64,000 bases of DNA from Bacilli bacterium (lineage in GTDB: Bacteria; Bacillota_I; Bacilli_A; RFN20; DUOF01). The stretch spans positions 92,269 to 156,268 of the forward strand of contig JBGVCT010000009.1 of assembly GCA_045118975.1 (NCBI GenBank), read 5' to 3'. The notes beneath the pieces are model-generated. The model saw nothing but the letters and a program-made list of their open reading frames with translations. It made no database searches and was not told where the DNA came from. The position numbers and the translations under genes were made by a program. Positions 1 through 64,000 of the stretch are shown piece by piece (position 1 is the first letter of the stretch; each line of letters begins with the position of its first letter).

Positions 1-1584
1 TGTTAAATTGAATGTTTGTGAACTAACAGCAGTTTTCTTAATCTCTTCATTATGAATCACATATTCATTATCATTATCATCAACTAAAGCTATAGAACCA
101 ACAGTAGTATTAACTTGACTCTTTAATACAATTGCAAAACTCATTGTATCACCATTGTAGTAATGAGTATATGTACTAGCAAACTCTGCTCCAGCTGCAT
201 TAGATAATAACTCCATTGAATTATTATGAGTAGCAGTTATTGTAGTATTAGCAGTATATGACTTAGTATTTCCATACTTATCAGTAACTGAAATAACTGC
301 ATTCTTATATGTTATTTCTCCAGTACTTTCATTTGCATATATAACAAATGATTTTTGTACATTCTTACTTGATGAATTAACTGTATCAGAACAATTATTA
401 CATACTTTAGTGATAGATTTACTACCAACATTAAAACTAACTGAAGTGATTTTATATGTATAAGTGTTATTAGTGTAATCCATACCAGACATGTCAAACA
501 CTGTATACACTTCCATTGCCCCATATGCTTCAGTTACACTACTTGATAATGTAACCCCCTCAATTTTAGGACTTTTTGTGGCAACAATTAAAAATTTATC
601 TGTACAATCAACTACTTTTGTTACGGTTGATCCTTCCTTACCAACACCATACATATCAATTGCGACAATTGTATATTCATGAAAATTAAACTTATTATAT
701 ACGTCACTTTCAAATACTCCAGTCAACTTAGTATTTGTTATTTTTGCTTGAGAATAATTTGTATATGATGTAAGTGAAACTACTTCTGATGAAGTTTTTT
801 TGTTATTTAAATCTGTGTAAGTAACAAATGCTTTACTACCAGTGTTTAGTTTGAATTTAGTTTTAACTGTATAATAATAAGAAGATTTAGTAGATGATCT
901 ATTGTAATATGCTTCTCCATTAACTACCTTACCTGATTGATAAGATAAATCTCCCTCAGTTGTAGAAGTATTCAATTGGTTCCATAAAAATGTTGTATCT
1001 GATTTTTTAAGTAGTACACCACTTGAATTTCCTTGACTTGCACTATTGATATAATTTATCGAACTATAAGAATCCCATGAACAACCAATAAAACAGAATC
1101 CTTTTTTCTCTAGTGATATTGTAATCTTGATATCATTTACATTTTTATAGTTAGTAAAAGTACTATTATCAAGTGCTTTTTGTAGATATATAGTTATCTC
1201 ATCATTGTTACTTCTAGATCCAAAGTTTGATATAGCATATCCCCCAGCAGGTACCGCACCCTCATTTGCATTTAAGTTTCTGATTGTATAAGTATCTCCT
1301 TCTACTAGTTTAAGTTTAGTAGAATTACCTACAGTTATAGCAATCTCTTTAATTCTTATTTGCTTAGAATTAGAATAGGCAACAGTATATCCAGCCTTAT
1401 CATCTTGTCCATAGATAACAATAGTATCTTTGAAATTTGTTATGTAGCCATCTGCATCATATTTTACTCCAACAGCATCGCTATTGTAGTAAAATTTATA
1501 AGCATCTGCTTCATTTGCCCCAAAAACAAACATCGAGGCAATAAATCCACATACAAGTGCAAAATATTTAATAATATTTTTCAT
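1..1584 (-). CDS. Secreted Ser/Thr/Asn/Tyr-rich (probably beta-rich surface/extracellular) protein. The 3' end runs off the left edge, leaving 528 codons in the window. It is absent from the supplied ORF track.
   Basis: Manual reverse-complement translation from the ATG at 1584-1582, with RBS AGGGAG about 9 nt upstream, gives MKNIIKYFALVCGFIASMFVFGANEADA/YKFYYNSDAVGVKYDADGY... This is a Sec-type signal peptide with an A-x-A cleavage site. The frame stays open to position 1. The track lists only short antisense or out-of-frame ORFs here, presumably because no stop codon lies inside the window. Confidence 0.6.
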   Translation of the reverse strand, partial: MKNIIKYFALVCGFIASMFVFGANEADAYKFYYNSDAVGVKYDADGYITNFKDTIVIYGQDDKAGYTVAYSNSKQIRIKEIAITVGNSTKLKLVEGDTYTIRNLNANEGAVPAGGYAISNFGSRSNNDEITIYLQKALDNSTFTNYKNVNDIKITISLEKKGFCFIGCSWDSYSSINYINSASQGNSSGVLLKKSDTTFLWNQLNTSTTEGDLSYQSGKVVNGEAYYNRSSTKSSYYYTVKTKFKLNTGSKAFVTYTDLNNKKTSSEVVSLTSYTNYSQAKITNTKLTGVFESDVYNKFNFHEYTIVAIDMYGVGKEGSTVTKVVDCTDKFLIVATKSPKIEGVTLSSSVTEAYGAMEVYTVFDMSGMDYTNNTYTYKITSVSFNVGSKSITKVCNNCSDTVNSSSKNVQKSFVIYANESTGEITYKNAVISVTDKYGNTKSYTANTTITATHNNSMELLSNAAGAEFASTYTHYYNGDTMSFAIVLKSQVNTTVGSIALVDDNDNEYVIHNEEIKKTAVSSQTFNLT

Positions 1585-1742
1585 TTACATCACTCCCTAA
1601 TACAATAATACCCTAACCATTATACCATTTCAAACAATAAAAGAAGTTACCCACAATACAATTTTTGACAAAATTTGTTCATAAAATTTACATCCGTCCA
1701 TTAATTTGTTACATTTTAAGAGTATGGAGGCAGTTTGATAAT

Positions 1743-2357
1743 ATGGAGTATGACTTATTAAAAGAGATAGATGCTCAATATTTAATTGAGTATCTAAATG
1801 ATTTAAACACCACAATTTTATCATGGAAAGATAGACTTAACTATGTCCATGTTGAATATCAAGACTTATTAGAATTCGATTCTAAAAACGAATATGCAAT
1901 AAGTGACAAGAAAGAAGAATTCAATGCATTAAGCAAAGAATACTATTATGAGATAATGAATAAAATGAGAAGAACAAAACTTGAAATATCTTCAATTTAT
2001 TCTTATATCATCAAAGATAAATTATTTTTAGAGATGATTACTGACAAAGAATTACTAACTTATTTTAGAGAGTGCGCTACTTTAAGTGAAGAAATAACTA
2101 AAAATGTTTCTAAATTAAGAGAGTTATCTTTATCTAGCAAAGATGTCAAAGAATATAAAAAAGGTTATGAATATAACCTACTTGATATAGATGACACTTT
2201 CTATCAAGATTATAACGATGAAGTAGAGAACTTATATTTTGAAGATACAACTGATTTTTATAAGTGTTTAGATAAAGAGTTACAAAAAGCAACAAAGTCT
2301 ACTCTAACTCTTAAGAAAATGATCAAAAATAAGACAATAACTTATAAACACGCCTAG
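1743..2357 (+). CDS. Hypothetical acidic, Tyr/Glu/Lys-rich helical protein (204 aa)
   Basis: Track ORF 1665..2357. The upstream part overlaps a TTGACA -35-like box (1665-1670). I prefer the internal ATG at 1743 (MEYDLLKEID...), preceded by GGAGG at 1726-1730. An intrinsic terminator follows. No family recognised. Confidence 0.5.
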   Translation: MEYDLLKEIDAQYLIEYLNDLNTTILSWKDRLNYVHVEYQDLLEFDSKNEYAISDKKEEFNALSKEYYYEIMNKMRRTKLEISSIYSYIIKDKLFLEMITDKELLTYFRECATLSEEITKNVSKLRELSLSSKDVKEYKKGYEYNLLDIDDTFYQDYNDEVENLYFEDTTDFYKCLDKELQKATKSTLTLKKMIKNKTITYKHA

Positions 2358-2376
2358 AGAAATCTAGGTTTTTTTA
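2353..2376 (+). terminator. Rho-independent terminator
   Basis: Stem CCTAGA, loop GAAA, stem TCTAGG, followed by a T7 run, overlapping the TAG stop of the upstream gene. Confidence 0.6.
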
Positions 2377-2426
2377 TTTTTTCTTGTTTATCTAGAAAAA
2401 TAATTGTAGAAATCCCCTTTTAACCA

Positions 2427-2435
2427 TGTTAAAAT
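2427..2435 (+). promoter_or_regulatory. Extended -10 promoter element (TGTTAAAAT) for ankyrin paralog A
   Basis: The block taacCATGTTAAAATG recurs almost identically at 3147-3160 upstream of paralog B. The track ATG at 2434 sits inside this element, so it is unlikely to be the true start. Confidence 0.4.
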
Positions 2436-2466
2436 GTCTCTAGGTATGAGTAAAGGAGCGATGAAA

Positions 2467-3084
2467 ATGAAAGATGGAACAAGAATAAAGAAACTATTAG
2501 AGAAGATGGAATATGGTAATTATGATGAAAACTTCGAATTATTAGAAATTGCATTTGGTGACCTTAGTAGAGTTTCTAAAAACACAGGTAAAAACATAAT
2601 ACAAGAACTTGTGAGTAGAAAATATGATGAAAAGAAATTAGAGGTTGCGATAAGAACTTTGTTTAGAAAACTTAACTTTGATCCTAATCACTTAGATAAG
2701 CGCCAACGTAACTTCGTTCAACTTGCTATTCAAACTGGATATAGTTGTAACTTCGTTTGTGATTGCATAAGAATGTCTCTAGCTCGTGGGATTGATGTTA
2801 ACCACACAGATGACTTAGGTGACACAGTTGTTCACACTGCAATAAAATCCACTAATTTCAAAGATTCATTCACACCTTTATTAAAATTAGTAGATGTTCA
2901 CGGATATAAAGCAAGTACAAAAAATAATGATGGTAAAGATATAAGCGATTTGATATTTGAATCACACAAATATGATAAGATTGCAAAGATGAAAATAATT
3001 TCTGACATGATTGATATTGTAGGAAGACCTAAAAACTTAATTGTAAAGGCTCCTAGACCAATATTACCAACAAGCAAAAAATAA
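2467..3084 (+). CDS. Ankyrin-repeat protein, paralog A (about 205 aa, about 3 ANK repeats)
   Basis: ANK-like motifs: GIDVNHTDDLGDTVVHTAIKS...LLKLVDVHGYKASTKNNDGKDISDL and NFDPNHLDKRQRNFVQLAIQTGY. Start chosen at the ATG 9 nt after AAAGGAG, the same RBS/double-ATG layout as paralog B. No signal peptide. Confidence 0.7.
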   Translation: MKDGTRIKKLLEKMEYGNYDENFELLEIAFGDLSRVSKNTGKNIIQELVSRKYDEKKLEVAIRTLFRKLNFDPNHLDKRQRNFVQLAIQTGYSCNFVCDCIRMSLARGIDVNHTDDLGDTVVHTAIKSTNFKDSFTPLLKLVDVHGYKASTKNNDGKDISDLIFESHKYDKIAKMKIISDMIDIVGRPKNLIVKAPRPILPTSKK

Positions 3085-3109
3085 GCACTATTTAAATAGT
3101 GCTTTTTTT
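3084..3109 (+). terminator. Rho-independent terminator
   Basis: Palindrome AGCACTATTT/AAATAGTGCT followed by a T7 run. Confidence 0.6.
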
Positions 3110-3150
3110 ATGCCCTCACAAAAAAAATTCTATACATGCGGGTTTAACTA

Positions 3151-3159
3151 TGTTAAAAT
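3151..3159 (+). promoter_or_regulatory. Extended -10 promoter element (TGTTAAAAT) for ankyrin paralog B
   Basis: Same TGTTAAAAT block as at 2427-2435, so the regulatory region was duplicated along with the gene. Confidence 0.4.
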
Positions 3160-3189
3160 GGTGACGAATTAGACAAAGGAGCAATGACT

Positions 3190-3765
3190 ATGAATTATAC
3201 TAAGACAATCGAAAAAATTTTAAGCAAAATGAAAGAAGACAAATTAGATGCTAATGTCGATTTAATAGAGGTAGCATTTGGTGATTTAAAGTATGAAAGT
3301 GAAGACTATGATGAAAACTTATTACATCTTTTTGTAGATAGATTATATGATGAAGATAAGTGCTTAATCGCTATTAGAACATTACTTCATGCAGGGTTAA
3401 ATCCAAATCATTTAGATACTTGTGAATATAACTTTATCCAAACTGCTATTGATACTGGTTATAGCGAAAAATTTGTATATGCTTGTATTAATGAAGCTTT
3501 GAAATATGGATTAGATGTTAATCATAAAGAAGAAGATGGAGATACTATTATCCACACTGCTATAAGAGCTGATGATTACAAAGATAACTTTTTACACATT
3601 TTAGAGTTATTGGTTAATAATGGTTATGATGCTAATTTGAAAAATAAAGATGGTAAAACAATTGATGATTTAGTATTTACAAGTTCTAAGTACACTAGAG
3701 GTGCTAAAAGACAATTAGTAATTGGAATGGATAAATATTTAACTGTAACTAATAAAAGAAGATAA
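3190..3765 (+). CDS. Ankyrin-repeat protein, paralog B (about 191 aa)
   Basis: Collinear with paralog A through shared strings AFGDL, AIRTL, NPNHLD, NF(I/V)Q.AI.TGYS, DVNH, GDT(I/V)(I/V)HTAI and KN.DGK.I.DL. The ANK consensus is visible. There is no terminator before the next gene (13-nt gap). Confidence 0.7.
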   Translation: MNYTKTIEKILSKMKEDKLDANVDLIEVAFGDLKYESEDYDENLLHLFVDRLYDEDKCLIAIRTLLHAGLNPNHLDTCEYNFIQTAIDTGYSEKFVYACINEALKYGLDVNHKEEDGDTIIHTAIRADDYKDNFLHILELLVNNGYDANLKNKDGKTIDDLVFTSSKYTRGAKRQLVIGMDKYLTVTNKRR

Positions 3766-3778
3766 GAGGATATTATAG

Positions 3779-6550
3779 ATGCCAGAGATAGCTTTTGATG
3801 AAGCTTGCGAACTATTAAAATTACTAGATTTTCATTCTCTTCATGATGAAAAGCAAGCTAAGATTGATGCTGATAATTATATAAATAACACTATTACGCT
3901 TGATAAGCTAACTCCTAGTGGTATCTATTTTGTAATTAAAAAATTAGAGGGTTTAAAACAAAGTGAATTCATAAAGAATAATATAGAGAGAATACTTCAA
4001 GATGATGAAGATATTTTCATCTATAACATGATGGCTCCAAAATCATTACCACACTTTTTAAACTATACTTCCCTTAAAACTATTTACGAGCTTGCTCCCA
4101 CTATATTTGATAAGATTTTAGAGGATGGTTTTACTGGAATTATCGAAAAACTAACAAAAGAAGAACTTATTTGTTTCTTTAAAGAGTTCAAAGACAAACT
4201 TAATTGTCTAGAAAACACTAAGTTCATTTCAAATATTGCAATGCTTAGATATAAATCTCCTAGAGATCACTCTATTTTAGATGTTGTCTTAGATTTATAT
4301 AAAGATAAAATAAGTAACCTTCACGGGCATGATTTGTTAAAATATTTTGAATTTATTATAGATAGTAATAAGGCATATGAATATATAGAAAAAAATAAGG
4401 ATAGATTTATTAGCGCTATAAAAGAAACTGATCCTGGATTACTACATTTCTTCTTACTAGAATTAGATTGTGATAACAAGAAAACAGCACTTTTAAATTT
4501 AGCCGCAACTAGTATTGATAATAACTTTTTAAACAAAGTTATTGAATCTTGTTCTTTAGATTCTGTCTTATTTCTTTATAAAAAAGATCCTAGTTTATTT
4601 AAAAGAATAAAACTAGAATCTATTGTAAAGTCTGGAAATAAAGATTTTGCTTTTAAGCAAGAAGATTTAAAAGAACTTTTAGATACATATCCCCTTGAAT
4701 CAATAGAAATGTTACACACCATTCTAACTCGTTCTTATTTTTCTCATTCAATTAATCCTGTAGCTAAGTATTTAGAAGAAAAATTCAGATCTAATATAGA
4801 GATAAATGGTAAACTATCTAGAATAAATGAAAAAACAAATGTTTACTCTAATGAATATTTAAAAAATCTAAAAGAAATACAAGCACTTAATCTAGATAGT
4901 ACAAGTAAAATATATCAAGATCATTTAAGAATATTTATAAGGTATCTAATTGATAGAGATGTTATTGATATTCCAAATAATGATGAAGTAAAACAATTAG
5001 ATATTTACTTTCATCGCATCTTAAAGGGTGAATCTCTTGTTAGACTTATTGCTCTTAATAGTATTCAAGATATAGCAATGTTAAATCGACATAGAGCTAT
5101 AGAGTTTGATGCTGAGGAATTAAGTGTTAATCAAATTGCTAGTTATAACATAAAAGAACATAAACAGTTATATTCAAGTTATATGGGAGAACCTTTTTAT
5201 CAAAGAGAATATAAATTACTAACTTTAAAATTAATGTTAATGTTAGGTTATAAAGGTGCTAGTTATGTATTAAGTATAGATAACTCCCTTCCTACTCTAG
5301 AGCATCTTGTAGGTAATGTAGATGTTAGTGAAATTAATCTAGACAACAATCACAATCCTATACTAAACAAAAGATTTATTAACATTATGTTTAATGATAA
5401 AGATAATCCTAGAATAAAAGAAATGTTAAATGATAAAACATCTCTTTTATATAAATATTTCCCTAGAATGTTTAATGAATGGTCTGTTATAAGAATTAAT
5501 CATAAAGACAACAATTTAACTTCTATATTTGAATTTCTAGAGGGAGAAGATATTCACTTACCTCCTAGATATTATAAATTAGAAAAAGAATTAAAATATG
5601 TAGGATGTAAAAGCAATATTGTTAATGAAGCTATGGCTTTACATGACGCAATGTTAGATAGATATACTTCTAGTATTCCTAGAGTAAAAGGTAGTGTTGA
5701 TGAATACACTTATGAAGTAATAAGATATGATGATTTAGAGGGTATCTCTGTTGGTAATAAGACGAATTGTTGTTTCACTATAAAAGGAAGAGCATTTACT
5801 TGTTTAAAACATGCTCTAGCTTCAAGTAATGGAAGAGTTTTAATAGTTAAAAAGAACGAGGAATTAGTGGCGCATTCTTGGTTATGGAGAAATGGAAATT
5901 TGTTATGTATTGATAACATTGAAGTTAATAAAGGAGTTACCACACCTGAATTTTTTGCTTGTTATAAAGATTTTGTAAATAACATAGTAACTGAGTCTAA
6001 TATAAAAGAAGGAAGTGAAGCAATTCACACTGTTACATTAGGAAAATCAACATTTGACTTTAGAATTCCTGAATTAAGTGATTATAAAAATATGAGAATT
6101 ATTACTTTTCCTAAAGAAGAAAACGAAGACTCTATCATCGTGGATTCTCTACCTCAACCTATAGAGTATGTTTCTTATAGTGATTCAAACAAAAAACAAT
6201 ATATCTTATATGGAGATATGGATTATAGTTTGTATGCTCCAAACTCAATATATGAAGATGAAAGATTAGAAACTTATGTATACAAAAAAAGTGATGACAC
6301 TAATAAAGAAACAAAAGAGAAAATAGAGAAACATTTAAATTATTTACGTCATTTAAAAGAAAAAGATAATCCTAATTTCACTATCTCTGATTTACACAAT
6401 ATAGAGATTTTATATATTAATAGTGACTACTATATTGCTATCAATAAAAAAGGAGAAATTGAAAGTTATCTAATACAAAATGATCCTAGAGCTAATGTAG
6501 AATACAATAATATTCTTATTTCAATAAATAAAAAAGTTAAGAGTGTTTAG
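3779..6550 (+). CDS. Large cytosolic protein of unknown function (923 aa). The N-terminal ~600 aa look like helical repeats. The C-terminal module contains an N-CC motif shared with the LRR protein at 24958..27315.
   Basis: Long uninterrupted ORF with RBS AAGAGGA. No signal peptide or TM segment. The core ...GNKTNCCFTIKGRAFTCLKHALASSNGRVLIVKKNEELVAHSWLWRNGNLLCIDNIE... (CC at about 5770-5775) resembles ...GRYCNDCCGHIEG...TLVIKDKTNRIISKAVFYVNSDNEIIINGVY... in the other protein. Confidence 0.7.
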   Translation: MPEIAFDEACELLKLLDFHSLHDEKQAKIDADNYINNTITLDKLTPSGIYFVIKKLEGLKQSEFIKNNIERILQDDEDIFIYNMMAPKSLPHFLNYTSLKTIYELAPTIFDKILEDGFTGIIEKLTKEELICFFKEFKDKLNCLENTKFISNIAMLRYKSPRDHSILDVVLDLYKDKISNLHGHDLLKYFEFIIDSNKAYEYIEKNKDRFISAIKETDPGLLHFFLLELDCDNKKTALLNLAATSIDNNFLNKVIESCSLDSVLFLYKKDPSLFKRIKLESIVKSGNKDFAFKQEDLKELLDTYPLESIEMLHTILTRSYFSHSINPVAKYLEEKFRSNIEINGKLSRINEKTNVYSNEYLKNLKEIQALNLDSTSKIYQDHLRIFIRYLIDRDVIDIPNNDEVKQLDIYFHRILKGESLVRLIALNSIQDIAMLNRHRAIEFDAEELSVNQIASYNIKEHKQLYSSYMGEPFYQREYKLLTLKLMLMLGYKGASYVLSIDNSLPTLEHLVGNVDVSEINLDNNHNPILNKRFINIMFNDKDNPRIKEMLNDKTSLLYKYFPRMFNEWSVIRINHKDNNLTSIFEFLEGEDIHLPPRYYKLEKELKYVGCKSNIVNEAMALHDAMLDRYTSSIPRVKGSVDEYTYEVIRYDDLEGISVGNKTNCCFTIKGRAFTCLKHALASSNGRVLIVKKNEELVAHSWLWRNGNLLCIDNIEVNKGVTTPEFFACYKDFVNNIVTESNIKEGSEAIHTVTLGKSTFDFRIPELSDYKNMRIITFPKEENEDSIIVDSLPQPIEYVSYSDSNKKQYILYGDMDYSLYAPNSIYEDERLETYVYKKSDDTNKETKEKIEKHLNYLRHLKEKDNPNFTISDLHNIEILYINSDYYIAINKKGEIESYLIQNDPRANVEYNNILISINKKVKSV

Positions 6551-6565
6551 CCCTTAACTTTTATT

Positions 6566-7819
6566 TTACTTATTTAATATTTTATTTAGTGCCAGTAAGA
6601 TACCTAGTTTTCCATATTCATAAGTTAATCCACCTTGCATGAATATTGTATATGGAGGCACAACTGGTCCATCACAACTAAGTTCAATTGTACTACCCTC
6701 AGTAAAACTACCACTAGCCATTACTACCTCATGATTATATCCAGGCATTGGTGAAGGAATTGGAGAAACATAACTCTCTACAGGACATGCACTTTGAATT
6801 CCTTGACAGAACTTAACCATTTTATCTGGGTCATTTAAAGTAATTGTTTGAATAACATCTGTTCTATATTCATTGTATTTAGGATCTACATCAAATCCTA
6901 ATTTTTCTAGCATTAGTGAAGCAAAAGTCATTGTTTTAAGACTAGAGCACACTACAGTTGGTGACAAATATAATCCCTTATAAAAAGACATATTTTGATT
7001 CATATTGGCACCAATATCTTTACCAATACATGGAGCACTAAATCTTTCTGCTACATCATTTATTAAATCCTTGTTACCAACAATATAACCACCAGTTTTA
7101 GCAATACCTCCACCTAAGTTCTTCATCAAAGAACCTACAATGATATCTGCTCCAACTTCAATTGGTTCTCTCTCTTCTACAAAATCCCCATAGCAATTAT
7201 CAATCATTATGATAACTTCTTTATTTACTTCTCTTATAGCCTTTATTGCTCTTTCAATCTTTTCAATAGTTAAGCTCTTTCTTTGACTATATCCTCTAGA
7301 TCTTTGAATTTCTACTAACTTAACATCATTTCTAGCTAATCTATTTTGAATTGCTTCGATATCAAAATCATTATTTATTAGATCTATTTCTTCATACTTA
7401 ACGCCATTAGCCATTAAAGAGTTTCTACTTTCCCCTTCAATACCTATAACACCTTTTAAAGAGTCATATGGAGTACCTGTAATAGAAATCATAGTATCCC
7501 CATGCTTTAATAAACCAAAGAAAGTCAAACTCAAAGCATGAGTTCCTGACATAATTTGTGGTCTAACTAGAGCATCTTCAGCCTTAAAAATATCAGCATA
7601 TATTTGCTCTAATTTATCTCTACCTGCATCACTATAACCATATCCTGTAATTTCATTAAAATCACTACCAGATACCATATACTTTTGGAAAGCACTTAAT
7701 ACTTTAGAACTATTAATTAATGCATTGTTCTCATAATGAGCATAAATCTCCCCAAGTTCTTTTTCAGCTTCATTTGCTAGTTTTAATAACTCGCTATCAA
7801 TATTTAAATTCTTATACAT
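6566..7819 (-). CDS. PLP-dependent C-S lyase-like protein of the 'aluminium resistance'/YnbB family (methionine gamma-lyase-like fold)
   Basis: 417 aa. The N-terminus ...ALINSSKVLSAFQKYMVSGSDFNEITGYGYSDAGRDKLEQIYADIFKAEDALVRPQIMSGTHAL... is typical of this family. Confidence 0.75.
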   Translation of the reverse strand: MYKNLNIDSELLKLANEAEKELGEIYAHYENNALINSSKVLSAFQKYMVSGSDFNEITGYGYSDAGRDKLEQIYADIFKAEDALVRPQIMSGTHALSLTFFGLLKHGDTMISITGTPYDSLKGVIGIEGESRNSLMANGVKYEEIDLINNDFDIEAIQNRLARNDVKLVEIQRSRGYSQRKSLTIEKIERAIKAIREVNKEVIIMIDNCYGDFVEEREPIEVGADIIVGSLMKNLGGGIAKTGGYIVGNKDLINDVAERFSAPCIGKDIGANMNQNMSFYKGLYLSPTVVCSSLKTMTFASLMLEKLGFDVDPKYNEYRTDVIQTITLNDPDKMVKFCQGIQSACPVESYVSPIPSPMPGYNHEVVMASGSFTEGSTIELSCDGPVVPPYTIFMQGGLTYEYGKLGILLALNKILNK

Positions 7820-7876
7820 AAAATCACCACTAGTATTATACTAGTTGTTTATTTTTTTTAAAATATTTATTGATAA

Positions 7877-7905
7877 TTGACAAATAAAAAAGTCCCTTTT
7901 AAAAT
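7877..7905 (+). promoter_or_regulatory. Sigma-A-type promoter for pnuC-like gene
   Basis: TTGACA (7877-7882), 17-nt spacer, TAAAAT (7900-7905). AAGGAG RBS lies before the ATG at 7932. Confidence 0.5.
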
Positions 7906-7931
7906 ATTTAGCGTATTAAGGAGAAAACTAT

Positions 7932-8831
7932 ATGGAAGAAACAAAAAAACAAAATTGGTTAGTTAGACTATGGAATTACTATTCTACATATGAAAAAATT
8001 TGGTTTTTCTCAATCACTATATTAGCATTCGTATTTGCTTTTATTTTTCCTGAAGAAGATATCGGGGGAGTAAATGGTAAAGTTATAATGGCTCTATACT
8101 TGGTTGATATATTTTCAAACATCTTGTGTGAATTACTAATTTCTAAACAAAGCAAATGGAATTTCTTAGTATCACTTGTTGTAGAGTTTACTGAAATTGC
8201 TATTTGTATTGTATGTGCTTACAGATTTGCTACAATGGCTACTACAATATTCTTCTGGGTTCCAGTTGATATTATAAGCTTCTTTGTATGGCACAAAAAC
8301 CCAGATAGAGAAAAGAATGAATTAACTGAAGTTAGAACATTAAAAGGATGGCAAGAATTACTAGTTATCCTAGGAATTATTGTTTGGACTATTGGAATTG
8401 GTTATTTATTAACTCTTATCAATGTAGAAGAAGGTATCTTATCAGATAATCCTGTATTATTGAAAGTTGTATGTTATCTAGATGCTTGTTGTAGCGTTGT
8501 AGGAATTGCAAATGGATTATTTATCTTATTTAGATTTAGAGAACAATGGTTTGCTTGGTATATTGCTACATTCCTAGAAATAGCAATGAACATTATTGCA
8601 GGACAATGGGTATTATTAGTACTTAAAGCTGGATATTTATCTAACACAACTTATGGTATGATCAAATGGAGTAAGTATATAAAGAATAAAGAAATGAAAG
8701 ACAAAATACTTACTACAGGAGTAGATACTAATAAAGAAGAAATATATAATAAACTTACAAAAAAAGTAAAACCAATGAGCAAAACTAACAAAACTTCTAA
8801 TGAAGAAATATCTATAAATGAAGCAAATTAA
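7932..8831 (+). CDS. pnuC: PnuC-like nicotinamide riboside transporter with a ~60-aa Lys/Asn-rich C-terminal tail
   Basis: Multi-TM protein with PnuC-like N-terminal layout (WFFSITILAFVF..., Trp-rich helices ...FFWVPVDIISFFVWHKN...). Assigned from recalled family features only. Confidence 0.55.
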   Translation: MEETKKQNWLVRLWNYYSTYEKIWFFSITILAFVFAFIFPEEDIGGVNGKVIMALYLVDIFSNILCELLISKQSKWNFLVSLVVEFTEIAICIVCAYRFATMATTIFFWVPVDIISFFVWHKNPDREKNELTEVRTLKGWQELLVILGIIVWTIGIGYLLTLINVEEGILSDNPVLLKVVCYLDACCSVVGIANGLFILFRFREQWFAWYIATFLEIAMNIIAGQWVLLVLKAGYLSNTTYGMIKWSKYIKNKEMKDKILTTGVDTNKEEIYNKLTKKVKPMSKTNKTSNEEISINEAN

Positions 8832-8856
8832 GGATGAGAAATCATCCTTTTTTTTA
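8831..8856 (+). terminator. Rho-independent terminator
   Basis: Stem AGGATGA, loop GAAA, stem TCATCCT, then a T-run. Confidence 0.6.
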
Positions 8857-8872
8857 TAAATAAAAAAGGTAG

Positions 8873-9616
8873 CTAATTGCTACCATATTGTCCTCCATCA
8901 ACCCTTATAACACTATTGTTTATAAATCCCGCATCATCACTTACTAAAAACCTAACCATCTTAGCAACATCACTTGGAGTACCAATTCTATTAACCAAAA
9001 TCTTTTCTGTCTCATTTTTTATAAATTCTTCATCCATACCTTCAAGTTCGCTTTCTGTACCAATAAAGCCAGGAGCAATAGCGTTCACTGTCACATATGG
9101 GGCAAACTCAATAGCCATATTGTGAGTTAAAGATATAAGTGCAGCTTTAGAGGCATCATAATCAAAACATACAGGATAATAAGTATTAATCCCATTAGTA
9201 GAACTTATATTGATAATTCTACCCCATTTATTATTAATCATGTCTTTGCTTACATACTTACTAACTAAAAACACTCCAAGAACATTAACATCCATTGTTC
9301 TTTTAAAATCCTCAACACTTTTTTTATAAAAGAAATCATTATAATTAACTGCAGCATTATTAACTAAAATATCCACACTTCCTAATTTAGAATGAATTTC
9401 TTCTACCATGGATTTTACTTCTTCTTCATTACTAACATCACATTTAACAACTAAACTTCTTACATTATATTTAGAAATTTCTTCGTTTAACTCATATGCT
9501 TCTTTTTCACTAGTATTATAGTTAATTACCACATCATAACCATTACTAGCCAATTCCCTTACTATCTCTTTTCCAATTCCCTTACTAGAACCAGTAACTA
9601 AAGCAACTTTACTCAT
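8873..9616 (-). CDS. Short-chain dehydrogenase/reductase (FabG-like 3-oxoacyl reductase)
   Basis: TGSSKGIG Rossmann motif, NNAA, and a Y-x3-K (YDASK) catalytic motif. 247 aa. Confidence 0.85.
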   Translation of the reverse strand: MSKVALVTGSSKGIGKEIVRELASNGYDVVINYNTSEKEAYELNEEISKYNVRSLVVKCDVSNEEEVKSMVEEIHSKLGSVDILVNNAAVNYNDFFYKKSVEDFKRTMDVNVLGVFLVSKYVSKDMINNKWGRIINISSTNGINTYYPVCFDYDASKAALISLTHNMAIEFAPYVTVNAIAPGFIGTESELEGMDEEFIKNETEKILVNRIGTPSDVAKMVRFLVSDDAGFINNSVIRVDGGQYGSN

Positions 9617-9673
9617 ATTATCACCTAGTAATATATTACTATATTAAAATTATTAACAAAAGAAAAAGAGCTA

Positions 9674-10234
9674 TTAAGCTCTTGAAGAATATTTACCATC
9701 AATAGTAGAGATAATAATCTTTTCTCCCTCTTCGATGAATAATGGAACCTTAACTAATAATCCAGTCTCTACGATTGCATCTTTAGTTGCTCCAGTAACT
9801 GTATTACCTTTTACTGCAGGAGCAGTTTCAGTAACAACTAGTTCAACTTTATCTGGTAAGTTAATTCCTAATAACTCAGATTCATATAAAGCAACTACAA
9901 CTTCCATACCTTCAACTAAGAAGTTCTTATTGTATCCAACTTGATCTTCATTTAAGTCATAAGTTTCATATGTTTCCATATCCATGAAACTATAAATACC
10001 ACCAGCATTATAAGAATATTGTACATTTCTTTTTGTGATAGTAGCAGTTTCAAACTTAGTATTAGCATTAAAAGTTCTTTCTAATGTGTTACTAGTTCTT
10101 AAGTTCTTTAACTTAGTTTTTAAAATAGCAGCACCCTTACCTGGTTTAACATGTAAGAATTCTACTACTTGATAAATATTACCCTCGATTAAAAGAGTTA
10201 AACCATTTTTAATTTCACTTGCATCGATCATCAT
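9674..10234 (-). CDS. efp: Translation elongation factor P
   Basis: 186 aa. ...NGLTLLIEGNIYQVVEFLHVKPGKGAAILKTKLKNL... is the canonical EF-P KPGKG loop. A terminator hairpin (AGAGCT-TAAT-AGCTCT) overlaps the stop. Confidence 0.95.
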   Translation of the reverse strand: MMIDASEIKNGLTLLIEGNIYQVVEFLHVKPGKGAAILKTKLKNLRTSNTLERTFNANTKFETATITKRNVQYSYNAGGIYSFMDMETYETYDLNEDQVGYNKNFLVEGMEVVVALYESELLGINLPDKVELVVTETAPAVKGNTVTGATKDAIVETGLLVKVPLFIEEGEKIIISTIDGKYSSRA

Positions 10235-10365
10235 AAATTATATTCCCCCAAATCAACACAACCATTTTATATTTTTTCTTAAATAGTGTCAATAGGGGTT
10301 AATTATTTGCAATAAAGATTTGATTTTATTAAAAAAAATGTATAATGAAAGTAGGAGTGATTAAT

Positions 10366-10758
10366 ATGACAATTTGGGTTATTCTTGGAGTTCTTGGAGC
10401 AGTTATTCTTCTAGCTATTGTTGGTACATTGATTTTACCAAAGCTTCCTAGTTCACCAGAAGAAAAAAGAGAAATGGATGCAAAAGACGAGCTAAAAAAA
10501 AAGATGAGTGATGGAGAAATAACATCTAAAACAAAATGGTTCTTTATTCAAATAGGAATGGGTATACCACTAGTTAATCTTATCTTATTATTTGTGTTAG
10601 CATTTAAAAAAGAAAAGACAAATCTAACTATTAGAAACTGGGCAAAAGCAAATCTTATAATAGTACTAGTTACTACAATACTAACTATTGCTCTTACACT
10701 AGTAATATACTTCTTCTTTTTAGAAGCATTTATGACATTTATTGGGTCAGCTAAATAA
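10366..10758 (+). CDS. Small membrane protein (3 predicted TM segments), unknown function
   Basis: The track ORF starts at 10345. I prefer the ATG at 10366 (MTIWVILGVLG...) after GTAGGAGTG. The gene is followed by the hairpin GTCAGCT-AAAT-AAGCTGAC plus a T-run. Confidence 0.5.
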   Translation: MTIWVILGVLGAVILLAIVGTLILPKLPSSPEEKREMDAKDELKKKMSDGEITSKTKWFFIQIGMGIPLVNLILLFVLAFKKEKTNLTIRNWAKANLIIVLVTTILTIALTLVIYFFFLEAFMTFIGSAK

Positions 10759-10821
10759 GCTGACTTTTTTATTTTTAACATTTATTAATTTCCTTCATAT
10801 ATTAAAAAAGGAGGAAATGAA

Positions 10822-11832
10822 ATGTTTAAGAAAATAAAATATGTTTTATGTTTATTATTAATCGTACCTTATATCATTGCTGGATGTTCTTGCAATAAGA
10901 GTGATTTAACAAAAGTTACTGTAGCAGAAGTTACTCACTCTGTTTTTTATGCACCACAATATTTAGCGGATTCTTTAGGCTTCTTTAAAGAAGAAGGATT
11001 AGATGTTGATTTTGTGAATACAAATGGTGCTGATAAAACAATGGCGGCACTATTAAGCAAAGATGCAGATATTGGATTAATGGGTCCTGAAGCAAGTATT
11101 TATGTCTACTTGAACGGACAAAAAGATTATGCTGTTAACTTTGCACAATTAACTCAAAAAGATGGGAGTTTTTTAGTTGGTAGAGAAAGAATAGATAACT
11201 TTGATATTTCAATGCTTGCTAACAAAGAAATACTAGGTGGAAGACAAGCAGGGATGCCTGAAATGGTATTAGAATACATTTTAAAAACTAATGGTTTAGA
11301 AGTTGGAAGAGATGATCCTAGTAAAGAAGTTTATGTAAGAACTGATGTTCAATTTGCCGCAATGGCTGGAGCTTTTGTTTCCGGAGAGGGAGACTATGTT
11401 TCTTTATTTGAGCCTACTGCATCAAACTTAGTAAAATCAGGTGATGGTTATATTGTCGCTTCTCTTGGAGAATTATCTGGAAATGTAGCATATACGGCAT
11501 ATAGTGCTTTGAATAGTTATATAAATAAAAATGAAGATGTGATACAAAAATTCACTAACGCCATTTATAAAGCACAAAGTTGGATTTATTCTCATAGTGA
11601 CAAGGAAGTTGCTAATGCTATAAAAGGTTATTTCACCGATACAAGTATAGAGGATTTAACCATTGCCATATCTAACTATAGAGCAATTGAAGCATGGAGT
11701 AAAACACCAACTTTAAGTGAGCAATCTTTAAATAAACTAATGGATATTATAGAGCTTGCTGGAGAGTTAGAGACAAGAGTAGAGTATTCTAAGATAGTAA
11801 CTACTAAATATAGCGAAAACGCAATAAAATAA
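10822..11832 (+). CDS. Lipoprotein, NMT1/THI5-like (nitrate/sulfonate/HMP-type) ABC substrate-binding protein. No permease or ATPase gene lies next to it.
   Basis: Lipobox ...YIIAGC/SCNK. The body (VTHSVFYAPQYLADSLGFFKEEGLDV...GGRQAGMPE...) resembles SsuA/ThiY-type binding proteins. Confidence 0.6.
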   Translation: MFKKIKYVLCLLLIVPYIIAGCSCNKSDLTKVTVAEVTHSVFYAPQYLADSLGFFKEEGLDVDFVNTNGADKTMAALLSKDADIGLMGPEASIYVYLNGQKDYAVNFAQLTQKDGSFLVGRERIDNFDISMLANKEILGGRQAGMPEMVLEYILKTNGLEVGRDDPSKEVYVRTDVQFAAMAGAFVSGEGDYVSLFEPTASNLVKSGDGYIVASLGELSGNVAYTAYSALNSYINKNEDVIQKFTNAIYKAQSWIYSHSDKEVANAIKGYFTDTSIEDLTIAISNYRAIEAWSKTPTLSEQSLNKLMDIIELAGELETRVEYSKIVTTKYSENAIK

Positions 11833-11861
11833 AATCTCTTAAATATTAATAAAAAAATCTT

Positions 11862-11886
11862 ATATGTTAATATATAGTTAACATAT
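11862..11886 (+). promoter_or_regulatory. Perfect 9-bp inverted repeat (ATATGTTAA-N7-TTAACATAT) abutting the RBS of the small zinc-ribbon ORF
   Basis: Read directly from the sequence. The right arm ends 1 nt before GGAGG (11887-11891). It could be an operator or a 5'-UTR hairpin. Confidence 0.3.
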
Positions 11887-11897
11887 GGAGGATTTTT

Positions 11898-12071
11898 ATG
11901 GGATTATTTAATAATAAAAAGAAAGAAGAAGGAACAACTATAACTTGTTTTGCTTGTAAACATGAATGGGTATTCAATGATACAAGTATTCCTGAAGGAG
12001 CAACATATGAAGTGATGTGTCCTAATTGTAAAATGATTTTAAAAAGAAAGAAAATAAATGAAAAGAAGTAG
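11898..12071 (+). CDS. Small zinc-ribbon protein (57 aa), below the size cut-off of the ORF track
   Basis: GGAGG lies 6 nt upstream of the ATG. Sequence: MGLFNNKKKEEGTTITCFACKHEWVFNDTSIPEGATYEVMCPNCKMILKRKKINEKK, with CxxC...CxxC. A terminator follows immediately. Confidence 0.45.
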   Translation: MGLFNNKKKEEGTTITCFACKHEWVFNDTSIPEGATYEVMCPNCKMILKRKKINEKK

Positions 12072-12091
12072 GGGTTTCCTACTTCTTTTTT
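12061..12091. terminator. Bidirectional intrinsic terminator between convergent genes
   Basis: Stem AGAAGTAGG, loop GGTTT, stem CCTACTTCT, flanked by an A-run and a T-run. Confidence 0.6.
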
Positions 12092-13865
12092 ATTCTTCTT
12101 TTGCTAGTCCTTGTTCAGCCTCTAGCATCTTACTATAGAATTGATTAGTATATAACTTATAATATTTACCTTGTTTCTCCATTAACTCTCTATGGTTACC
12201 ACTTTCCACTATTGTACCTCTTTCTAAATAAATAATCTTATCTGCATCTTTAATCGTAGAAAGTCTGTGTGCAATAAAGATACATGTTTTATCTTTGAAT
12301 TGATTATTAATACAGTTTTGAATTAATTGTTCAGTTTTAGAGTCAATACTACTAGTAGCTTCATCTAGAATTACTATATCTGGATTCTTTAATAATACTC
12401 TAGCAAAAGCGATTAATTGCTTTTGTCCATTAGAAAGAAGCAATCCACCCTCTCCAACTTTAGTATTATATTTATCTTTCATTTTATCTATAAATTCATC
12501 TAAACCTATTTCTTTACATACTCTTTTCACTTCTTCTTCACTAGCATCTTGTTTACCATATTTAATGTTATTAATGATAGTATCATCAAATAAAAGAGCA
12601 TCTTGTAAAATAAATCCAATGTTTTCTCTTATAAATGTTTGAGGTAAATTCAAATAATCTTTATCATCAAATAATATTTCACCCCTTGTAGGCTCATAAA
12701 ATCTATATATCAAACTTGCAATTGTAGACTTACCACTTCCTGTACGTCCAACAAGAGCAACTTTACTTTTGGGTTCTACAAGTAAATTGAAATTAGTTAA
12801 TACTTGTTCACCTTTTGGATACTTAAATGTTAAATTCTTAAATTCTATTTTTCCTTTTAGTGATTCAGGATTCATATCTATATCTTCCCTATCTACTACT
12901 AAAGGAGTTAAAGATAACATCTTATCAATTTTTTCAGCAGATACTAAAACCTCAGAAAAAGCTTCAAAGTTATCGGAGAAAGAACATAATGAATACAAAC
13001 ATCTATCAAACAATATAAAGAATAAATATAACTCTCCATATGAAATCTTAAGTGCGAAATATTCTTTATATGATAGATAGAATAATATTCCAATTGCTAT
13101 TGCAACAATTAAATCGATATTTCTCCATAATAATTGTCCAACATAATGTCTATTCATTTCTTGTTTTGCTTGATTCTTACATAACACATCATATTCAGCA
13201 TTATTCTTTTCCTCAATATTTAATGCTTTAATTGTTTTAATTCCCATTATTCCATCATTTATATGACTAAGTCGTTTCTTTCGCGCTTCTCTTCTTCTAT
13301 CATCAATCTTATTAAGCATTTTGAAAGCAAACTTACTTAGCACTAAAATTATTGGAGTACATGCAAGTATAATCAAACTTAATTTAAAGTTAACTATTGC
13401 ACATATAACATAACAAGAAATCATTGTTACAGCATTAATTACTAAATACATACTAGGCCAAAAGAAACCTTCACCAATTATTTCTACATCACCAACAAGG
13501 GTGTTAATTGTAGCACCTGTAGCATGATTACTATGATATTCCTTATCTAAGTCCAATGCCTTTTTAAATAACTTTTCTCTTACTTCGATATTCACTGTCC
13601 TTGTTATTTTATTACCATTTTTAAAAGCTAAAGCAAAAGTTATATTACTAGATAATTGAACTACAATAATACAAGTAATAACCACAATAAATAATGGAAT
13701 GCTATTTTCTTTAAATGCCTTATCTATTCCAAAATATGAGAATATAAATAGTATGATAATCTCGCATAATGAATAAATAGCAGCAAGTATATAAATCTTT
13801 TTAAAGTTTACACTCTCAGGTAAAACTCTTTTAAAGATTTCTATCATTTTCTTTATCGATTTCAT
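12090..13865 (-). CDS. ABC exporter permease/ATPase, subunit 2 of a heterodimer (consensus catalytic site, deviant signature motif)
   Basis: Walker A GRTGSGKST, signature LSNGQKQL, Walker B IVILDEATS. Start taken at the ATG at 13865 (MKSIKK...), which overlaps the upstream stop as TAATG and has GAGGAGG upstream. The track start at 13901 lies inside the upstream gene. Confidence 0.9.
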   Translation of the reverse strand: MKSIKKMIEIFKRVLPESVNFKKIYILAAIYSLCEIIILFIFSYFGIDKAFKENSIPLFIVVITCIIVVQLSSNITFALAFKNGNKITRTVNIEVREKLFKKALDLDKEYHSNHATGATINTLVGDVEIIGEGFFWPSMYLVINAVTMISCYVICAIVNFKLSLIILACTPIILVLSKFAFKMLNKIDDRRREARKKRLSHINDGIMGIKTIKALNIEEKNNAEYDVLCKNQAKQEMNRHYVGQLLWRNIDLIVAIAIGILFYLSYKEYFALKISYGELYLFFILFDRCLYSLCSFSDNFEAFSEVLVSAEKIDKMLSLTPLVVDREDIDMNPESLKGKIEFKNLTFKYPKGEQVLTNFNLLVEPKSKVALVGRTGSGKSTIASLIYRFYEPTRGEILFDDKDYLNLPQTFIRENIGFILQDALLFDDTIINNIKYGKQDASEEEVKRVCKEIGLDEFIDKMKDKYNTKVGEGGLLLSNGQKQLIAFARVLLKNPDIVILDEATSSIDSKTEQLIQNCINNQFKDKTCIFIAHRLSTIKDADKIIYLERGTIVESGNHRELMEKQGKYYKLYTNQFYSKMLEAEQGLAKEE

Positions 13866-15625
13866 TAACACACCTCCTCTATCATTTGTTGTAATTTCCA
13901 AACATTAGAGTAGAATCCTTCTCTATTAATTAATTCTTCATGTGTTCCCATATCAACTATTTTACCTTCATCTAAGACAATGATCTTGTCTGCATCTTTG
14001 ATATTTAATAAGTTATGAGAAATTATAATTGTAGTAGCTTTTTCTTCACTTATAGAGTTTTTAATTTTCTTAGCAACTATATTATCAACAGCACTAAGCG
14101 TATCATCTAAAATAAGTATCTTCTTATTTTTAATAATAGTTCTAAGTAAAGATAGTCTTTGTCTTTGACCACCAGAAAGAGTAACTCCTCTTTCTCCAAC
14201 TACAGTCTCAAGACCACTTTGGAATTTACTAATATCTTCATCTAATCCTACTCTTTTTAAATACATATCAAGATCAACACGGTCATTATCAATTAATACT
14301 AGGATATTATCTTTTATTGACTTAGAGAATATATATGCATCTTGAAGAACTACTCCCATATTATCTCTTATACATTTTTTACTATAATCTTTTAATTCGA
14401 CACCATCAACTTTTATACTGCCAGAGCTATAATCATATAATCTTGTTAATAAGTTAACAATACTAGTTTTGCCAGACCCGGACTTTCCTACTATACCTAA
14501 TGTTTCTCCCTCATGTAACTCAAAACTAATATTTTCTAAAATATTATCTTTATCATATTTCATGCTAACATTTTCAAAAACAATGTTACCACTTACCTCT
14601 TTTACCACAGTTCCATCTTCTTCATATTCTTCTTCAATCTTAAAATATTCATTTAATCTCTTTACAGATATGAATGTTTTTACAAATGTAGTTATGTGAT
14701 TAATAACTTGACTTGCATCATTTAAGAATGTTGAACTAAGTACTGCAACAGCACTTACAACAGCTAATGTTGCTTGTCCTGTAAAGAACAAATATGCAAG
14801 AAGAGCTAAGCAACCTACTATATAGAAGGATGTGATGATGTCTGATATTAACCAATATCTACAATGTAAGTTATTAATGTAGTAGTTGTTATTCTCCTTT
14901 TTATCATTTATTTCTTTGAATTTATCAAATTCATAACTTTCATTTGCAAAACTCTTAACTAAACTATAGTTAGTAATGCTTTGTTGAATAGTACTATTTA
15001 ACTCACTATAGTACTTAGAAGATTCAATCTCCCTTTTCTTAATTTTAAAATAGCCATAATATGCTGAAAAAGATACGCATATTAATAGTGCTACTAAACT
15101 AACTAAAAATACCCCTTTAGATAATCTAAATATTTGGTATAGCATGGTAGTTGTAGTAAACACAATTCTAAATAATTCGTATAATGAATTTCTAAATAAT
15201 CCTGGTATTCTTTTACAGTCTTCAATATTTCTTTGAATGATATCTCCAGTTGATCTAGCTGCATATTCACTAGATGGGATATCTAAAACATGTTTATAAA
15301 ACTCTTCACTTAGATTTATATATAACTTTTGGAAGTGTATGTTTCTAAGCGTTCTTGCAAGCATGTTTCCAAGTATCGTTAAAGCCATGACAATTACATA
15401 AATAATTGCAATAGATGTTACTCTAGACTCTTTACTAGAGAAATCCACGAATCTATTTATAAAATCAGGTAATACTGAAGCATCTTCTCCAAATATTCCT
15501 AAAACTTCACCGATAAAAAGCCCCGTTAAAGACGATAAATAACGTTGGATAAATAGTATCAAAAGAATTGCCAAATATAGTGGCAACCATTTCATTATAC
15601 ATTTGAAAATTTTGTTGTTCGTCAT
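13865..15625 (-). CDS. ABC exporter permease/ATPase, subunit 1 of a heterodimer (Walker B followed by Asp instead of the catalytic Glu)
   Basis: Walker A GKSGSGKTS, signature LSGGQRQR, Walker B ILILDDTLS. Six-TM exporter-type N-terminal domain. Confidence 0.9.
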   Translation of the reverse strand: MTNNKIFKCIMKWLPLYLAILLILFIQRYLSSLTGLFIGEVLGIFGEDASVLPDFINRFVDFSSKESRVTSIAIIYVIVMALTILGNMLARTLRNIHFQKLYINLSEEFYKHVLDIPSSEYAARSTGDIIQRNIEDCKRIPGLFRNSLYELFRIVFTTTTMLYQIFRLSKGVFLVSLVALLICVSFSAYYGYFKIKKREIESSKYYSELNSTIQQSITNYSLVKSFANESYEFDKFKEINDKKENNNYYINNLHCRYWLISDIITSFYIVGCLALLAYLFFTGQATLAVVSAVAVLSSTFLNDASQVINHITTFVKTFISVKRLNEYFKIEEEYEEDGTVVKEVSGNIVFENVSMKYDKDNILENISFELHEGETLGIVGKSGSGKTSIVNLLTRLYDYSSGSIKVDGVELKDYSKKCIRDNMGVVLQDAYIFSKSIKDNILVLIDNDRVDLDMYLKRVGLDEDISKFQSGLETVVGERGVTLSGGQRQRLSLLRTIIKNKKILILDDTLSAVDNIVAKKIKNSISEEKATTIIISHNLLNIKDADKIIVLDEGKIVDMGTHEELINREGFYSNVWKLQQMIEEVC

Positions 15626-15673
15626 TTTTTCATCTCCACTCTTTGTTTAATTTTAGCAGAGATAAAAATCATT

Positions 15674-15760
15674 TTACTTACGTTTAAAAACGTGAGCAAA
15701 AATACTCTCATCTCTACTATTCACTTTTAAATTTCTAAATAATTTTATCATTTTGCTCAC
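15674..15760 (-). promoter_or_regulatory. Candidate leader/attenuator of the ABC exporter operon. A 10-bp perfect stem is followed by a U-run and overlapped by a 25-codon leader ORF.
   Basis: On the minus-strand RNA, GUGAGCAAAA (15760-15751) pairs with UUUUGCUCAC (15701-15692) and is followed by G-UUUUU. The ORF is ATG at 15751 to TAA at 15674: MIKLFRNLKVNSRDESIFAHVFKRK. A weak RBS GGAAAGGA lies about 10 nt upstream. Confidence 0.25.
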
Positions 15761-15971
15761 ATCCTTTCCGCTAACAATAATAAACCCCTTAGAACTTAAA
15801 AAGCAAGAAGAATTTTAAAAAAAGAAAAATTTATATAAAAATTGTCATAATTTAGCAAAACATCCGATAAATATTTTATTTTTCAAAAGTTTCTACCAGA
15901 TTTAATTAATTAAATAACCCCAAATATATTATTATTAAATTGTAGATATATTTTAATAAGGAGGTAGTTAT

Positions 15972-17516
15972 ATGCTTGTTCAATTATGGCATAAAATTAA
16001 AGAAGCATTAGTCTCCGTATTACCTGTATCCTTGATTGTATTAATCTTATCATTCACACCTTTAGTTAATCTTGGTGCACATGAAATAATCATGTTTGTT
16101 GTATGTGCTATTATGCTTATTATAGGAATTGCACTATTTAACTTAGGTGCAGATATGGCCATGACTCCAATGGGAGAGAAGGTAGGTTCATCTCTAACTA
16201 AAAGTAAAAAGATTTCAATCATGGTTATTGTGGCATTTCTTATGGGACTACTTATTACAATTGCAGAACCAGACGTATCTGTTCTTGCTTCACAAGTTAG
16301 TAGTGTACTAACTGCTAATACACTAATTTATTCAATTGGAGTTGGTGTTGGATTATTTTTAGTACTTTCAATATTAAAAATAGTATTCAAAAAAGATCTA
16401 TCAATGATGCTTATGTTCTTTTATTTACTAATGTTTGCAATAACATGCATAGTCATAACTAATGGTAATGAGAGTTTCCTTGCTTTATCATTTGATTCAG
16501 GGGGAGTTACTACAGGGCCAATTACTGTTCCATTCATTATGGCTTTAGGTGTTGGTATTGCCTCTACAATTGGAGGAAGAAATTCAAAAGAAAACTCATT
16601 CGGTCTTATAGCACTTTGCTCTATTGGACCAATTCTAACAGTACTACTTCTAGGTACTAGCATCGACAGTAGTAAACTTTCAATTAACCCTAGTTCAAGT
16701 GACTATTCAATAGCATTTACACTTAAAGAAAATATAGAAGTAATATTCCATGAATTATTAATAAAAAGCAAAGAGGTATTAATTGCTCTTGCTCTTATTG
16801 TTGTTTTCTTTTTAATAATTCAATTCATATTTATAAAATTACCAAAAAAGAAATTAATGCAAATATTTGTGGGTATTGGTTACACATTTGCTGGATTAGT
16901 ACTATTTTTAACCGCTGCTAGTGTTGGATATCTACCAATTGGTTATCAAATAGGAAGCCAACTTGCAAGCAATGAATTCAAATATTTAGTAGTAATTTTC
17001 GGCTTTATTTTAGGACTTGTAGTAGTTCTAGCTGAGCCCGCAGTTCATGTTTTAACTAAACAAGTTGAAGAAATCACAACTGGTGGAGTAAGTAAAAAAG
17101 CAATGTTAATTGCTCTATCTATTGGTGTTGGTGTTTCTATTGGATTATCAATGATAAGAATTGTATTTGATTTTTCAATTCTTTATTACATAATTCCAGG
17201 ATATTTCATCTCACTTGGATTATCATTCTTTGTTCCTAAAATGTATACAGCGATTGCCTTTGACTCTGGTGGAGTTGCTTCTGGACCATTAACATCAAGT
17301 TTTATCCTTCCTTTTGCAATAGGAACTTGTGCAATTATGGCTCCTGGTACAGTTTTAGAGAATGCCTTTGGAATTGTGGCAATGGTTGCAATGACTCCAC
17401 TTATTACAATTCAATTACTAGGATTTAAATCTATTGTTAGTAAGAAAGCAAAAGAAAAGATATTGATGAGAAGAATCATCGATGCAAACGATGAACAAAT
17501 CATCAACTTTATGTAA
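15972..17516 (+). CDS. Polytopic membrane protein, duplicated DUF1538-type domain (uncharacterised transporter-like family)
   Basis: 514 aa with two homologous halves, each carrying FDSGGV(T/A)(T/S)GP(I/L)T motifs. GGAGG RBS. Family recalled from memory. Confidence 0.6.
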   Translation: MLVQLWHKIKEALVSVLPVSLIVLILSFTPLVNLGAHEIIMFVVCAIMLIIGIALFNLGADMAMTPMGEKVGSSLTKSKKISIMVIVAFLMGLLITIAEPDVSVLASQVSSVLTANTLIYSIGVGVGLFLVLSILKIVFKKDLSMMLMFFYLLMFAITCIVITNGNESFLALSFDSGGVTTGPITVPFIMALGVGIASTIGGRNSKENSFGLIALCSIGPILTVLLLGTSIDSSKLSINPSSSDYSIAFTLKENIEVIFHELLIKSKEVLIALALIVVFFLIIQFIFIKLPKKKLMQIFVGIGYTFAGLVLFLTAASVGYLPIGYQIGSQLASNEFKYLVVIFGFILGLVVVLAEPAVHVLTKQVEEITTGGVSKKAMLIALSIGVGVSIGLSMIRIVFDFSILYYIIPGYFISLGLSFFVPKMYTAIAFDSGGVASGPLTSSFILPFAIGTCAIMAPGTVLENAFGIVAMVAMTPLITIQLLGFKSIVSKKAKEKILMRRIIDANDEQIINFM

Positions 17517-17529
17517 GGAGGTATAAAAA

Positions 17530-17970
17530 ATGGAAAAAGATGAAAAGAAAAAAGTTACCTCTAAAGTTAAAGAAAAAGTAAAAAAAGTAACTAACAAAGC
17601 TAAAAAGCCTGCAGATAAAGACGGTTTAGAGGCTCCTAAAAAATTAAAGATTCTTGTAACTGTTGTAGAGAGAAGTAAATCAGATTTTTACTTGTCTGCA
17701 CTAGAGGGATTCGATGTTAATATGCAAACCCTTGTATATGCAAAAGGTACTGCTTCAAAAGATATTGCTAGTTTAATGGGATTACAAGATGATAATAAAG
17801 CTGTAATCCTAAGCATTGTTAAAGAAGATAAAATAAAAGAAATTTTAGCCACTTACGAAGATAAATATTTTAAAACAAAAAGAGGCAAAGGAATTGCCTT
17901 TACAATACCTATCTCCTCAGTTATAGGTGTTATGGTTTATAAATTTTTACTTAATGTAAATGAAGGGTAG
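17530..17970 (+). CDS. PII-like (GlnB-fold) protein with a ~40-aa Lys-rich N-terminal extension
   Basis: The C-terminal ~105 aa (LKILVTVVERSKSDFYLSALEGFDV...GIAFTIPISSVIG) follow the beta-alpha-beta x2 PII pattern. N-terminus: MEKDEKKKVTSKVKEKVKKVTNKAKKPADK... Confidence 0.55.
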   Translation: MEKDEKKKVTSKVKEKVKKVTNKAKKPADKDGLEAPKKLKILVTVVERSKSDFYLSALEGFDVNMQTLVYAKGTASKDIASLMGLQDDNKAVILSIVKEDKIKEILATYEDKYFKTKRGKGIAFTIPISSVIGVMVYKFLLNVNEG

Positions 17971-17973
17971 GTA

Positions 17974-18300
17974 ATGACAATGAAAGAAAAATATGAAATG
18001 ATAATGTGTATTGTAAACTCAGGATTCAGTGAAACAGTTATGAGTTGCGCTAGAGAATGTGGTGCTAATGGGGGAACCATTATTCAAGGCAGAGGTACTG
18101 CAAAAGATGAAGTAGAAAGTGCATTTAATATTTCTATTCATCCTGAAAAAGAAATAGTTATGATACTTGTAAATAAATCTATTAAAGATGCTGTATTACA
18201 TAGTCTATATAAAAATATTGGATTAGATTCTCCAGGACAAGGTATTGCTTTTACTGTACCAGTAGATGATGTTGTAGGATTAAAATTACAAGGAAAGTAA
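17974..18300 (+). CDS. PII-like (GlnB-fold) protein
   Basis: 108 aa: MIMCIVNSGFSETVMSCARECGANGGTIIQGRGT...KEIVMILVNKSIKDAVLHSLYKNIGLDSPGQGIAFTVPVDDVVGL. Confidence 0.6.
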   Translation: MTMKEKYEMIMCIVNSGFSETVMSCARECGANGGTIIQGRGTAKDEVESAFNISIHPEKEIVMILVNKSIKDAVLHSLYKNIGLDSPGQGIAFTVPVDDVVGLKLQGK

Positions 18301-18324
18301 TATTAAAAGAAAGAAGGTTTAGTT

Positions 18325-19233
18325 ATGAAATATGTTTTTTTTGATATAGAATGTGCCAATTATGTAGAGGATATGTTTACTATTTGTACTTTTGGTTACA
18401 TTATTTGCGATGAGAAGTTTAATATTATCAAAGAAGAAGATATTTTAATTAATCCTAAATCTAAGTTTAATAAAATTGTTTTAAATAAAATCATTCACTA
18501 CAAAGAAGAAGATTTTTTAGATAAACCAACATTCAAAGAAGTTTATCCATTCATTAAAGAACTACTAACAAATAAAGATCATATGTGTTTTGGATTTGAT
18601 GTTGGTAATGATTTAAGATTTTTAAATGGTGAATATAAAAGATATGAATTAGAGCCTATAAATGTTAAAGCCTATGATATTCAACATATCCACAAACTAA
18701 TCAAACAATTAAAAACACCTGAATCTCTTTCTAAAGCTGCAATGAGCATGGATATTGATTTTGAATCCATTGAATTACACAATTCAAAAGATGATTCTTA
18801 TTTGACTATGTTAGTAGCAAAAGAGTTAGAAAAAATTAGTGAAGTATCACTATCTAATCTTGTTAATATTAGTAGTCATATTGCTATTGATAGTAACAAT
18901 ATTGTTAATCCAAATAAAGCTAGAAGTAACGAATTAAAATTACTTATAAGCAAATATCCAAATAGAAACAAAAGATTTGCATTTTGCTTATCTGAAGAAT
19001 TAGAAGCAAAAGATAAAGAAAATGATTATGTCATAATTAAAAGTATATTAGAAGCAGGTTATTCTTATACCACTAGAGTTAATGCTGCTAGAATATATGT
19101 AAGTGATACTGACACAGATCCTAGAGATGATCAATTCTTAAAAAGAGAAGAAAAGCATCCTGATAAAACAAGAAAAATAACTAAAAAGCAATTAATTTCA
19201 ATGATTAAATCTAAACACAAAGTAAAAGTATAA
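18325..19233 (+). CDS. DEDDh-type 3'-5' exonuclease (DnaQ/epsilon-like) with an extra ~110-aa C-terminal domain
   Basis: ExoI FFDIE, ExoII FGFDVGNDLRFL, ExoIII HNSKDDSYLT (H-x4-D). There is a 24-nt gap and no terminator after the PII genes. Confidence 0.75.
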   Translation: MKYVFFDIECANYVEDMFTICTFGYIICDEKFNIIKEEDILINPKSKFNKIVLNKIIHYKEEDFLDKPTFKEVYPFIKELLTNKDHMCFGFDVGNDLRFLNGEYKRYELEPINVKAYDIQHIHKLIKQLKTPESLSKAAMSMDIDFESIELHNSKDDSYLTMLVAKELEKISEVSLSNLVNISSHIAIDSNNIVNPNKARSNELKLLISKYPNRNKRFAFCLSEELEAKDKENDYVIIKSILEAGYSYTTRVNAARIYVSDTDTDPRDDQFLKREEKHPDKTRKITKKQLISMIKSKHKVKV

Positions 19234-19257
19234 AACGTGAGTTTCCTCACGTTTTTT
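19232..19257. terminator. Bidirectional intrinsic terminator
   Basis: Stem AACGTGAG, loop TTTC, stem CTCACGTT, flanked by A- and T-runs. Confidence 0.6.
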
Positions 19258-19963
19258 ATATATTCTTTAAACTATTAATTTCTTCCTCACTTAATAATCT
19301 ATATTCTCCCTCATTTAAAGATTCATCTAATTCAATATCTTTAAACTTTATTCTTTTTAAGAATACTACCTCTTTATTTAATGCAATAAACATTCTTTTT
19401 AATTGATGGAATTTACCTTCGCTAATAGTGGCATAGCATTCACTAATTTTATCACTTTTTATAATCTCAAGTTTACCTTCTTTTGTAAGATAGCCATCTT
19501 CTAGAGTTATACCATTTTTAAATGCCTCAATATCACTGTTATCTAATTTTCCTTTTATCTTTAAATAGTAGACTTTGCTAACATGCTTTTTTGGTGACAA
19601 TAACTCATGCGCTAATTTCCCATCATTGCTTAAAATCACTAAACCAACACTATCTTTATCTAATCTCCCAAAAGGAAATAGTTCTTTATGGGCATATTCT
19701 TTTACTAAATCTACTACGGTAGTATCTCTAGTATCTTCAGTAGCACTTACCACTCCTGCTGGTTTATTTAACATAACATAGATAAATTCTTCATACTTTA
19801 ATACTTCATCATTATAAGTAATGACATCTTTATTTTCATCTATTTTAATTGATGCATCTTTTACAACACTACCATTAACTTTTACTAAACCTTTTTTTAA
19901 AACTTGCTTGCTCTCACTTCTAGAGCAAACATTACATTCTTTCAAAAATTTATCTAGTCTCAT
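19256..19963 (-). CDS. RsuA/RluB-family rRNA pseudouridine synthase (S4 domain plus catalytic domain)
   Basis: MRLDKFLKECNVCSRSESKQVL... is the S4 domain. GRLDKDSVGLVILSNDG is the catalytic Asp motif. The track start at 20083 adds 40 implausible residues and would overlap the divergent gene. Confidence 0.85.
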   Translation of the reverse strand: MRLDKFLKECNVCSRSESKQVLKKGLVKVNGSVVKDASIKIDENKDVITYNDEVLKYEEFIYVMLNKPAGVVSATEDTRDTTVVDLVKEYAHKELFPFGRLDKDSVGLVILSNDGKLAHELLSPKKHVSKVYYLKIKGKLDNSDIEAFKNGITLEDGYLTKEGKLEIIKSDKISECYATISEGKFHQLKRMFIALNKEVVFLKRIKFKDIELDESLNEGEYRLLSEEEINSLKNI

Positions 19964-20024
19964 ATATTCACTTCCCACAATTACAATTCTAACACACCTT
20001 TTAACTTTGTTTAATATCAAATAA

Positions 20025-20033
20025 TGATATAAT
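20025..20033 (+). promoter_or_regulatory. Extended -10 element (TGATATAAT) upstream of the deaminase-like operon
   Basis: TGnTATAAT match at 20025-20033. A weak -35 TTGTTT lies at 20007-20012. AGGTGA RBS at 20040-20045. Confidence 0.4.
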
Positions 20034-20050
20034 ATTACTAGGTGATTATT

Positions 20051-21190
20051 ATGGAATTTACACATAGCGAACTTCACACGCACTTCATGGGAATGCTAAG
20101 TTTTTCTGGTTTATTAGAATTATTATATGAAATATATAAGCCTAGTTATCCTGGTTTTCCAATCAATTCTAAGGGCGATTTAGATTTTAAATATCCAGTA
20201 ACTAGACTTAGACGTCCTACAGCAAAAATTCATGACCAACTTGCTGTTACTAATGGGGTTTCTGTTCCTTATTCAGATTTAGATCTTTTATACAAAAACA
20301 GAAATGCACTACTTGCAGATCTTGCTCAATTTGTCAGTGGATATCCACCTAAAACACCTCAATACAATAAAGCATTGAAAGAAATTTATACAATATATCT
20401 TAACCTTGCTTTAAATGAACTAATTGAACAAGGTGTTGAATATGTAGAAATCAGTTATGCAAATATCGGAAGAATAAAGCACATGTTAGAACATGTAGAT
20501 CCTTATATAAGAGAAAATATAGATTTTAAATTTTTACTTTGTACTAATAGGGCACGTGCTGTAGATGATTTAAGAAATGATATTAACTCTATCAAATCAT
20601 CACTTAAATCTGATAGTGCTGTTGGTTTTGATTTCATGGGTATAGAATTACCATTCAATCGTAATGAAGATGATCCAGATGATGAACCATCTAATTCAAT
20701 AAATTCATTTAAAAAGAAATTAACAATGGTAATTACTCTTTTACATGATTTCCCTAAAAGTACTTTAAGAATTCATGCTGGAGAAAACTATTTTTCTAGA
20801 GGTAATCCTTTAGCAACTCTTCAAAAGATAGATGAAATAGCTAGAGAAAAGGGATTGCAAATCCCTCCACCAGAAATAAGATTAGGGCATGCTATATATT
20901 TTATCGATTGCCAAGAATATAGAGATTTACTAAAAAAATACAAATGTATTATAGAAATCAATGCAACTAGTAACCTTGCTTTATCAAATGTGGATGAGCC
21001 AGAAGAAATCAGTTATAACTATTACTTAGGCCATGGAATTCCTGTTGTTATTTCAAGCGATGGTGGTGGAGTATATGATACTACCATTCAAGATGAAGAT
21101 ATTATTGCAAGAAAAATCGCAGGAGAAGGCGGATACAAGAAAATATTAAAAATTGATAATGCTGTTGTATCAAAGAAAGGAAAGAAATAA
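20051..21190 (+). CDS. Divergent adenosine/AMP-deaminase-fold metal-dependent hydrolase (379 aa)
   Basis: ADA-family motif series in order: SELHTHFMG (ELHxH), VGFDFMGIE, RIHAGE (HAGE), RLGHAIY, INATSN, VVISSDGGG (in place of SxNTDDP). Confidence 0.7.
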   Translation: MEFTHSELHTHFMGMLSFSGLLELLYEIYKPSYPGFPINSKGDLDFKYPVTRLRRPTAKIHDQLAVTNGVSVPYSDLDLLYKNRNALLADLAQFVSGYPPKTPQYNKALKEIYTIYLNLALNELIEQGVEYVEISYANIGRIKHMLEHVDPYIRENIDFKFLLCTNRARAVDDLRNDINSIKSSLKSDSAVGFDFMGIELPFNRNEDDPDDEPSNSINSFKKKLTMVITLLHDFPKSTLRIHAGENYFSRGNPLATLQKIDEIAREKGLQIPPPEIRLGHAIYFIDCQEYRDLLKKYKCIIEINATSNLALSNVDEPEEISYNYYLGHGIPVVISSDGGGVYDTTIQDEDIIARKIAGEGGYKKILKIDNAVVSKKGKK

Positions 21191-21191
21191 T

Positions 21192-21632
21192 ATGAAAAAA
21201 AATATAACACTTTCTAGAATAGACAAGATATTACGCAGGGCTAAAAACCTAGAAGTACAAGAAGCCAATGCCACAACTTATGAAGATGTTAGATTAACTG
21301 AAAGAGAAGCCATTTATACAGAAATTAGAATATTAGAATTTCATCTTTCTAGAATCGCAATGGAGGGTGAAGATTTAGATACAATCAATGATTATGATAC
21401 TGTAATGAATTACATAAAAGAACAAGCTGAGGAAGATAAATTTCATTCATGTAAAATGTTATTAACTTCTTTAAAGTTAATATCTGGATTAGATGTTACT
21501 TTCTTTACAACGCTACCTTCACTAAGAGAAACTATAATGGAACGTGGGCCAATAACACTAAAAGATTTATCTACAAGAATAGAAAAAAAGAAATCTAAGA
21601 CTAAGAATAATGGAAACACTAATAGGAGGTAA
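21192..21632 (+). CDS. Hypothetical helical protein (146 aa) with a basic C-terminal tail
   Basis: The ATG lies 1 nt after the deaminase-like stop, suggesting translational coupling. Sequence begins MKKNITLSRIDKILRRAKN... No family recognised. Confidence 0.5.
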   Translation: MKKNITLSRIDKILRRAKNLEVQEANATTYEDVRLTEREAIYTEIRILEFHLSRIAMEGEDLDTINDYDTVMNYIKEQAEEDKFHSCKMLLTSLKLISGLDVTFFTTLPSLRETIMERGPITLKDLSTRIEKKKSKTKNNGNTNRR

Positions 21633-21638
21633 TTATTA

Positions 21639-22025
21639 ATGATTGAAACATTAAAAACACATTTAAATGAAACTAATTCCCATCTTATTAAACATCTATC
21701 AAGAATTATAAAAAACAATCACATTACCTCTATGGAAGAACTAATAGAATTTGAAAACAAACAATTTACCATTGATGGTAAATTATTGGATAAAGAAGGA
21801 AGAATAAAATATGCTTCTAAAATGGCACTTCAATCATATTGGGATTATGATAATTTAGATTCTATTGATGAAATAAATTATGTTTCAGATTTAAAAGAAT
21901 CATTGAAACAAGATATTAGTGATGAAGAAAAGATATACAATATAATAAAACTTTTTGATATTGTTGGTAATGAGTGTTTATTTGTAAGTGATGCATATAA
22001 ATTAATTGTAGAGGGAAAAATATAA
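21639..22025 (+). CDS. Hypothetical protein (128 aa)
   Basis: GGAGG RBS with a 6-nt gap to the upstream gene. No family recognised. Confidence 0.5.
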   Translation: MIETLKTHLNETNSHLIKHLSRIIKNNHITSMEELIEFENKQFTIDGKLLDKEGRIKYASKMALQSYWDYDNLDSIDEINYVSDLKESLKQDISDEEKIYNIIKLFDIVGNECLFVSDAYKLIVEGKI

Positions 22026-22028
22026 ATT

Positions 22029-22057
22029 AAGATAGGCGAAAGCTTATCTTTTTTTTG
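22029..22057 (+). terminator. Strand-specific intrinsic terminator ending the deaminase-like operon
   Basis: 8-bp stem (AGATAGGC/GCTTATCT with one G-U pair), GAAA tetraloop, T8 run. On the opposite strand the wobble pair would become an A-C mismatch. Confidence 0.65.
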
Positions 22058-22088
22058 TTCTTATATTTTGTTATACAAAAAATAATTG

Positions 22089-22117
22089 TTGACACTACCT
22101 TGTGGCTAATTTAAAAT
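22089..22117 (+). promoter_or_regulatory. Near-consensus sigma-A promoter of the phosphoesterase operon
   Basis: TTGACA (22089-22094), 17 nt, TAAAAT (22112-22117). The palindrome TTTTGT-TAT-ACAAAA lies just upstream (22066-22080). The track ATG at 22116 lies inside the -10 element. Confidence 0.6.
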
Positions 22118-22145
22118 GGAGGTGACTACAAGGAGTGAAAAACAG

Positions 22146-23279
22146 ATGGCAAAGAAGAATAAACATAAGTTTGTAAAGTGTAAAAACAACCCTAAATTCT
22201 TGGTAGACACAGCTTTTAGTGAAAGAAAAGCAAAATATGATCAAGATAGAGTAAGTAATTACCCTGGTCATGAGCCTTATGGTTTCATGAAAGTTACTGG
22301 CGACAATTTCAGTGAAATCGCATTTGTAAACATCACTGACCCACATTTCTTTGGAGATGGCTTTGATGATGAAAGATGCACATTAGCATTAGATTGGATT
22401 AAAAATGTTGCTAATGCAAGAGCAGTTTATGGTGGAGATGTATTTGATATTGCTTCATTATCTGGCAAAACAAATCCTCACCAAAGTATATTAAACAACG
22501 CAGACAGTTTAGACCTTGCTGGTAGTGCTAGTTATATTGGTAAAATTGCTGATAAAACTATTTGTGGTATTGGTGGTAATCACGATGCTGCTTACGCTAA
22601 CAGATTAAGAGATACTGGTATCTCTCCTTTAAAACACGTATTAGAAAAATTCGGTATACAATATTTTGAATACAGTGCACTAATTCAAATGAAGATTGGT
22701 GAACACAATTACAATATCTTATTAGCTCATACAGGTGCTAGTAAACATCCAATTGATGGTGGAATTAAATATGCTCTAGAGTTCTCATCTAGAACAGGAA
22801 TAAGAATTGATGCTCTATTCTTAGGACATAACCACATCAATGCTCATGGAGTATTCCCATGTCAATATAAAAACTATGATGAACAAGGAAGATTACTTGG
22901 TGTATTAGATCATCAAATTCAAATACTTGTTGATCCTTCATTCCAAGGAAGTAATGAACATTTCTTATCTAATAATGTAGATAGACCTAACACAAATGCT
23001 GCAGTTACAGTATTAAGTGAAAGACCTAATCCATTCTATGTAGAAAATGATAATAGACATAGTCCTTATATCTTATGCGTTAAACGTTTCCCACTTCTAA
23101 ATGAGAATAGTAATGAATACTCTATTCCTGCTGCTAAATATATGGCAAGAATGGAAGAGCAATCACCAACTATCTTAAAAGAAGTTAAGAAAATATTAGA
23201 ATCTAAAGAAGCAAGAACAAATATCAGAGTTTCTACTGATATGTTAAGAGAATTTGCTAGAAAGAATGGAGGTAAGTAA
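22146..23279 (+). CDS. Calcineurin-like metallophosphoesterase with all catalytic motifs intact (377 aa)
   Basis: Motifs I-V are present: ITDPHF, YGGDVFD, GGNHDA, LLAHTG, LGHNHI. Start at MAKKNKHKF..., preceded by AAGGAG. Confidence 0.75.
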   Translation: MAKKNKHKFVKCKNNPKFLVDTAFSERKAKYDQDRVSNYPGHEPYGFMKVTGDNFSEIAFVNITDPHFFGDGFDDERCTLALDWIKNVANARAVYGGDVFDIASLSGKTNPHQSILNNADSLDLAGSASYIGKIADKTICGIGGNHDAAYANRLRDTGISPLKHVLEKFGIQYFEYSALIQMKIGEHNYNILLAHTGASKHPIDGGIKYALEFSSRTGIRIDALFLGHNHINAHGVFPCQYKNYDEQGRLLGVLDHQIQILVDPSFQGSNEHFLSNNVDRPNTNAAVTVLSERPNPFYVENDNRHSPYILCVKRFPLLNENSNEYSIPAAKYMARMEEQSPTILKEVKKILESKEARTNIRVSTDMLREFARKNGGK

Positions 23280-23280
23280 G

Positions 23281-24432
23281 ATGGATAAACCAGGATACCA
23301 AAATAACCCTAATAAACTAGAACATTTACTTGATAACTGGTATAAGAAAACTTTTGGAGAAAACTATGAAGAAAGTTCTTCTTACTCAGCTTTCCAAACA
23401 AAAATCAACTTAGCTAGAAATGATGTTGTTGAAGCTTTAGAAGATCCAACTGAAGAAGATTATTTACAACTAGTAGATAAAAAAGCTAGAGAGCCAATTA
23501 GTGCGCAAGTATTTAAAGTGCCTGCTTCAAAAGAATCTCTAGATTTAATCTTCTATTGTTCTACTAATTACTTTGATTTATCAAATCCTCAAAAAGGTAT
23601 TACAAATGGAAGTGATTTAGCTAGCATTAGAGATCAATTCGCTAGATGTAATCCTAATGGTGCTGTTAAAGTAATCATTGGCGGTAATAACCTTGGAGAA
23701 GAATGGCAATTCAAACATTATAAAGATAGTAAGATTATTGATAATAGAGGACAATTCCATGGTCTTATCGAAAGAAAAGAAAGATTAATAAAAGATATTA
23801 AAAGATATTTAGAAGTTGCAAAAGAAATGGGATTCCCTGATGTAGAAATATATTTGATAAAAGGATATCAAGAACATATAATCAAACAAAAATTATGTGT
23901 TGATGTATTTGAGGACATTGTAACAGAACTTAACTTACCAAATGTTCACTATATTAGCGAAGGTGTAAGTCCATACATCACTTGCGAAAGAGAATTAAAA
24001 GATGGAACTGTAATACACAGAGATATCAAATTATTAACTAACATGAGAAACAAAAGTAAGAGTGCTAAAGCAGAAGCTACTTCAGTTGAAAGATATAATG
24101 GTCAAAACAATGGTACTACTACATTTGTATTAAATGGTAATGTATTTGGTAAATTAAACCATAGAGAAGAATATCATGTTACAGGACAAGCTGAATATTT
24201 AAGAACTAGCAAAGGTAATAAGCCAGATAGATCACCTAAAGGATATGATGTATTCTCAGTATACTTATCTAGAAATGAAACTATCGTAGTAGAGGGAAGT
24301 GGAAACTTATTCTCTCCTAGAGCTAGCGCAGAACTTGCTCTAGATTATCAAGAAAAGAAATCAGATATGCTAATTGATGCTATCTATACAGAAGTTCATA
24401 AAAAACTAACTACTAAGAAAACTAAGAAGTAG
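23281..24432 (+). CDS. Hypothetical protein (383 aa), possibly a catalytically degenerate paralog of the adjacent metallophosphoesterase
   Basis: Similar length and collinear pseudo-motifs: CSTNYF (vs DxH), IGGNNLGE (vs GDxxD), IKGYQEH (vs GNHD), VLNGNVFG (vs GHxH). The ATG lies 1 nt after the upstream stop and has a GGAGG RBS. Confidence 0.45.
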   Translation: MDKPGYQNNPNKLEHLLDNWYKKTFGENYEESSSYSAFQTKINLARNDVVEALEDPTEEDYLQLVDKKAREPISAQVFKVPASKESLDLIFYCSTNYFDLSNPQKGITNGSDLASIRDQFARCNPNGAVKVIIGGNNLGEEWQFKHYKDSKIIDNRGQFHGLIERKERLIKDIKRYLEVAKEMGFPDVEIYLIKGYQEHIIKQKLCVDVFEDIVTELNLPNVHYISEGVSPYITCERELKDGTVIHRDIKLLTNMRNKSKSAKAEATSVERYNGQNNGTTTFVLNGNVFGKLNHREEYHVTGQAEYLRTSKGNKPDRSPKGYDVFSVYLSRNETIVVEGSGNLFSPRASAELALDYQEKKSDMLIDAIYTEVHKKLTTKKTKK

Positions 24433-24443
24433 AGGTAATGATT

Positions 24444-24647
24444 ATGAAATGTCTAAATTGTAAACAAGAAATATATGAATTTGATTTTTGTCCACATTGT
24501 GGAACTCCTATTAGTGATATAGCTAAACAAGTAGAAATAAAGAAAAACACAAATATTAGATTAGAAACTTTATTAAAAATATCAAAACTAACAAATGACG
24601 AGAAGACATTAACTATCATTAAAGAATTAATTGATAAATTAAAATAA
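24444..24647 (+). CDS. Small zinc-ribbon protein (67 aa)
   Basis: MKCLNCKQEIYEFDFCPHCGTPISD... (CxxC-x11-CxxC). It is the last gene of the operon before the terminator. Confidence 0.5.
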   Translation: MKCLNCKQEIYEFDFCPHCGTPISDIAKQVEIKKNTNIRLETLLKISKLTNDEKTLTIIKELIDKLK

Positions 24648-24676
24648 AAAAGTGAGGATTGATTCCTCACTTTTTT
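24646..24676. terminator. Bidirectional intrinsic terminator
   Basis: Stem AGTGAGGA, loop TTGAT, stem TCCTCACT, flanked by A- and T-runs. Confidence 0.6.
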
Positions 24677-24922
24677 CTATTCTTCATTTTCTAATTTAGC
24701 AGCTAATGCTTCAGCTTCTGTAGTTAATTCTTTTAATAAAGTTGCTACTTTATTATATTCTTCTAACAATTTTTGCTTATTTTTAATTCTTGCTTCATTA
24801 CTTAAAGTTTTATCCTCATTTAATTGATTTTCAATTTCTTGAAGTTTATCAAATCTTTCAAGTAATATTCTTCTTTTTTCAACCATTTGATTGTATTGTT
24901 TAACATCATCTTGTCTACTCAT
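24677..24922 (-). CDS. Small coiled-coil protein (81 aa), downstream of and probably co-transcribed with the LRR protein
   Basis: GAGGTGA RBS. Heptad-like, Glu/Lys/Leu-rich sequence. Confidence 0.45.
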   Translation of the reverse strand: MSRQDDVKQYNQMVEKRRILLERFDKLQEIENQLNEDKTLSNEARIKNKQKLLEEYNKVATLLKELTTEAEALAAKLENEE

Positions 24923-24957
24923 TATAAGTTCACCTCATAAGAAAATATTACAATATG

Positions 24958-27315
24958 TTATGATTTTTTTCTAGATTTTGAGGTTTTATTTTCTCCTTTA
25001 TCTAGAATACACATAACACCCATATCACAATCTCCTGAATATATCGCTTCTTTATCCATTTGATATTCACCATAATCCACAACATTAACAGGAGCAGCCT
25101 TTTCTCCTAAATAATCAAAAGTTTCCATTAGTGGAGATTTTGCACTTAAATAAACTCTTTCAATTTTACCCTCATGATGCTCATTATAATCCTCAATAAA
25201 AATCTCAAAAGCTTCTAAATACTTTTTAATTAATTTATTCTCAATTGCAAACACTGCATCTTCATTATAATAAACACCATTGATGATAATCTCATTATCA
25301 CTGTTAACATAAAATACTGCTTTAGAAATAATACGATTTGTTTTATCCTTAATAACTAGTGTTTGCGTGCTAGGGTTTAATATTGAACCAAAAGCAATAT
25401 CTTCCCCCATTCCCTCTATATGTCCACAACAATCATTACAATATCTTCCTGATGTTAAATTTCTAGGATCATTTTTAAGTAAGAATTCATAATAGATATC
25501 AGTTAAGATAGTATCTAATTCATCTAATTGAGCTCTTACTTTTTCTTTTGCCTCTTCTAACTCGGGCATATCTTCTTTTCTTCTCTCTTCACTAATCATC
25601 GATTTATCAATTCCTGATCTAGCAAATCTACCCATGACTACTTTAGCTTTATCATACACATATTGAAGTGAATAGAATTTGCCTATTTCACTAGCTAATT
25701 CATAATCATTTTCATCCTCAATATTTTCAAACTTATCAACACTAAAATATTCCATAAACTTTTTAGCAGTAGGTTTTAGTTGTCTATGTTTAGCATTATC
25801 ACTTGTGTTATATGATTGAACTTCTTGATATCTAGATAAACTAAGTCCTATAAGTTTAGGAAACTCTCCAGAATTATCCATTAAATCCTTAAAGAATGCT
25901 CCCTTAGCCTCAGTGACTCCCCTTATCATTTCTAAATCAAGGCTTTTAAACATCATACCATAACTTAAACTATTAATATTATTAGGTCTAATGTAATTCT
26001 TTTCAGTATATAACTTTATTAATTCACTACTTTTTTGACCAACATTTTTATCAAACACACCTAGTGTATAGCAAAACAAAGTTAATCTATCTAAAGCCTC
26101 TATATCTTTTATCCCCATACGGAAGTGTTTAGAAAATTCTTCTAATATTTGCTTATAATATTTAAAATTAGCATTCTTTAAGAAATCCTCTAATAATCCC
26201 GCTTCATCTAAAGCACTTAATGTATTTAAACCAATAGGCACTTTTAACTTTTTGAAATCTTCTTTATGCTTATATAAATATTCTAAAACTTCATTATCTA
26301 TATACTCTAGCATTACCTTGCTTACATCAATCTCTTCTTTTTTATAATAAATTCTTTCAATATTTGGACAATTAGTAAATGCACTATGGTGAATTTTTAC
26401 ATCTGGATTATCAAATGTAATAGCTTGTAAGAATTCACAATCATCAAATGCATTAGGTCCTATTTCAATCACTTGTCTAGGAATTAACACTTCAAATATC
26501 GAAGACGAAGCAAAAGCCTCTTCAGGGATATATGTAATTCTATCTCCTAAATCTACTCCCTCAAGATTTTCACACTCGCTAAATGCTCCTCTTCCAATTT
26601 CATTAACATTTGATAAATCCGCATATGATAAAAGCGTTCCAGAAAGTGCAAAATCACCAATCTTTTCCACACTATATGGCAAATCAAAATCTTTTAGATT
26701 CCCACAATGAAATAAAGCATAATCTCCAAGTCTTTCTACACCCTCTACAAATTCTAAATGTGTTAAACTTTTACAATTTGCAAACATACAGGCAGGAAAT
26801 TCTTCTAAATAGCAATCTAAAACAACACTATCTAATTCCTTACACTCATCAAACATTCCCCTACCAAAATCTCTTACACTACTAGGAATACGAATGCTTG
26901 TTATACCACTCTCTTTAAAAATCTCATCTTGCATTTTAGTAACACTATTAGGAATCTCTACAGTTTTTAAATCATAGCACCTAGAAAATGCCATATTCTC
27001 TATTTTCTTAACAGAAGAAGGAATGTTTACTGTATGAAGACTAAAACAAGCTTCAAAACATCCTCTAGGTATAGTGTATATTTCATTATTTAATATTACT
27101 TCTTCTAAAGTTCTAGTATTATGGAAAGCGTATCTATGTAATGTATAAACTTTATTAATATCAATCTTTGTTACTGGCGATTTAAAAAAGGCATGTGGCA
27201 ATATATATTTTATTTTCTCAGGGATAACTATAGACTTTTGTTTTCCCACATATCTAATAAGTTCATCTTTATGAACTTTGTATAAAAATAAATCAATTAA
27301 ATCCTTTATTACCAT
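24958..27315 (-). CDS. BspA-type leucine-rich-repeat (LRR_5-like) protein with a ~450-aa C-terminal module related to that of the 923-aa protein
   Basis: Repeats of the form IPSSVKKIENMAFSRCYDLKTVEIPNSVTKMQDEIF..., VEKIGDFAL, IGRGAFSECENL. No signal peptide. C-terminal core ...GRYCNDCCGHIEG... at about 25420-25449. Confidence 0.8.
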   Translation of the reverse strand: MVIKDLIDLFLYKVHKDELIRYVGKQKSIVIPEKIKYILPHAFFKSPVTKIDINKVYTLHRYAFHNTRTLEEVILNNEIYTIPRGCFEACFSLHTVNIPSSVKKIENMAFSRCYDLKTVEIPNSVTKMQDEIFKESGITSIRIPSSVRDFGRGMFDECKELDSVVLDCYLEEFPACMFANCKSLTHLEFVEGVERLGDYALFHCGNLKDFDLPYSVEKIGDFALSGTLLSYADLSNVNEIGRGAFSECENLEGVDLGDRITYIPEEAFASSSIFEVLIPRQVIEIGPNAFDDCEFLQAITFDNPDVKIHHSAFTNCPNIERIYYKKEEIDVSKVMLEYIDNEVLEYLYKHKEDFKKLKVPIGLNTLSALDEAGLLEDFLKNANFKYYKQILEEFSKHFRMGIKDIEALDRLTLFCYTLGVFDKNVGQKSSELIKLYTEKNYIRPNNINSLSYGMMFKSLDLEMIRGVTEAKGAFFKDLMDNSGEFPKLIGLSLSRYQEVQSYNTSDNAKHRQLKPTAKKFMEYFSVDKFENIEDENDYELASEIGKFYSLQYVYDKAKVVMGRFARSGIDKSMISEERRKEDMPELEEAKEKVRAQLDELDTILTDIYYEFLLKNDPRNLTSGRYCNDCCGHIEGMGEDIAFGSILNPSTQTLVIKDKTNRIISKAVFYVNSDNEIIINGVYYNEDAVFAIENKLIKKYLEAFEIFIEDYNEHHEGKIERVYLSAKSPLMETFDYLGEKAAPVNVVDYGEYQMDKEAIYSGDCDMGVMCILDKGENKTSKSRKKS

Positions 27316-27422
27316 ACCATCGCTTCCTTTACTTAATTATACACCAACTAAGAGATGATTTAAATATTTTTTTAGCACCGAACTAGGCTATATGCATATA
27401 TTTATACTAGGTGATATGTTAA

Positions 27423-28634
27423 ATGAATATTATAAAAAAATATGGGTTTAGTATTTCTATATTAATAGCCTTAATTGCAGCTACTTTTGTAGGTATTTAT
27501 GCCTCAGATAAAACAATAGAAAACATTAAACCTCTTGGCGACTTATTTGTTAATTTGATGTTTACTCTTGTGGTGCCACTTGTCTTATTTACAATTACAA
27601 CAAGCATTGCTAAACTACCTAAGCATCAAAAAGTTTCTTCACTTTTATCAAAAACATTTATTGTGTTTTTCACAACCAGTTTGATAAGTGCATTATTTAT
27701 GCTTATCATAATGCTATTTGTGAACCCTGTAAATAATTCGTTTATAGCTGAAGGTACGCTTACAAATGAAGAAACCAACATCCTTTCTAAGATTGTCGAA
27801 GCTATAAGTGTTAATGATTTTTATAAATTACTATCAAAATCTAATGTGCTTGCTTTAATTGTGTTCTCTATTATACTTGGGATAAGTCTTAGAGTAGTAG
27901 ATAAAGAGAGTAAAGTGATAGGGGTAATAGAGATACTATCAAAAGCCACATTACATTGTGTTAAGATTATTATGTATTATGCCCCAATTGGAATATTTGC
28001 TTATTTTGCAGCTTTAATAAACTCTTTTGGAAAAGAACTTATAGATAGTTATATTTTATCTTTAGTTATCTATTTAGTCGCATCAATATTATACTTTTTA
28101 ATCTTTTATACACTTTATTGTTATGCTAGTAAAGGTAAAAAGGGAGTTAAACTTTTCTATAAAAATATATTCCCCTCTTTTGCAACTTCCCTAGCCACTC
28201 AATCTTCCCTTGCAACACTACCAACAAATCTTAAAACTGCTGAAAGAATGAATATAGATTCAAGTGTTTCCAACCTATCTTTATCTTTAGGAAGTAGTAT
28301 TCACATGGAAGGAAGTGTAATTGCTTCTATATTAAAGATATTCTTCTTATTCTCTATATTTTCTATTAAAGACTTATCCTTTTCTAATTATCTAACAGCA
28401 ATATTAATCTCCGTTTTCAGTGGAGTTGTTATGTCAGGAGTTCCTGGAGGTGGCTTAATTGGTGAAATGCTAATTGTTTCCCTTTATGGGTTCCCTCCAT
28501 CAGCATTTACAATAATTGCTACAATTGGCTGGATTATAGATGCACCTGCCACTATGCTTAATGCCTGTGGAGATATTCCTTCTGCAATGTTAATAGAAAA
28601 ACTCACTATAAAAAAAGCTAAGAATCAATCTTAG
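27423..28634 (+). CDS. Dicarboxylate/amino acid:cation symporter (DAACS) family transporter
   Basis: 403 aa, polytopic. Contains ...SSLATLP... and ...GVPGGGLIGEML... reentrant-loop motifs typical of the family. Confidence 0.8.
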   Translation: MNIIKKYGFSISILIALIAATFVGIYASDKTIENIKPLGDLFVNLMFTLVVPLVLFTITTSIAKLPKHQKVSSLLSKTFIVFFTTSLISALFMLIIMLFVNPVNNSFIAEGTLTNEETNILSKIVEAISVNDFYKLLSKSNVLALIVFSIILGISLRVVDKESKVIGVIEILSKATLHCVKIIMYYAPIGIFAYFAALINSFGKELIDSYILSLVIYLVASILYFLIFYTLYCYASKGKKGVKLFYKNIFPSFATSLATQSSLATLPTNLKTAERMNIDSSVSNLSLSLGSSIHMEGSVIASILKIFFLFSIFSIKDLSFSNYLTAILISVFSGVVMSGVPGGGLIGEMLIVSLYGFPPSAFTIIATIGWIIDAPATMLNACGDIPSAMLIEKLTIKKAKNQS

Positions 28635-28639
28635 TTTTT

Positions 28640-29065
28640 TTAAATTTCACTTATTACATAATTTATTTTATAATCCACTATACTTGCTATGATTTGATGA
28701 TTTAAAGAAACAATATTTATATTAACATCATTTTCTATACCCTCTTCATACAATAATCTAGATATGTCATTTAAAAATAAAATATTTCCTTCTTTTGTTA
28801 ACTTGCTTTTATAACTTATAACATATGTATTACACTTTAATTCTTCCTCAATTAATTCAACACCTTCAAAACTATATTCTTTTACTTTTTCAAAATTATA
28901 CTCTACATAACATCTTCCACCATAATCTACTTTTCCCCTTGTTATCACAGAACACAAAATCAAAGAAATTATGCTTAATACATCAAAAACAAAAAATATT
29001 TTTCCTATATTAATAAAGACTCGTTTCATAACAATCCCTTGTTTATTTTTTTCGTTTTTTACCAC
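28640..29065 (-). CDS. Single-pass membrane protein, unknown function (141 aa)
   Basis: GTG start 6 nt after AAGGAG. One TM segment (IFFVFDVLSIISLILCSVI). Confidence 0.45.
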   Translation of the reverse strand: MVKNEKNKQGIVMKRVFINIGKIFFVFDVLSIISLILCSVITRGKVDYGGRCYVEYNFEKVKEYSFEGVELIEEELKCNTYVISYKSKLTKEGNILFLNDISRLLYEEGIENDVNINIVSLNHQIIASIVDYKINYVISEI

Positions 29066-29096
29066 TTTATGCTCCTTATTTTTTTATTGAAATGTA

Positions 29097-29121
29097 ACCT
29101 ATATTATTTTAAAATATAGGT
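29097..29121. promoter_or_regulatory. 9-bp inverted repeat (ACCTATATT-N7-AATATAGGT) in the divergent intergenic region
   Basis: Read directly. The right arm ends 4 nt before the GGAG RBS of the 29138 gene. Confidence 0.25.
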
Positions 29122-29137
29122 AACTGGAGTGATGAAC

Positions 29138-30412
29138 ATGAAATACGTATTTAGAGCACTTAAAAGAAACATTTTTGAAAAAACAAAAAAGATTGATGGA
29201 GTAGTTTACTATGAATTCCCAATAGTAGTAAGAGATCAAGAAAAGAAAGAATCAACATACCACGTTTATGTTAATAAGGCAAAGACTTACACAATGGGTG
29301 ATTCTTTATATATTGTCTTAGATAGCGATAATTTTGGTGGGCTTAACTATTTAAAAGAAGACACCACAAAAGCATTAACTGATTCAAAATTACTTAAAAT
29401 TTTAACTAACGATTACATATCATATATGGTATCAAAAGAATACACAGATAAATCATCTCATGCAATTAATAATTTAATGCCTGTTGGTATTCAAGAAAGA
29501 AACATTGATACTAATGCAACAAGAGTAGTAAAGTGGACTGACACTTGCAAAAAGATTCAAGAAACATATGGAAATGAACTTGTATGTGTAGAGCCATTTG
29601 TTACAGACTTTCTATATCCATTCCATTATTCAAAGTTTCAAGAAGGTAAATTTCCTAGAGAATATTTATCTAATATGATGATGTTTTTATTAACTATCGA
29701 TCCTAACTTTGAATTTACAACAGAAAAACGATTCGATAATGAATGCTACATCTATTACAAATTAAAAGATAGAAACTTCCCTTTCTTTAGAATGATTACA
29801 AACGAACAATTCTACGAATCATGTTTAGTAAAAGATGTTAAGAATTTCAAAAAGACACCATTCTTAAAAAGATTTAATGATCATGGTATGACTAGAGAAC
29901 TTATTCAATTCATGAAAGAAGACGAAGTTTATAGATCTACTGTAGTAGCAAAATACAAAGCGCTAAGAGATGAAATGAAACTTGAAAGTAATGATAAAGA
30001 AAGAATATTTATTCCTTCATTATCAAAAGATGCATTATTTATTCTTAAGAAAATGAAACTTGGAGAAAAATTAACAAGAAAAGAGCAAGAGTTATATAAG
30101 AAAGCATATGATGAAAGAATCGTTGCTCTATGCAATGACTTTTATGAAAAGGATTTAAAATTCTTCTTCACATATGATGAACTAGATGAAACAAATTTAA
30201 CTATTACTACTGCTAGTAAAAAGTTTATAGACATGCCATTCACTAGCATTGAATATGACGAAACAAATAGAGTTGTTTATGCTCAATTTGAACATAGTGA
30301 AAAATTCATACCTGAAACTCCTATTTTACAAGTTATAACAAAAAAAGAACTTGATGAAATAAAAGAAGATATCTATAGATATTGGATTAGTACAAAGCAC
30401 TATAAAAGATAA
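29138..30412 (+). CDS. Hypothetical cytosolic protein (424 aa)
   Basis: Long ORF. ATG chosen 8 nt after GGAG (MKYVFRALKRN...). No family recognised. Confidence 0.55.
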   Translation: MKYVFRALKRNIFEKTKKIDGVVYYEFPIVVRDQEKKESTYHVYVNKAKTYTMGDSLYIVLDSDNFGGLNYLKEDTTKALTDSKLLKILTNDYISYMVSKEYTDKSSHAINNLMPVGIQERNIDTNATRVVKWTDTCKKIQETYGNELVCVEPFVTDFLYPFHYSKFQEGKFPREYLSNMMMFLLTIDPNFEFTTEKRFDNECYIYYKLKDRNFPFFRMITNEQFYESCLVKDVKNFKKTPFLKRFNDHGMTRELIQFMKEDEVYRSTVVAKYKALRDEMKLESNDKERIFIPSLSKDALFILKKMKLGEKLTRKEQELYKKAYDERIVALCNDFYEKDLKFFFTYDELDETNLTITTASKKFIDMPFTSIEYDETNRVVYAQFEHSEKFIPETPILQVITKKELDEIKEDIYRYWISTKHYKR

Positions 30413-30413
30413 A

Positions 30414-30444
30414 TAAAAAAAGATGCTTATTTAGCATCTTTTTG
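30414..30444. terminator. Bidirectional intrinsic terminator
   Basis: Stem AAGATGCT, loop TATTT, stem AGCATCTT, flanked by A/T runs. It overlaps the stop of the MFS gene. Confidence 0.55.
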
Positions 30445-31719
30445 TTTTTTATTTCTAATTGTTATAAATAATCCTGTTGCGATTGCCATTGCTATTGCAG
30501 CATATGGGAACATAATTTTATAACCAGCAGGAACAAAGTAGAATAATAATCCTACAAATACTGGTGTAATTGTTTGAGCCAACATACTAGCTGTATAGTA
30601 ATATCCAGTATATTTTCCTACACTATTTTTATTTGCAAGTTCTACAACCATTGGATATGAGTTACAATTAATGAATGCCCATCCAATACCACACACTGCA
30701 ATCAATAGTAAGAATACAATATTAATTTCTTTAAAGAATGTACATATAGTTGCTGCAACAATTATTAAACCTAGTCCTGATAAAACAGTATTCTTTCTTC
30801 CTATTTTTCCTGCCACCATACCAGCTGGAATAAAGCTTAACATTGAACAAATTGTAAGTACAATTACAACTGTTCCCCAAGACATACCACCACTTAGTGC
30901 ATTACGTGCATATAAACTTCCAAATGATTCAATAGCATTAAATCCAAAGAACCAGAAGAAAGTAGAAGCAATTAATATGTATAAATTATATTTATCATTT
31001 TTAGATAATTCCTTATCTTCAGATACGACTTCATTAGTGTCTGCAAGTTGCTCTCCAATAGCCATTTCTTCTTTTACTTCTTCTGCTATTTTATTTTCTT
31101 TAATTTTAATAAATAAAGTAACCATAGCCATAATCATTAATACTGATGTAAGTATAAATGGTAATACAGCGGCATGAGTAGCTGTATCAGGTTCTCCTAG
31201 AACCATTGGTAATGCTCCAGCAAATATTGCTCCTAGATAACCAACAAGATTAATAATACCATTAGCCTTACTTCTAAGTGGTTTAGGAGTAATATCTGGC
31301 ATTAATGCAACTGCTGGATTTCTATACATATTCATAACTAATAGTGTTAATCCCATAGTTACAAATATTCCAACTAAACTACTATTCAAATAGAATACAG
31401 GGATAAGAGGGAAGATAATAGCTGCAAGTACAGTTCCTATAACAATGAATGGCATTCTCTTTCCATACTTAGTATTTGTTTTATCTGATAAATTACCAAA
31501 TATTGGTAACATAAATAAACCAAATAGATTATCAGCTGCCATAATAGCACCGATGATATAAGCATATTCTTCTGGAGTTCCTCCAAATTTAGCAATTAGT
31601 AAGTCCTCTAAAAATAAAGGTGCATAGTAATTATAGACTTGCCATAGCATTAAGATAGTAAAAAAGGCAAGACCAATATACGTTGTACGTTTTACGTTAA
31701 GTTTCAATTTGTTTTCCAT
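30427..31719 (-). CDS. MFS transporter (12 TM)
   Basis: 430 aa, polytopic, with a central hydrophilic loop. GGAGG RBS. Confidence 0.8.
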   Translation of the reverse strand: MENKLKLNVKRTTYIGLAFFTILMLWQVYNYYAPLFLEDLLIAKFGGTPEEYAYIIGAIMAADNLFGLFMLPIFGNLSDKTNTKYGKRMPFIVIGTVLAAIIFPLIPVFYLNSSLVGIFVTMGLTLLVMNMYRNPAVALMPDITPKPLRSKANGIINLVGYLGAIFAGALPMVLGEPDTATHAAVLPFILTSVLMIMAMVTLFIKIKENKIAEEVKEEMAIGEQLADTNEVVSEDKELSKNDKYNLYILIASTFFWFFGFNAIESFGSLYARNALSGGMSWGTVVIVLTICSMLSFIPAGMVAGKIGRKNTVLSGLGLIIVAATICTFFKEINIVFLLLIAVCGIGWAFINCNSYPMVVELANKNSVGKYTGYYYTASMLAQTITPVFVGLLFYFVPAGYKIMFPYAAIAMAIATGLFITIRNKKQKDAK

Positions 31720-31846
31720 AAACTCAACCTCCTACATTTATGTTAACACATATGTATTTTTTTAAAATACATTTAGGCCCTTTTTATTGTTTAAGATTAA
31801 AGTTTGTAGGTATAATGGAATTATAGAAAAGAGGCGTATTTAAAAG

Positions 31847-34800
31847 ATGAGTAAAAATAAGATTATTATGTCTGTAGATGGTAATGAGGCTTGCGCCCAT
31901 GGTGCTTATGCATTTAGCGAAGTTGCTGCTATCTACCCTATAACACCTAGCTCTCCTATGGCTGAACACGTTGATGCTTGGAGTAGTAAGGGAAGAAAAA
32001 ATGTATTTGGAAGCAACGTAAAGGTTGTTGAAATGGAATCAGAGGCTGGTGCTAGTGGTGCTGTTCATGGTGCTTTACAAGGTGGAGCGCTTGCTTCAAC
32101 ATATACAGCTAGCCAAGGATTACTATTAATGATTCCTAATTTATATAAAATGGTTGGTGAATTACTTCCAGGAGTATTACATGTATCTGCTAGAAGTTTA
32201 GCTACTAGAGCATTATCAATATTTGGTGATCACCAAGACATTTATGCTGTTAGACAAACTGGTGCTTGTATGATTTGTTCTCACTCAGTTCAAGAAGCTG
32301 CTGATTTAGCACCTGTTGCTCACTTAACAGCAATCAAGGCTGGAATTCCTGTTGTTCACTTCTTTGATGGATTTAGAACAAGTCATGAAATTCAAAAAGT
32401 TGAATTACAAGACTATGATAGTTTAAAAGCTTTACTTGATATGGATGCTGTAAAGAGATTTAAAGACAACGCTTTAAACCCTCATACAAATTCTGTAACT
32501 AGAGGTGGAGCAGAAAATGATGATATTTATTTCCAAGCAAGAGAAGCACAAAATAAACATTTAGATAATGTTGGTGTTGTTGCTAGTGAATATTTCAAAA
32601 AGATTTCTAAGTTAACTGGAAGAAAATATGCTCCATTTACTTATTATGGTGCAAATGATGCTACTAGAGTAATTATTGCTATGGGTAGTGTAACTCAAAC
32701 AATCGAAGAAACTATCGATACACTTAATAAAAAAGGCGAAAAAGTTGGTTTAGTAAAGGTTCACTTATATAGACCTTTCTTAACAGACAAATTAGCTAGT
32801 GTTATTCCTGCAACTTGTACAAGCATTGCAGTACTTGATAGAACAAAGGAAGCTGGAGCTACTGGCGAACCTTTATATCTAGATGTTGTTACTGCTTTAT
32901 TTAAAGAAAACAAGCATTATGATGTAGTTGTTGGTGGTAGATATGGTTTATCTAGTAAGGATACTCAACCATGTCATATTAAAGCTGTTTATGACAACTT
33001 AAAGAAAAAGAAGCCATTAAATGGATTTACTGTAGGTATTGAAGATGATGTTACTCATTTATCTTTAAAAGTTAACCCTAACTTCAATGTTAAAACAGAT
33101 TATATTTCATGCTTATTCTATGGATTAGGTAGTGATGGTACAGTTGGTGCTAATAAGAGTTCTATAAAGATTATTGGTGAAGCTACAAAGATGTATACTC
33201 AAGCATACTTTGCATATGACTCTAAAAAGAGTGGTGGAGCTACAAGAAGCCACTTAAGATTTGGTCCTACTCCAATTAGATCTACTTACTATATTAAAAA
33301 CGCTGACTTTATTTCATGCTCTCTAGATTCTTATATATTCAAATATAACATGCTAGATAACTTAAAAGTTGGTGGTACTTTCTTACTTAATACATCAGTA
33401 GATGAAAGTGAAATTGCTAAATATTTACCTAATAGATTAAAGAAACAATTAGCAGATAAAAAAGCTAAGTTCTATATTATTAATGCTAGTAAGATTGCTA
33501 AAGAAGTTGGTATGGGTAGAAAAACAAATACTGTACTTCAAAGTGCGTTCTTCAAATTAAATCCTGGATTAATGCCATATACAAAAGCAAATACACTAAT
33601 GAAACAATTTGCAAAAAAATCTTATGGTCATAAGGGTGATGAAATTGTTAAATGTAACTATGATGCTATAGATAGAGGTGGAGAATTTGTTCAAATTAAT
33701 GTAGATCCATCATGGAGTGAATTAAAAGTTAATGATGTTAGAAAGAATGCAGATAACTACTTTGATTCATTTGTTACTCCTATTGGTACTCTAGATGGAT
33801 ATGATTTACCTGTATCTACATTTACAAAATATGGTTTATTAGATGGTACAATGCAAAACAATGTAACATTTAAGGAAAAAAGAGAGATTGCTGAAGAAGT
33901 ACCTCATTGGATTAAAGAAAATTGTATTCAATGTAACAAGTGTGTATTTGTATGTCCACATGCTACTATTAGAGCATTCTTACTTGATGGAACAGAATAT
34001 GAAGCTGCTCCTGAAGTTGTAAAGAAGGAATATTTAGAAGCTATGGGTGGTCCTAACGTTAAGGGATTAAAATTCAAAGTTCAAGTTGATCCTAAAAACT
34101 GTGTTGGATGTGGTCTTTGTGTAAGAGAGTGTCCTGGTAAGGCTGGAGCAAAGGCACTTGAAATGAAACCAATAGCTGAAGAACTTCATGAAGATGAAGG
34201 CGCTAACTATTTATATAAGAATGTAAGTTACAAAACTCAATACTTCCCTACTAACACAGTAAAAGGTATTGGATTTGCTAGACCTTATTTTGAAGTAAGT
34301 GGTTCATGTGCTGGATGTGGAGAAACTCCTTACTATAGACTATTATCTCAATTATTTGGTAAAGATATGATTATTGCTAACGCAACTGGATGTTCTTCTA
34401 TTTATAATGGAAGCACTCCTTCTACTCCATTCTGTACTGATGAAAATAATGAAGGACCTGCATGGGCTAACTCTTTATTCGAAGACAATGCTGAATTTGG
34501 TTATGGTATGAAGATTGCAAATGATTATAAAACATTACAAATTCTAAATGCATTAAATGACAACATGAATGAATTAGAACCTGAATTACAAGAAGTTGCT
34601 AAGACTTATATTGAAAACATTAATAATAGAGAAAAACAAAGAGAAATTAAAGATAAACTTGTTTCATTAGTAGAAGCAAGTAGTAATGAAAATGTTAAGT
34701 CATTATTAGATTACAAGAATGATATTGTAACTAAGTCTCAATGGATCATTGGTGGAGATGGTTGGGCTTATGATATTGGATTTGGTGGATTAGACCATGT

Positions 34801-35383
34801 TTTAGCTAACAATGAAAATGTTAATATCCTAGTTCTTGATACAGAGGTTTACTCTAACACTGGAGGTCAAGCAAGTAAATCTAGCCAAACTGGAGCAATC
34901 GCTAAATTCGCTGCTAGTGGTAAAAAGACTGCTAAGAAAGACTTAGCACAAATCGCTATGAGTTATGGTCATGTATATGTTGCTCAAGTAAATATGGGTG
35001 CTAATAACATGCAAGTAATTAAGGCTATGAAAGAAGCTGAAAGTTATGATGGACCATCATTAATCATTGCTTATTGTCCATGTATTGAACATGGTATAAG
35101 AAGTGGTATGTTGAGCCACCAACAAGTTCAAAAGAAAGCTACTGAATGTGGATACTTCAATATCTATAGATATGATCCAAGACTAAAAGAAGAAGGTAAA
35201 AACCCACTTCAATTAGACTTCAAAGAACCTGACTTCACTAAGTTTAAAGACTTTGTATTAAATGAAACTAGATTTGCTTCATTATCTAAGATTAATCCAG
35301 ATAACGCTGATGCATTATTAGACTTATCTATTAAATATGCTCAAAACAGATTTGAAAAATTAGATAAAGCAAGTAAAGAATAA
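31847..35383 (+). CDS. nifJ: Pyruvate:ferredoxin (flavodoxin) oxidoreductase, single-polypeptide type
   Basis: 1178 aa. Two ferredoxin-type 4Fe-4S motifs (CIQCNKCVFVCP, CVGCGLCVRECP). TPP-binding region GGDGWAYDIGFGGLDH. Confidence 0.95.
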   Translation: MSKNKIIMSVDGNEACAHGAYAFSEVAAIYPITPSSPMAEHVDAWSSKGRKNVFGSNVKVVEMESEAGASGAVHGALQGGALASTYTASQGLLLMIPNLYKMVGELLPGVLHVSARSLATRALSIFGDHQDIYAVRQTGACMICSHSVQEAADLAPVAHLTAIKAGIPVVHFFDGFRTSHEIQKVELQDYDSLKALLDMDAVKRFKDNALNPHTNSVTRGGAENDDIYFQAREAQNKHLDNVGVVASEYFKKISKLTGRKYAPFTYYGANDATRVIIAMGSVTQTIEETIDTLNKKGEKVGLVKVHLYRPFLTDKLASVIPATCTSIAVLDRTKEAGATGEPLYLDVVTALFKENKHYDVVVGGRYGLSSKDTQPCHIKAVYDNLKKKKPLNGFTVGIEDDVTHLSLKVNPNFNVKTDYISCLFYGLGSDGTVGANKSSIKIIGEATKMYTQAYFAYDSKKSGGATRSHLRFGPTPIRSTYYIKNADFISCSLDSYIFKYNMLDNLKVGGTFLLNTSVDESEIAKYLPNRLKKQLADKKAKFYIINASKIAKEVGMGRKTNTVLQSAFFKLNPGLMPYTKANTLMKQFAKKSYGHKGDEIVKCNYDAIDRGGEFVQINVDPSWSELKVNDVRKNADNYFDSFVTPIGTLDGYDLPVSTFTKYGLLDGTMQNNVTFKEKREIAEEVPHWIKENCIQCNKCVFVCPHATIRAFLLDGTEYEAAPEVVKKEYLEAMGGPNVKGLKFKVQVDPKNCVGCGLCVRECPGKAGAKALEMKPIAEELHEDEGANYLYKNVSYKTQYFPTNTVKGIGFARPYFEVSGSCAGCGETPYYRLLSQLFGKDMIIANATGCSSIYNGSTPSTPFCTDENNEGPAWANSLFEDNAEFGYGMKIANDYKTLQILNALNDNMNELEPELQEVAKTYIENINNREKQREIKDKLVSLVEASSNENVKSLLDYKNDIVTKSQWIIGGDGWAYDIGFGGLDHVLANNENVNILVLDTEVYSNTGGQASKSSQTGAIAKFAASGKKTAKKDLAQIAMSYGHVYVAQVNMGANNMQVIKAMKEAESYDGPSLIIAYCPCIEHGIRSGMLSHQQVQKKATECGYFNIYRYDPRLKEEGKNPLQLDFKEPDFTKFKDFVLNETRFASLSKINPDNADALLDLSIKYAQNRFEKLDKASKE

Positions 35384-35385
35384 AA

Positions 35386-35412
35386 TAAAAAGAACCTTCG
35401 GGTTCTTTTTTT
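35386..35412. terminator. Bidirectional intrinsic terminator
   Basis: Stem AGAACC, loop TTCG, stem GGTTCT, with flanking A- and T-runs. Confidence 0.65.
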
Positions 35413-36406
35413 ATTTTATATAATCATTTAAATATATAACCATTTCACTTATCATATTCACTAAATCATTATATCTTTGTGATTTAAAGTTATAATTAAT
35501 AAATTTAGAATTAAGTTCTAATTGAACTCCTATAATATGACACTCATCATGCACATAACTAGATATGGTTCCTTTTCCCGCATGAAATGGTGTATCTATA
35601 CTTGTTGAAAATTTATATTTAAGAGCTATTGATCTAAGTTTATTAAGCAAGATAGTATCATGATTAATATTGATACCACCATTGATACCTATATTAATTT
35701 CTTCTTCTCTAGAAATTCTCATCGCATGTAAATCTATTAAAGCTTTAATCTTATTATCTTTTATTTCTTTATTAAGCCTAGTTTTATACTTGCACTTACC
35801 TCTATTTGCATTATCATTAACAAATACATTACCTATATTTTTAGTCTTTATCATAACATTACAATCAGTTAGTAATTTTAATGACGAGGCAATTGTTCCA
35901 GTTCCAAAATCTGCTTTCTTATATACCCCGTTATAAAATTGAGAAACATTATGAGGAGCGCTTACAATAATATTTACTTCCCCCTTATCATAAACAAAAT
36001 CTCCCTTTTTACAACTATACTCTTTAAGCAAAGATTTAGATTCTAAATACAATTTATTATTCTTTTTAAAGTTATTAATAATCTTCTTTATAATACTCTT
36101 TTCATAAAAGAACAACTCATCATACTCATTATCACTATAATAGTCTTTTAAATAAAGTAAATCATTATTAAGCATATCTATTACATTTTCATCATTATAT
36201 ACAGAATACACTTTATATTTAACATGTTTAAAATAGTCTTCATATTTATCAGTAAATGAAATAATAAAGTCTTCATGGAAATATCTTTTCATATTTATAA
36301 GCATTGATATTTTGGCATTTTCTTCTTTTTCTATTTCCTTTATTATCTTTTTAAAGTTTACTGTATTAAATACTGAATCCTTATCTATTAAAATAGCAAT
36401 TTCCAT
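35411..36406 (-). CDS. N-formylglutamate-amidohydrolase-family (FGase-like) zinc hydrolase domain fused to an unknown ~130-aa N-terminal domain
   Basis: Ordered motifs: VSAPHN, VNDNANRG (D-x-NR), LIDLHAM, PFHAGKG, VQLELN. The ATG directly abuts the ung stop. Confidence 0.5.
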   Translation of the reverse strand: MEIAILIDKDSVFNTVNFKKIIKEIEKEENAKISMLINMKRYFHEDFIISFTDKYEDYFKHVKYKVYSVYNDENVIDMLNNDLLYLKDYYSDNEYDELFFYEKSIIKKIINNFKKNNKLYLESKSLLKEYSCKKGDFVYDKGEVNIIVSAPHNVSQFYNGVYKKADFGTGTIASSLKLLTDCNVMIKTKNIGNVFVNDNANRGKCKYKTRLNKEIKDNKIKALIDLHAMRISREEEINIGINGGININHDTILLNKLRSIALKYKFSTSIDTPFHAGKGTISSYVHDECHIIGVQLELNSKFINYNFKSQRYNDLVNMISEMVIYLNDYIK

Positions 36407-37072
36407 CTATTCAATTCTCCAGTCAATCGGAGCCCTTCCATTTTGTTTTAAAAATTCATTTGCCTTAGAAAAATGCTTACAGCCAAAGAATCCATTATAA
36501 GCACTAAGTGGAGAAGGGTGTACTGTCTCTAATACTAAATGTCTTGGATTATCAATTAAAGATTTTTTACTTCTACTAGGTCCACCCCAAAGCATAAACA
36601 CTTTTGGAGTGTCATCATCATTAAGCTTTTTAATTACTCTATCAGTAAATATTTCCCAACCCTTATTTTTATGAGCCATTGGTTTAGAGTCTACTACTGT
36701 CATAATAGTATTAAGTAATAAAACTCCTTCATTTGCCCATTTAGTTAAATTACCATGACTAGGTATTTCAATTCCTAAATCACTATTAATTTCTTTATAA
36801 ATATTAACTAAACTTGGAGGTACTTTTATTCCCTTATTTACAGAGAAACAAAGACCATGAGCTTGATTTACTTGATGATATGGATCTTGTCCTAAAATAA
36901 CTACTTTGACATTAGAAAAATCAGTTAATTCAAAACATTTAAAAATATCTCCTTTTTTAGGATATACATCTTTTGTATTATATTCATTAACAATAAATTC
37001 TTTTAAATTCTTAAAGTAATCTTTAGATATTTCATCATCAATAAAATCTTTCCATCCATTAACTATTTTCAC
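36407..37072 (-). CDS. ung: Uracil-DNA glycosylase (family 1)
   Basis: VVILGQDPYH and HPSPLSA motifs. 221 aa. Confidence 0.95.
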   Translation of the reverse strand: MKIVNGWKDFIDDEISKDYFKNLKEFIVNEYNTKDVYPKKGDIFKCFELTDFSNVKVVILGQDPYHQVNQAHGLCFSVNKGIKVPPSLVNIYKEINSDLGIEIPSHGNLTKWANEGVLLLNTIMTVVDSKPMAHKNKGWEIFTDRVIKKLNDDDTPKVFMLWGGPSRSKKSLIDNPRHLVLETVHPSPLSAYNGFFGCKHFSKANEFLKQNGRAPIDWRIE

Positions 37073-37867
37073 TTATATCACCAATAATATGATACTATAA
37101 ATAGTTCCAACACTAACACAATACCATCCAAATATTTTACTCTTTCCCCTTGCAACTAGCGAATGTAGCAAAGCCAGAGAGAAATAAGTCACTATGGTGG
37201 TTAATAAAAAGGAAATAATATATGGGATAAGTAAGGTCTTATCGAAATTAAAATCTGAGATATTTAACACTAAAGAGCCAATAACAAGAGGAAATAACAA
37301 AAGAAAAGTTAAATTGAAACTATCTTCTTTATTTAATTTAACCTGATTACACCCAAGTAAACTACTGCCACTCCTAGATATTCCAGGTATAACCCCAATT
37401 GATTGAATTAAGCCTATTTTGAATTTATCTAGCATAGTTAAGTCTTCAATATTTTTTGTATCATTATACTCCCTTTTAATTAATAGCAATAAACCATTGA
37501 TTACAAGAAGTATTCCTATATAACTAGTTAAAAAAGACAAATAATTATTTAATATTAATCCAATTATACACGTAGGAATACTAGCAATAACAATACTAAT
37601 AAAATAACTCCACTCTCTATATTTAGTTTTATCTGATTTAAACACATATGAAAACACACCTTGTATAATTCCTTTTATAAAATCAAAATAATACACCAAT
37701 AAAGCCACTAAAGATGCTAAATGCAACATAATTTCTATGCTTATATTACTATCATCAATATTAAATAATTTAGACAAAACAATTAAATGGCCACTACTAG
37801 AAATAGGAAGAATTTCTCCAACTCCTTGAACTAATGATAATACAATTAATTTAATTAAAAAAAGCAT
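37073..37867 (-). CDS. uppP: Undecaprenyl-diphosphate phosphatase (BacA/UppP)
   Basis: GVGEILPISSSGHL motif and GISRSGSS motif. 8-TM pattern. Confidence 0.9.
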   Translation of the reverse strand: MLFLIKLIVLSLVQGVGEILPISSSGHLIVLSKLFNIDDSNISIEIMLHLASLVALLVYYFDFIKGIIQGVFSYVFKSDKTKYREWSYFISIVIASIPTCIIGLILNNYLSFLTSYIGILLVINGLLLLIKREYNDTKNIEDLTMLDKFKIGLIQSIGVIPGISRSGSSLLGCNQVKLNKEDSFNLTFLLLFPLVIGSLVLNISDFNFDKTLLIPYIISFLLTTIVTYFSLALLHSLVARGKSKIFGWYCVSVGTIYSIILLVI

Positions 37868-37893
37868 ATATCTACCCCTTGTAAATATATGCT

Positions 37894-38775
37894 CTAATTT
37901 ATTAAATTATCTATTTCTTCCTTGGTTAACCTATAATAATTTTCTCTTTTTTCCTTAGAAAATTTACTTTTTAGAGCAACTAATATTCTTTGAAAAAAGT
38001 TAACACCAATAACCCTTTGTTTTATTAGTTTTTCTATTAAAGCACAACCAACTTTATACCCTATTTCTAATCTTTGCTTAGATCTAGTAGCATCAAAATC
38101 TAAAGTGCCTCCATCAACCATATGTTTTCCATTTGTGTAACTAGAAAAATCAATAATTAATGTATCATCATCACTATAATCAATGGCATCACTATCACTT
38201 CTTAATGGTATTACAAATATCAATTTACAACCCTTATCTTTTAATACTTTAACTGGGACATTACTAACCCCAAATCCATCGACATATTTAATCCCATTTA
38301 TTGTCACTGGTTCAAATACAACAGGAATTGCACTACTTGCTAAAATATAATCTAATATCTCATCTTTACTTTTACCATTAACCAAAAATTCACTAGGAGC
38401 TCCTTTTACCTTTAATGACACTGGAGTAGCTACAACATAACACTCTTTTTTAGATTTACTAGCCTTTTCAAGGTTAATTTTTTCATCAGCTAATTTTCTA
38501 AATCCATCTCTAGAAAACATACTCTTAGTTTTTAACTTAGTAAAAAATGAAGACTTAGAAAGTGCAATATCTTTAGTAACATTCTCCCAAATTTCTACTG
38601 CACCATCTATGTCATTTTCTAGCACTTTCATCGCATTAAGAGCACCAATACTAGTACCACTAACCATATCTACTCTTTTAATTAGTTTGTACTTTTTCAT
38701 AGCCTTGAGAACACCTGCTTGATACGCTCCCTTAGCTCCTCCTCCACCTAGTACTAAACCAACTTTATATTTCAT
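37894..38775 (-). CDS. Patatin-like phospholipase
   Basis: GGGGAKGAYQAG oxyanion motif and GTSIGA (GxSxG) nucleophile elbow. Confidence 0.85.
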   Translation of the reverse strand: MKYKVGLVLGGGGAKGAYQAGVLKAMKKYKLIKRVDMVSGTSIGALNAMKVLENDIDGAVEIWENVTKDIALSKSSFFTKLKTKSMFSRDGFRKLADEKINLEKASKSKKECYVVATPVSLKVKGAPSEFLVNGKSKDEILDYILASSAIPVVFEPVTINGIKYVDGFGVSNVPVKVLKDKGCKLIFVIPLRSDSDAIDYSDDDTLIIDFSSYTNGKHMVDGGTLDFDATRSKQRLEIGYKVGCALIEKLIKQRVIGVNFFQRILVALKSKFSKEKRENYYRLTKEEIDNLIN

Positions 38776-38777
38776 AA

Positions 38778-39881
38778 TTAAACATTAAACTTAAAGAACA
38801 TGATATCTCCATCTTTAACAACATATTCTTTACCTTCCATCCTTAATTTTCCATTTTCTTTAACCTTAAGTTCACTCTTATATTGCATAATATTCTCATA
38901 AGTGTAAACTTCAGCCTTAATAAATCCTCTTTGGAAGTCAGTATGAATAATACCTGCACACTCTGGAGCAGTCATACCCTTTTTAAAAGTCCATGCTCTA
39001 AGTTCATCTTCTCCTGCTGTAAAGTATGTTTCTAAGCCTAAAAGAGAATACATAGCCTTAGTTAGTTTATCTAATCCAGACTCATCAATTCCAAGTTCAT
39101 TTAAAAACTCTTGCTTTTCTTCTGCCTCTAAAGAAGCAAGATCAGCTTCAATTTGAGCACTTATAGGAATTACTAAACTATTTTCTCTACTAGCATATTC
39201 AACAAGTTTATTATACTCAGCATTACTTGTTGGATTATTAACTTCTGATTCATTTAAATTAGCCACATAAATGATTGGCTTAATACTTAATAAATTGAAG
39301 TTTTTAACTAAGTTAGCCTCAATAGAATTAAGTTCTACACTTCTAGCATTATTACCACTTTCTAAAGCATTTTTAATTTTAAGTAAAGTTTCATATTCTA
39401 ACATGGCTTCTTTATCTTTTGTGGTAGTAGCCTTCTTAGCTACTTTTTCAATTCTTTTTTCTACAACCTCTAAATCAGCAAGTGCAAGCTCATAGTTAAT
39501 AATCTCTACATCTCTAATTGCATCAACACTACCCTCAACATGTAAAATTTCATTATTTTCAAAACATCTTACAACTTGGCAAATAGCATCTGTTTCTCTA
39601 ATATTAGCTAAGAATTTATTACCTAAACCTTCTCCTTTACTAGCACCTTTAACAAGTCCTGCAATATCCACAAATTCTAATGTAGCTCTAATAACCTTTC
39701 TAGGGTTATATAAAGGTATCATATCATCTATTCTCTTATCCATTACCTCAACTACACCACTATTTGGTTCAATTGTTGCAAATGGATAGTTAGCAGCCTC
39801 CACATTGCTTAAAGTTATTGCATTAAATAATGTTGATTTACCAACATTTGGCATACCAACTATTCCCGCTTTTAATCCCAT
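38778..39881 (-). CDS. ychF: Ribosome-binding ATPase YchF
   Basis: GIVGMPNVGKST P-loop and a TGS-like C-terminus. 367 aa. Confidence 0.95.
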   Translation of the reverse strand: MGLKAGIVGMPNVGKSTLFNAITLSNVEAANYPFATIEPNSGVVEVMDKRIDDMIPLYNPRKVIRATLEFVDIAGLVKGASKGEGLGNKFLANIRETDAICQVVRCFENNEILHVEGSVDAIRDVEIINYELALADLEVVEKRIEKVAKKATTTKDKEAMLEYETLLKIKNALESGNNARSVELNSIEANLVKNFNLLSIKPIIYVANLNESEVNNPTSNAEYNKLVEYASRENSLVIPISAQIEADLASLEAEEKQEFLNELGIDESGLDKLTKAMYSLLGLETYFTAGEDELRAWTFKKGMTAPECAGIIHTDFQRGFIKAEVYTYENIMQYKSELKVKENGKLRMEGKEYVVKDGDIMFFKFNV

Positions 39882-39892
39882 ATTATCTCCTC

Positions 39893-41350
39893 CTACTTTT
39901 TCAAATATTCTTCAATTTGCATCTTTGCAAAATTACTATTAACAGCATCTAACCATTTTTCATTAACATTAATTGTTCTACTATATTTAACATTAACAAT
40001 AGCACCATTTTTCAATAAAGTTTCAAAACCACACTCTAAACCATTAATCAATATCTTATTAGTCTTAAACGCATTATTTGAATCAACTTTAAAAGCAAAA
40101 TCAAGTGCTGTAGAACCATTAGGGATTACAATAACTTCTCCCTTAGTGGAATAAACATAAATATATTGACTATAGTTAAATACATCTTCTTCTAGTATCT
40201 TTACATACGTATTAGAATCCATTCCTCTAACCATATTGATTCTATCTAATTCTTTAATAATATTTAGATGCTTTCTAATATCTTCTTGTTCTTTCTCTTT
40301 AGAGTATCCTCTAGCCTCATTATATTTCCACATACTAGAAATACCCACATTATAAATATCCTTCATTACCTTTGTAGCTATTGCAATTTTTACAGGTTGC
40401 CCTGTTGGTCCAATAACAACAGTATGTAATGCTTGATACATATTATATTTAGGTGAACTTATATAGTCCTTTAACTTACCAATTAATGGAGTATATATAG
40501 CATGTACTGCACCAAGTGCCAAATAACAATCAAGGTTATCTTCCACCACTATATGAATAACATCTAAGTCTTCAATTTCTTCAATTGCTCCATAAGTATT
40601 AAGATATCTATATATCTTATACATTTCCTTATTTGTGTGATAAACTTCATTTTCAATATCTAAGCTGTTAAGAGCTAGAGATAAATTTTGTTGCATCATA
40701 GCAATACTAGATTGTGTTCTTTTTACATGCTTACTAACAAAATCAGATATTAAATCATAGTTTTCTCTATCTAGATAATATAAACACAATTCTTCAAGTT
40801 CTCTAGCAATCTCATTTAACCCTAAATATCTAGCTACTGGAGCATATAATTCTAAAGTTTGTCTTGCTATTCTATTTTGCTTATCTTTACTCATAGCACT
40901 TAATGTTCTCATGTTATTAAGTCTATCAGCAATCTTTATAATAATTACTCTTACATCATCTCTCATAAGGGAGAATAACTTTTGTACAGTTTTATTTTTG
41001 CTATCTTTTTCCTCACTACTAACCTTAGTAACAGCATCCACTAAATCAGCAACATCTTTTGAAAATTCTCTTTCAATATCTTCATATGAAATAGAATCTA
41101 TATCTTCAATTGAATCATGTAATAAAGAAGCAATAATAGTGTTTGGGCCCGCAGTTAAATCAACTACTATCTCAGCAGTATCAATTAAATGTTTTACATA
41201 TGGATTTCCATCTTTTCTTTGAATACCTTGAAATGCTACACAAACATATTCATAAGCCTTTCTTATTAAATCCAAGTCTTCTTTTTTATGAATATACGTA
41301 TTTAATTTTTCGTATACTCTTTCAAATTCCACATTCATCTCATCCATCAT
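39893..41350 (-). CDS. Short RelA/SpoT homolog: HD (p)ppGpp-hydrolase domain, degenerate synthetase-like domain and TGS domain. The usual C-terminal regulatory domains are missing.
   Basis: HD region GNPYVKHLIDTAEIV...ASLLHDSIED. Synthetase-equivalent motifs are altered: HTNKEMYKIY for GRxKxxYSIY, DLDVIHIVV for DxxGxRxI, KIAIAT for E(V/I)QIRT. The TGS-like region is ...VYSTKGEVIVIPNGSTALDFAF. Confidence 0.75.
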   Translation of the reverse strand: MMDEMNVEFERVYEKLNTYIHKKEDLDLIRKAYEYVCVAFQGIQRKDGNPYVKHLIDTAEIVVDLTAGPNTIIASLLHDSIEDIDSISYEDIEREFSKDVADLVDAVTKVSSEEKDSKNKTVQKLFSLMRDDVRVIIIKIADRLNNMRTLSAMSKDKQNRIARQTLELYAPVARYLGLNEIARELEELCLYYLDRENYDLISDFVSKHVKRTQSSIAMMQQNLSLALNSLDIENEVYHTNKEMYKIYRYLNTYGAIEEIEDLDVIHIVVEDNLDCYLALGAVHAIYTPLIGKLKDYISSPKYNMYQALHTVVIGPTGQPVKIAIATKVMKDIYNVGISSMWKYNEARGYSKEKEQEDIRKHLNIIKELDRINMVRGMDSNTYVKILEEDVFNYSQYIYVYSTKGEVIVIPNGSTALDFAFKVDSNNAFKTNKILINGLECGFETLLKNGAIVNVKYSRTINVNEKWLDAVNSNFAKMQIEEYLKK

Positions 41351-42240
41351 AAATCACCCACAAACATACTTATTTTTTTCTTTAGTACTTTAACTTCAAT
41401 ATTTCTATATTCGCTTTTATCTCCATCTACATTCCAAGCAACATCGCTATCAGTTTCTATCTTAACATTACTACATTTATATAACTTAACATTTTTATTA
41501 TCTTTAAAGTTTTCTACACCTTGCATAAATAATCTCCATATATTAACTGGAGTATTTAGTGCATCATTTTTTATTACTAAAACTTCCACCTTACCATCTG
41601 ACATATCAGACTTGTAATTAATATATGGAAATCCTCCTACAGATCTTGTGTTTAATACTAAAACAAGTTGAGCATCCTTTATTTTATGAACTTGTTTTCC
41701 AACACTAATAGTTACATTCAAAGAAGCCACGTTGAAGGTTTCTTTAACAGCAATAAGATAATAAGCCGCCTTACCAATCTTTCTTTTTAACTTTTGATCA
41801 GCATTATATATTCCAGCAGTATAAGTACCAATACCTGCAATATAAGAAAAATAACTATCATTTATTTTACAAAGATCTATATCTTTCTTATTACCCTTTA
41901 AAATAACCTTTAATGCTCTTTTTATGTTATGAGGAATCCTATGGTTATAAGCAAAATCCCCACAACTACCCGAAGGAATATATCCAAGTACTGGAGCATT
42001 TTTATTTTCCCCAATACCATTTAAGATTTCACTAAAAGTTCCATCTCCACCGCTAGCAATTAAAACATCATATTTTCCACATGCTTCACTAGCTATTTTT
42101 TTACCTTCTCCTTGATATGAAGTTGGTCTAATCTCAACTTCTTCAAATTTTTTTCTTAACTCCTTTTCAACATAAGGTAACTTTTTTATGAACTTTTTAC
42201 TACTGCCGCTTACTGGATTATACACTAGTAAACATTTCAT
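41347..42240 (-). CDS. Diacylglycerol/lipid kinase (DAGK catalytic domain, YegS/DagK-like)
   Basis: LIASGGDGTFSEILNG motif. It ends in a TGA that overlaps the next ATG (ATGA). Confidence 0.85.
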   Translation of the reverse strand: MKCLLVYNPVSGSSKKFIKKLPYVEKELRKKFEEVEIRPTSYQGEGKKIASEACGKYDVLIASGGDGTFSEILNGIGENKNAPVLGYIPSGSCGDFAYNHRIPHNIKRALKVILKGNKKDIDLCKINDSYFSYIAGIGTYTAGIYNADQKLKRKIGKAAYYLIAVKETFNVASLNVTISVGKQVHKIKDAQLVLVLNTRSVGGFPYINYKSDMSDGKVEVLVIKNDALNTPVNIWRLFMQGVENFKDNKNVKLYKCSNVKIETDSDVAWNVDGDKSEYRNIEVKVLKKKISMFVGDL

Positions 42241-42242
42241 AA

Positions 42243-42998
42243 TTATTTCTCCTTAATAGAAAATCCCTCTACTATATAGTTATCAAATAGTTTAGATAAT
42301 TCTTTCTTTTCTTCCTTATTTTTTAAAGGCCAACCAATTATCTTATAACCCTTCTCTTTTAATTTCTTTATTTTTTCCTCATTATAATTATAAACATCAA
42401 AAGAGATAAAATCAGGTTTAGAATAACTTGCCCATATAAAGTTATCTATAACAAGTTTTTCTATTAAATTAGTAGTTTCAGTAGAACCAATTCTACCTGT
42501 ATATACTCCCTTATCTAATCTTCTATACTTGTTAAGCATATTTGGATTAAAAGAAACAACTACATACTTACCATTGTAATCCTTAAGCAATTCATATACT
42601 TTCTTTACTAAATATCTATTATGCTTTGCACTAGCATGCTTAAGTTCAATCATAAGTTCTACTTTTCCATCTACTTCTTTTAAAACTTCTTTTAAAGTAG
42701 GAACAGTTAAATCATCTCTTAATTTATTTAATCTTTTATAAGTTATATCACTAATATCTCTTTCTCTATTAAATAAACGTTTTAATGATCTATCATGTAA
42801 ACATACAACTTCACCATCTGAAGTTAGTCTCACATCTAATTCTATAGGACATTTTTCAGCCAATGCTGCTTTATATGCTTCCATTGTATTTTCATACACT
42901 TTAACATTATCAAACTTACCACGATGATAAATATTTTTGCTATAAACCCATTTATGATCTACCTCAAATGTCTTAATTCTATCTTCCCTTTTTTTCAT
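42243..42998 (-). CDS. Glycerophosphodiester phosphodiesterase
   Basis: HRG...ENTMEAYKAA...IELDVRLTSDGEVVCLHD motif series. Confidence 0.85.
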   Translation of the reverse strand: MKKREDRIKTFEVDHKWVYSKNIYHRGKFDNVKVYENTMEAYKAALAEKCPIELDVRLTSDGEVVCLHDRSLKRLFNRERDISDITYKRLNKLRDDLTVPTLKEVLKEVDGKVELMIELKHASAKHNRYLVKKVYELLKDYNGKYVVVSFNPNMLNKYRRLDKGVYTGRIGSTETTNLIEKLVIDNFIWASYSKPDFISFDVYNYNEEKIKKLKEKGYKIIGWPLKNKEEKKELSKLFDNYIVEGFSIKEK

Positions 42999-43845
42999 TA
43001 ACTCTTCCCCCTAAAAATTTATTTAATTCGTTTATAATATTTAATCCATCTTGATATCCAACTTTATACACATACTCGATAACAGACATGTCTTTTTCAA
43101 GTTGAGCAATATGTAATTCTTCACTTGGATATATTGCAAACACTTTTCCCTTATTAGCTAAGTCTTCAATGATATCACGTGTAATATTATACTTGTTATA
43201 CCTATTTTTAAATGTTGCTAACATTTCTGGATACCTTCTGTATTTAATCTTATAAAGATTCATCAAACTATATGGCTTAGCCTCAAATTCTTTATGTCTA
43301 GTACAAATCACTATAACCTTATCATATCCATCCTCTATTGCTTTCATAACAGGTATAGGATCACAAAATCCACCATCTAATAACTTAGTTCCATCAAGTT
43401 TCACACTTGTTGTAAATAGTGGCAAAGATGCACTAGCTTGAATATATGGATAATCTTGATATGACTCTATCTTTTTATAAACAGGTCTACCTGTTTTCAT
43501 ATCAAGGCAAGTAACAATATACTCTCCCATATTTGCTTCCATTGCCTCAATATCAAGTTTATCTAATTCTAAGTTAACTTCATTAAATAGATAATCAAGA
43601 TTAAGAATAGACTTACCTTGAAGAAACCTTTTATAATTAATGCAGTTTTTAAAAATATACTCTTTATTCACTCTATAACTTCTTCCCTTTTGCTTAGAAA
43701 GATATGACATAGCGTTTAAAGCTCCTGCACTTACTCCATAGATATTGTTTATAAATATATCATTTTCTAAAAAGGCATCTAGTACTCCAGTGGTATATAT
43801 ACCTCTATTTCCTCCACCCTCTAAAACCAAACAAACCTTACTCAT
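42979..43845 (-). CDS. Patatin-like phospholipase
   Basis: LEGGGNRGIYTTG and GVSAGA (GxSxG) motifs, with a DGG motif later. Confidence 0.85.
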   Translation of the reverse strand: MSKVCLVLEGGGNRGIYTTGVLDAFLENDIFINNIYGVSAGALNAMSYLSKQKGRSYRVNKEYIFKNCINYKRFLQGKSILNLDYLFNEVNLELDKLDIEAMEANMGEYIVTCLDMKTGRPVYKKIESYQDYPYIQASASLPLFTTSVKLDGTKLLDGGFCDPIPVMKAIEDGYDKVIVICTRHKEFEAKPYSLMNLYKIKYRRYPEMLATFKNRYNKYNITRDIIEDLANKGKVFAIYPSEELHIAQLEKDMSVIEYVYKVGYQDGLNIINELNKFLGGRVNEKKGR

Positions 43846-43857
43846 TTAAGTAATCTC

Positions 43858-44316
43858 CTAATATAATTTACCATCACTAATCAAGAAACTCTTTGATAAA
43901 TAAGCTGCCAGTTTATTAGACTTAAATCTATTGTATGAGCATACAACTTCATTATAATAATCTTTAACATAATTAATCTTTTCTTCAGCTTCATTACACT
44001 TTAATATTAACTCCTCATTTTTAGTTAAACTTATATAATGATTGAATGATTCATTAAATGATTTTAAATCTAAATCATATACTATCTTATCTTCTTTTTT
44101 ATATTCCTCTATTATATTTAATAATCTCGGATCACTATCACCACTAGAAGCTAATAATTCACATTTAATATCAACTTGTGCCTTTATTTGTAAATAAACC
44201 TCTTTTACCTTCTTTTCATGTTTCTTTAACTTTATATATAAACATACAGGATATAAAACAACTAACACTCCAAGTGCACTAACCACTCCAAATAAAATTA
44301 AAAATGTTTCAAACAT
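43858..44316 (-). CDS. LemA-like membrane-anchored protein
   Basis: N-terminal TM segment. The C-terminal ...YYNEVVCSYNRFKSNKLAAYLSKSF resembles the LemA YN..v..YN...fP motif. ATG chosen 6 nt after GGAGTG. Confidence 0.45.
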   Translation of the reverse strand: MFETFLILFGVVSALGVLVVLYPVCLYIKLKKHEKKVKEVYLQIKAQVDIKCELLASSGDSDPRLLNIIEEYKKEDKIVYDLDLKSFNESFNHYISLTKNEELILKCNEAEEKINYVKDYYNEVVCSYNRFKSNKLAAYLSKSFLISDGKLY

Positions 44317-44408
44317 AACTATCACTCCTATAATATTTAATTATTAAATATTATAACAAAGTTAATCATAACTATTAAGATTTTTTTACTTTAACTAATC
44401 AATATAAC

Positions 44409-44430
44409 AAAAAAAGGACCTTAGTCCTTC
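44409..44430 (-). terminator. Intrinsic terminator after the GH13 gene
   Basis: Stem AAGGAC, loop, stem GTCCTT, overlapping the stop codon and followed by a T-run on the minus strand. Confidence 0.5.
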
Positions 44431-46181
44431 TTTAATATATGTATCTTATTAGGTCTTAGTCTTATTTGATTATAACTTTCACCATCAATAAGCGAAGTAT
44501 AGTCATCATATAAAACATAAGTATAAACATCACTAGAAACACTGGCAGCAAATAATATTTCCTCATCTTTATAAATTCTTTTGAAAATAATAATACCATC
44601 TTCAGCCTTGATTGCTTCCATTTTTCCCTTTTTAAACACTTCGTGTTTTCTTATATTACCAAGTAAAGTATACCATTCTAAAATTTCTTTATTTTCATTA
44701 CCCCATGGATAGCACTTTCTAGAAAAATCAGGTTCATCTTCCCTTATACCAGCTTCATCACCATAAAATACACTAGGAATTCCATAAAAACCAAATTGAA
44801 GTGCACTGATAATTTTCAATTTATCCATAACATGATTTCCCTCTTCTAAAATAGAGAGAATTCTTCTTGTATCATGACTATCAATTAAATTCATTAAGTT
44901 ATGTTTAACAAACTCAGGATAGTTATCTTGAATCATTTGGTAGACATAATAAAAATGATTAGCATTACCATGTAAAACAAAGTTCAAAAGAGCATCTTTT
45001 AAAGGATAGTTCATAACACTATTTAACTCATGCCCTAAAAAATATCCCCTTCTTTTTCCATAAGCAATCTTTGTAGAGGCATCCTCCCAAACTTCTCCAA
45101 TGATGAGAGCATTCTCTTTTACTTCTCTAATAGAATCACAAATTTTAGTTAAGTAATTATGTCCAATTTCATCCACAACATCTAATCTAAATCCAAGTAA
45201 TCCCATAGACATATACTCTTTTAATACATTAGCTGTAAATTCATGTAATTGCGGATTTTCTTGATTAACCGAAGGTAGAGTTTTAATCCCCCACCAACAA
45301 TCATATCCATCTGGCCAATCATAAAATTTAAACCAATCATAATACTTACTATCTTGACTATTATAGGCACCTACAACATCATATTTATTTTCCTTATTAA
45401 AATAAACACTGTCGCTTCCCATATGATTAAAAACACCATCTAAAATTATACCCATATTTCTAGATTTAGCTTCATCAATTAACTTTAAAAATGTCTCTTT
45501 TGTTCCAAACATTGGATCTATTTCTAAATAGTTACTAGTATCATATTTGTGATTACTTGGAGCAGTAAATATAGGGCAAAGATAAATAATAGTGACACCT
45601 AAACTTTTTAAGTAATCTAACTTTTCAATTACTCCATTTAAATCTCCACCAAAAACCTCATAATTTAGTTTTTCTCTATCGGTGGTGTTTTTAGTGATAA
45701 CTCCACCCCAATCTTCCCTATAAACAAACCCCTCTCTTATATTAGGCTTATCTGTAGTTTTATTAAATCTATCCACAAATATTTGATAGATAACCCCACC
45801 TAAATAATCATCTAGGTAGGGTATTTCTTTTTTCAAAACAGTAAGTGGAAATTCTTCATTATCACCAAGAACTCCTTGATAATCATTTCCCTTATTTACT
45901 TTAATTACATCCTCATCTTTATATATCTCAAAATGATACCAATATAAGCCAACATCCTCTAAAGTTATACTAGCTGTATATACATTATAATTAATCTCAT
46001 ATTCAGATAACAAACACTCTAAATAATGAACACATCCACTCTCTTCGTGTCTTAAAACAAGGGCAATTTTATCAATCACTAAATCTTGTTTTATTCTAAA
46101 AGAGAAGGTAATAGTATCCCCCTTTTTTAAAGGCCCTGAAGGAGACTTATCTTTTATTGGATTATATAAAATTTCTTCCAT
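44421..46181 (-). CDS. GH13 alpha-glucan hydrolase (neopullulanase/cyclomaltodextrinase-like)
   Basis: GH13 regions I-IV: GVFNHMG, GFRLDVVDE, IIGEVWED, NLIDSHD. The ATG at 46181 overlaps the glgP stop as TAATG. Confidence 0.85.
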   Translation of the reverse strand: MEEILYNPIKDKSPSGPLKKGDTITFSFRIKQDLVIDKIALVLRHEESGCVHYLECLLSEYEINYNVYTASITLEDVGLYWYHFEIYKDEDVIKVNKGNDYQGVLGDNEEFPLTVLKKEIPYLDDYLGGVIYQIFVDRFNKTTDKPNIREGFVYREDWGGVITKNTTDREKLNYEVFGGDLNGVIEKLDYLKSLGVTIIYLCPIFTAPSNHKYDTSNYLEIDPMFGTKETFLKLIDEAKSRNMGIILDGVFNHMGSDSVYFNKENKYDVVGAYNSQDSKYYDWFKFYDWPDGYDCWWGIKTLPSVNQENPQLHEFTANVLKEYMSMGLLGFRLDVVDEIGHNYLTKICDSIREVKENALIIGEVWEDASTKIAYGKRRGYFLGHELNSVMNYPLKDALLNFVLHGNANHFYYVYQMIQDNYPEFVKHNLMNLIDSHDTRRILSILEEGNHVMDKLKIISALQFGFYGIPSVFYGDEAGIREDEPDFSRKCYPWGNENKEILEWYTLLGNIRKHEVFKKGKMEAIKAEDGIIIFKRIYKDEEILFAASVSSDVYTYVLYDDYTSLIDGESYNQIRLRPNKIHILKKD

Positions 46182-48565
46182 TATAATTTCCAAACTTTCT
46201 CAGCATACTCTTTGATACTTCTATCACTTGAGAAGTAACCGTTTCTAGAAATACTCAAAAGAGTTTTTCTATACCATTCTTCTTCATTTCTATATGTTTG
46301 ATCCATTAAAGCATCAGCCCTAATATAATCACCAAAATCAGCCAAACACATATAGATATCTCTATGTGGAGTTTCTCCTAATAGATATTGAGAAATATCA
46401 TGGAATGATTCACCATTAAATCCTTTATCAAGATATGCTAAAACAGTTCTAATTCTCTCGTCGCTATTATAATAATCTAAAGGATTGTAACCATTATGGT
46501 CAATAATTTCTTTATCACCAACAGTTAATCCAAATGGGAATGAGTTATCAATACCACACTTTTCCATAATCTCTATATTAGCACCATCAATAGTATCAAT
46601 CATTAACGCTCCATTAAAGATTGCCTTCATATTACCAGTACCACTTGCCTCTTTACCAACAAGAGAAATTTGTTCACTTACATCAGTTGCAGGTGTTAAT
46701 AACTCCGATACTGAAACAGAGAAATTTTCTACAAATACAATCTTTAATTTCTTACTAGCAACTGGATCATTATCTAATTCTTTAGCAAGTTGAGAAACTA
46801 ATTTAATAATTCTCTTTGCCATATAATAACTACTAGCAGCTTTACCAGCAAATACAAATGTTTGTGGAGTCATATCCCATTCAGGATTTTTCTTTAACTC
46901 AGCATATAAATGAATAATTCTTAAAGCATTAAGTAATTGTCTTTTATATTCATGAATTCTCTTTGCTTGTACATCAATTCTTGCAAGTGGATTAATCTCT
47001 ATACCTTGTGCTTCTTTTAAATATGCAGCAAATCTCTTTTTATTTGCAATTTTTACTTCCTTAAGTTCATTTAAAGTCTCTTTATCTGCAGCAAACTTTT
47101 CAAGTTTCTTTAATTCATCAGCATTAGTTAAATAGCCATCACCAATTCTTTTTGTAATGAATTTATGAAGTTCTGGATTAGCATTAGCTACCCATTTTCT
47201 ATGTGATACACCATTAGTAACATTGATAAACTTATTTGGATATATCTCATAGAAGTCATTTAACAAGTCATCTTTTAATATGTCACTATGAATTTTACTA
47301 ACTCCATTTACACAGTTTGAAGCATATAAAGCAAGGCTTGTCATATAAACTTTACCCTTACTTAAAATAGACATTTGTTCAATCTTTTCATCATCTAAAC
47401 CATGCTCATATCTTAATTCTTTTCTAAATCTACGATCTATTTCTTTTATAATAATCGCTATTCTAGGCATATGTTTTTCGATTAACCACATAGGTTGAAC
47501 TTCCAAAGATTCGCTAAGAACTGTATGGTTAGTATAAGTAACCATTCTATTTACAATACTCCATGAAGTTTCCCAACTAAGATGATATTTATCTAATAAT
47601 ATTCTCATAAGTTCTACTACTGATAGTACTGGATGAGTATCATTTAAGTGAACTGAAACCCACTTAGGTAAACTAGTAATCTTATGTCCTTTTTCAATGT
47701 GATCATTTACAATATTTTGCATAGATGCACTACTTAGTAAATACTCTTGTTTTAATCTTAAAGCCTTACCATAGTCATTATCATCTGCAGGATATAAATA
47801 ATCATTAATTGCATTAACATCTTTTCTAATAGACTCTTGTAATCTAGTCTCATATTCATTTAAATCTTCTGTTTTTTCAGGAAGATAATTAGCTTTCCAA
47901 AGTCTTAATGGAGCATTACCTTCAAGCTTGTAACCAGTCATCATTAAATCATAAGGCACAGCCTCAACACAGATAGCATCTTTTGCACTATAATGATATA
48001 CACCAAAATAATCTACAAATTCTTCTACTTTACCATCAAAATAAACCTTAACAGCTTTATCTTTTTTCTCATCTAAGAAGAAATGTCCTCTAGATAACCA
48101 TTCATCAGCAAATTCTCTTTGCTCACCATTCACTAATTGTTGTTTAAATAAGCCATATCTATATAAAAGAGAATGACCCATAGCACTATAACCTAAAGTT
48201 GCTAAAGACTCTAAAAAGCAAGCAGCAAGTCTACCAAGGCCACCATTACCAAGGCCTGCATCATTTTCCATCTTTATAATCTCAGTTACGCTTGTACCAT
48301 GCTTCTTTAAAATCTTATCAGCCTTTTCAAGCCACTCCATATTAAATAAGTTATTTTCTAAACAGTTACCAATTAAGAACTCAATAGAAATATAATTAAT
48401 AGTTTTCTTATCTGTATTTTTACTAAGTGTTTCATCAGATTTTCTTACCACTTCTTCTTGCACTAAAGCAGCTAAACTATCATGGATTTGCTCTTTACTA
48501 GCACTATCTAAATCCACATTGAAATCTTTTTTTAATCTTGCATTTAAAGTTTGTTCACTTAACAT
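46181..48565 (-). CDS. glgP: Glycogen/maltodextrin phosphorylase
   Basis: 794 aa, with the EASGTGNMK pyridoxal-phosphate site. Confidence 0.95.
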   Translation of the reverse strand: MLSEQTLNARLKKDFNVDLDSASKEQIHDSLAALVQEEVVRKSDETLSKNTDKKTINYISIEFLIGNCLENNLFNMEWLEKADKILKKHGTSVTEIIKMENDAGLGNGGLGRLAACFLESLATLGYSAMGHSLLYRYGLFKQQLVNGEQREFADEWLSRGHFFLDEKKDKAVKVYFDGKVEEFVDYFGVYHYSAKDAICVEAVPYDLMMTGYKLEGNAPLRLWKANYLPEKTEDLNEYETRLQESIRKDVNAINDYLYPADDNDYGKALRLKQEYLLSSASMQNIVNDHIEKGHKITSLPKWVSVHLNDTHPVLSVVELMRILLDKYHLSWETSWSIVNRMVTYTNHTVLSESLEVQPMWLIEKHMPRIAIIIKEIDRRFRKELRYEHGLDDEKIEQMSILSKGKVYMTSLALYASNCVNGVSKIHSDILKDDLLNDFYEIYPNKFINVTNGVSHRKWVANANPELHKFITKRIGDGYLTNADELKKLEKFAADKETLNELKEVKIANKKRFAAYLKEAQGIEINPLARIDVQAKRIHEYKRQLLNALRIIHLYAELKKNPEWDMTPQTFVFAGKAASSYYMAKRIIKLVSQLAKELDNDPVASKKLKIVFVENFSVSVSELLTPATDVSEQISLVGKEASGTGNMKAIFNGALMIDTIDGANIEIMEKCGIDNSFPFGLTVGDKEIIDHNGYNPLDYYNSDERIRTVLAYLDKGFNGESFHDISQYLLGETPHRDIYMCLADFGDYIRADALMDQTYRNEEEWYRKTLLSISRNGYFSSDRSIKEYAEKVWKL

Positions 48566-48576
48566 CTATTATCCTC

Positions 48577-50034
48577 CTATATCTCTTTATAAACTTTTAC
48601 ATAATTGTTCATAGATCTTCTCCAAGAGAAATCCACACTCATAACTGTCTTTACTTTATTTTCCCACTCTTTTGTATTGTTATAATCTTCAATAGCTCTT
48701 CTTACAGAATATTCAAAATCCTTACTACTAACACTACTAAATGTATAACCATTACCACCTTGGTTACAGCCAAAGTCTTTTATAGTATCCTTTAATCCAC
48801 CAACTTCTCTAACTACAGGAACAGTACCATATCTACTAGCAATCATTTGTGAAATTCCACATGGTTCACTTATTGATGGCATAAGATAAATATCACTACC
48901 TGCATATATCTTTTTACCTATTTCAGTTGAGAATCCTAATGAAACTTTAACTTTACTAGGATACTTATTACTCAAATACTTAAAGTAATCTTCATATTCT
49001 CTTTCGCCTTCACCAACTGCCACAAATTGTGCATCAGTTGTAGCTATAATTCTTTCTAAAGTATCTTTAACCATATCTAATCCCTTAGCTTTAACTAATC
49101 TAGATACAATAGATAAGATTGGCTTGTTTGGATTTACTTCTAATCCAAAGTACTTTTGTAATTCTTCTTTATTTTTATGCTTGTTTTCTAAACTATCAAC
49201 ATCATAGTTATGCCATATAAACTTATCAAGACTTGGGTTATCAATTACTTCATCAATTCCATTTACAATACCAGTTAACTTATATGATACATTTCTAGCT
49301 ATATCATCAAGCCCTGCACCACCTTCAAAAGTTTGAATCTCTTTTGAATAACTATCACTAACAGTAATAACTCTATCAGCACATAGCATACCAGCTTTTA
49401 TAAAATTAACATCATTTTGATGAAGAATTAGTCCTCTGTCTTTATCTCCAAATCCTAGGATATCTCCAAGTATTTCTTTTCCATATCTTCCTTGATATAA
49501 AATGTTATGAATAGTTAACACTGTCCTAATATCATAATATTTCTTATCATTCCAAGAATATGTCTTTAAATACACAGGAAGAAGAGCACTTTGCCAATCA
49601 TTAACATGAATAATATCCGGGAAGAAATCAATTATTGGTAGAACTTCCAAGATACTTCTTGAAAAGAAAGCAAATCTTTCAGCATCATCTGGATATCCAT
49701 AATAACCATCTCTTTTAAAATATTTTTCATTATCAATAAAATAATAAACTATATCATCTTCTTTGTATGTAAATACTCCACAATACTCGCTTCTCCAGGC
49801 AAGTTTGACATATAAACTTCCAAGATAAGTAAGCTTATTTCTATCTATATTAGTTCTTTGATATAAAGGCAATATTACTCTAATATCACAATCTGTATAA
49901 TCTTTCTTTAATGCCTTAGGTAAACTAGACATAACATCTGCTAATCCTCCAGTAGAACAAAATGGACGACATTCACTAGCTACATATAATATTGATTTAT
50001 TAAACGTAGTTTCTGTTGTTTTTTTCTTTTCCAT
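48577..50034 (-). CDS. glgA: Glycogen synthase (GT5)
   Basis: N-terminal SECRPFCSTGGLADV (KTGGL-type motif). 485 aa. Confidence 0.9.
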   Translation of the reverse strand: MEKKKTTETTFNKSILYVASECRPFCSTGGLADVMSSLPKALKKDYTDCDIRVILPLYQRTNIDRNKLTYLGSLYVKLAWRSEYCGVFTYKEDDIVYYFIDNEKYFKRDGYYGYPDDAERFAFFSRSILEVLPIIDFFPDIIHVNDWQSALLPVYLKTYSWNDKKYYDIRTVLTIHNILYQGRYGKEILGDILGFGDKDRGLILHQNDVNFIKAGMLCADRVITVSDSYSKEIQTFEGGAGLDDIARNVSYKLTGIVNGIDEVIDNPSLDKFIWHNYDVDSLENKHKNKEELQKYFGLEVNPNKPILSIVSRLVKAKGLDMVKDTLERIIATTDAQFVAVGEGEREYEDYFKYLSNKYPSKVKVSLGFSTEIGKKIYAGSDIYLMPSISEPCGISQMIASRYGTVPVVREVGGLKDTIKDFGCNQGGNGYTFSSVSSKDFEYSVRRAIEDYNNTKEWENKVKTVMSVDFSWRRSMNNYVKVYKEI

Positions 50035-50114
50035 AAAAACCCCACCTTTCGCTCACTTTATATTTTATATTAAAAATATAAAAAGGCCTATTCATTAGAC
50101 CTTTTTTATATAAA

Positions 50115-51974
50115 CTATTTAACTAAACGAATTAATAAGCCTTCATTAGCTCTTAAATCAATACTAATAGCATTTTCTTTGTTATGAATGCTTTCCTTTA
50201 TAGAACTATATAGCCTTGTTTCCACACCAACACCACCATATTTTTCTTCTAGACAATCAAAAACAAGTTCATACTTACCCTCATAGTTGACTCCAACCTT
50301 ATAATCTTTAATATCATTTGATGAAAAGTTAAATATACAAATAAGTTCTTCTCCTTTAGTATTCTTCCTTATAAAAGCAAATACATTATTAACTGTATCC
50401 ACATTAATCCATTCAAATCCATCCCAAGAAAAATCCTCTTGATATAGGCATTCTAAATCTCTATATACCCAGTTTAAATCCTTATTATATTCATGCATTT
50501 TAAGATGTTTTGAATATTCTAATAAACAAAAATCCAAACCAGTTTTATATGACCACTCTTTAAATTGAGCAAATTCTGTTCCCATAAATGTCAATTTCTT
50601 TCCTGGATGAGCAAACATATAAAGTAAGAATAGTCTCATAAGGTCAAACTTTTCCTCATATTCTCCAAACATCTTATTAAGAAGAGAATATTTCCCATGG
50701 ACTAATTCATCATGAGATATAGGCAATACATAGTTTTCACTAAATGCGTAATAGAAAGAAAATGTTAATTTTGCTGAATTAGTACTTCTAAAGAATGGAT
50801 CAAGTTTTACATACTCTAATGAATCATTCATCCAGCCAATATTCCACTTATAATTAAATCCAAGCCCTCCTTGTGCAACTGGCTTAGTTACAAGTGGCCA
50901 AGAAGTAGATTCTTCAGCAATCATCAAAGCACTAGGATACTCTTTTAAGATTGCTTCATTTAATTTCTTAAGAAATGCTATAGCTTCTAGATTTTTGTTT
51001 TCTCCATTAGTGTTTTCTTCCCATTCTCCATCTTTTCTATCATAGTCCAAATATAACATACTAGCAACCGCATCAACCCTTATTCCATCCACATGATAGA
51101 TATCAAAAAGCATCATTGCACTGCTAACTAAAAAGCTTTGTACTTCTTGTTTACCAAAATCAAAAACCCTAGTACCCCAGCCTTTATGCTCCATCCTCTT
51201 TGGATTAGCATCTTCATATAAATAACTACCATCAAATTCAATTAATCCAAATGAATCCTTAGCAAAATGCCCAGGAACCCAATCCATAATAACACCTATA
51301 TTATTCTTGTGACACTCATCAACAAAATCCATAAATTGATGTGGTGTACCAAATCTAGAAGTTATAGAGAAATATCCAGTTTGTTGATACCCCCAAGAAC
51401 CATCATATGGAAACTCATATAAAGGCATAAGTTCAATATGCGTATACCCCATTTTCTTTACATAAGGAATAAGTTCTTCTTTTAACACTTCATAAGAATA
51501 ATAGTTACCATCCGAGTGTCTTTTCCAACTAGCTAAATTAACTTCATAAACATTCATTGGACACTTAAGATGATTTCTCTTATCTCTAGATTTTAAATAT
51601 ATATCATCTTTCCATTCATATCCTGATAAATCATATACTTTAGAGGCATCCGCTCCATTAGTTTGACTATGAAAAGCATATGGATCAGCTTTCTTTATAA
51701 CCATATCATCTTTAGTTACTAATTCATATTTATAACAATCATAGATATTCACTTCATGTACTATAACTTCCCAAATTCCTTGACTAATTTTATTCATTAC
51801 ATTAGCATTAGCATCCCAATTATTAAAATCTCCAACTACACTTACTCTTTTTGCATTAGGAGCCCACACTCTAAAAACAAAAGTGCCCTCTGCTAATTTA
51901 TGACAACCCAAATGATTATAGCAATGGTAATATGTTCCCTGGTGAAATAAGTAATTTTTTTCACTGCTTTCCAT
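50115..51974 (-). CDS. glgB: 1,4-alpha-glucan branching enzyme
   Basis: 619 aa. GH13 motifs DWVPGHF, GIRVDAVASM and AEEST. Confidence 0.95.
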   Translation of the reverse strand: MESSEKNYLFHQGTYYHCYNHLGCHKLAEGTFVFRVWAPNAKRVSVVGDFNNWDANANVMNKISQGIWEVIVHEVNIYDCYKYELVTKDDMVIKKADPYAFHSQTNGADASKVYDLSGYEWKDDIYLKSRDKRNHLKCPMNVYEVNLASWKRHSDGNYYSYEVLKEELIPYVKKMGYTHIELMPLYEFPYDGSWGYQQTGYFSITSRFGTPHQFMDFVDECHKNNIGVIMDWVPGHFAKDSFGLIEFDGSYLYEDANPKRMEHKGWGTRVFDFGKQEVQSFLVSSAMMLFDIYHVDGIRVDAVASMLYLDYDRKDGEWEENTNGENKNLEAIAFLKKLNEAILKEYPSALMIAEESTSWPLVTKPVAQGGLGFNYKWNIGWMNDSLEYVKLDPFFRSTNSAKLTFSFYYAFSENYVLPISHDELVHGKYSLLNKMFGEYEEKFDLMRLFLLYMFAHPGKKLTFMGTEFAQFKEWSYKTGLDFCLLEYSKHLKMHEYNKDLNWVYRDLECLYQEDFSWDGFEWINVDTVNNVFAFIRKNTKGEELICIFNFSSNDIKDYKVGVNYEGKYELVFDCLEEKYGGVGVETRLYSSIKESIHNKENAISIDLRANEGLLIRLVK

Positions 51975-51978
51975 TTTA

Positions 51979-53409
51979 TTACCTCCTTGTCTTAATCACT
52001 AAGTTACTTAAAAAATCAGAAATATTTTCATTATATAAACTTCTAGGAGCATTATACATCCAGTTATTAACCATTGTTCCTGGAGCATTAAATCTGTGAT
52101 TTCCCCCTTGCAATAATAAATCTTGAGGGTTAATAATTACCACATCACCTATAGATTCATATAATCGTTCAATTGATGTATAAACTATATCCTTATTCAA
52201 ACTACTTTCAATTCCCAAATACTCTTTTACCTTAGCTTTATACTTTTTATCTTTTAACATAGAAACAAAAGTATCATTATCATGAGTACCAGTATAAACA
52301 ACACAATTCTCAATATAATTTTCAGGTAAAAATGGTGAATTTTCTTCTCCAAAAGCAAACTCAAATACCTTCATTCCAGGAAATCCACTATATTCTTTTA
52401 ATCTTATAACTCCATCACTAATGATACCCAAATCTTCTAAAATAAGATTAGTTAGATTATTTTCTTTTAATAAATCAATAAACTCATATCCAGGACCTGG
52501 AAGCCATTCTCCAACTTTACCATCTAACATACCAAAAGGAATTGCATAATAATATTCTAGCCCTCTAAAATGGTCTATTTTTAAATAATCATAAACTTTT
52601 AACATATATCTATATTTATCAAGAAGATACTTATATCCTCCTTCTTTAATAAGTGGATAATTATAGATTAAAGTATTCCAACATTGCCCCTCTTCACTAA
52701 AATAATCCGGAGGAACTCCAGCAACCTTTATCGGAGTTATATTTTCATCTACCAAATACATCTCTCTATCATAAAAAACCTCTACACTATCCATAGAGCT
52801 ATTACATGGAGAATCACCAATTATAAGTATTCCTTTTTCATTTACATATTCTTTTAATTTAAACCATTGTTTAAAGAAAATATATTGAGTAAATACATAA
52901 AATTCGATGATTTCTTTATGATTCTCTAAAAACTCTTTATAACGATCACTACCTATATTTTTAATAGCACTAGGAGTCTTAGATAGATAAGTATATTTTC
53001 TTTTAATAGCCATGAAATTTGCATATTCAATGGCCCAATTATTATCTTTTTTAAATTCTTCAATTTCCTTAGTATAATCAGTTCTTTTAAACCAAATATA
53101 CAAAAGTTCCATCTTAACTTTTTGATATTCTTCTCTAGTCATCTTGGCATTAAATCCATATTCAGACAATTCTTGTTTGTTAAAAAACTCTTCTAAATCT
53201 ATAAATAATGGATTACCTGAAAATACTCCTGGGGAAGAAAATGGTGAACCAAATTCATCACAATCATTAATTGGTAATATTTGCCAATATTTTTGTTTAC
53301 TCTTAACTAAAAAATCAACAAATTCATATGCCTCTTTTCCCAATGTTCCAAACCCACTTTTATTAGGTAAAGAAAATATGGGCATTAATATTCCTGCTCC
53401 TCTTTTCAT
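51979..53409 (-). CDS. malQ: 4-alpha-glucanotransferase (amylomaltase, GH77)
   Basis: 476 aa: MKRGAGILMPIFSLP..., ...LKIDHFRG..., ...GTHDNDT. Confidence 0.9.
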   Translation of the reverse strand: MKRGAGILMPIFSLPNKSGFGTLGKEAYEFVDFLVKSKQKYWQILPINDCDEFGSPFSSPGVFSGNPLFIDLEEFFNKQELSEYGFNAKMTREEYQKVKMELLYIWFKRTDYTKEIEEFKKDNNWAIEYANFMAIKRKYTYLSKTPSAIKNIGSDRYKEFLENHKEIIEFYVFTQYIFFKQWFKLKEYVNEKGILIIGDSPCNSSMDSVEVFYDREMYLVDENITPIKVAGVPPDYFSEEGQCWNTLIYNYPLIKEGGYKYLLDKYRYMLKVYDYLKIDHFRGLEYYYAIPFGMLDGKVGEWLPGPGYEFIDLLKENNLTNLILEDLGIISDGVIRLKEYSGFPGMKVFEFAFGEENSPFLPENYIENCVVYTGTHDNDTFVSMLKDKKYKAKVKEYLGIESSLNKDIVYTSIERLYESIGDVVIINPQDLLLQGGNHRFNAPGTMVNNWMYNAPRSLYNENISDFLSNLVIKTRR

Positions 53410-54356
53410 TAATTCACCTCTTTATAACTATTTATAAATGTTTCTTCAAAATTAGAACCCAAAGTAAGATTTCCTTTCTTTAAAGCTACTCTTACAGCCC
53501 CATATACAGTCTTTTTAGTAGTTATACTAATCTTATATGACTCTCCTAAATTTTGTTTTATTCTATCTACAATTTCCTTATTATGTTCAAATACGCCACC
53601 AAATAAGACTATATTTTTCTCACTTAAATCATCCATTTTACTTTTTATTACATTTGTTAAATGATCAACACGCTTATTTACAATATTTAAACAAACTCTA
53701 TCCTCTTGTCTATATCCTTGCATTACAAGTCTAGAAAAAGAAGCTACTTTAGTAATACCACCTTTATAAATGTCCGCCATAGAATACCATAAACTATGTC
53801 CTAACTCTTTTTTAAATAAGTCCACTAAAATAGTATTTTCTCCAACTTCATTTATAGCTCTAGAGGCATAAACCAAAGCATCTTTACCAAGATCATATCC
53901 TGATAAATAATCATCTGGCAAATATCCCCAACCACCAATATTAATTACTTCATTTTCCTTTTTTAAAGCCATATTAAATCCAGTCCCAGAAATAATAACT
54001 AATCCTGTATCTAAATCGCCTAAACCAAGCTCTACTACACTTGCTAAATCTCCATCTACATATAGTTCATTAAATTCTAAACTCGTAATAAGTTTATCTT
54101 TTAATACACTTAATGAATCGCCAAATTCAATTCCTGCAATTCCTAAAAACATTGATACTATTTCAATCTTTTTTTCATAGGCAAAATCCATGGCTTTTTT
54201 TAATCCTGCATTTAGATTATTAAAAGCCACATCCATACCTATATCATTTGGATTAGAGGGTCCTACTATATCTCTATACTCTACATTACCATCACTAGTA
54301 ACAACTAAAATTTCACTTTTAGTTCCTCCACCATCAACTGAAATAATACCCTTCAT
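53409..54356 (-). CDS. BadF/BadG/BcrA/BcrD-type ATPase-fold sugar kinase (N-acetylglucosamine/glucose kinase-like)
   Basis: N-terminal GIISVDGGGTKSE phosphate-1 motif and ISGTGF motif. Its stop overlaps the malQ ATG (TAATG). Confidence 0.7.
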   Translation of the reverse strand: MKGIISVDGGGTKSEILVVTSDGNVEYRDIVGPSNPNDIGMDVAFNNLNAGLKKAMDFAYEKKIEIVSMFLGIAGIEFGDSLSVLKDKLITSLEFNELYVDGDLASVVELGLGDLDTGLVIISGTGFNMALKKENEVINIGGWGYLPDDYLSGYDLGKDALVYASRAINEVGENTILVDLFKKELGHSLWYSMADIYKGGITKVASFSRLVMQGYRQEDRVCLNIVNKRVDHLTNVIKSKMDDLSEKNIVLFGGVFEHNKEIVDRIKQNLGESYKISITTKKTVYGAVRVALKKGNLTLGSNFEETFINSYKEVN

Positions 54357-54359
54357 AAA

Positions 54360-55739
54360 TTACTCCTTCACTTCACTTATATATTGTTTAACTTTAGTTA
54401 AAATCTCATCTTCAATTTTAGCTAAATACTCTTCATTATCAGCCTCTAAAATAATAGTTAAATTAGGTGAGGTATTAGAAAATCTAACAAGAGCCCAACC
54501 ATTTTCAAACTCCATTCTTACACCATCTAATTCAATTGTCTCATACCCTTTTTGATGAGCATATTCTCTCATTTTCTCTACTACTTCTCTTTTACCGTTT
54601 TCTCCAGCTTTCAATTCAAAAGCAGAATGAGCGTACTTATGAAGATTATCTAATAATTCTCCAACTTTGTATCCAGTATGAGTTAACATTTCCAAAAATC
54701 TAGCACCAGCATAAATTCCATCATCAAATCCTGGCCATTTATCTCTATAAAATACATGTCCTGAATATTCTCCACCAAAAGAGAAATCCCCACTCTTCAT
54801 CATCATATTCATATATGAGTTACCTGTTCTATTCATAACTGGATTAAGCCCTTCTTGCTTTAATCCCCCAATCAAACTTCTAGAACACTTAACATCAAAT
54901 AATACTTTTTTATCATTTAATCTATCTTTTAAGAATCTAGCCATGAAAAGAATATATAAATCAGCTTGCATATATTCTCCCTTTTCACTAACTATACCTA
55001 CTCTATCAGCATCACCATCTATACCAATACCTAAATCATATCCTAACTCTATTACTCTATTTTTAAGATCAGTTAGATTCTTTTCAACAGATGGGTCTGC
55101 ACTATGATTAGGGAATGTACCATCACTTGTACAATAAAGAAGATCATAAGTTACATTTAATCTATCAAGTATGTCTTTTATAATTAATGATCCTGCTCCA
55201 TTACCACAATCCACAACAACTTTAATATCATTGTGTTTTAAATCTATATTATTAATGAAATGATTCAAATAATCTTCTTTAATATTATATGTTTCTAATT
55301 TACCATTACCACTTTTATAAGTCTTATTTAAAGTGTATCTATAAAATTCTTGAATAAGTGGTCCATAAGCATTACCAAGTTCACTAAATGATAATTTAAA
55401 TCCATTATACTCTTTAGGATTATGGCTAGCGGTAACCATGATACCTGCATATAGCTTTAAGTACCATCTAGCAAAGTAAAACATTGGTGTAGTTACTTCC
55501 CCTAAATCTACTACACTACATCCTGTTTCTAATATACCTTTGATTAATGCTGTTGCTAAACTAGGTGAAGATACTCTATTATCTCTACCTATAACAACTT
55601 TATTAATTCCTAAATCTAAAACATAGCTACCATAATTTAATCCAAGTGTATAGGCAACATCTTCATCAATTATATCACCTACTACACCTCTTAAATCATA
55701 CTCCCTAAATAATACTGGACTTAAATCTACAACTTTCAT
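54360..55739 (-). CDS. Phosphomannomutase/phosphoglucomutase (alpha-D-phosphohexomutase)
   Basis: TASHNPKEYNGFK active-site loop and the GIDGDADR metal-binding loop. Confidence 0.9.
   Translation of the reverse strand: MKVVDLSPVLFREYDLRGVVGDIIDEDVAYTLGLNYGSYVLDLGINKVVIGRDNRVSSPSLATALIKGILETGCSVVDLGEVTTPMFYFARWYLKLYAGIMVTASHNPKEYNGFKLSFSELGNAYGPLIQEFYRYTLNKTYKSGNGKLETYNIKEDYLNHFINNIDLKHNDIKVVVDCGNGAGSLIIKDILDRLNVTYDLLYCTSDGTFPNHSADPSVEKNLTDLKNRVIELGYDLGIGIDGDADRVGIVSEKGEYMQADLYILFMARFLKDRLNDKKVLFDVKCSRSLIGGLKQEGLNPVMNRTGNSYMNMMMKSGDFSFGGEYSGHVFYRDKWPGFDDGIYAGARFLEMLTHTGYKVGELLDNLHKYAHSAFELKAGENGKREVVEKMREYAHQKGYETIELDGVRMEFENGWALVRFSNTSPNLTIILEADNEEYLAKIEDEILTKVKQYISEVKE

Positions 55740-64000: not shown

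Follow-up and report, generated by a model that had tools for sequence, protein, structure and literature searches.

Do the six tightly coupled genes at positions 20,025 to 24,676 of the window (the whole 64,000-nucleotide stretch of Bacilli bacterium DNA analysed here) constitute one nucleotide-targeting system, as the preliminary description proposed, or two? All six open reading frames are present on the + strand (Table 1) and are regarded as real genes because each of g1-g6 has conserved orthologues. The gene gaps given earlier (1 nt for g1-g2, 6 nt for g2-g3, 1 nt for g4-g5 and 11 nt for g5-g6), the promoters and the terminators are all present, and the division into two transcription units, the deaminase trio (unit 1, g1-g2-g3) and the phosphoesterase trio (unit 2, g4-g5-g6), is borne out. 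An alternative in-frame ATG of g6, upstream at 24438, lacks RBS spacing.

Table 1 Features of the two transcription units (positions in the window).
Feature	Position	Strand	Remarks
Extended -10 TGATATAAT	20025-20033	+	Before unit 1; read directly from the sequence
RBS AGGTGA	20040-20045	+	Before the g1 ATG at 20051; read directly
g1	20051-21190	+	379 aa; ADA/AMP-deaminase-superfamily metal-dependent deaminase
g2	21192-21632	+	146 aa; soluble helical partner protein with basic C-terminal tail
g3	21639-22025	+	128 aa; small acidic helical partner protein
Intrinsic terminator	22029-22057	+	Ends unit 1; 9-bp stem, 4-nt loop (stem spans 22029-22050), then T-run
Unit 2 promoter TTGACA-17-TAAAAT	22089-22117	+	11/12 matches
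g4	22146-23279	+	377 aa; metallophosphoesterase with intact motifs
g5	23281-24432	+	383 aa; pseudo-metallophosphoesterase
g6	24444-24647	+	67 aa; zinc ribbon, then conserved helix
Bidirectional terminator	24646-24676	both	13-bp stem; T-runs on either strand

Promoter-like matches are not enriched across the region (21 observed vs 31 expected), and therefore the promoter call rests on position and conservation. The hexamers and spacing of the unit 2 promoter are identical upstream of g4 in relatives L001, L002/3, L007 and L038-40; the unit 1 proteins are just 28-65% identical in L001, L002 and L007, yet this promoter is unchanged. A simple promoter scan listed just a weak 9/12 site at the extended -10 of unit 1, which is a putative assignment made from its position. 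Terminator-like sites number 4 in the region, vs 1.3 expected. The unit 1 terminator has a counterpart at the equivalent position in L001, with a changed stem sequence, and the bidirectional terminator, which is common to unit 2 and a convergent 81-aa gene, is kept in L001 and L002. With a promoter and a terminator of its own, the deaminase cassette is self-contained.

The distribution of the two trios bears directly on the question. Uncultured gut Bacilli/Mycoplasmatota carry the deaminase trio at about 29 non-redundant loci, and in all of them it is complete and tightly coupled; an HMM search placed both partner families downstream of every member, and the gene gaps range from -7 to +12 nt where all three genes were called. 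A survey of species representatives (185,579 species, a single genome per species) retrieved 22 loci in one bacterial clade, 20 of them with the trio. About 25 deaminase-trio loci (L004-L026, with L007 counted as linked, and L033-L036) carry no phosphoesterase genes, and four other lineages (L029, L030/31, L032 and L037) have the phosphoesterase trio by itself, its gene order being kept down to 25% identity. Both trios are adjacent only in the syntenic lineage of the window (relatives L001, L002/3 and L007), and outside this immediate lineage the two units were never found linked.

A single two-operon system of all six genes, directed at a shared nucleotide or signal in defence or counter-defence, would accord with the adjacency of the genes on one strand in the window and three related lineages, and ADA-fold deaminases and metallophosphoesterases are both able to act on nucleotides. 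However, each trio occurs without the other outside the window's lineage, and this separate distribution contradicts the proposed six-gene island. The trios are also set apart by a terminator and by the conserved promoter of unit 2, core genes surround unit 2 elsewhere, and the two units evolve at opposite rates (28-65% identity for the unit 1 proteins vs 80-91% for g4 and g5); such a system is thus highly improbable. The region comprises two independent three-gene operons that are neighbours only in the lineage of the window. Two independent operons with the roles proposed below are the best overall explanation, to which we give a little better than an even chance.

Comparison with L001, L007 and L002 gives identities of 60/55/48% for g1, 47/37/28% for g2 and 65/59/50% for g3, vs 82/84/80% for the flanking rluB and 88/87/75% for the flanking DEDDh gene; the deaminase trio diverges much more quickly than the genes that flank it. 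The phosphoesterase trio changes at the slow pace of core genes (86/86/80% for g4 and 90/91/85% for g5). Its neighbours elsewhere include RNase J, HisRS, TruB, RuvAB, CTP synthase and DegV, and with this slow evolution and these housekeeping neighbours unit 2 has the character of a core function. The locus had also been placed in a patch of accessory genes, but it is not a recently acquired one: the whole stretch between the pseudouridine synthase and an SDF transporter is syntenic in the lineage of the window and has ordinary GC content, and the deaminase trio is vertically inherited at this locus. Within its clade the same trio occupies many different chromosomal positions, and one MAG, RGIG6178, holds two copies that are just 38% identical to each other.

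The ADA fold attributed to g1 is confirmed by a match to Pfam PF00962 above the cut-off (38.4 bits vs 27, E 1e-9) and by intact catalytic residues (H9, H11, H242, E245, H280 and D337), the ADA-superfamily set being invariant in an alignment of 21 homologues. The canonical ‘TDD’ motif has another residue in place of its second Asp, the one that binds N7 in canonical ADA (S-S/T-D-G-[HG]-G here). Against the NCBIfam Add equivalogs g1 scores far under every cut-off (36 bits vs 216), in agreement with the earlier view that it is not an ordinary Add. In a profile search of the PDB the best match was MAPDA/ADAL, the N6-mAMP deaminases (1.9e-17), with Cad1 at 0.075 and RdrB not among the matches; the nearest sequence relatives are metabolic enzymes, namely MAPDA/ADAL and Plasmodium ADA. 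These features support g1 as a putative active-type ADA-fold enzyme distinct from ordinary Add.

The two partner proteins, g2 and g3, have no match in Pfam, PHROG, NCBIfam, PADLOC or the PDB. The g2 gene lies directly downstream of the deaminase gene at all family loci and is duplicated (273-322 aa) in some relatives; its family is fast-evolving, with no invariant residue in the alignment. The g3 gene is present in 29 of the 29 non-redundant loci and its protein has three invariant residues (N13, L35 and Y120). An hhalign comparison of g2 with g3 (probability 72%, E 3.4e-5, 88 columns) suggests that they are probably distant paralogues of each other. Neither catalytic residues nor membrane segments were detected in the two families, which are soluble and acidic with a median pI of about 5.

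The deaminase trio may tentatively be viewed as a regulated nucleotide deaminase, a conflict or toxin-like module, and unit 1 may serve in defence or counter-defence, although neither clear enrichment in defence islands nor any phage- or plasmid-borne copy in the collections searched backs such a role. The helical g2 and g3 proteins would bind the g1 deaminase and restrain or target it; upon a trigger such as phage infection, g1 would deaminate ATP, dATP or (d)AMP to inosine forms, and this deamination of adenine nucleotides would lead to growth arrest or a signal. PADLOC found no match for a conflict system in the trio, and no sensor domain was recognisable. Also counted against a conflict role were confinement to one bacterial clade, the metabolic-enzyme relatives of g1, vertical inheritance at this locus and the mostly ordinary metabolic genes next to the trio. 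Counted in its favour, some loci adjoin type I or IIG restriction-modification genes, GmrSD, a KAP NTPase, PrrC or integrase remnants.

A lineage-specific metabolic deaminase for adenosine, AMP or a modified adenine nucleotide (N6-methyl-AMP for example, as for MAPDA/ADAL), serving purine salvage or pool cleaning in small-genome gut bacteria, with g2 and g3 as structural or regulatory subunits that have no conflict role, is somewhat unlikely. It would agree with the best profile matches of g1, which are MAPDA/ADAL and ADA proper, with the synteny of the locus in the window's lineage, and with immediate neighbours that are mostly ordinary metabolic or housekeeping genes (HAD hydrolase, PPDK, P-type ATPase, GNAT and DUF362); NUDIX, purine-nucleoside-phosphorylase-family, nucleoside deoxyribosyltransferase, NDK and HD genes recur near some loci. 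However, the trio was present in just 20 loci among those retrieved from GTDB species representatives and so does not qualify as a core salvage gene, and its many genomic positions, the divergent pair in one MAG, an enzyme and partners that outpace the flanking genes with g2 devoid of invariant residues, the sub-threshold Add score and the replaced N7-binding Asp all speak against this role. To our knowledge, salvage deaminases do not usually have obligatory non-catalytic partners such as those seen here. No copy of the trio was found in GenBank phages or IMG/VR, which favours a metabolic role and weighs against both a conflict system and an addiction cassette resembling a toxin-antitoxin pair. 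In such a cassette, without a phage-defence role, the deaminase would be a toxin that poisons the adenine nucleotide pool, with either or both of the helical proteins acting as a labile antitoxin. The compact, tightly coupled and autonomous organization at varied positions, the small, acidic, fast-evolving partners, the possibility of several copies within one genome and the integrase remnants next to one copy are in keeping with it, but g2 and g3 showed no DNA-binding or known antitoxin domain, the gene for the enzyme precedes those of its partners, there are two partners instead of one, and the papers retrieved contain no description of an ADA-fold toxin. An addiction cassette is improbable.

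In unit 2, g4 was confirmed as a metallophosphoesterase by five intact motifs (D65-x-H67, G-G-D98, G-N145-H146-D, H195 and G-H228-x-H230), invariant in 15 homologues that include the fused protein P0139, and by a match to phrog_7339 ‘DNA repair exonuclease’ (E 2.4e-13); a Pfam search did not detect the domain. Its motif wording is SbcD/Mre11-like and its N- and C-termini are basic. The AF2 model is of low confidence (pLDDT 63.5) and does not discriminate between subfamilies; the three best PDB hits to it, all of them weak, have metallophosphoesterase folds. In g5 the motifs are degenerate (GGN for GGD, G-Y-Q-E-H for G-N-H-D and N-G-N for G-H-x-H), with a helical N-terminal region and a long C-terminal helix in addition. 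Its predicted structure (AF2 pLDDT 89, pTM 0.82) confirms a degenerate metallophosphoesterase, as proposed earlier: the top 14 Foldseek matches in the PDB are all metallophosphoesterases (GpdQ 8.5e-4, Mre11 4.5e-3) and the top 16 in BFVD are all calcineurin-like phosphoesterases (best 9e-8). The g5 family has 33 representatives among 1.84 billion proteins, its consensus retains GGDLxGxEW and GxQEH, and no Pfam or PHROG match was found; as far as sequence is concerned, the remark that three proteins match nothing is correct for g2, g3 and g5. The g6 protein, always the third gene product of the trio, has a C-x2-C...C-x2-C layout followed by a conserved helix; Pfam zinc-ribbon matches are weak, and the four Cys, invariant in 8 orthologues including the distant L037, confirm the zinc ribbon.

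The g4, g5 and g6 proteins presumably work as one complex, because their gene order persists at identities as low as 25% and one organism has a natural g4-g5 fusion (P0139, whose N-terminal half matches g4 with E 1e-27). The complex could have a housekeeping role as a heterodimeric nuclease or phosphodiesterase for the ends of nucleic acids, in which the dead g5 subunit would replace the second protomer of an Mre11/SbcD-type dimer, an assignment we favour with reserve. Counted against the nuclease role were the low-confidence g4 model and an hhalign comparison of g4 with g5 that found no connection beyond motif II.

PADLOC matched nothing real in the region, and PADLOC and literature searches found no described system with either gene set, as had been supposed. 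Neither trio seems to have been described previously, and a new nucleotide-targeting conflict module is one possibility for the deaminase trio. The phosphoesterase trio resembles Mre11/SbcD in the g4 motif wording and differs in having no adjacent Rad50/SbcC-type ATPase, which also counted against a nuclease role. No partner of RADAR, Cad1 or Kongming accompanies the g1 trio. ADA enzymes act in immunity in these three systems (PMC9994260, PMC11645235, 10.1101/2024.12.20.629578); the outcome proposed for the deaminase trio would be like theirs, whereas its control parts would differ.

The six plus-strand genes constitute two autonomous operons. The deaminase trio (unit 1, module A) encodes an ADA-fold deaminase, g1, and its helical partners g2 and g3, and the phosphoesterase trio (unit 2, module B) encodes a metallophosphoesterase, g4, a pseudo-metallophosphoesterase, g5, and a zinc ribbon, g6. 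The preliminary description had read all six genes as one system. Its observations stand: the gene gaps of 1, 6, 1 and 11 nt that it claimed were measured with the same values, and its extended -10 element, post-g3 terminator, TTGACA-17-TAAAAT promoter and bidirectional terminator are all present in the sequence. Its interpretation holds only in part, and the one-system reading fails: linkage of the units is absent outside the window's immediate lineage.

Features of the six-gene locus and its surroundings (window coordinates)
Feature	Position	Strand	Remark
DUF1538 membrane protein, then two small P-II-like proteins	15972-18300		three-gene block
DEDDh exonuclease	18325-19233
S4/PseudoU_synth_2 gene	19256-19966	-	divergent from g1; upstream border of the six genes
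Extended -10 TGATATAAT	20025-20033		in front of unit 1
g1	20051-21190	+	ADA-fold deaminase
g2	21192-21632	+	helical partner
g3	21639-22025	+	helical partner
Terminator after g3	22029-22057
Promoter TTGACA-17-TAAAAT	22089-22117
g4	22146-23279	+	metallophosphoesterase
g5	23281-24432	+	pseudo-metallophosphoesterase
Promoter-like site TTGATA-17-TATAAT	23854-23882		11/12 match, within g5
g6	24444-24647	+	zinc ribbon
Bidirectional terminator	24646-24676		common to g6 and convergent 81-aa gene
81-aa coiled-coil protein	24677-24922	-	convergent with g6
BspA-type LRR protein	24958-27315	-

This AT-rich region shows no enrichment of promoter-like matches (21 found versus 31 expected), so that the promoter call depends on position and conservation. 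The hexamers and spacing of the unit 2 promoter are identical upstream of g4 in three diverged relatives, and the post-g3 terminator recurs, with an altered stem sequence, in the syntenic relative L001. The further promoter-like site inside g5 probably reflects chance, the DNA being AT-rich. The GC content of the six-gene region is ordinary.

Downstream, the locus is bordered by the convergent 81-aa coiled-coil gene, which uses the same terminator as g6, and then by the LRR protein. The 81-aa protein is 69-83% conserved in the window's lineage, and no homologue of it was found beside the phosphoesterase trio in loci L029, L031 and L032. The LRR protein evolves fast (49-58% identity), and its counterpart in relative L002 has shrunk to a 219-aa gene. 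On the upstream side, the DEDDh exonuclease matches the PADLOC 'Cas-associated DEDDh' model (E 2e-11); its gene is syntenic, 75-88% identical and has no cas genes nearby. The DUF1538/P-II block is found in all close relatives. Neither tRNA genes nor Rfam families at gathering score were detected in the whole 64-kb window, and in its final 2 kb the GC content climbs from about 29% to 45% inside a 1124-aa minus-strand ORF.

Comparison between genomes separates the two units. The g1 homologue search returned only 86 clusters, every one from gut or rumen metagenomes. The six genes are kept in place in relatives with g1 at 60%, 55% and 48% identity, where synteny extends across the pseudouridine synthase, from the DUF1538/P-II genes to an SDF transporter. 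All more distant g1 homologues are followed by a gene in the g2 position and a g3 homologue, without g4-g6. This pattern was seen in Candidatus Faecimonas, in other metagenome contigs and among GTDB species representatives that carry the labels Bacilli, Mycoplasmatota, Tenericutes, Acholeplasmatales, Erysipelotrichaceae and Coprovivens. HMMs of the three families found g1-g2-g3 in order wherever the deaminase belongs to the family, the third gene being cut off at contig ends in two loci, and the gaps range from -7 to +12 nt in all loci with three genes called. Conversely, g4 homologues at 61-67% identity adjoin g5 and g6 without any deaminase, amid RNase J, HisRS, TruB, RuvAB, CTP synthase and similar genes. 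Even a g5 relative of 25% identity is preceded by a g4-like gene and followed by a 69-aa zinc ribbon, and g5 and g6 are the operon partners of g4 in all five lineages. Outside the window's lineage, distant g1 loci thus lack g4-g6 and g4 loci lack a deaminase, which is the pattern that the preliminary description had itself named as contradicting a single system. Adjacent tight operons can mimic a 'system' until comparative data contradict it; what is novel here is a pair of undescribed gene sets that draw on known enzyme folds.

The two units also evolve at different rates. Divergence of unit 1 is similar to that of the LRR surface protein, and the constraint on unit 2 equals that on core genes.

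Protein identity between the window and three syntenic relatives
Protein	L001	L007	L002
Pseudouridine synthase	82%	84%	80%
DEDDh exonuclease	88%	87%	75%
g1	60%	55%	48%
g2	47%	37%	28%
g3	65%	59%	50%
g4	86%	86%	80%
g5	90%	91%	85%

Module A comprises an intact deaminase and two obligatory non-catalytic partners. The g1 protein belongs to the ADA/AMP deaminase superfamily (PF00962 at 38.4 bits, cut-off 27, E 1e-9, with only the C-terminal third aligning), and a profile of 21 homologues aligns to MAPDA across positions 5-348. His9, His11, His242, Glu245, His280 and Asp337 correspond to the catalytic residues and metal ligands of the superfamily and do not vary among 21 family sequences; g1 should therefore be an active deaminase, as judged from this conservation. 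It is not a canonical Add. The score against the Add equivalogs TIGR01430/PRK09358 is 36.3 bits against a required 216.55, the remaining Add models are also far under cut-off, and both substrate-binding Asp positions are replaced: the family motif S-[ST]-D-G-[HG]-G takes the place of [ST]-D-D, with loss of the second Asp, and the family reads H-T-H-L-M-G, with Met rather than Asp or Asn after HxHL. In mouse ADA, the second Asp of [ST]-D-D binds purine N7 and the Asp after HxHL binds ribose. A search of the PDB with the family profile placed the MAPDA/ADAL N6-methyl-AMP deaminases on top (6iv5 at 1.9e-17), followed by Plasmodium ADA and ADGF/AMP deaminases; Cad1 chains appeared at an E-value of about 0.075, and RdrB was not among the matches. 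The sole PADLOC match of g1 is CARF_ADA, in the deaminase part of the profile (positions 473-561, E 0.012). A reading of g1 as a polymorphic toxin was rejected, since its N-terminus carries no secretion or trafficking domain.

The partner g2 is helical with a basic tail, has no invariant residue in the family alignment and is doubled in size in some lineages; g3 is an acidic helical protein in which three residues are invariant. No match to either was found in Pfam, PHROG, NCBIfam, PADLOC or the PDB with all family members scanned, and g2, g3 and 22 homologues of each gave no consistent Pfam match; a single-sequence search with g3 returned only eight near-identical proteins. Neither protein shows catalytic residues. 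Neither contains a membrane or other hydrophobic segment, and a membrane-effector role was rejected on this ground. Profile-profile comparison of g2 with g3 (probability 72%, E 3.4e-5, 88 columns) is centred on a common 'F-T-I-N-G-K' stretch, and the two probably descend from copies of a single new domain. In locus L011, a g2-family fragment (positions 1-252, E 8e-14) lies upstream of the deaminase in addition to the downstream copy, which hints at tandem or rearranged cassettes.

The neighbourhoods of the deaminase trio vary between lineages. Some loci are rich in defence genes (type I and IIG restriction-modification, GmrSD, KAP NTPase, PrrC), and candidate PDC systems, integrase remnants and a DNA methylase also occur near some. 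In most cases the immediate neighbours are metabolic or housekeeping genes. A compact autonomous cassette that diverges rapidly and occurs at varied sites and in multiple copies is more readily explained by a conflict-type module than by a salvage enzyme. We favour, at less than an even chance, a conflict-type module A in which the partners gate a nucleotide deaminase; a purely metabolic role is judged somewhat less likely. A plain toxin-antitoxin cassette appears improbable; literature searches on ADA toxins yielded nothing matching. No copies of the trio were found in the phage collections searched, and IMG/VR scans with g1 and g4 alignments recovered no relatives.

Several loci merit separate description. 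The sheep rectum MAG RGIG6178, the source of loci L007, L012 and L028, carries a window-type six-gene locus, a second deaminase trio elsewhere (38% identity) and a third, distant ADA-domain fusion protein of 728 aa followed by a SpoU methylase gene. In Candidatus Faecimonas and relatives (L004-L006, L013, L014), the trio is surrounded by small genes with nucleotide-related products, among them a NUDIX gene immediately upstream, radical SAM and methyltransferase genes, nucleoside 2-deoxyribosyltransferase, nucleotide pyrophosphatase, UDG and a short MetK-like gene, which together form an island. UDG, NDK and HD genes and a MetK-like fragment are again near the trio in the unrelated locus L035 (14000-19000). 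Distant ADA-domain proteins with long extra N- or C-terminal regions that lack Pfam matches include P0086 (653 aa, whose C-terminal region, some 300 aa long, looks Rossmann-like by eye), P0082 (569 aa), the deaminases of L023 and L025 (539 and 496 aa) and an 894-aa protein of Byssovorax (L027, 9299-11983) that lacks g2/g3 partners.

Module B comprises an intact phosphoesterase, its obligatory dead paralogue and a zinc-ribbon protein. All five metallophosphoesterase motifs (DxH, GD, GNH[DE], H, GHxH) are present in g4, placing it in the superfamily, and the corresponding residues Asp65/His67, Asp98, Asn145/His146, His195 and His228/His230 are invariant in 15 sequences. The wording of the motifs (GGDVFD, GGNHD) is close to that of SbcD/Mre11, and g4 matches phrog_7339, a phage 'DNA repair exonuclease' family (E 2.4e-13); the calcineurin-like Pfam model PF00149 gave no match. 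The g4 model is of low confidence (pLDDT 63.5); its top three fold matches are metallophosphoesterases, but they are weak and give no indication of subfamily.

Only 33 relatives of g5 emerged when 1.84 billion representatives were searched exhaustively, none with a Pfam or PHROG annotation. The confident AlphaFold model built from their alignment (pLDDT 89) has exclusively metallophosphoesterases as top Foldseek matches, both in the PDB (GpdQ, Mre11) and among BFVD viral models (best E 9e-8), with TM-scores of only 0.3-0.55. The window protein reads GGN, G-Y-Q-E-H and N-G-N at the motif II, III and V positions; in the family only Asp99, Gly139, Gly195 and Glu198 are invariant, and the metal-binding positions are only partly kept. 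The earlier designation of g5 as degenerate thus agrees with the state of these positions. Comparison of g4 with g5 by hhalign, deeper g5 profile included, showed no significant similarity, aligning motif II alone at 2% probability, so that the assignment of g5 as a pseudo-metallophosphoesterase depends on its predicted structure. In the third protein, g6, four cysteines are invariant and a helix is conserved. An 837-aa protein on a 2.6-kb ENA contig (P0139) fuses a g4-like active domain (28% identity, E 1e-27) to a g5-like pseudo-metallophosphoesterase, comparable to window positions 22146-24432.

Across Pfam, PHROGs, NCBIfam and PADLOC, the six proteins gave only the ADA match, the one g4 PHROG match and weak zinc-ribbon matches. 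Searches of GenBank phages by tblastn with g4 and g5 found no match, a JGI metagenome scan with the g4 alignment found no relatives, sequence and profile searches of the PDB with g2, g3, g4 and g5 gave nothing meaningful, cluster look-ups returned no informative names, and the literature searched for paired metallophosphoesterases with a zinc ribbon held nothing matching. The phosphoesterase trio defines an unannotated family, lacking a Pfam or PHROG model, whose fold is now clear. A housekeeping heteromeric enzyme is suggested by its slow rate, its core neighbours and the fusion.

By analogy to Mre11/SbcD, module B might act on nucleic-acid ends, a suggestion that we prefer, at somewhat less than an even chance. 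Mre11 and SbcD function as dimers, which the active and dead pair of module B could mimic; the g4 motif wording, the phrog_7339 match and the resemblance of the g5 model to Mre11 and GpdQ folds are further points of similarity. In contrast to Mre11-Rad50/SbcCD, no Rad50/SbcC ATPase gene adjoins g4-g5, and the module B searches gave no Walker-type ATPase match. The partner here is a pseudo-enzyme, joined by a zinc-ribbon protein, and neither Pfam nor PDB sequence searches recognise g4 or g5. The inactive polymerase B-subunits (Pol delta p50, PolD DP1-like) are likewise metallophosphoesterase-fold proteins, devoid of their metal ligands, that act as non-catalytic subunits; Pol delta p50 and phage 'DNA polymerase II small subunit' models are among the fold matches of module B, though weak, but no polymerase catalytic subunit is encoded nearby. 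To our knowledge, the pairing of an active enzyme with a dead paralogue is familiar from eukaryotic polymerase subunits and little documented in bacteria.

For module A, the closest functional parallels are the ADA-fold enzymes that serve immunity in RADAR, Cad1/CAAD and Kongming (PMC9994260, PMC11645235, 10.1101/2024.12.20.629578). As in RADAR, which pairs the AAA+ ATPase RdrA with RdrB, the ADA-fold enzyme of the trio belongs to a small operon of its own, and the two could plausibly share a logic in which the deaminase is kept inactive until a trigger and then converts ATP/dATP to ITP/dITP (PMC9994260). The operon encodes no RdrA-type or other ATPase, PADLOC matched neither RdrA nor RdrB in the trio, RdrB is large and dodecameric whereas g1 is a minimal 379-aa ADA, and the partners are two small helical proteins of no known family. 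With Cad1/CAAD, the CARF-fused deaminase of type III CRISPR, g1 shares the ADA-superfamily catalytic domain, but it is a deaminase only, lacking the CARF domain; the similarity is marginal and restricted to the common catalytic core, and no cas or CRISPR-Cas genes were seen in the annotated trio neighbourhoods. Kongming, composed of the adenosine deaminase KomA, the HAM1-like KomB and the SIR2 protein KomC, is likewise a three-gene operon with a PF00962 deaminase, which produces a modified nucleotide, dIMP then dITP, as immune signal (10.1101/2024.12.20.629578). HAM1 (PF01725) and SIR2 (PF13289) are absent from g2 and g3, and as these also lack catalytic residues, no downstream effector is recognisable. 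MAPDA/ADAL and Add, the nearest profile relatives of g1, have the same HxH, H, E, H, D set; unlike them, g1 is always encoded with two partner proteins.

The missing partners (AAA+ ATPase; fused CARF; HAM1 and SIR2) exclude the trio from all three immune systems, and it may work like them while belonging to none. A more specific proposal, which we regard as rather doubtful, is that the trio is an immune or abortive-infection module not described before, which would be restricted to gut Bacilli/Mycoplasmatota with small genomes. The paralogous helical proteins g2 and g3, of a new family, would sense the invader; sensing would release or activate the minimal ADA-fold g1, which would then deaminate ATP/dATP or (d)AMP. 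The trio comes from uncultured gut Bacilli/Mycoplasmatota, whose defence repertoire is poorly known. Should the trio prove to be a regulated nucleotide deaminase with a role in conflict, a new control architecture, with two sensor/regulator subunits of no known fold family, would join the small set of ADA-based immune systems; should the trio be immune, this would be the third independently evolved control of an immune adenosine deaminase in bacteria, after the RADAR ATPase and the Cad1 CARF domain.
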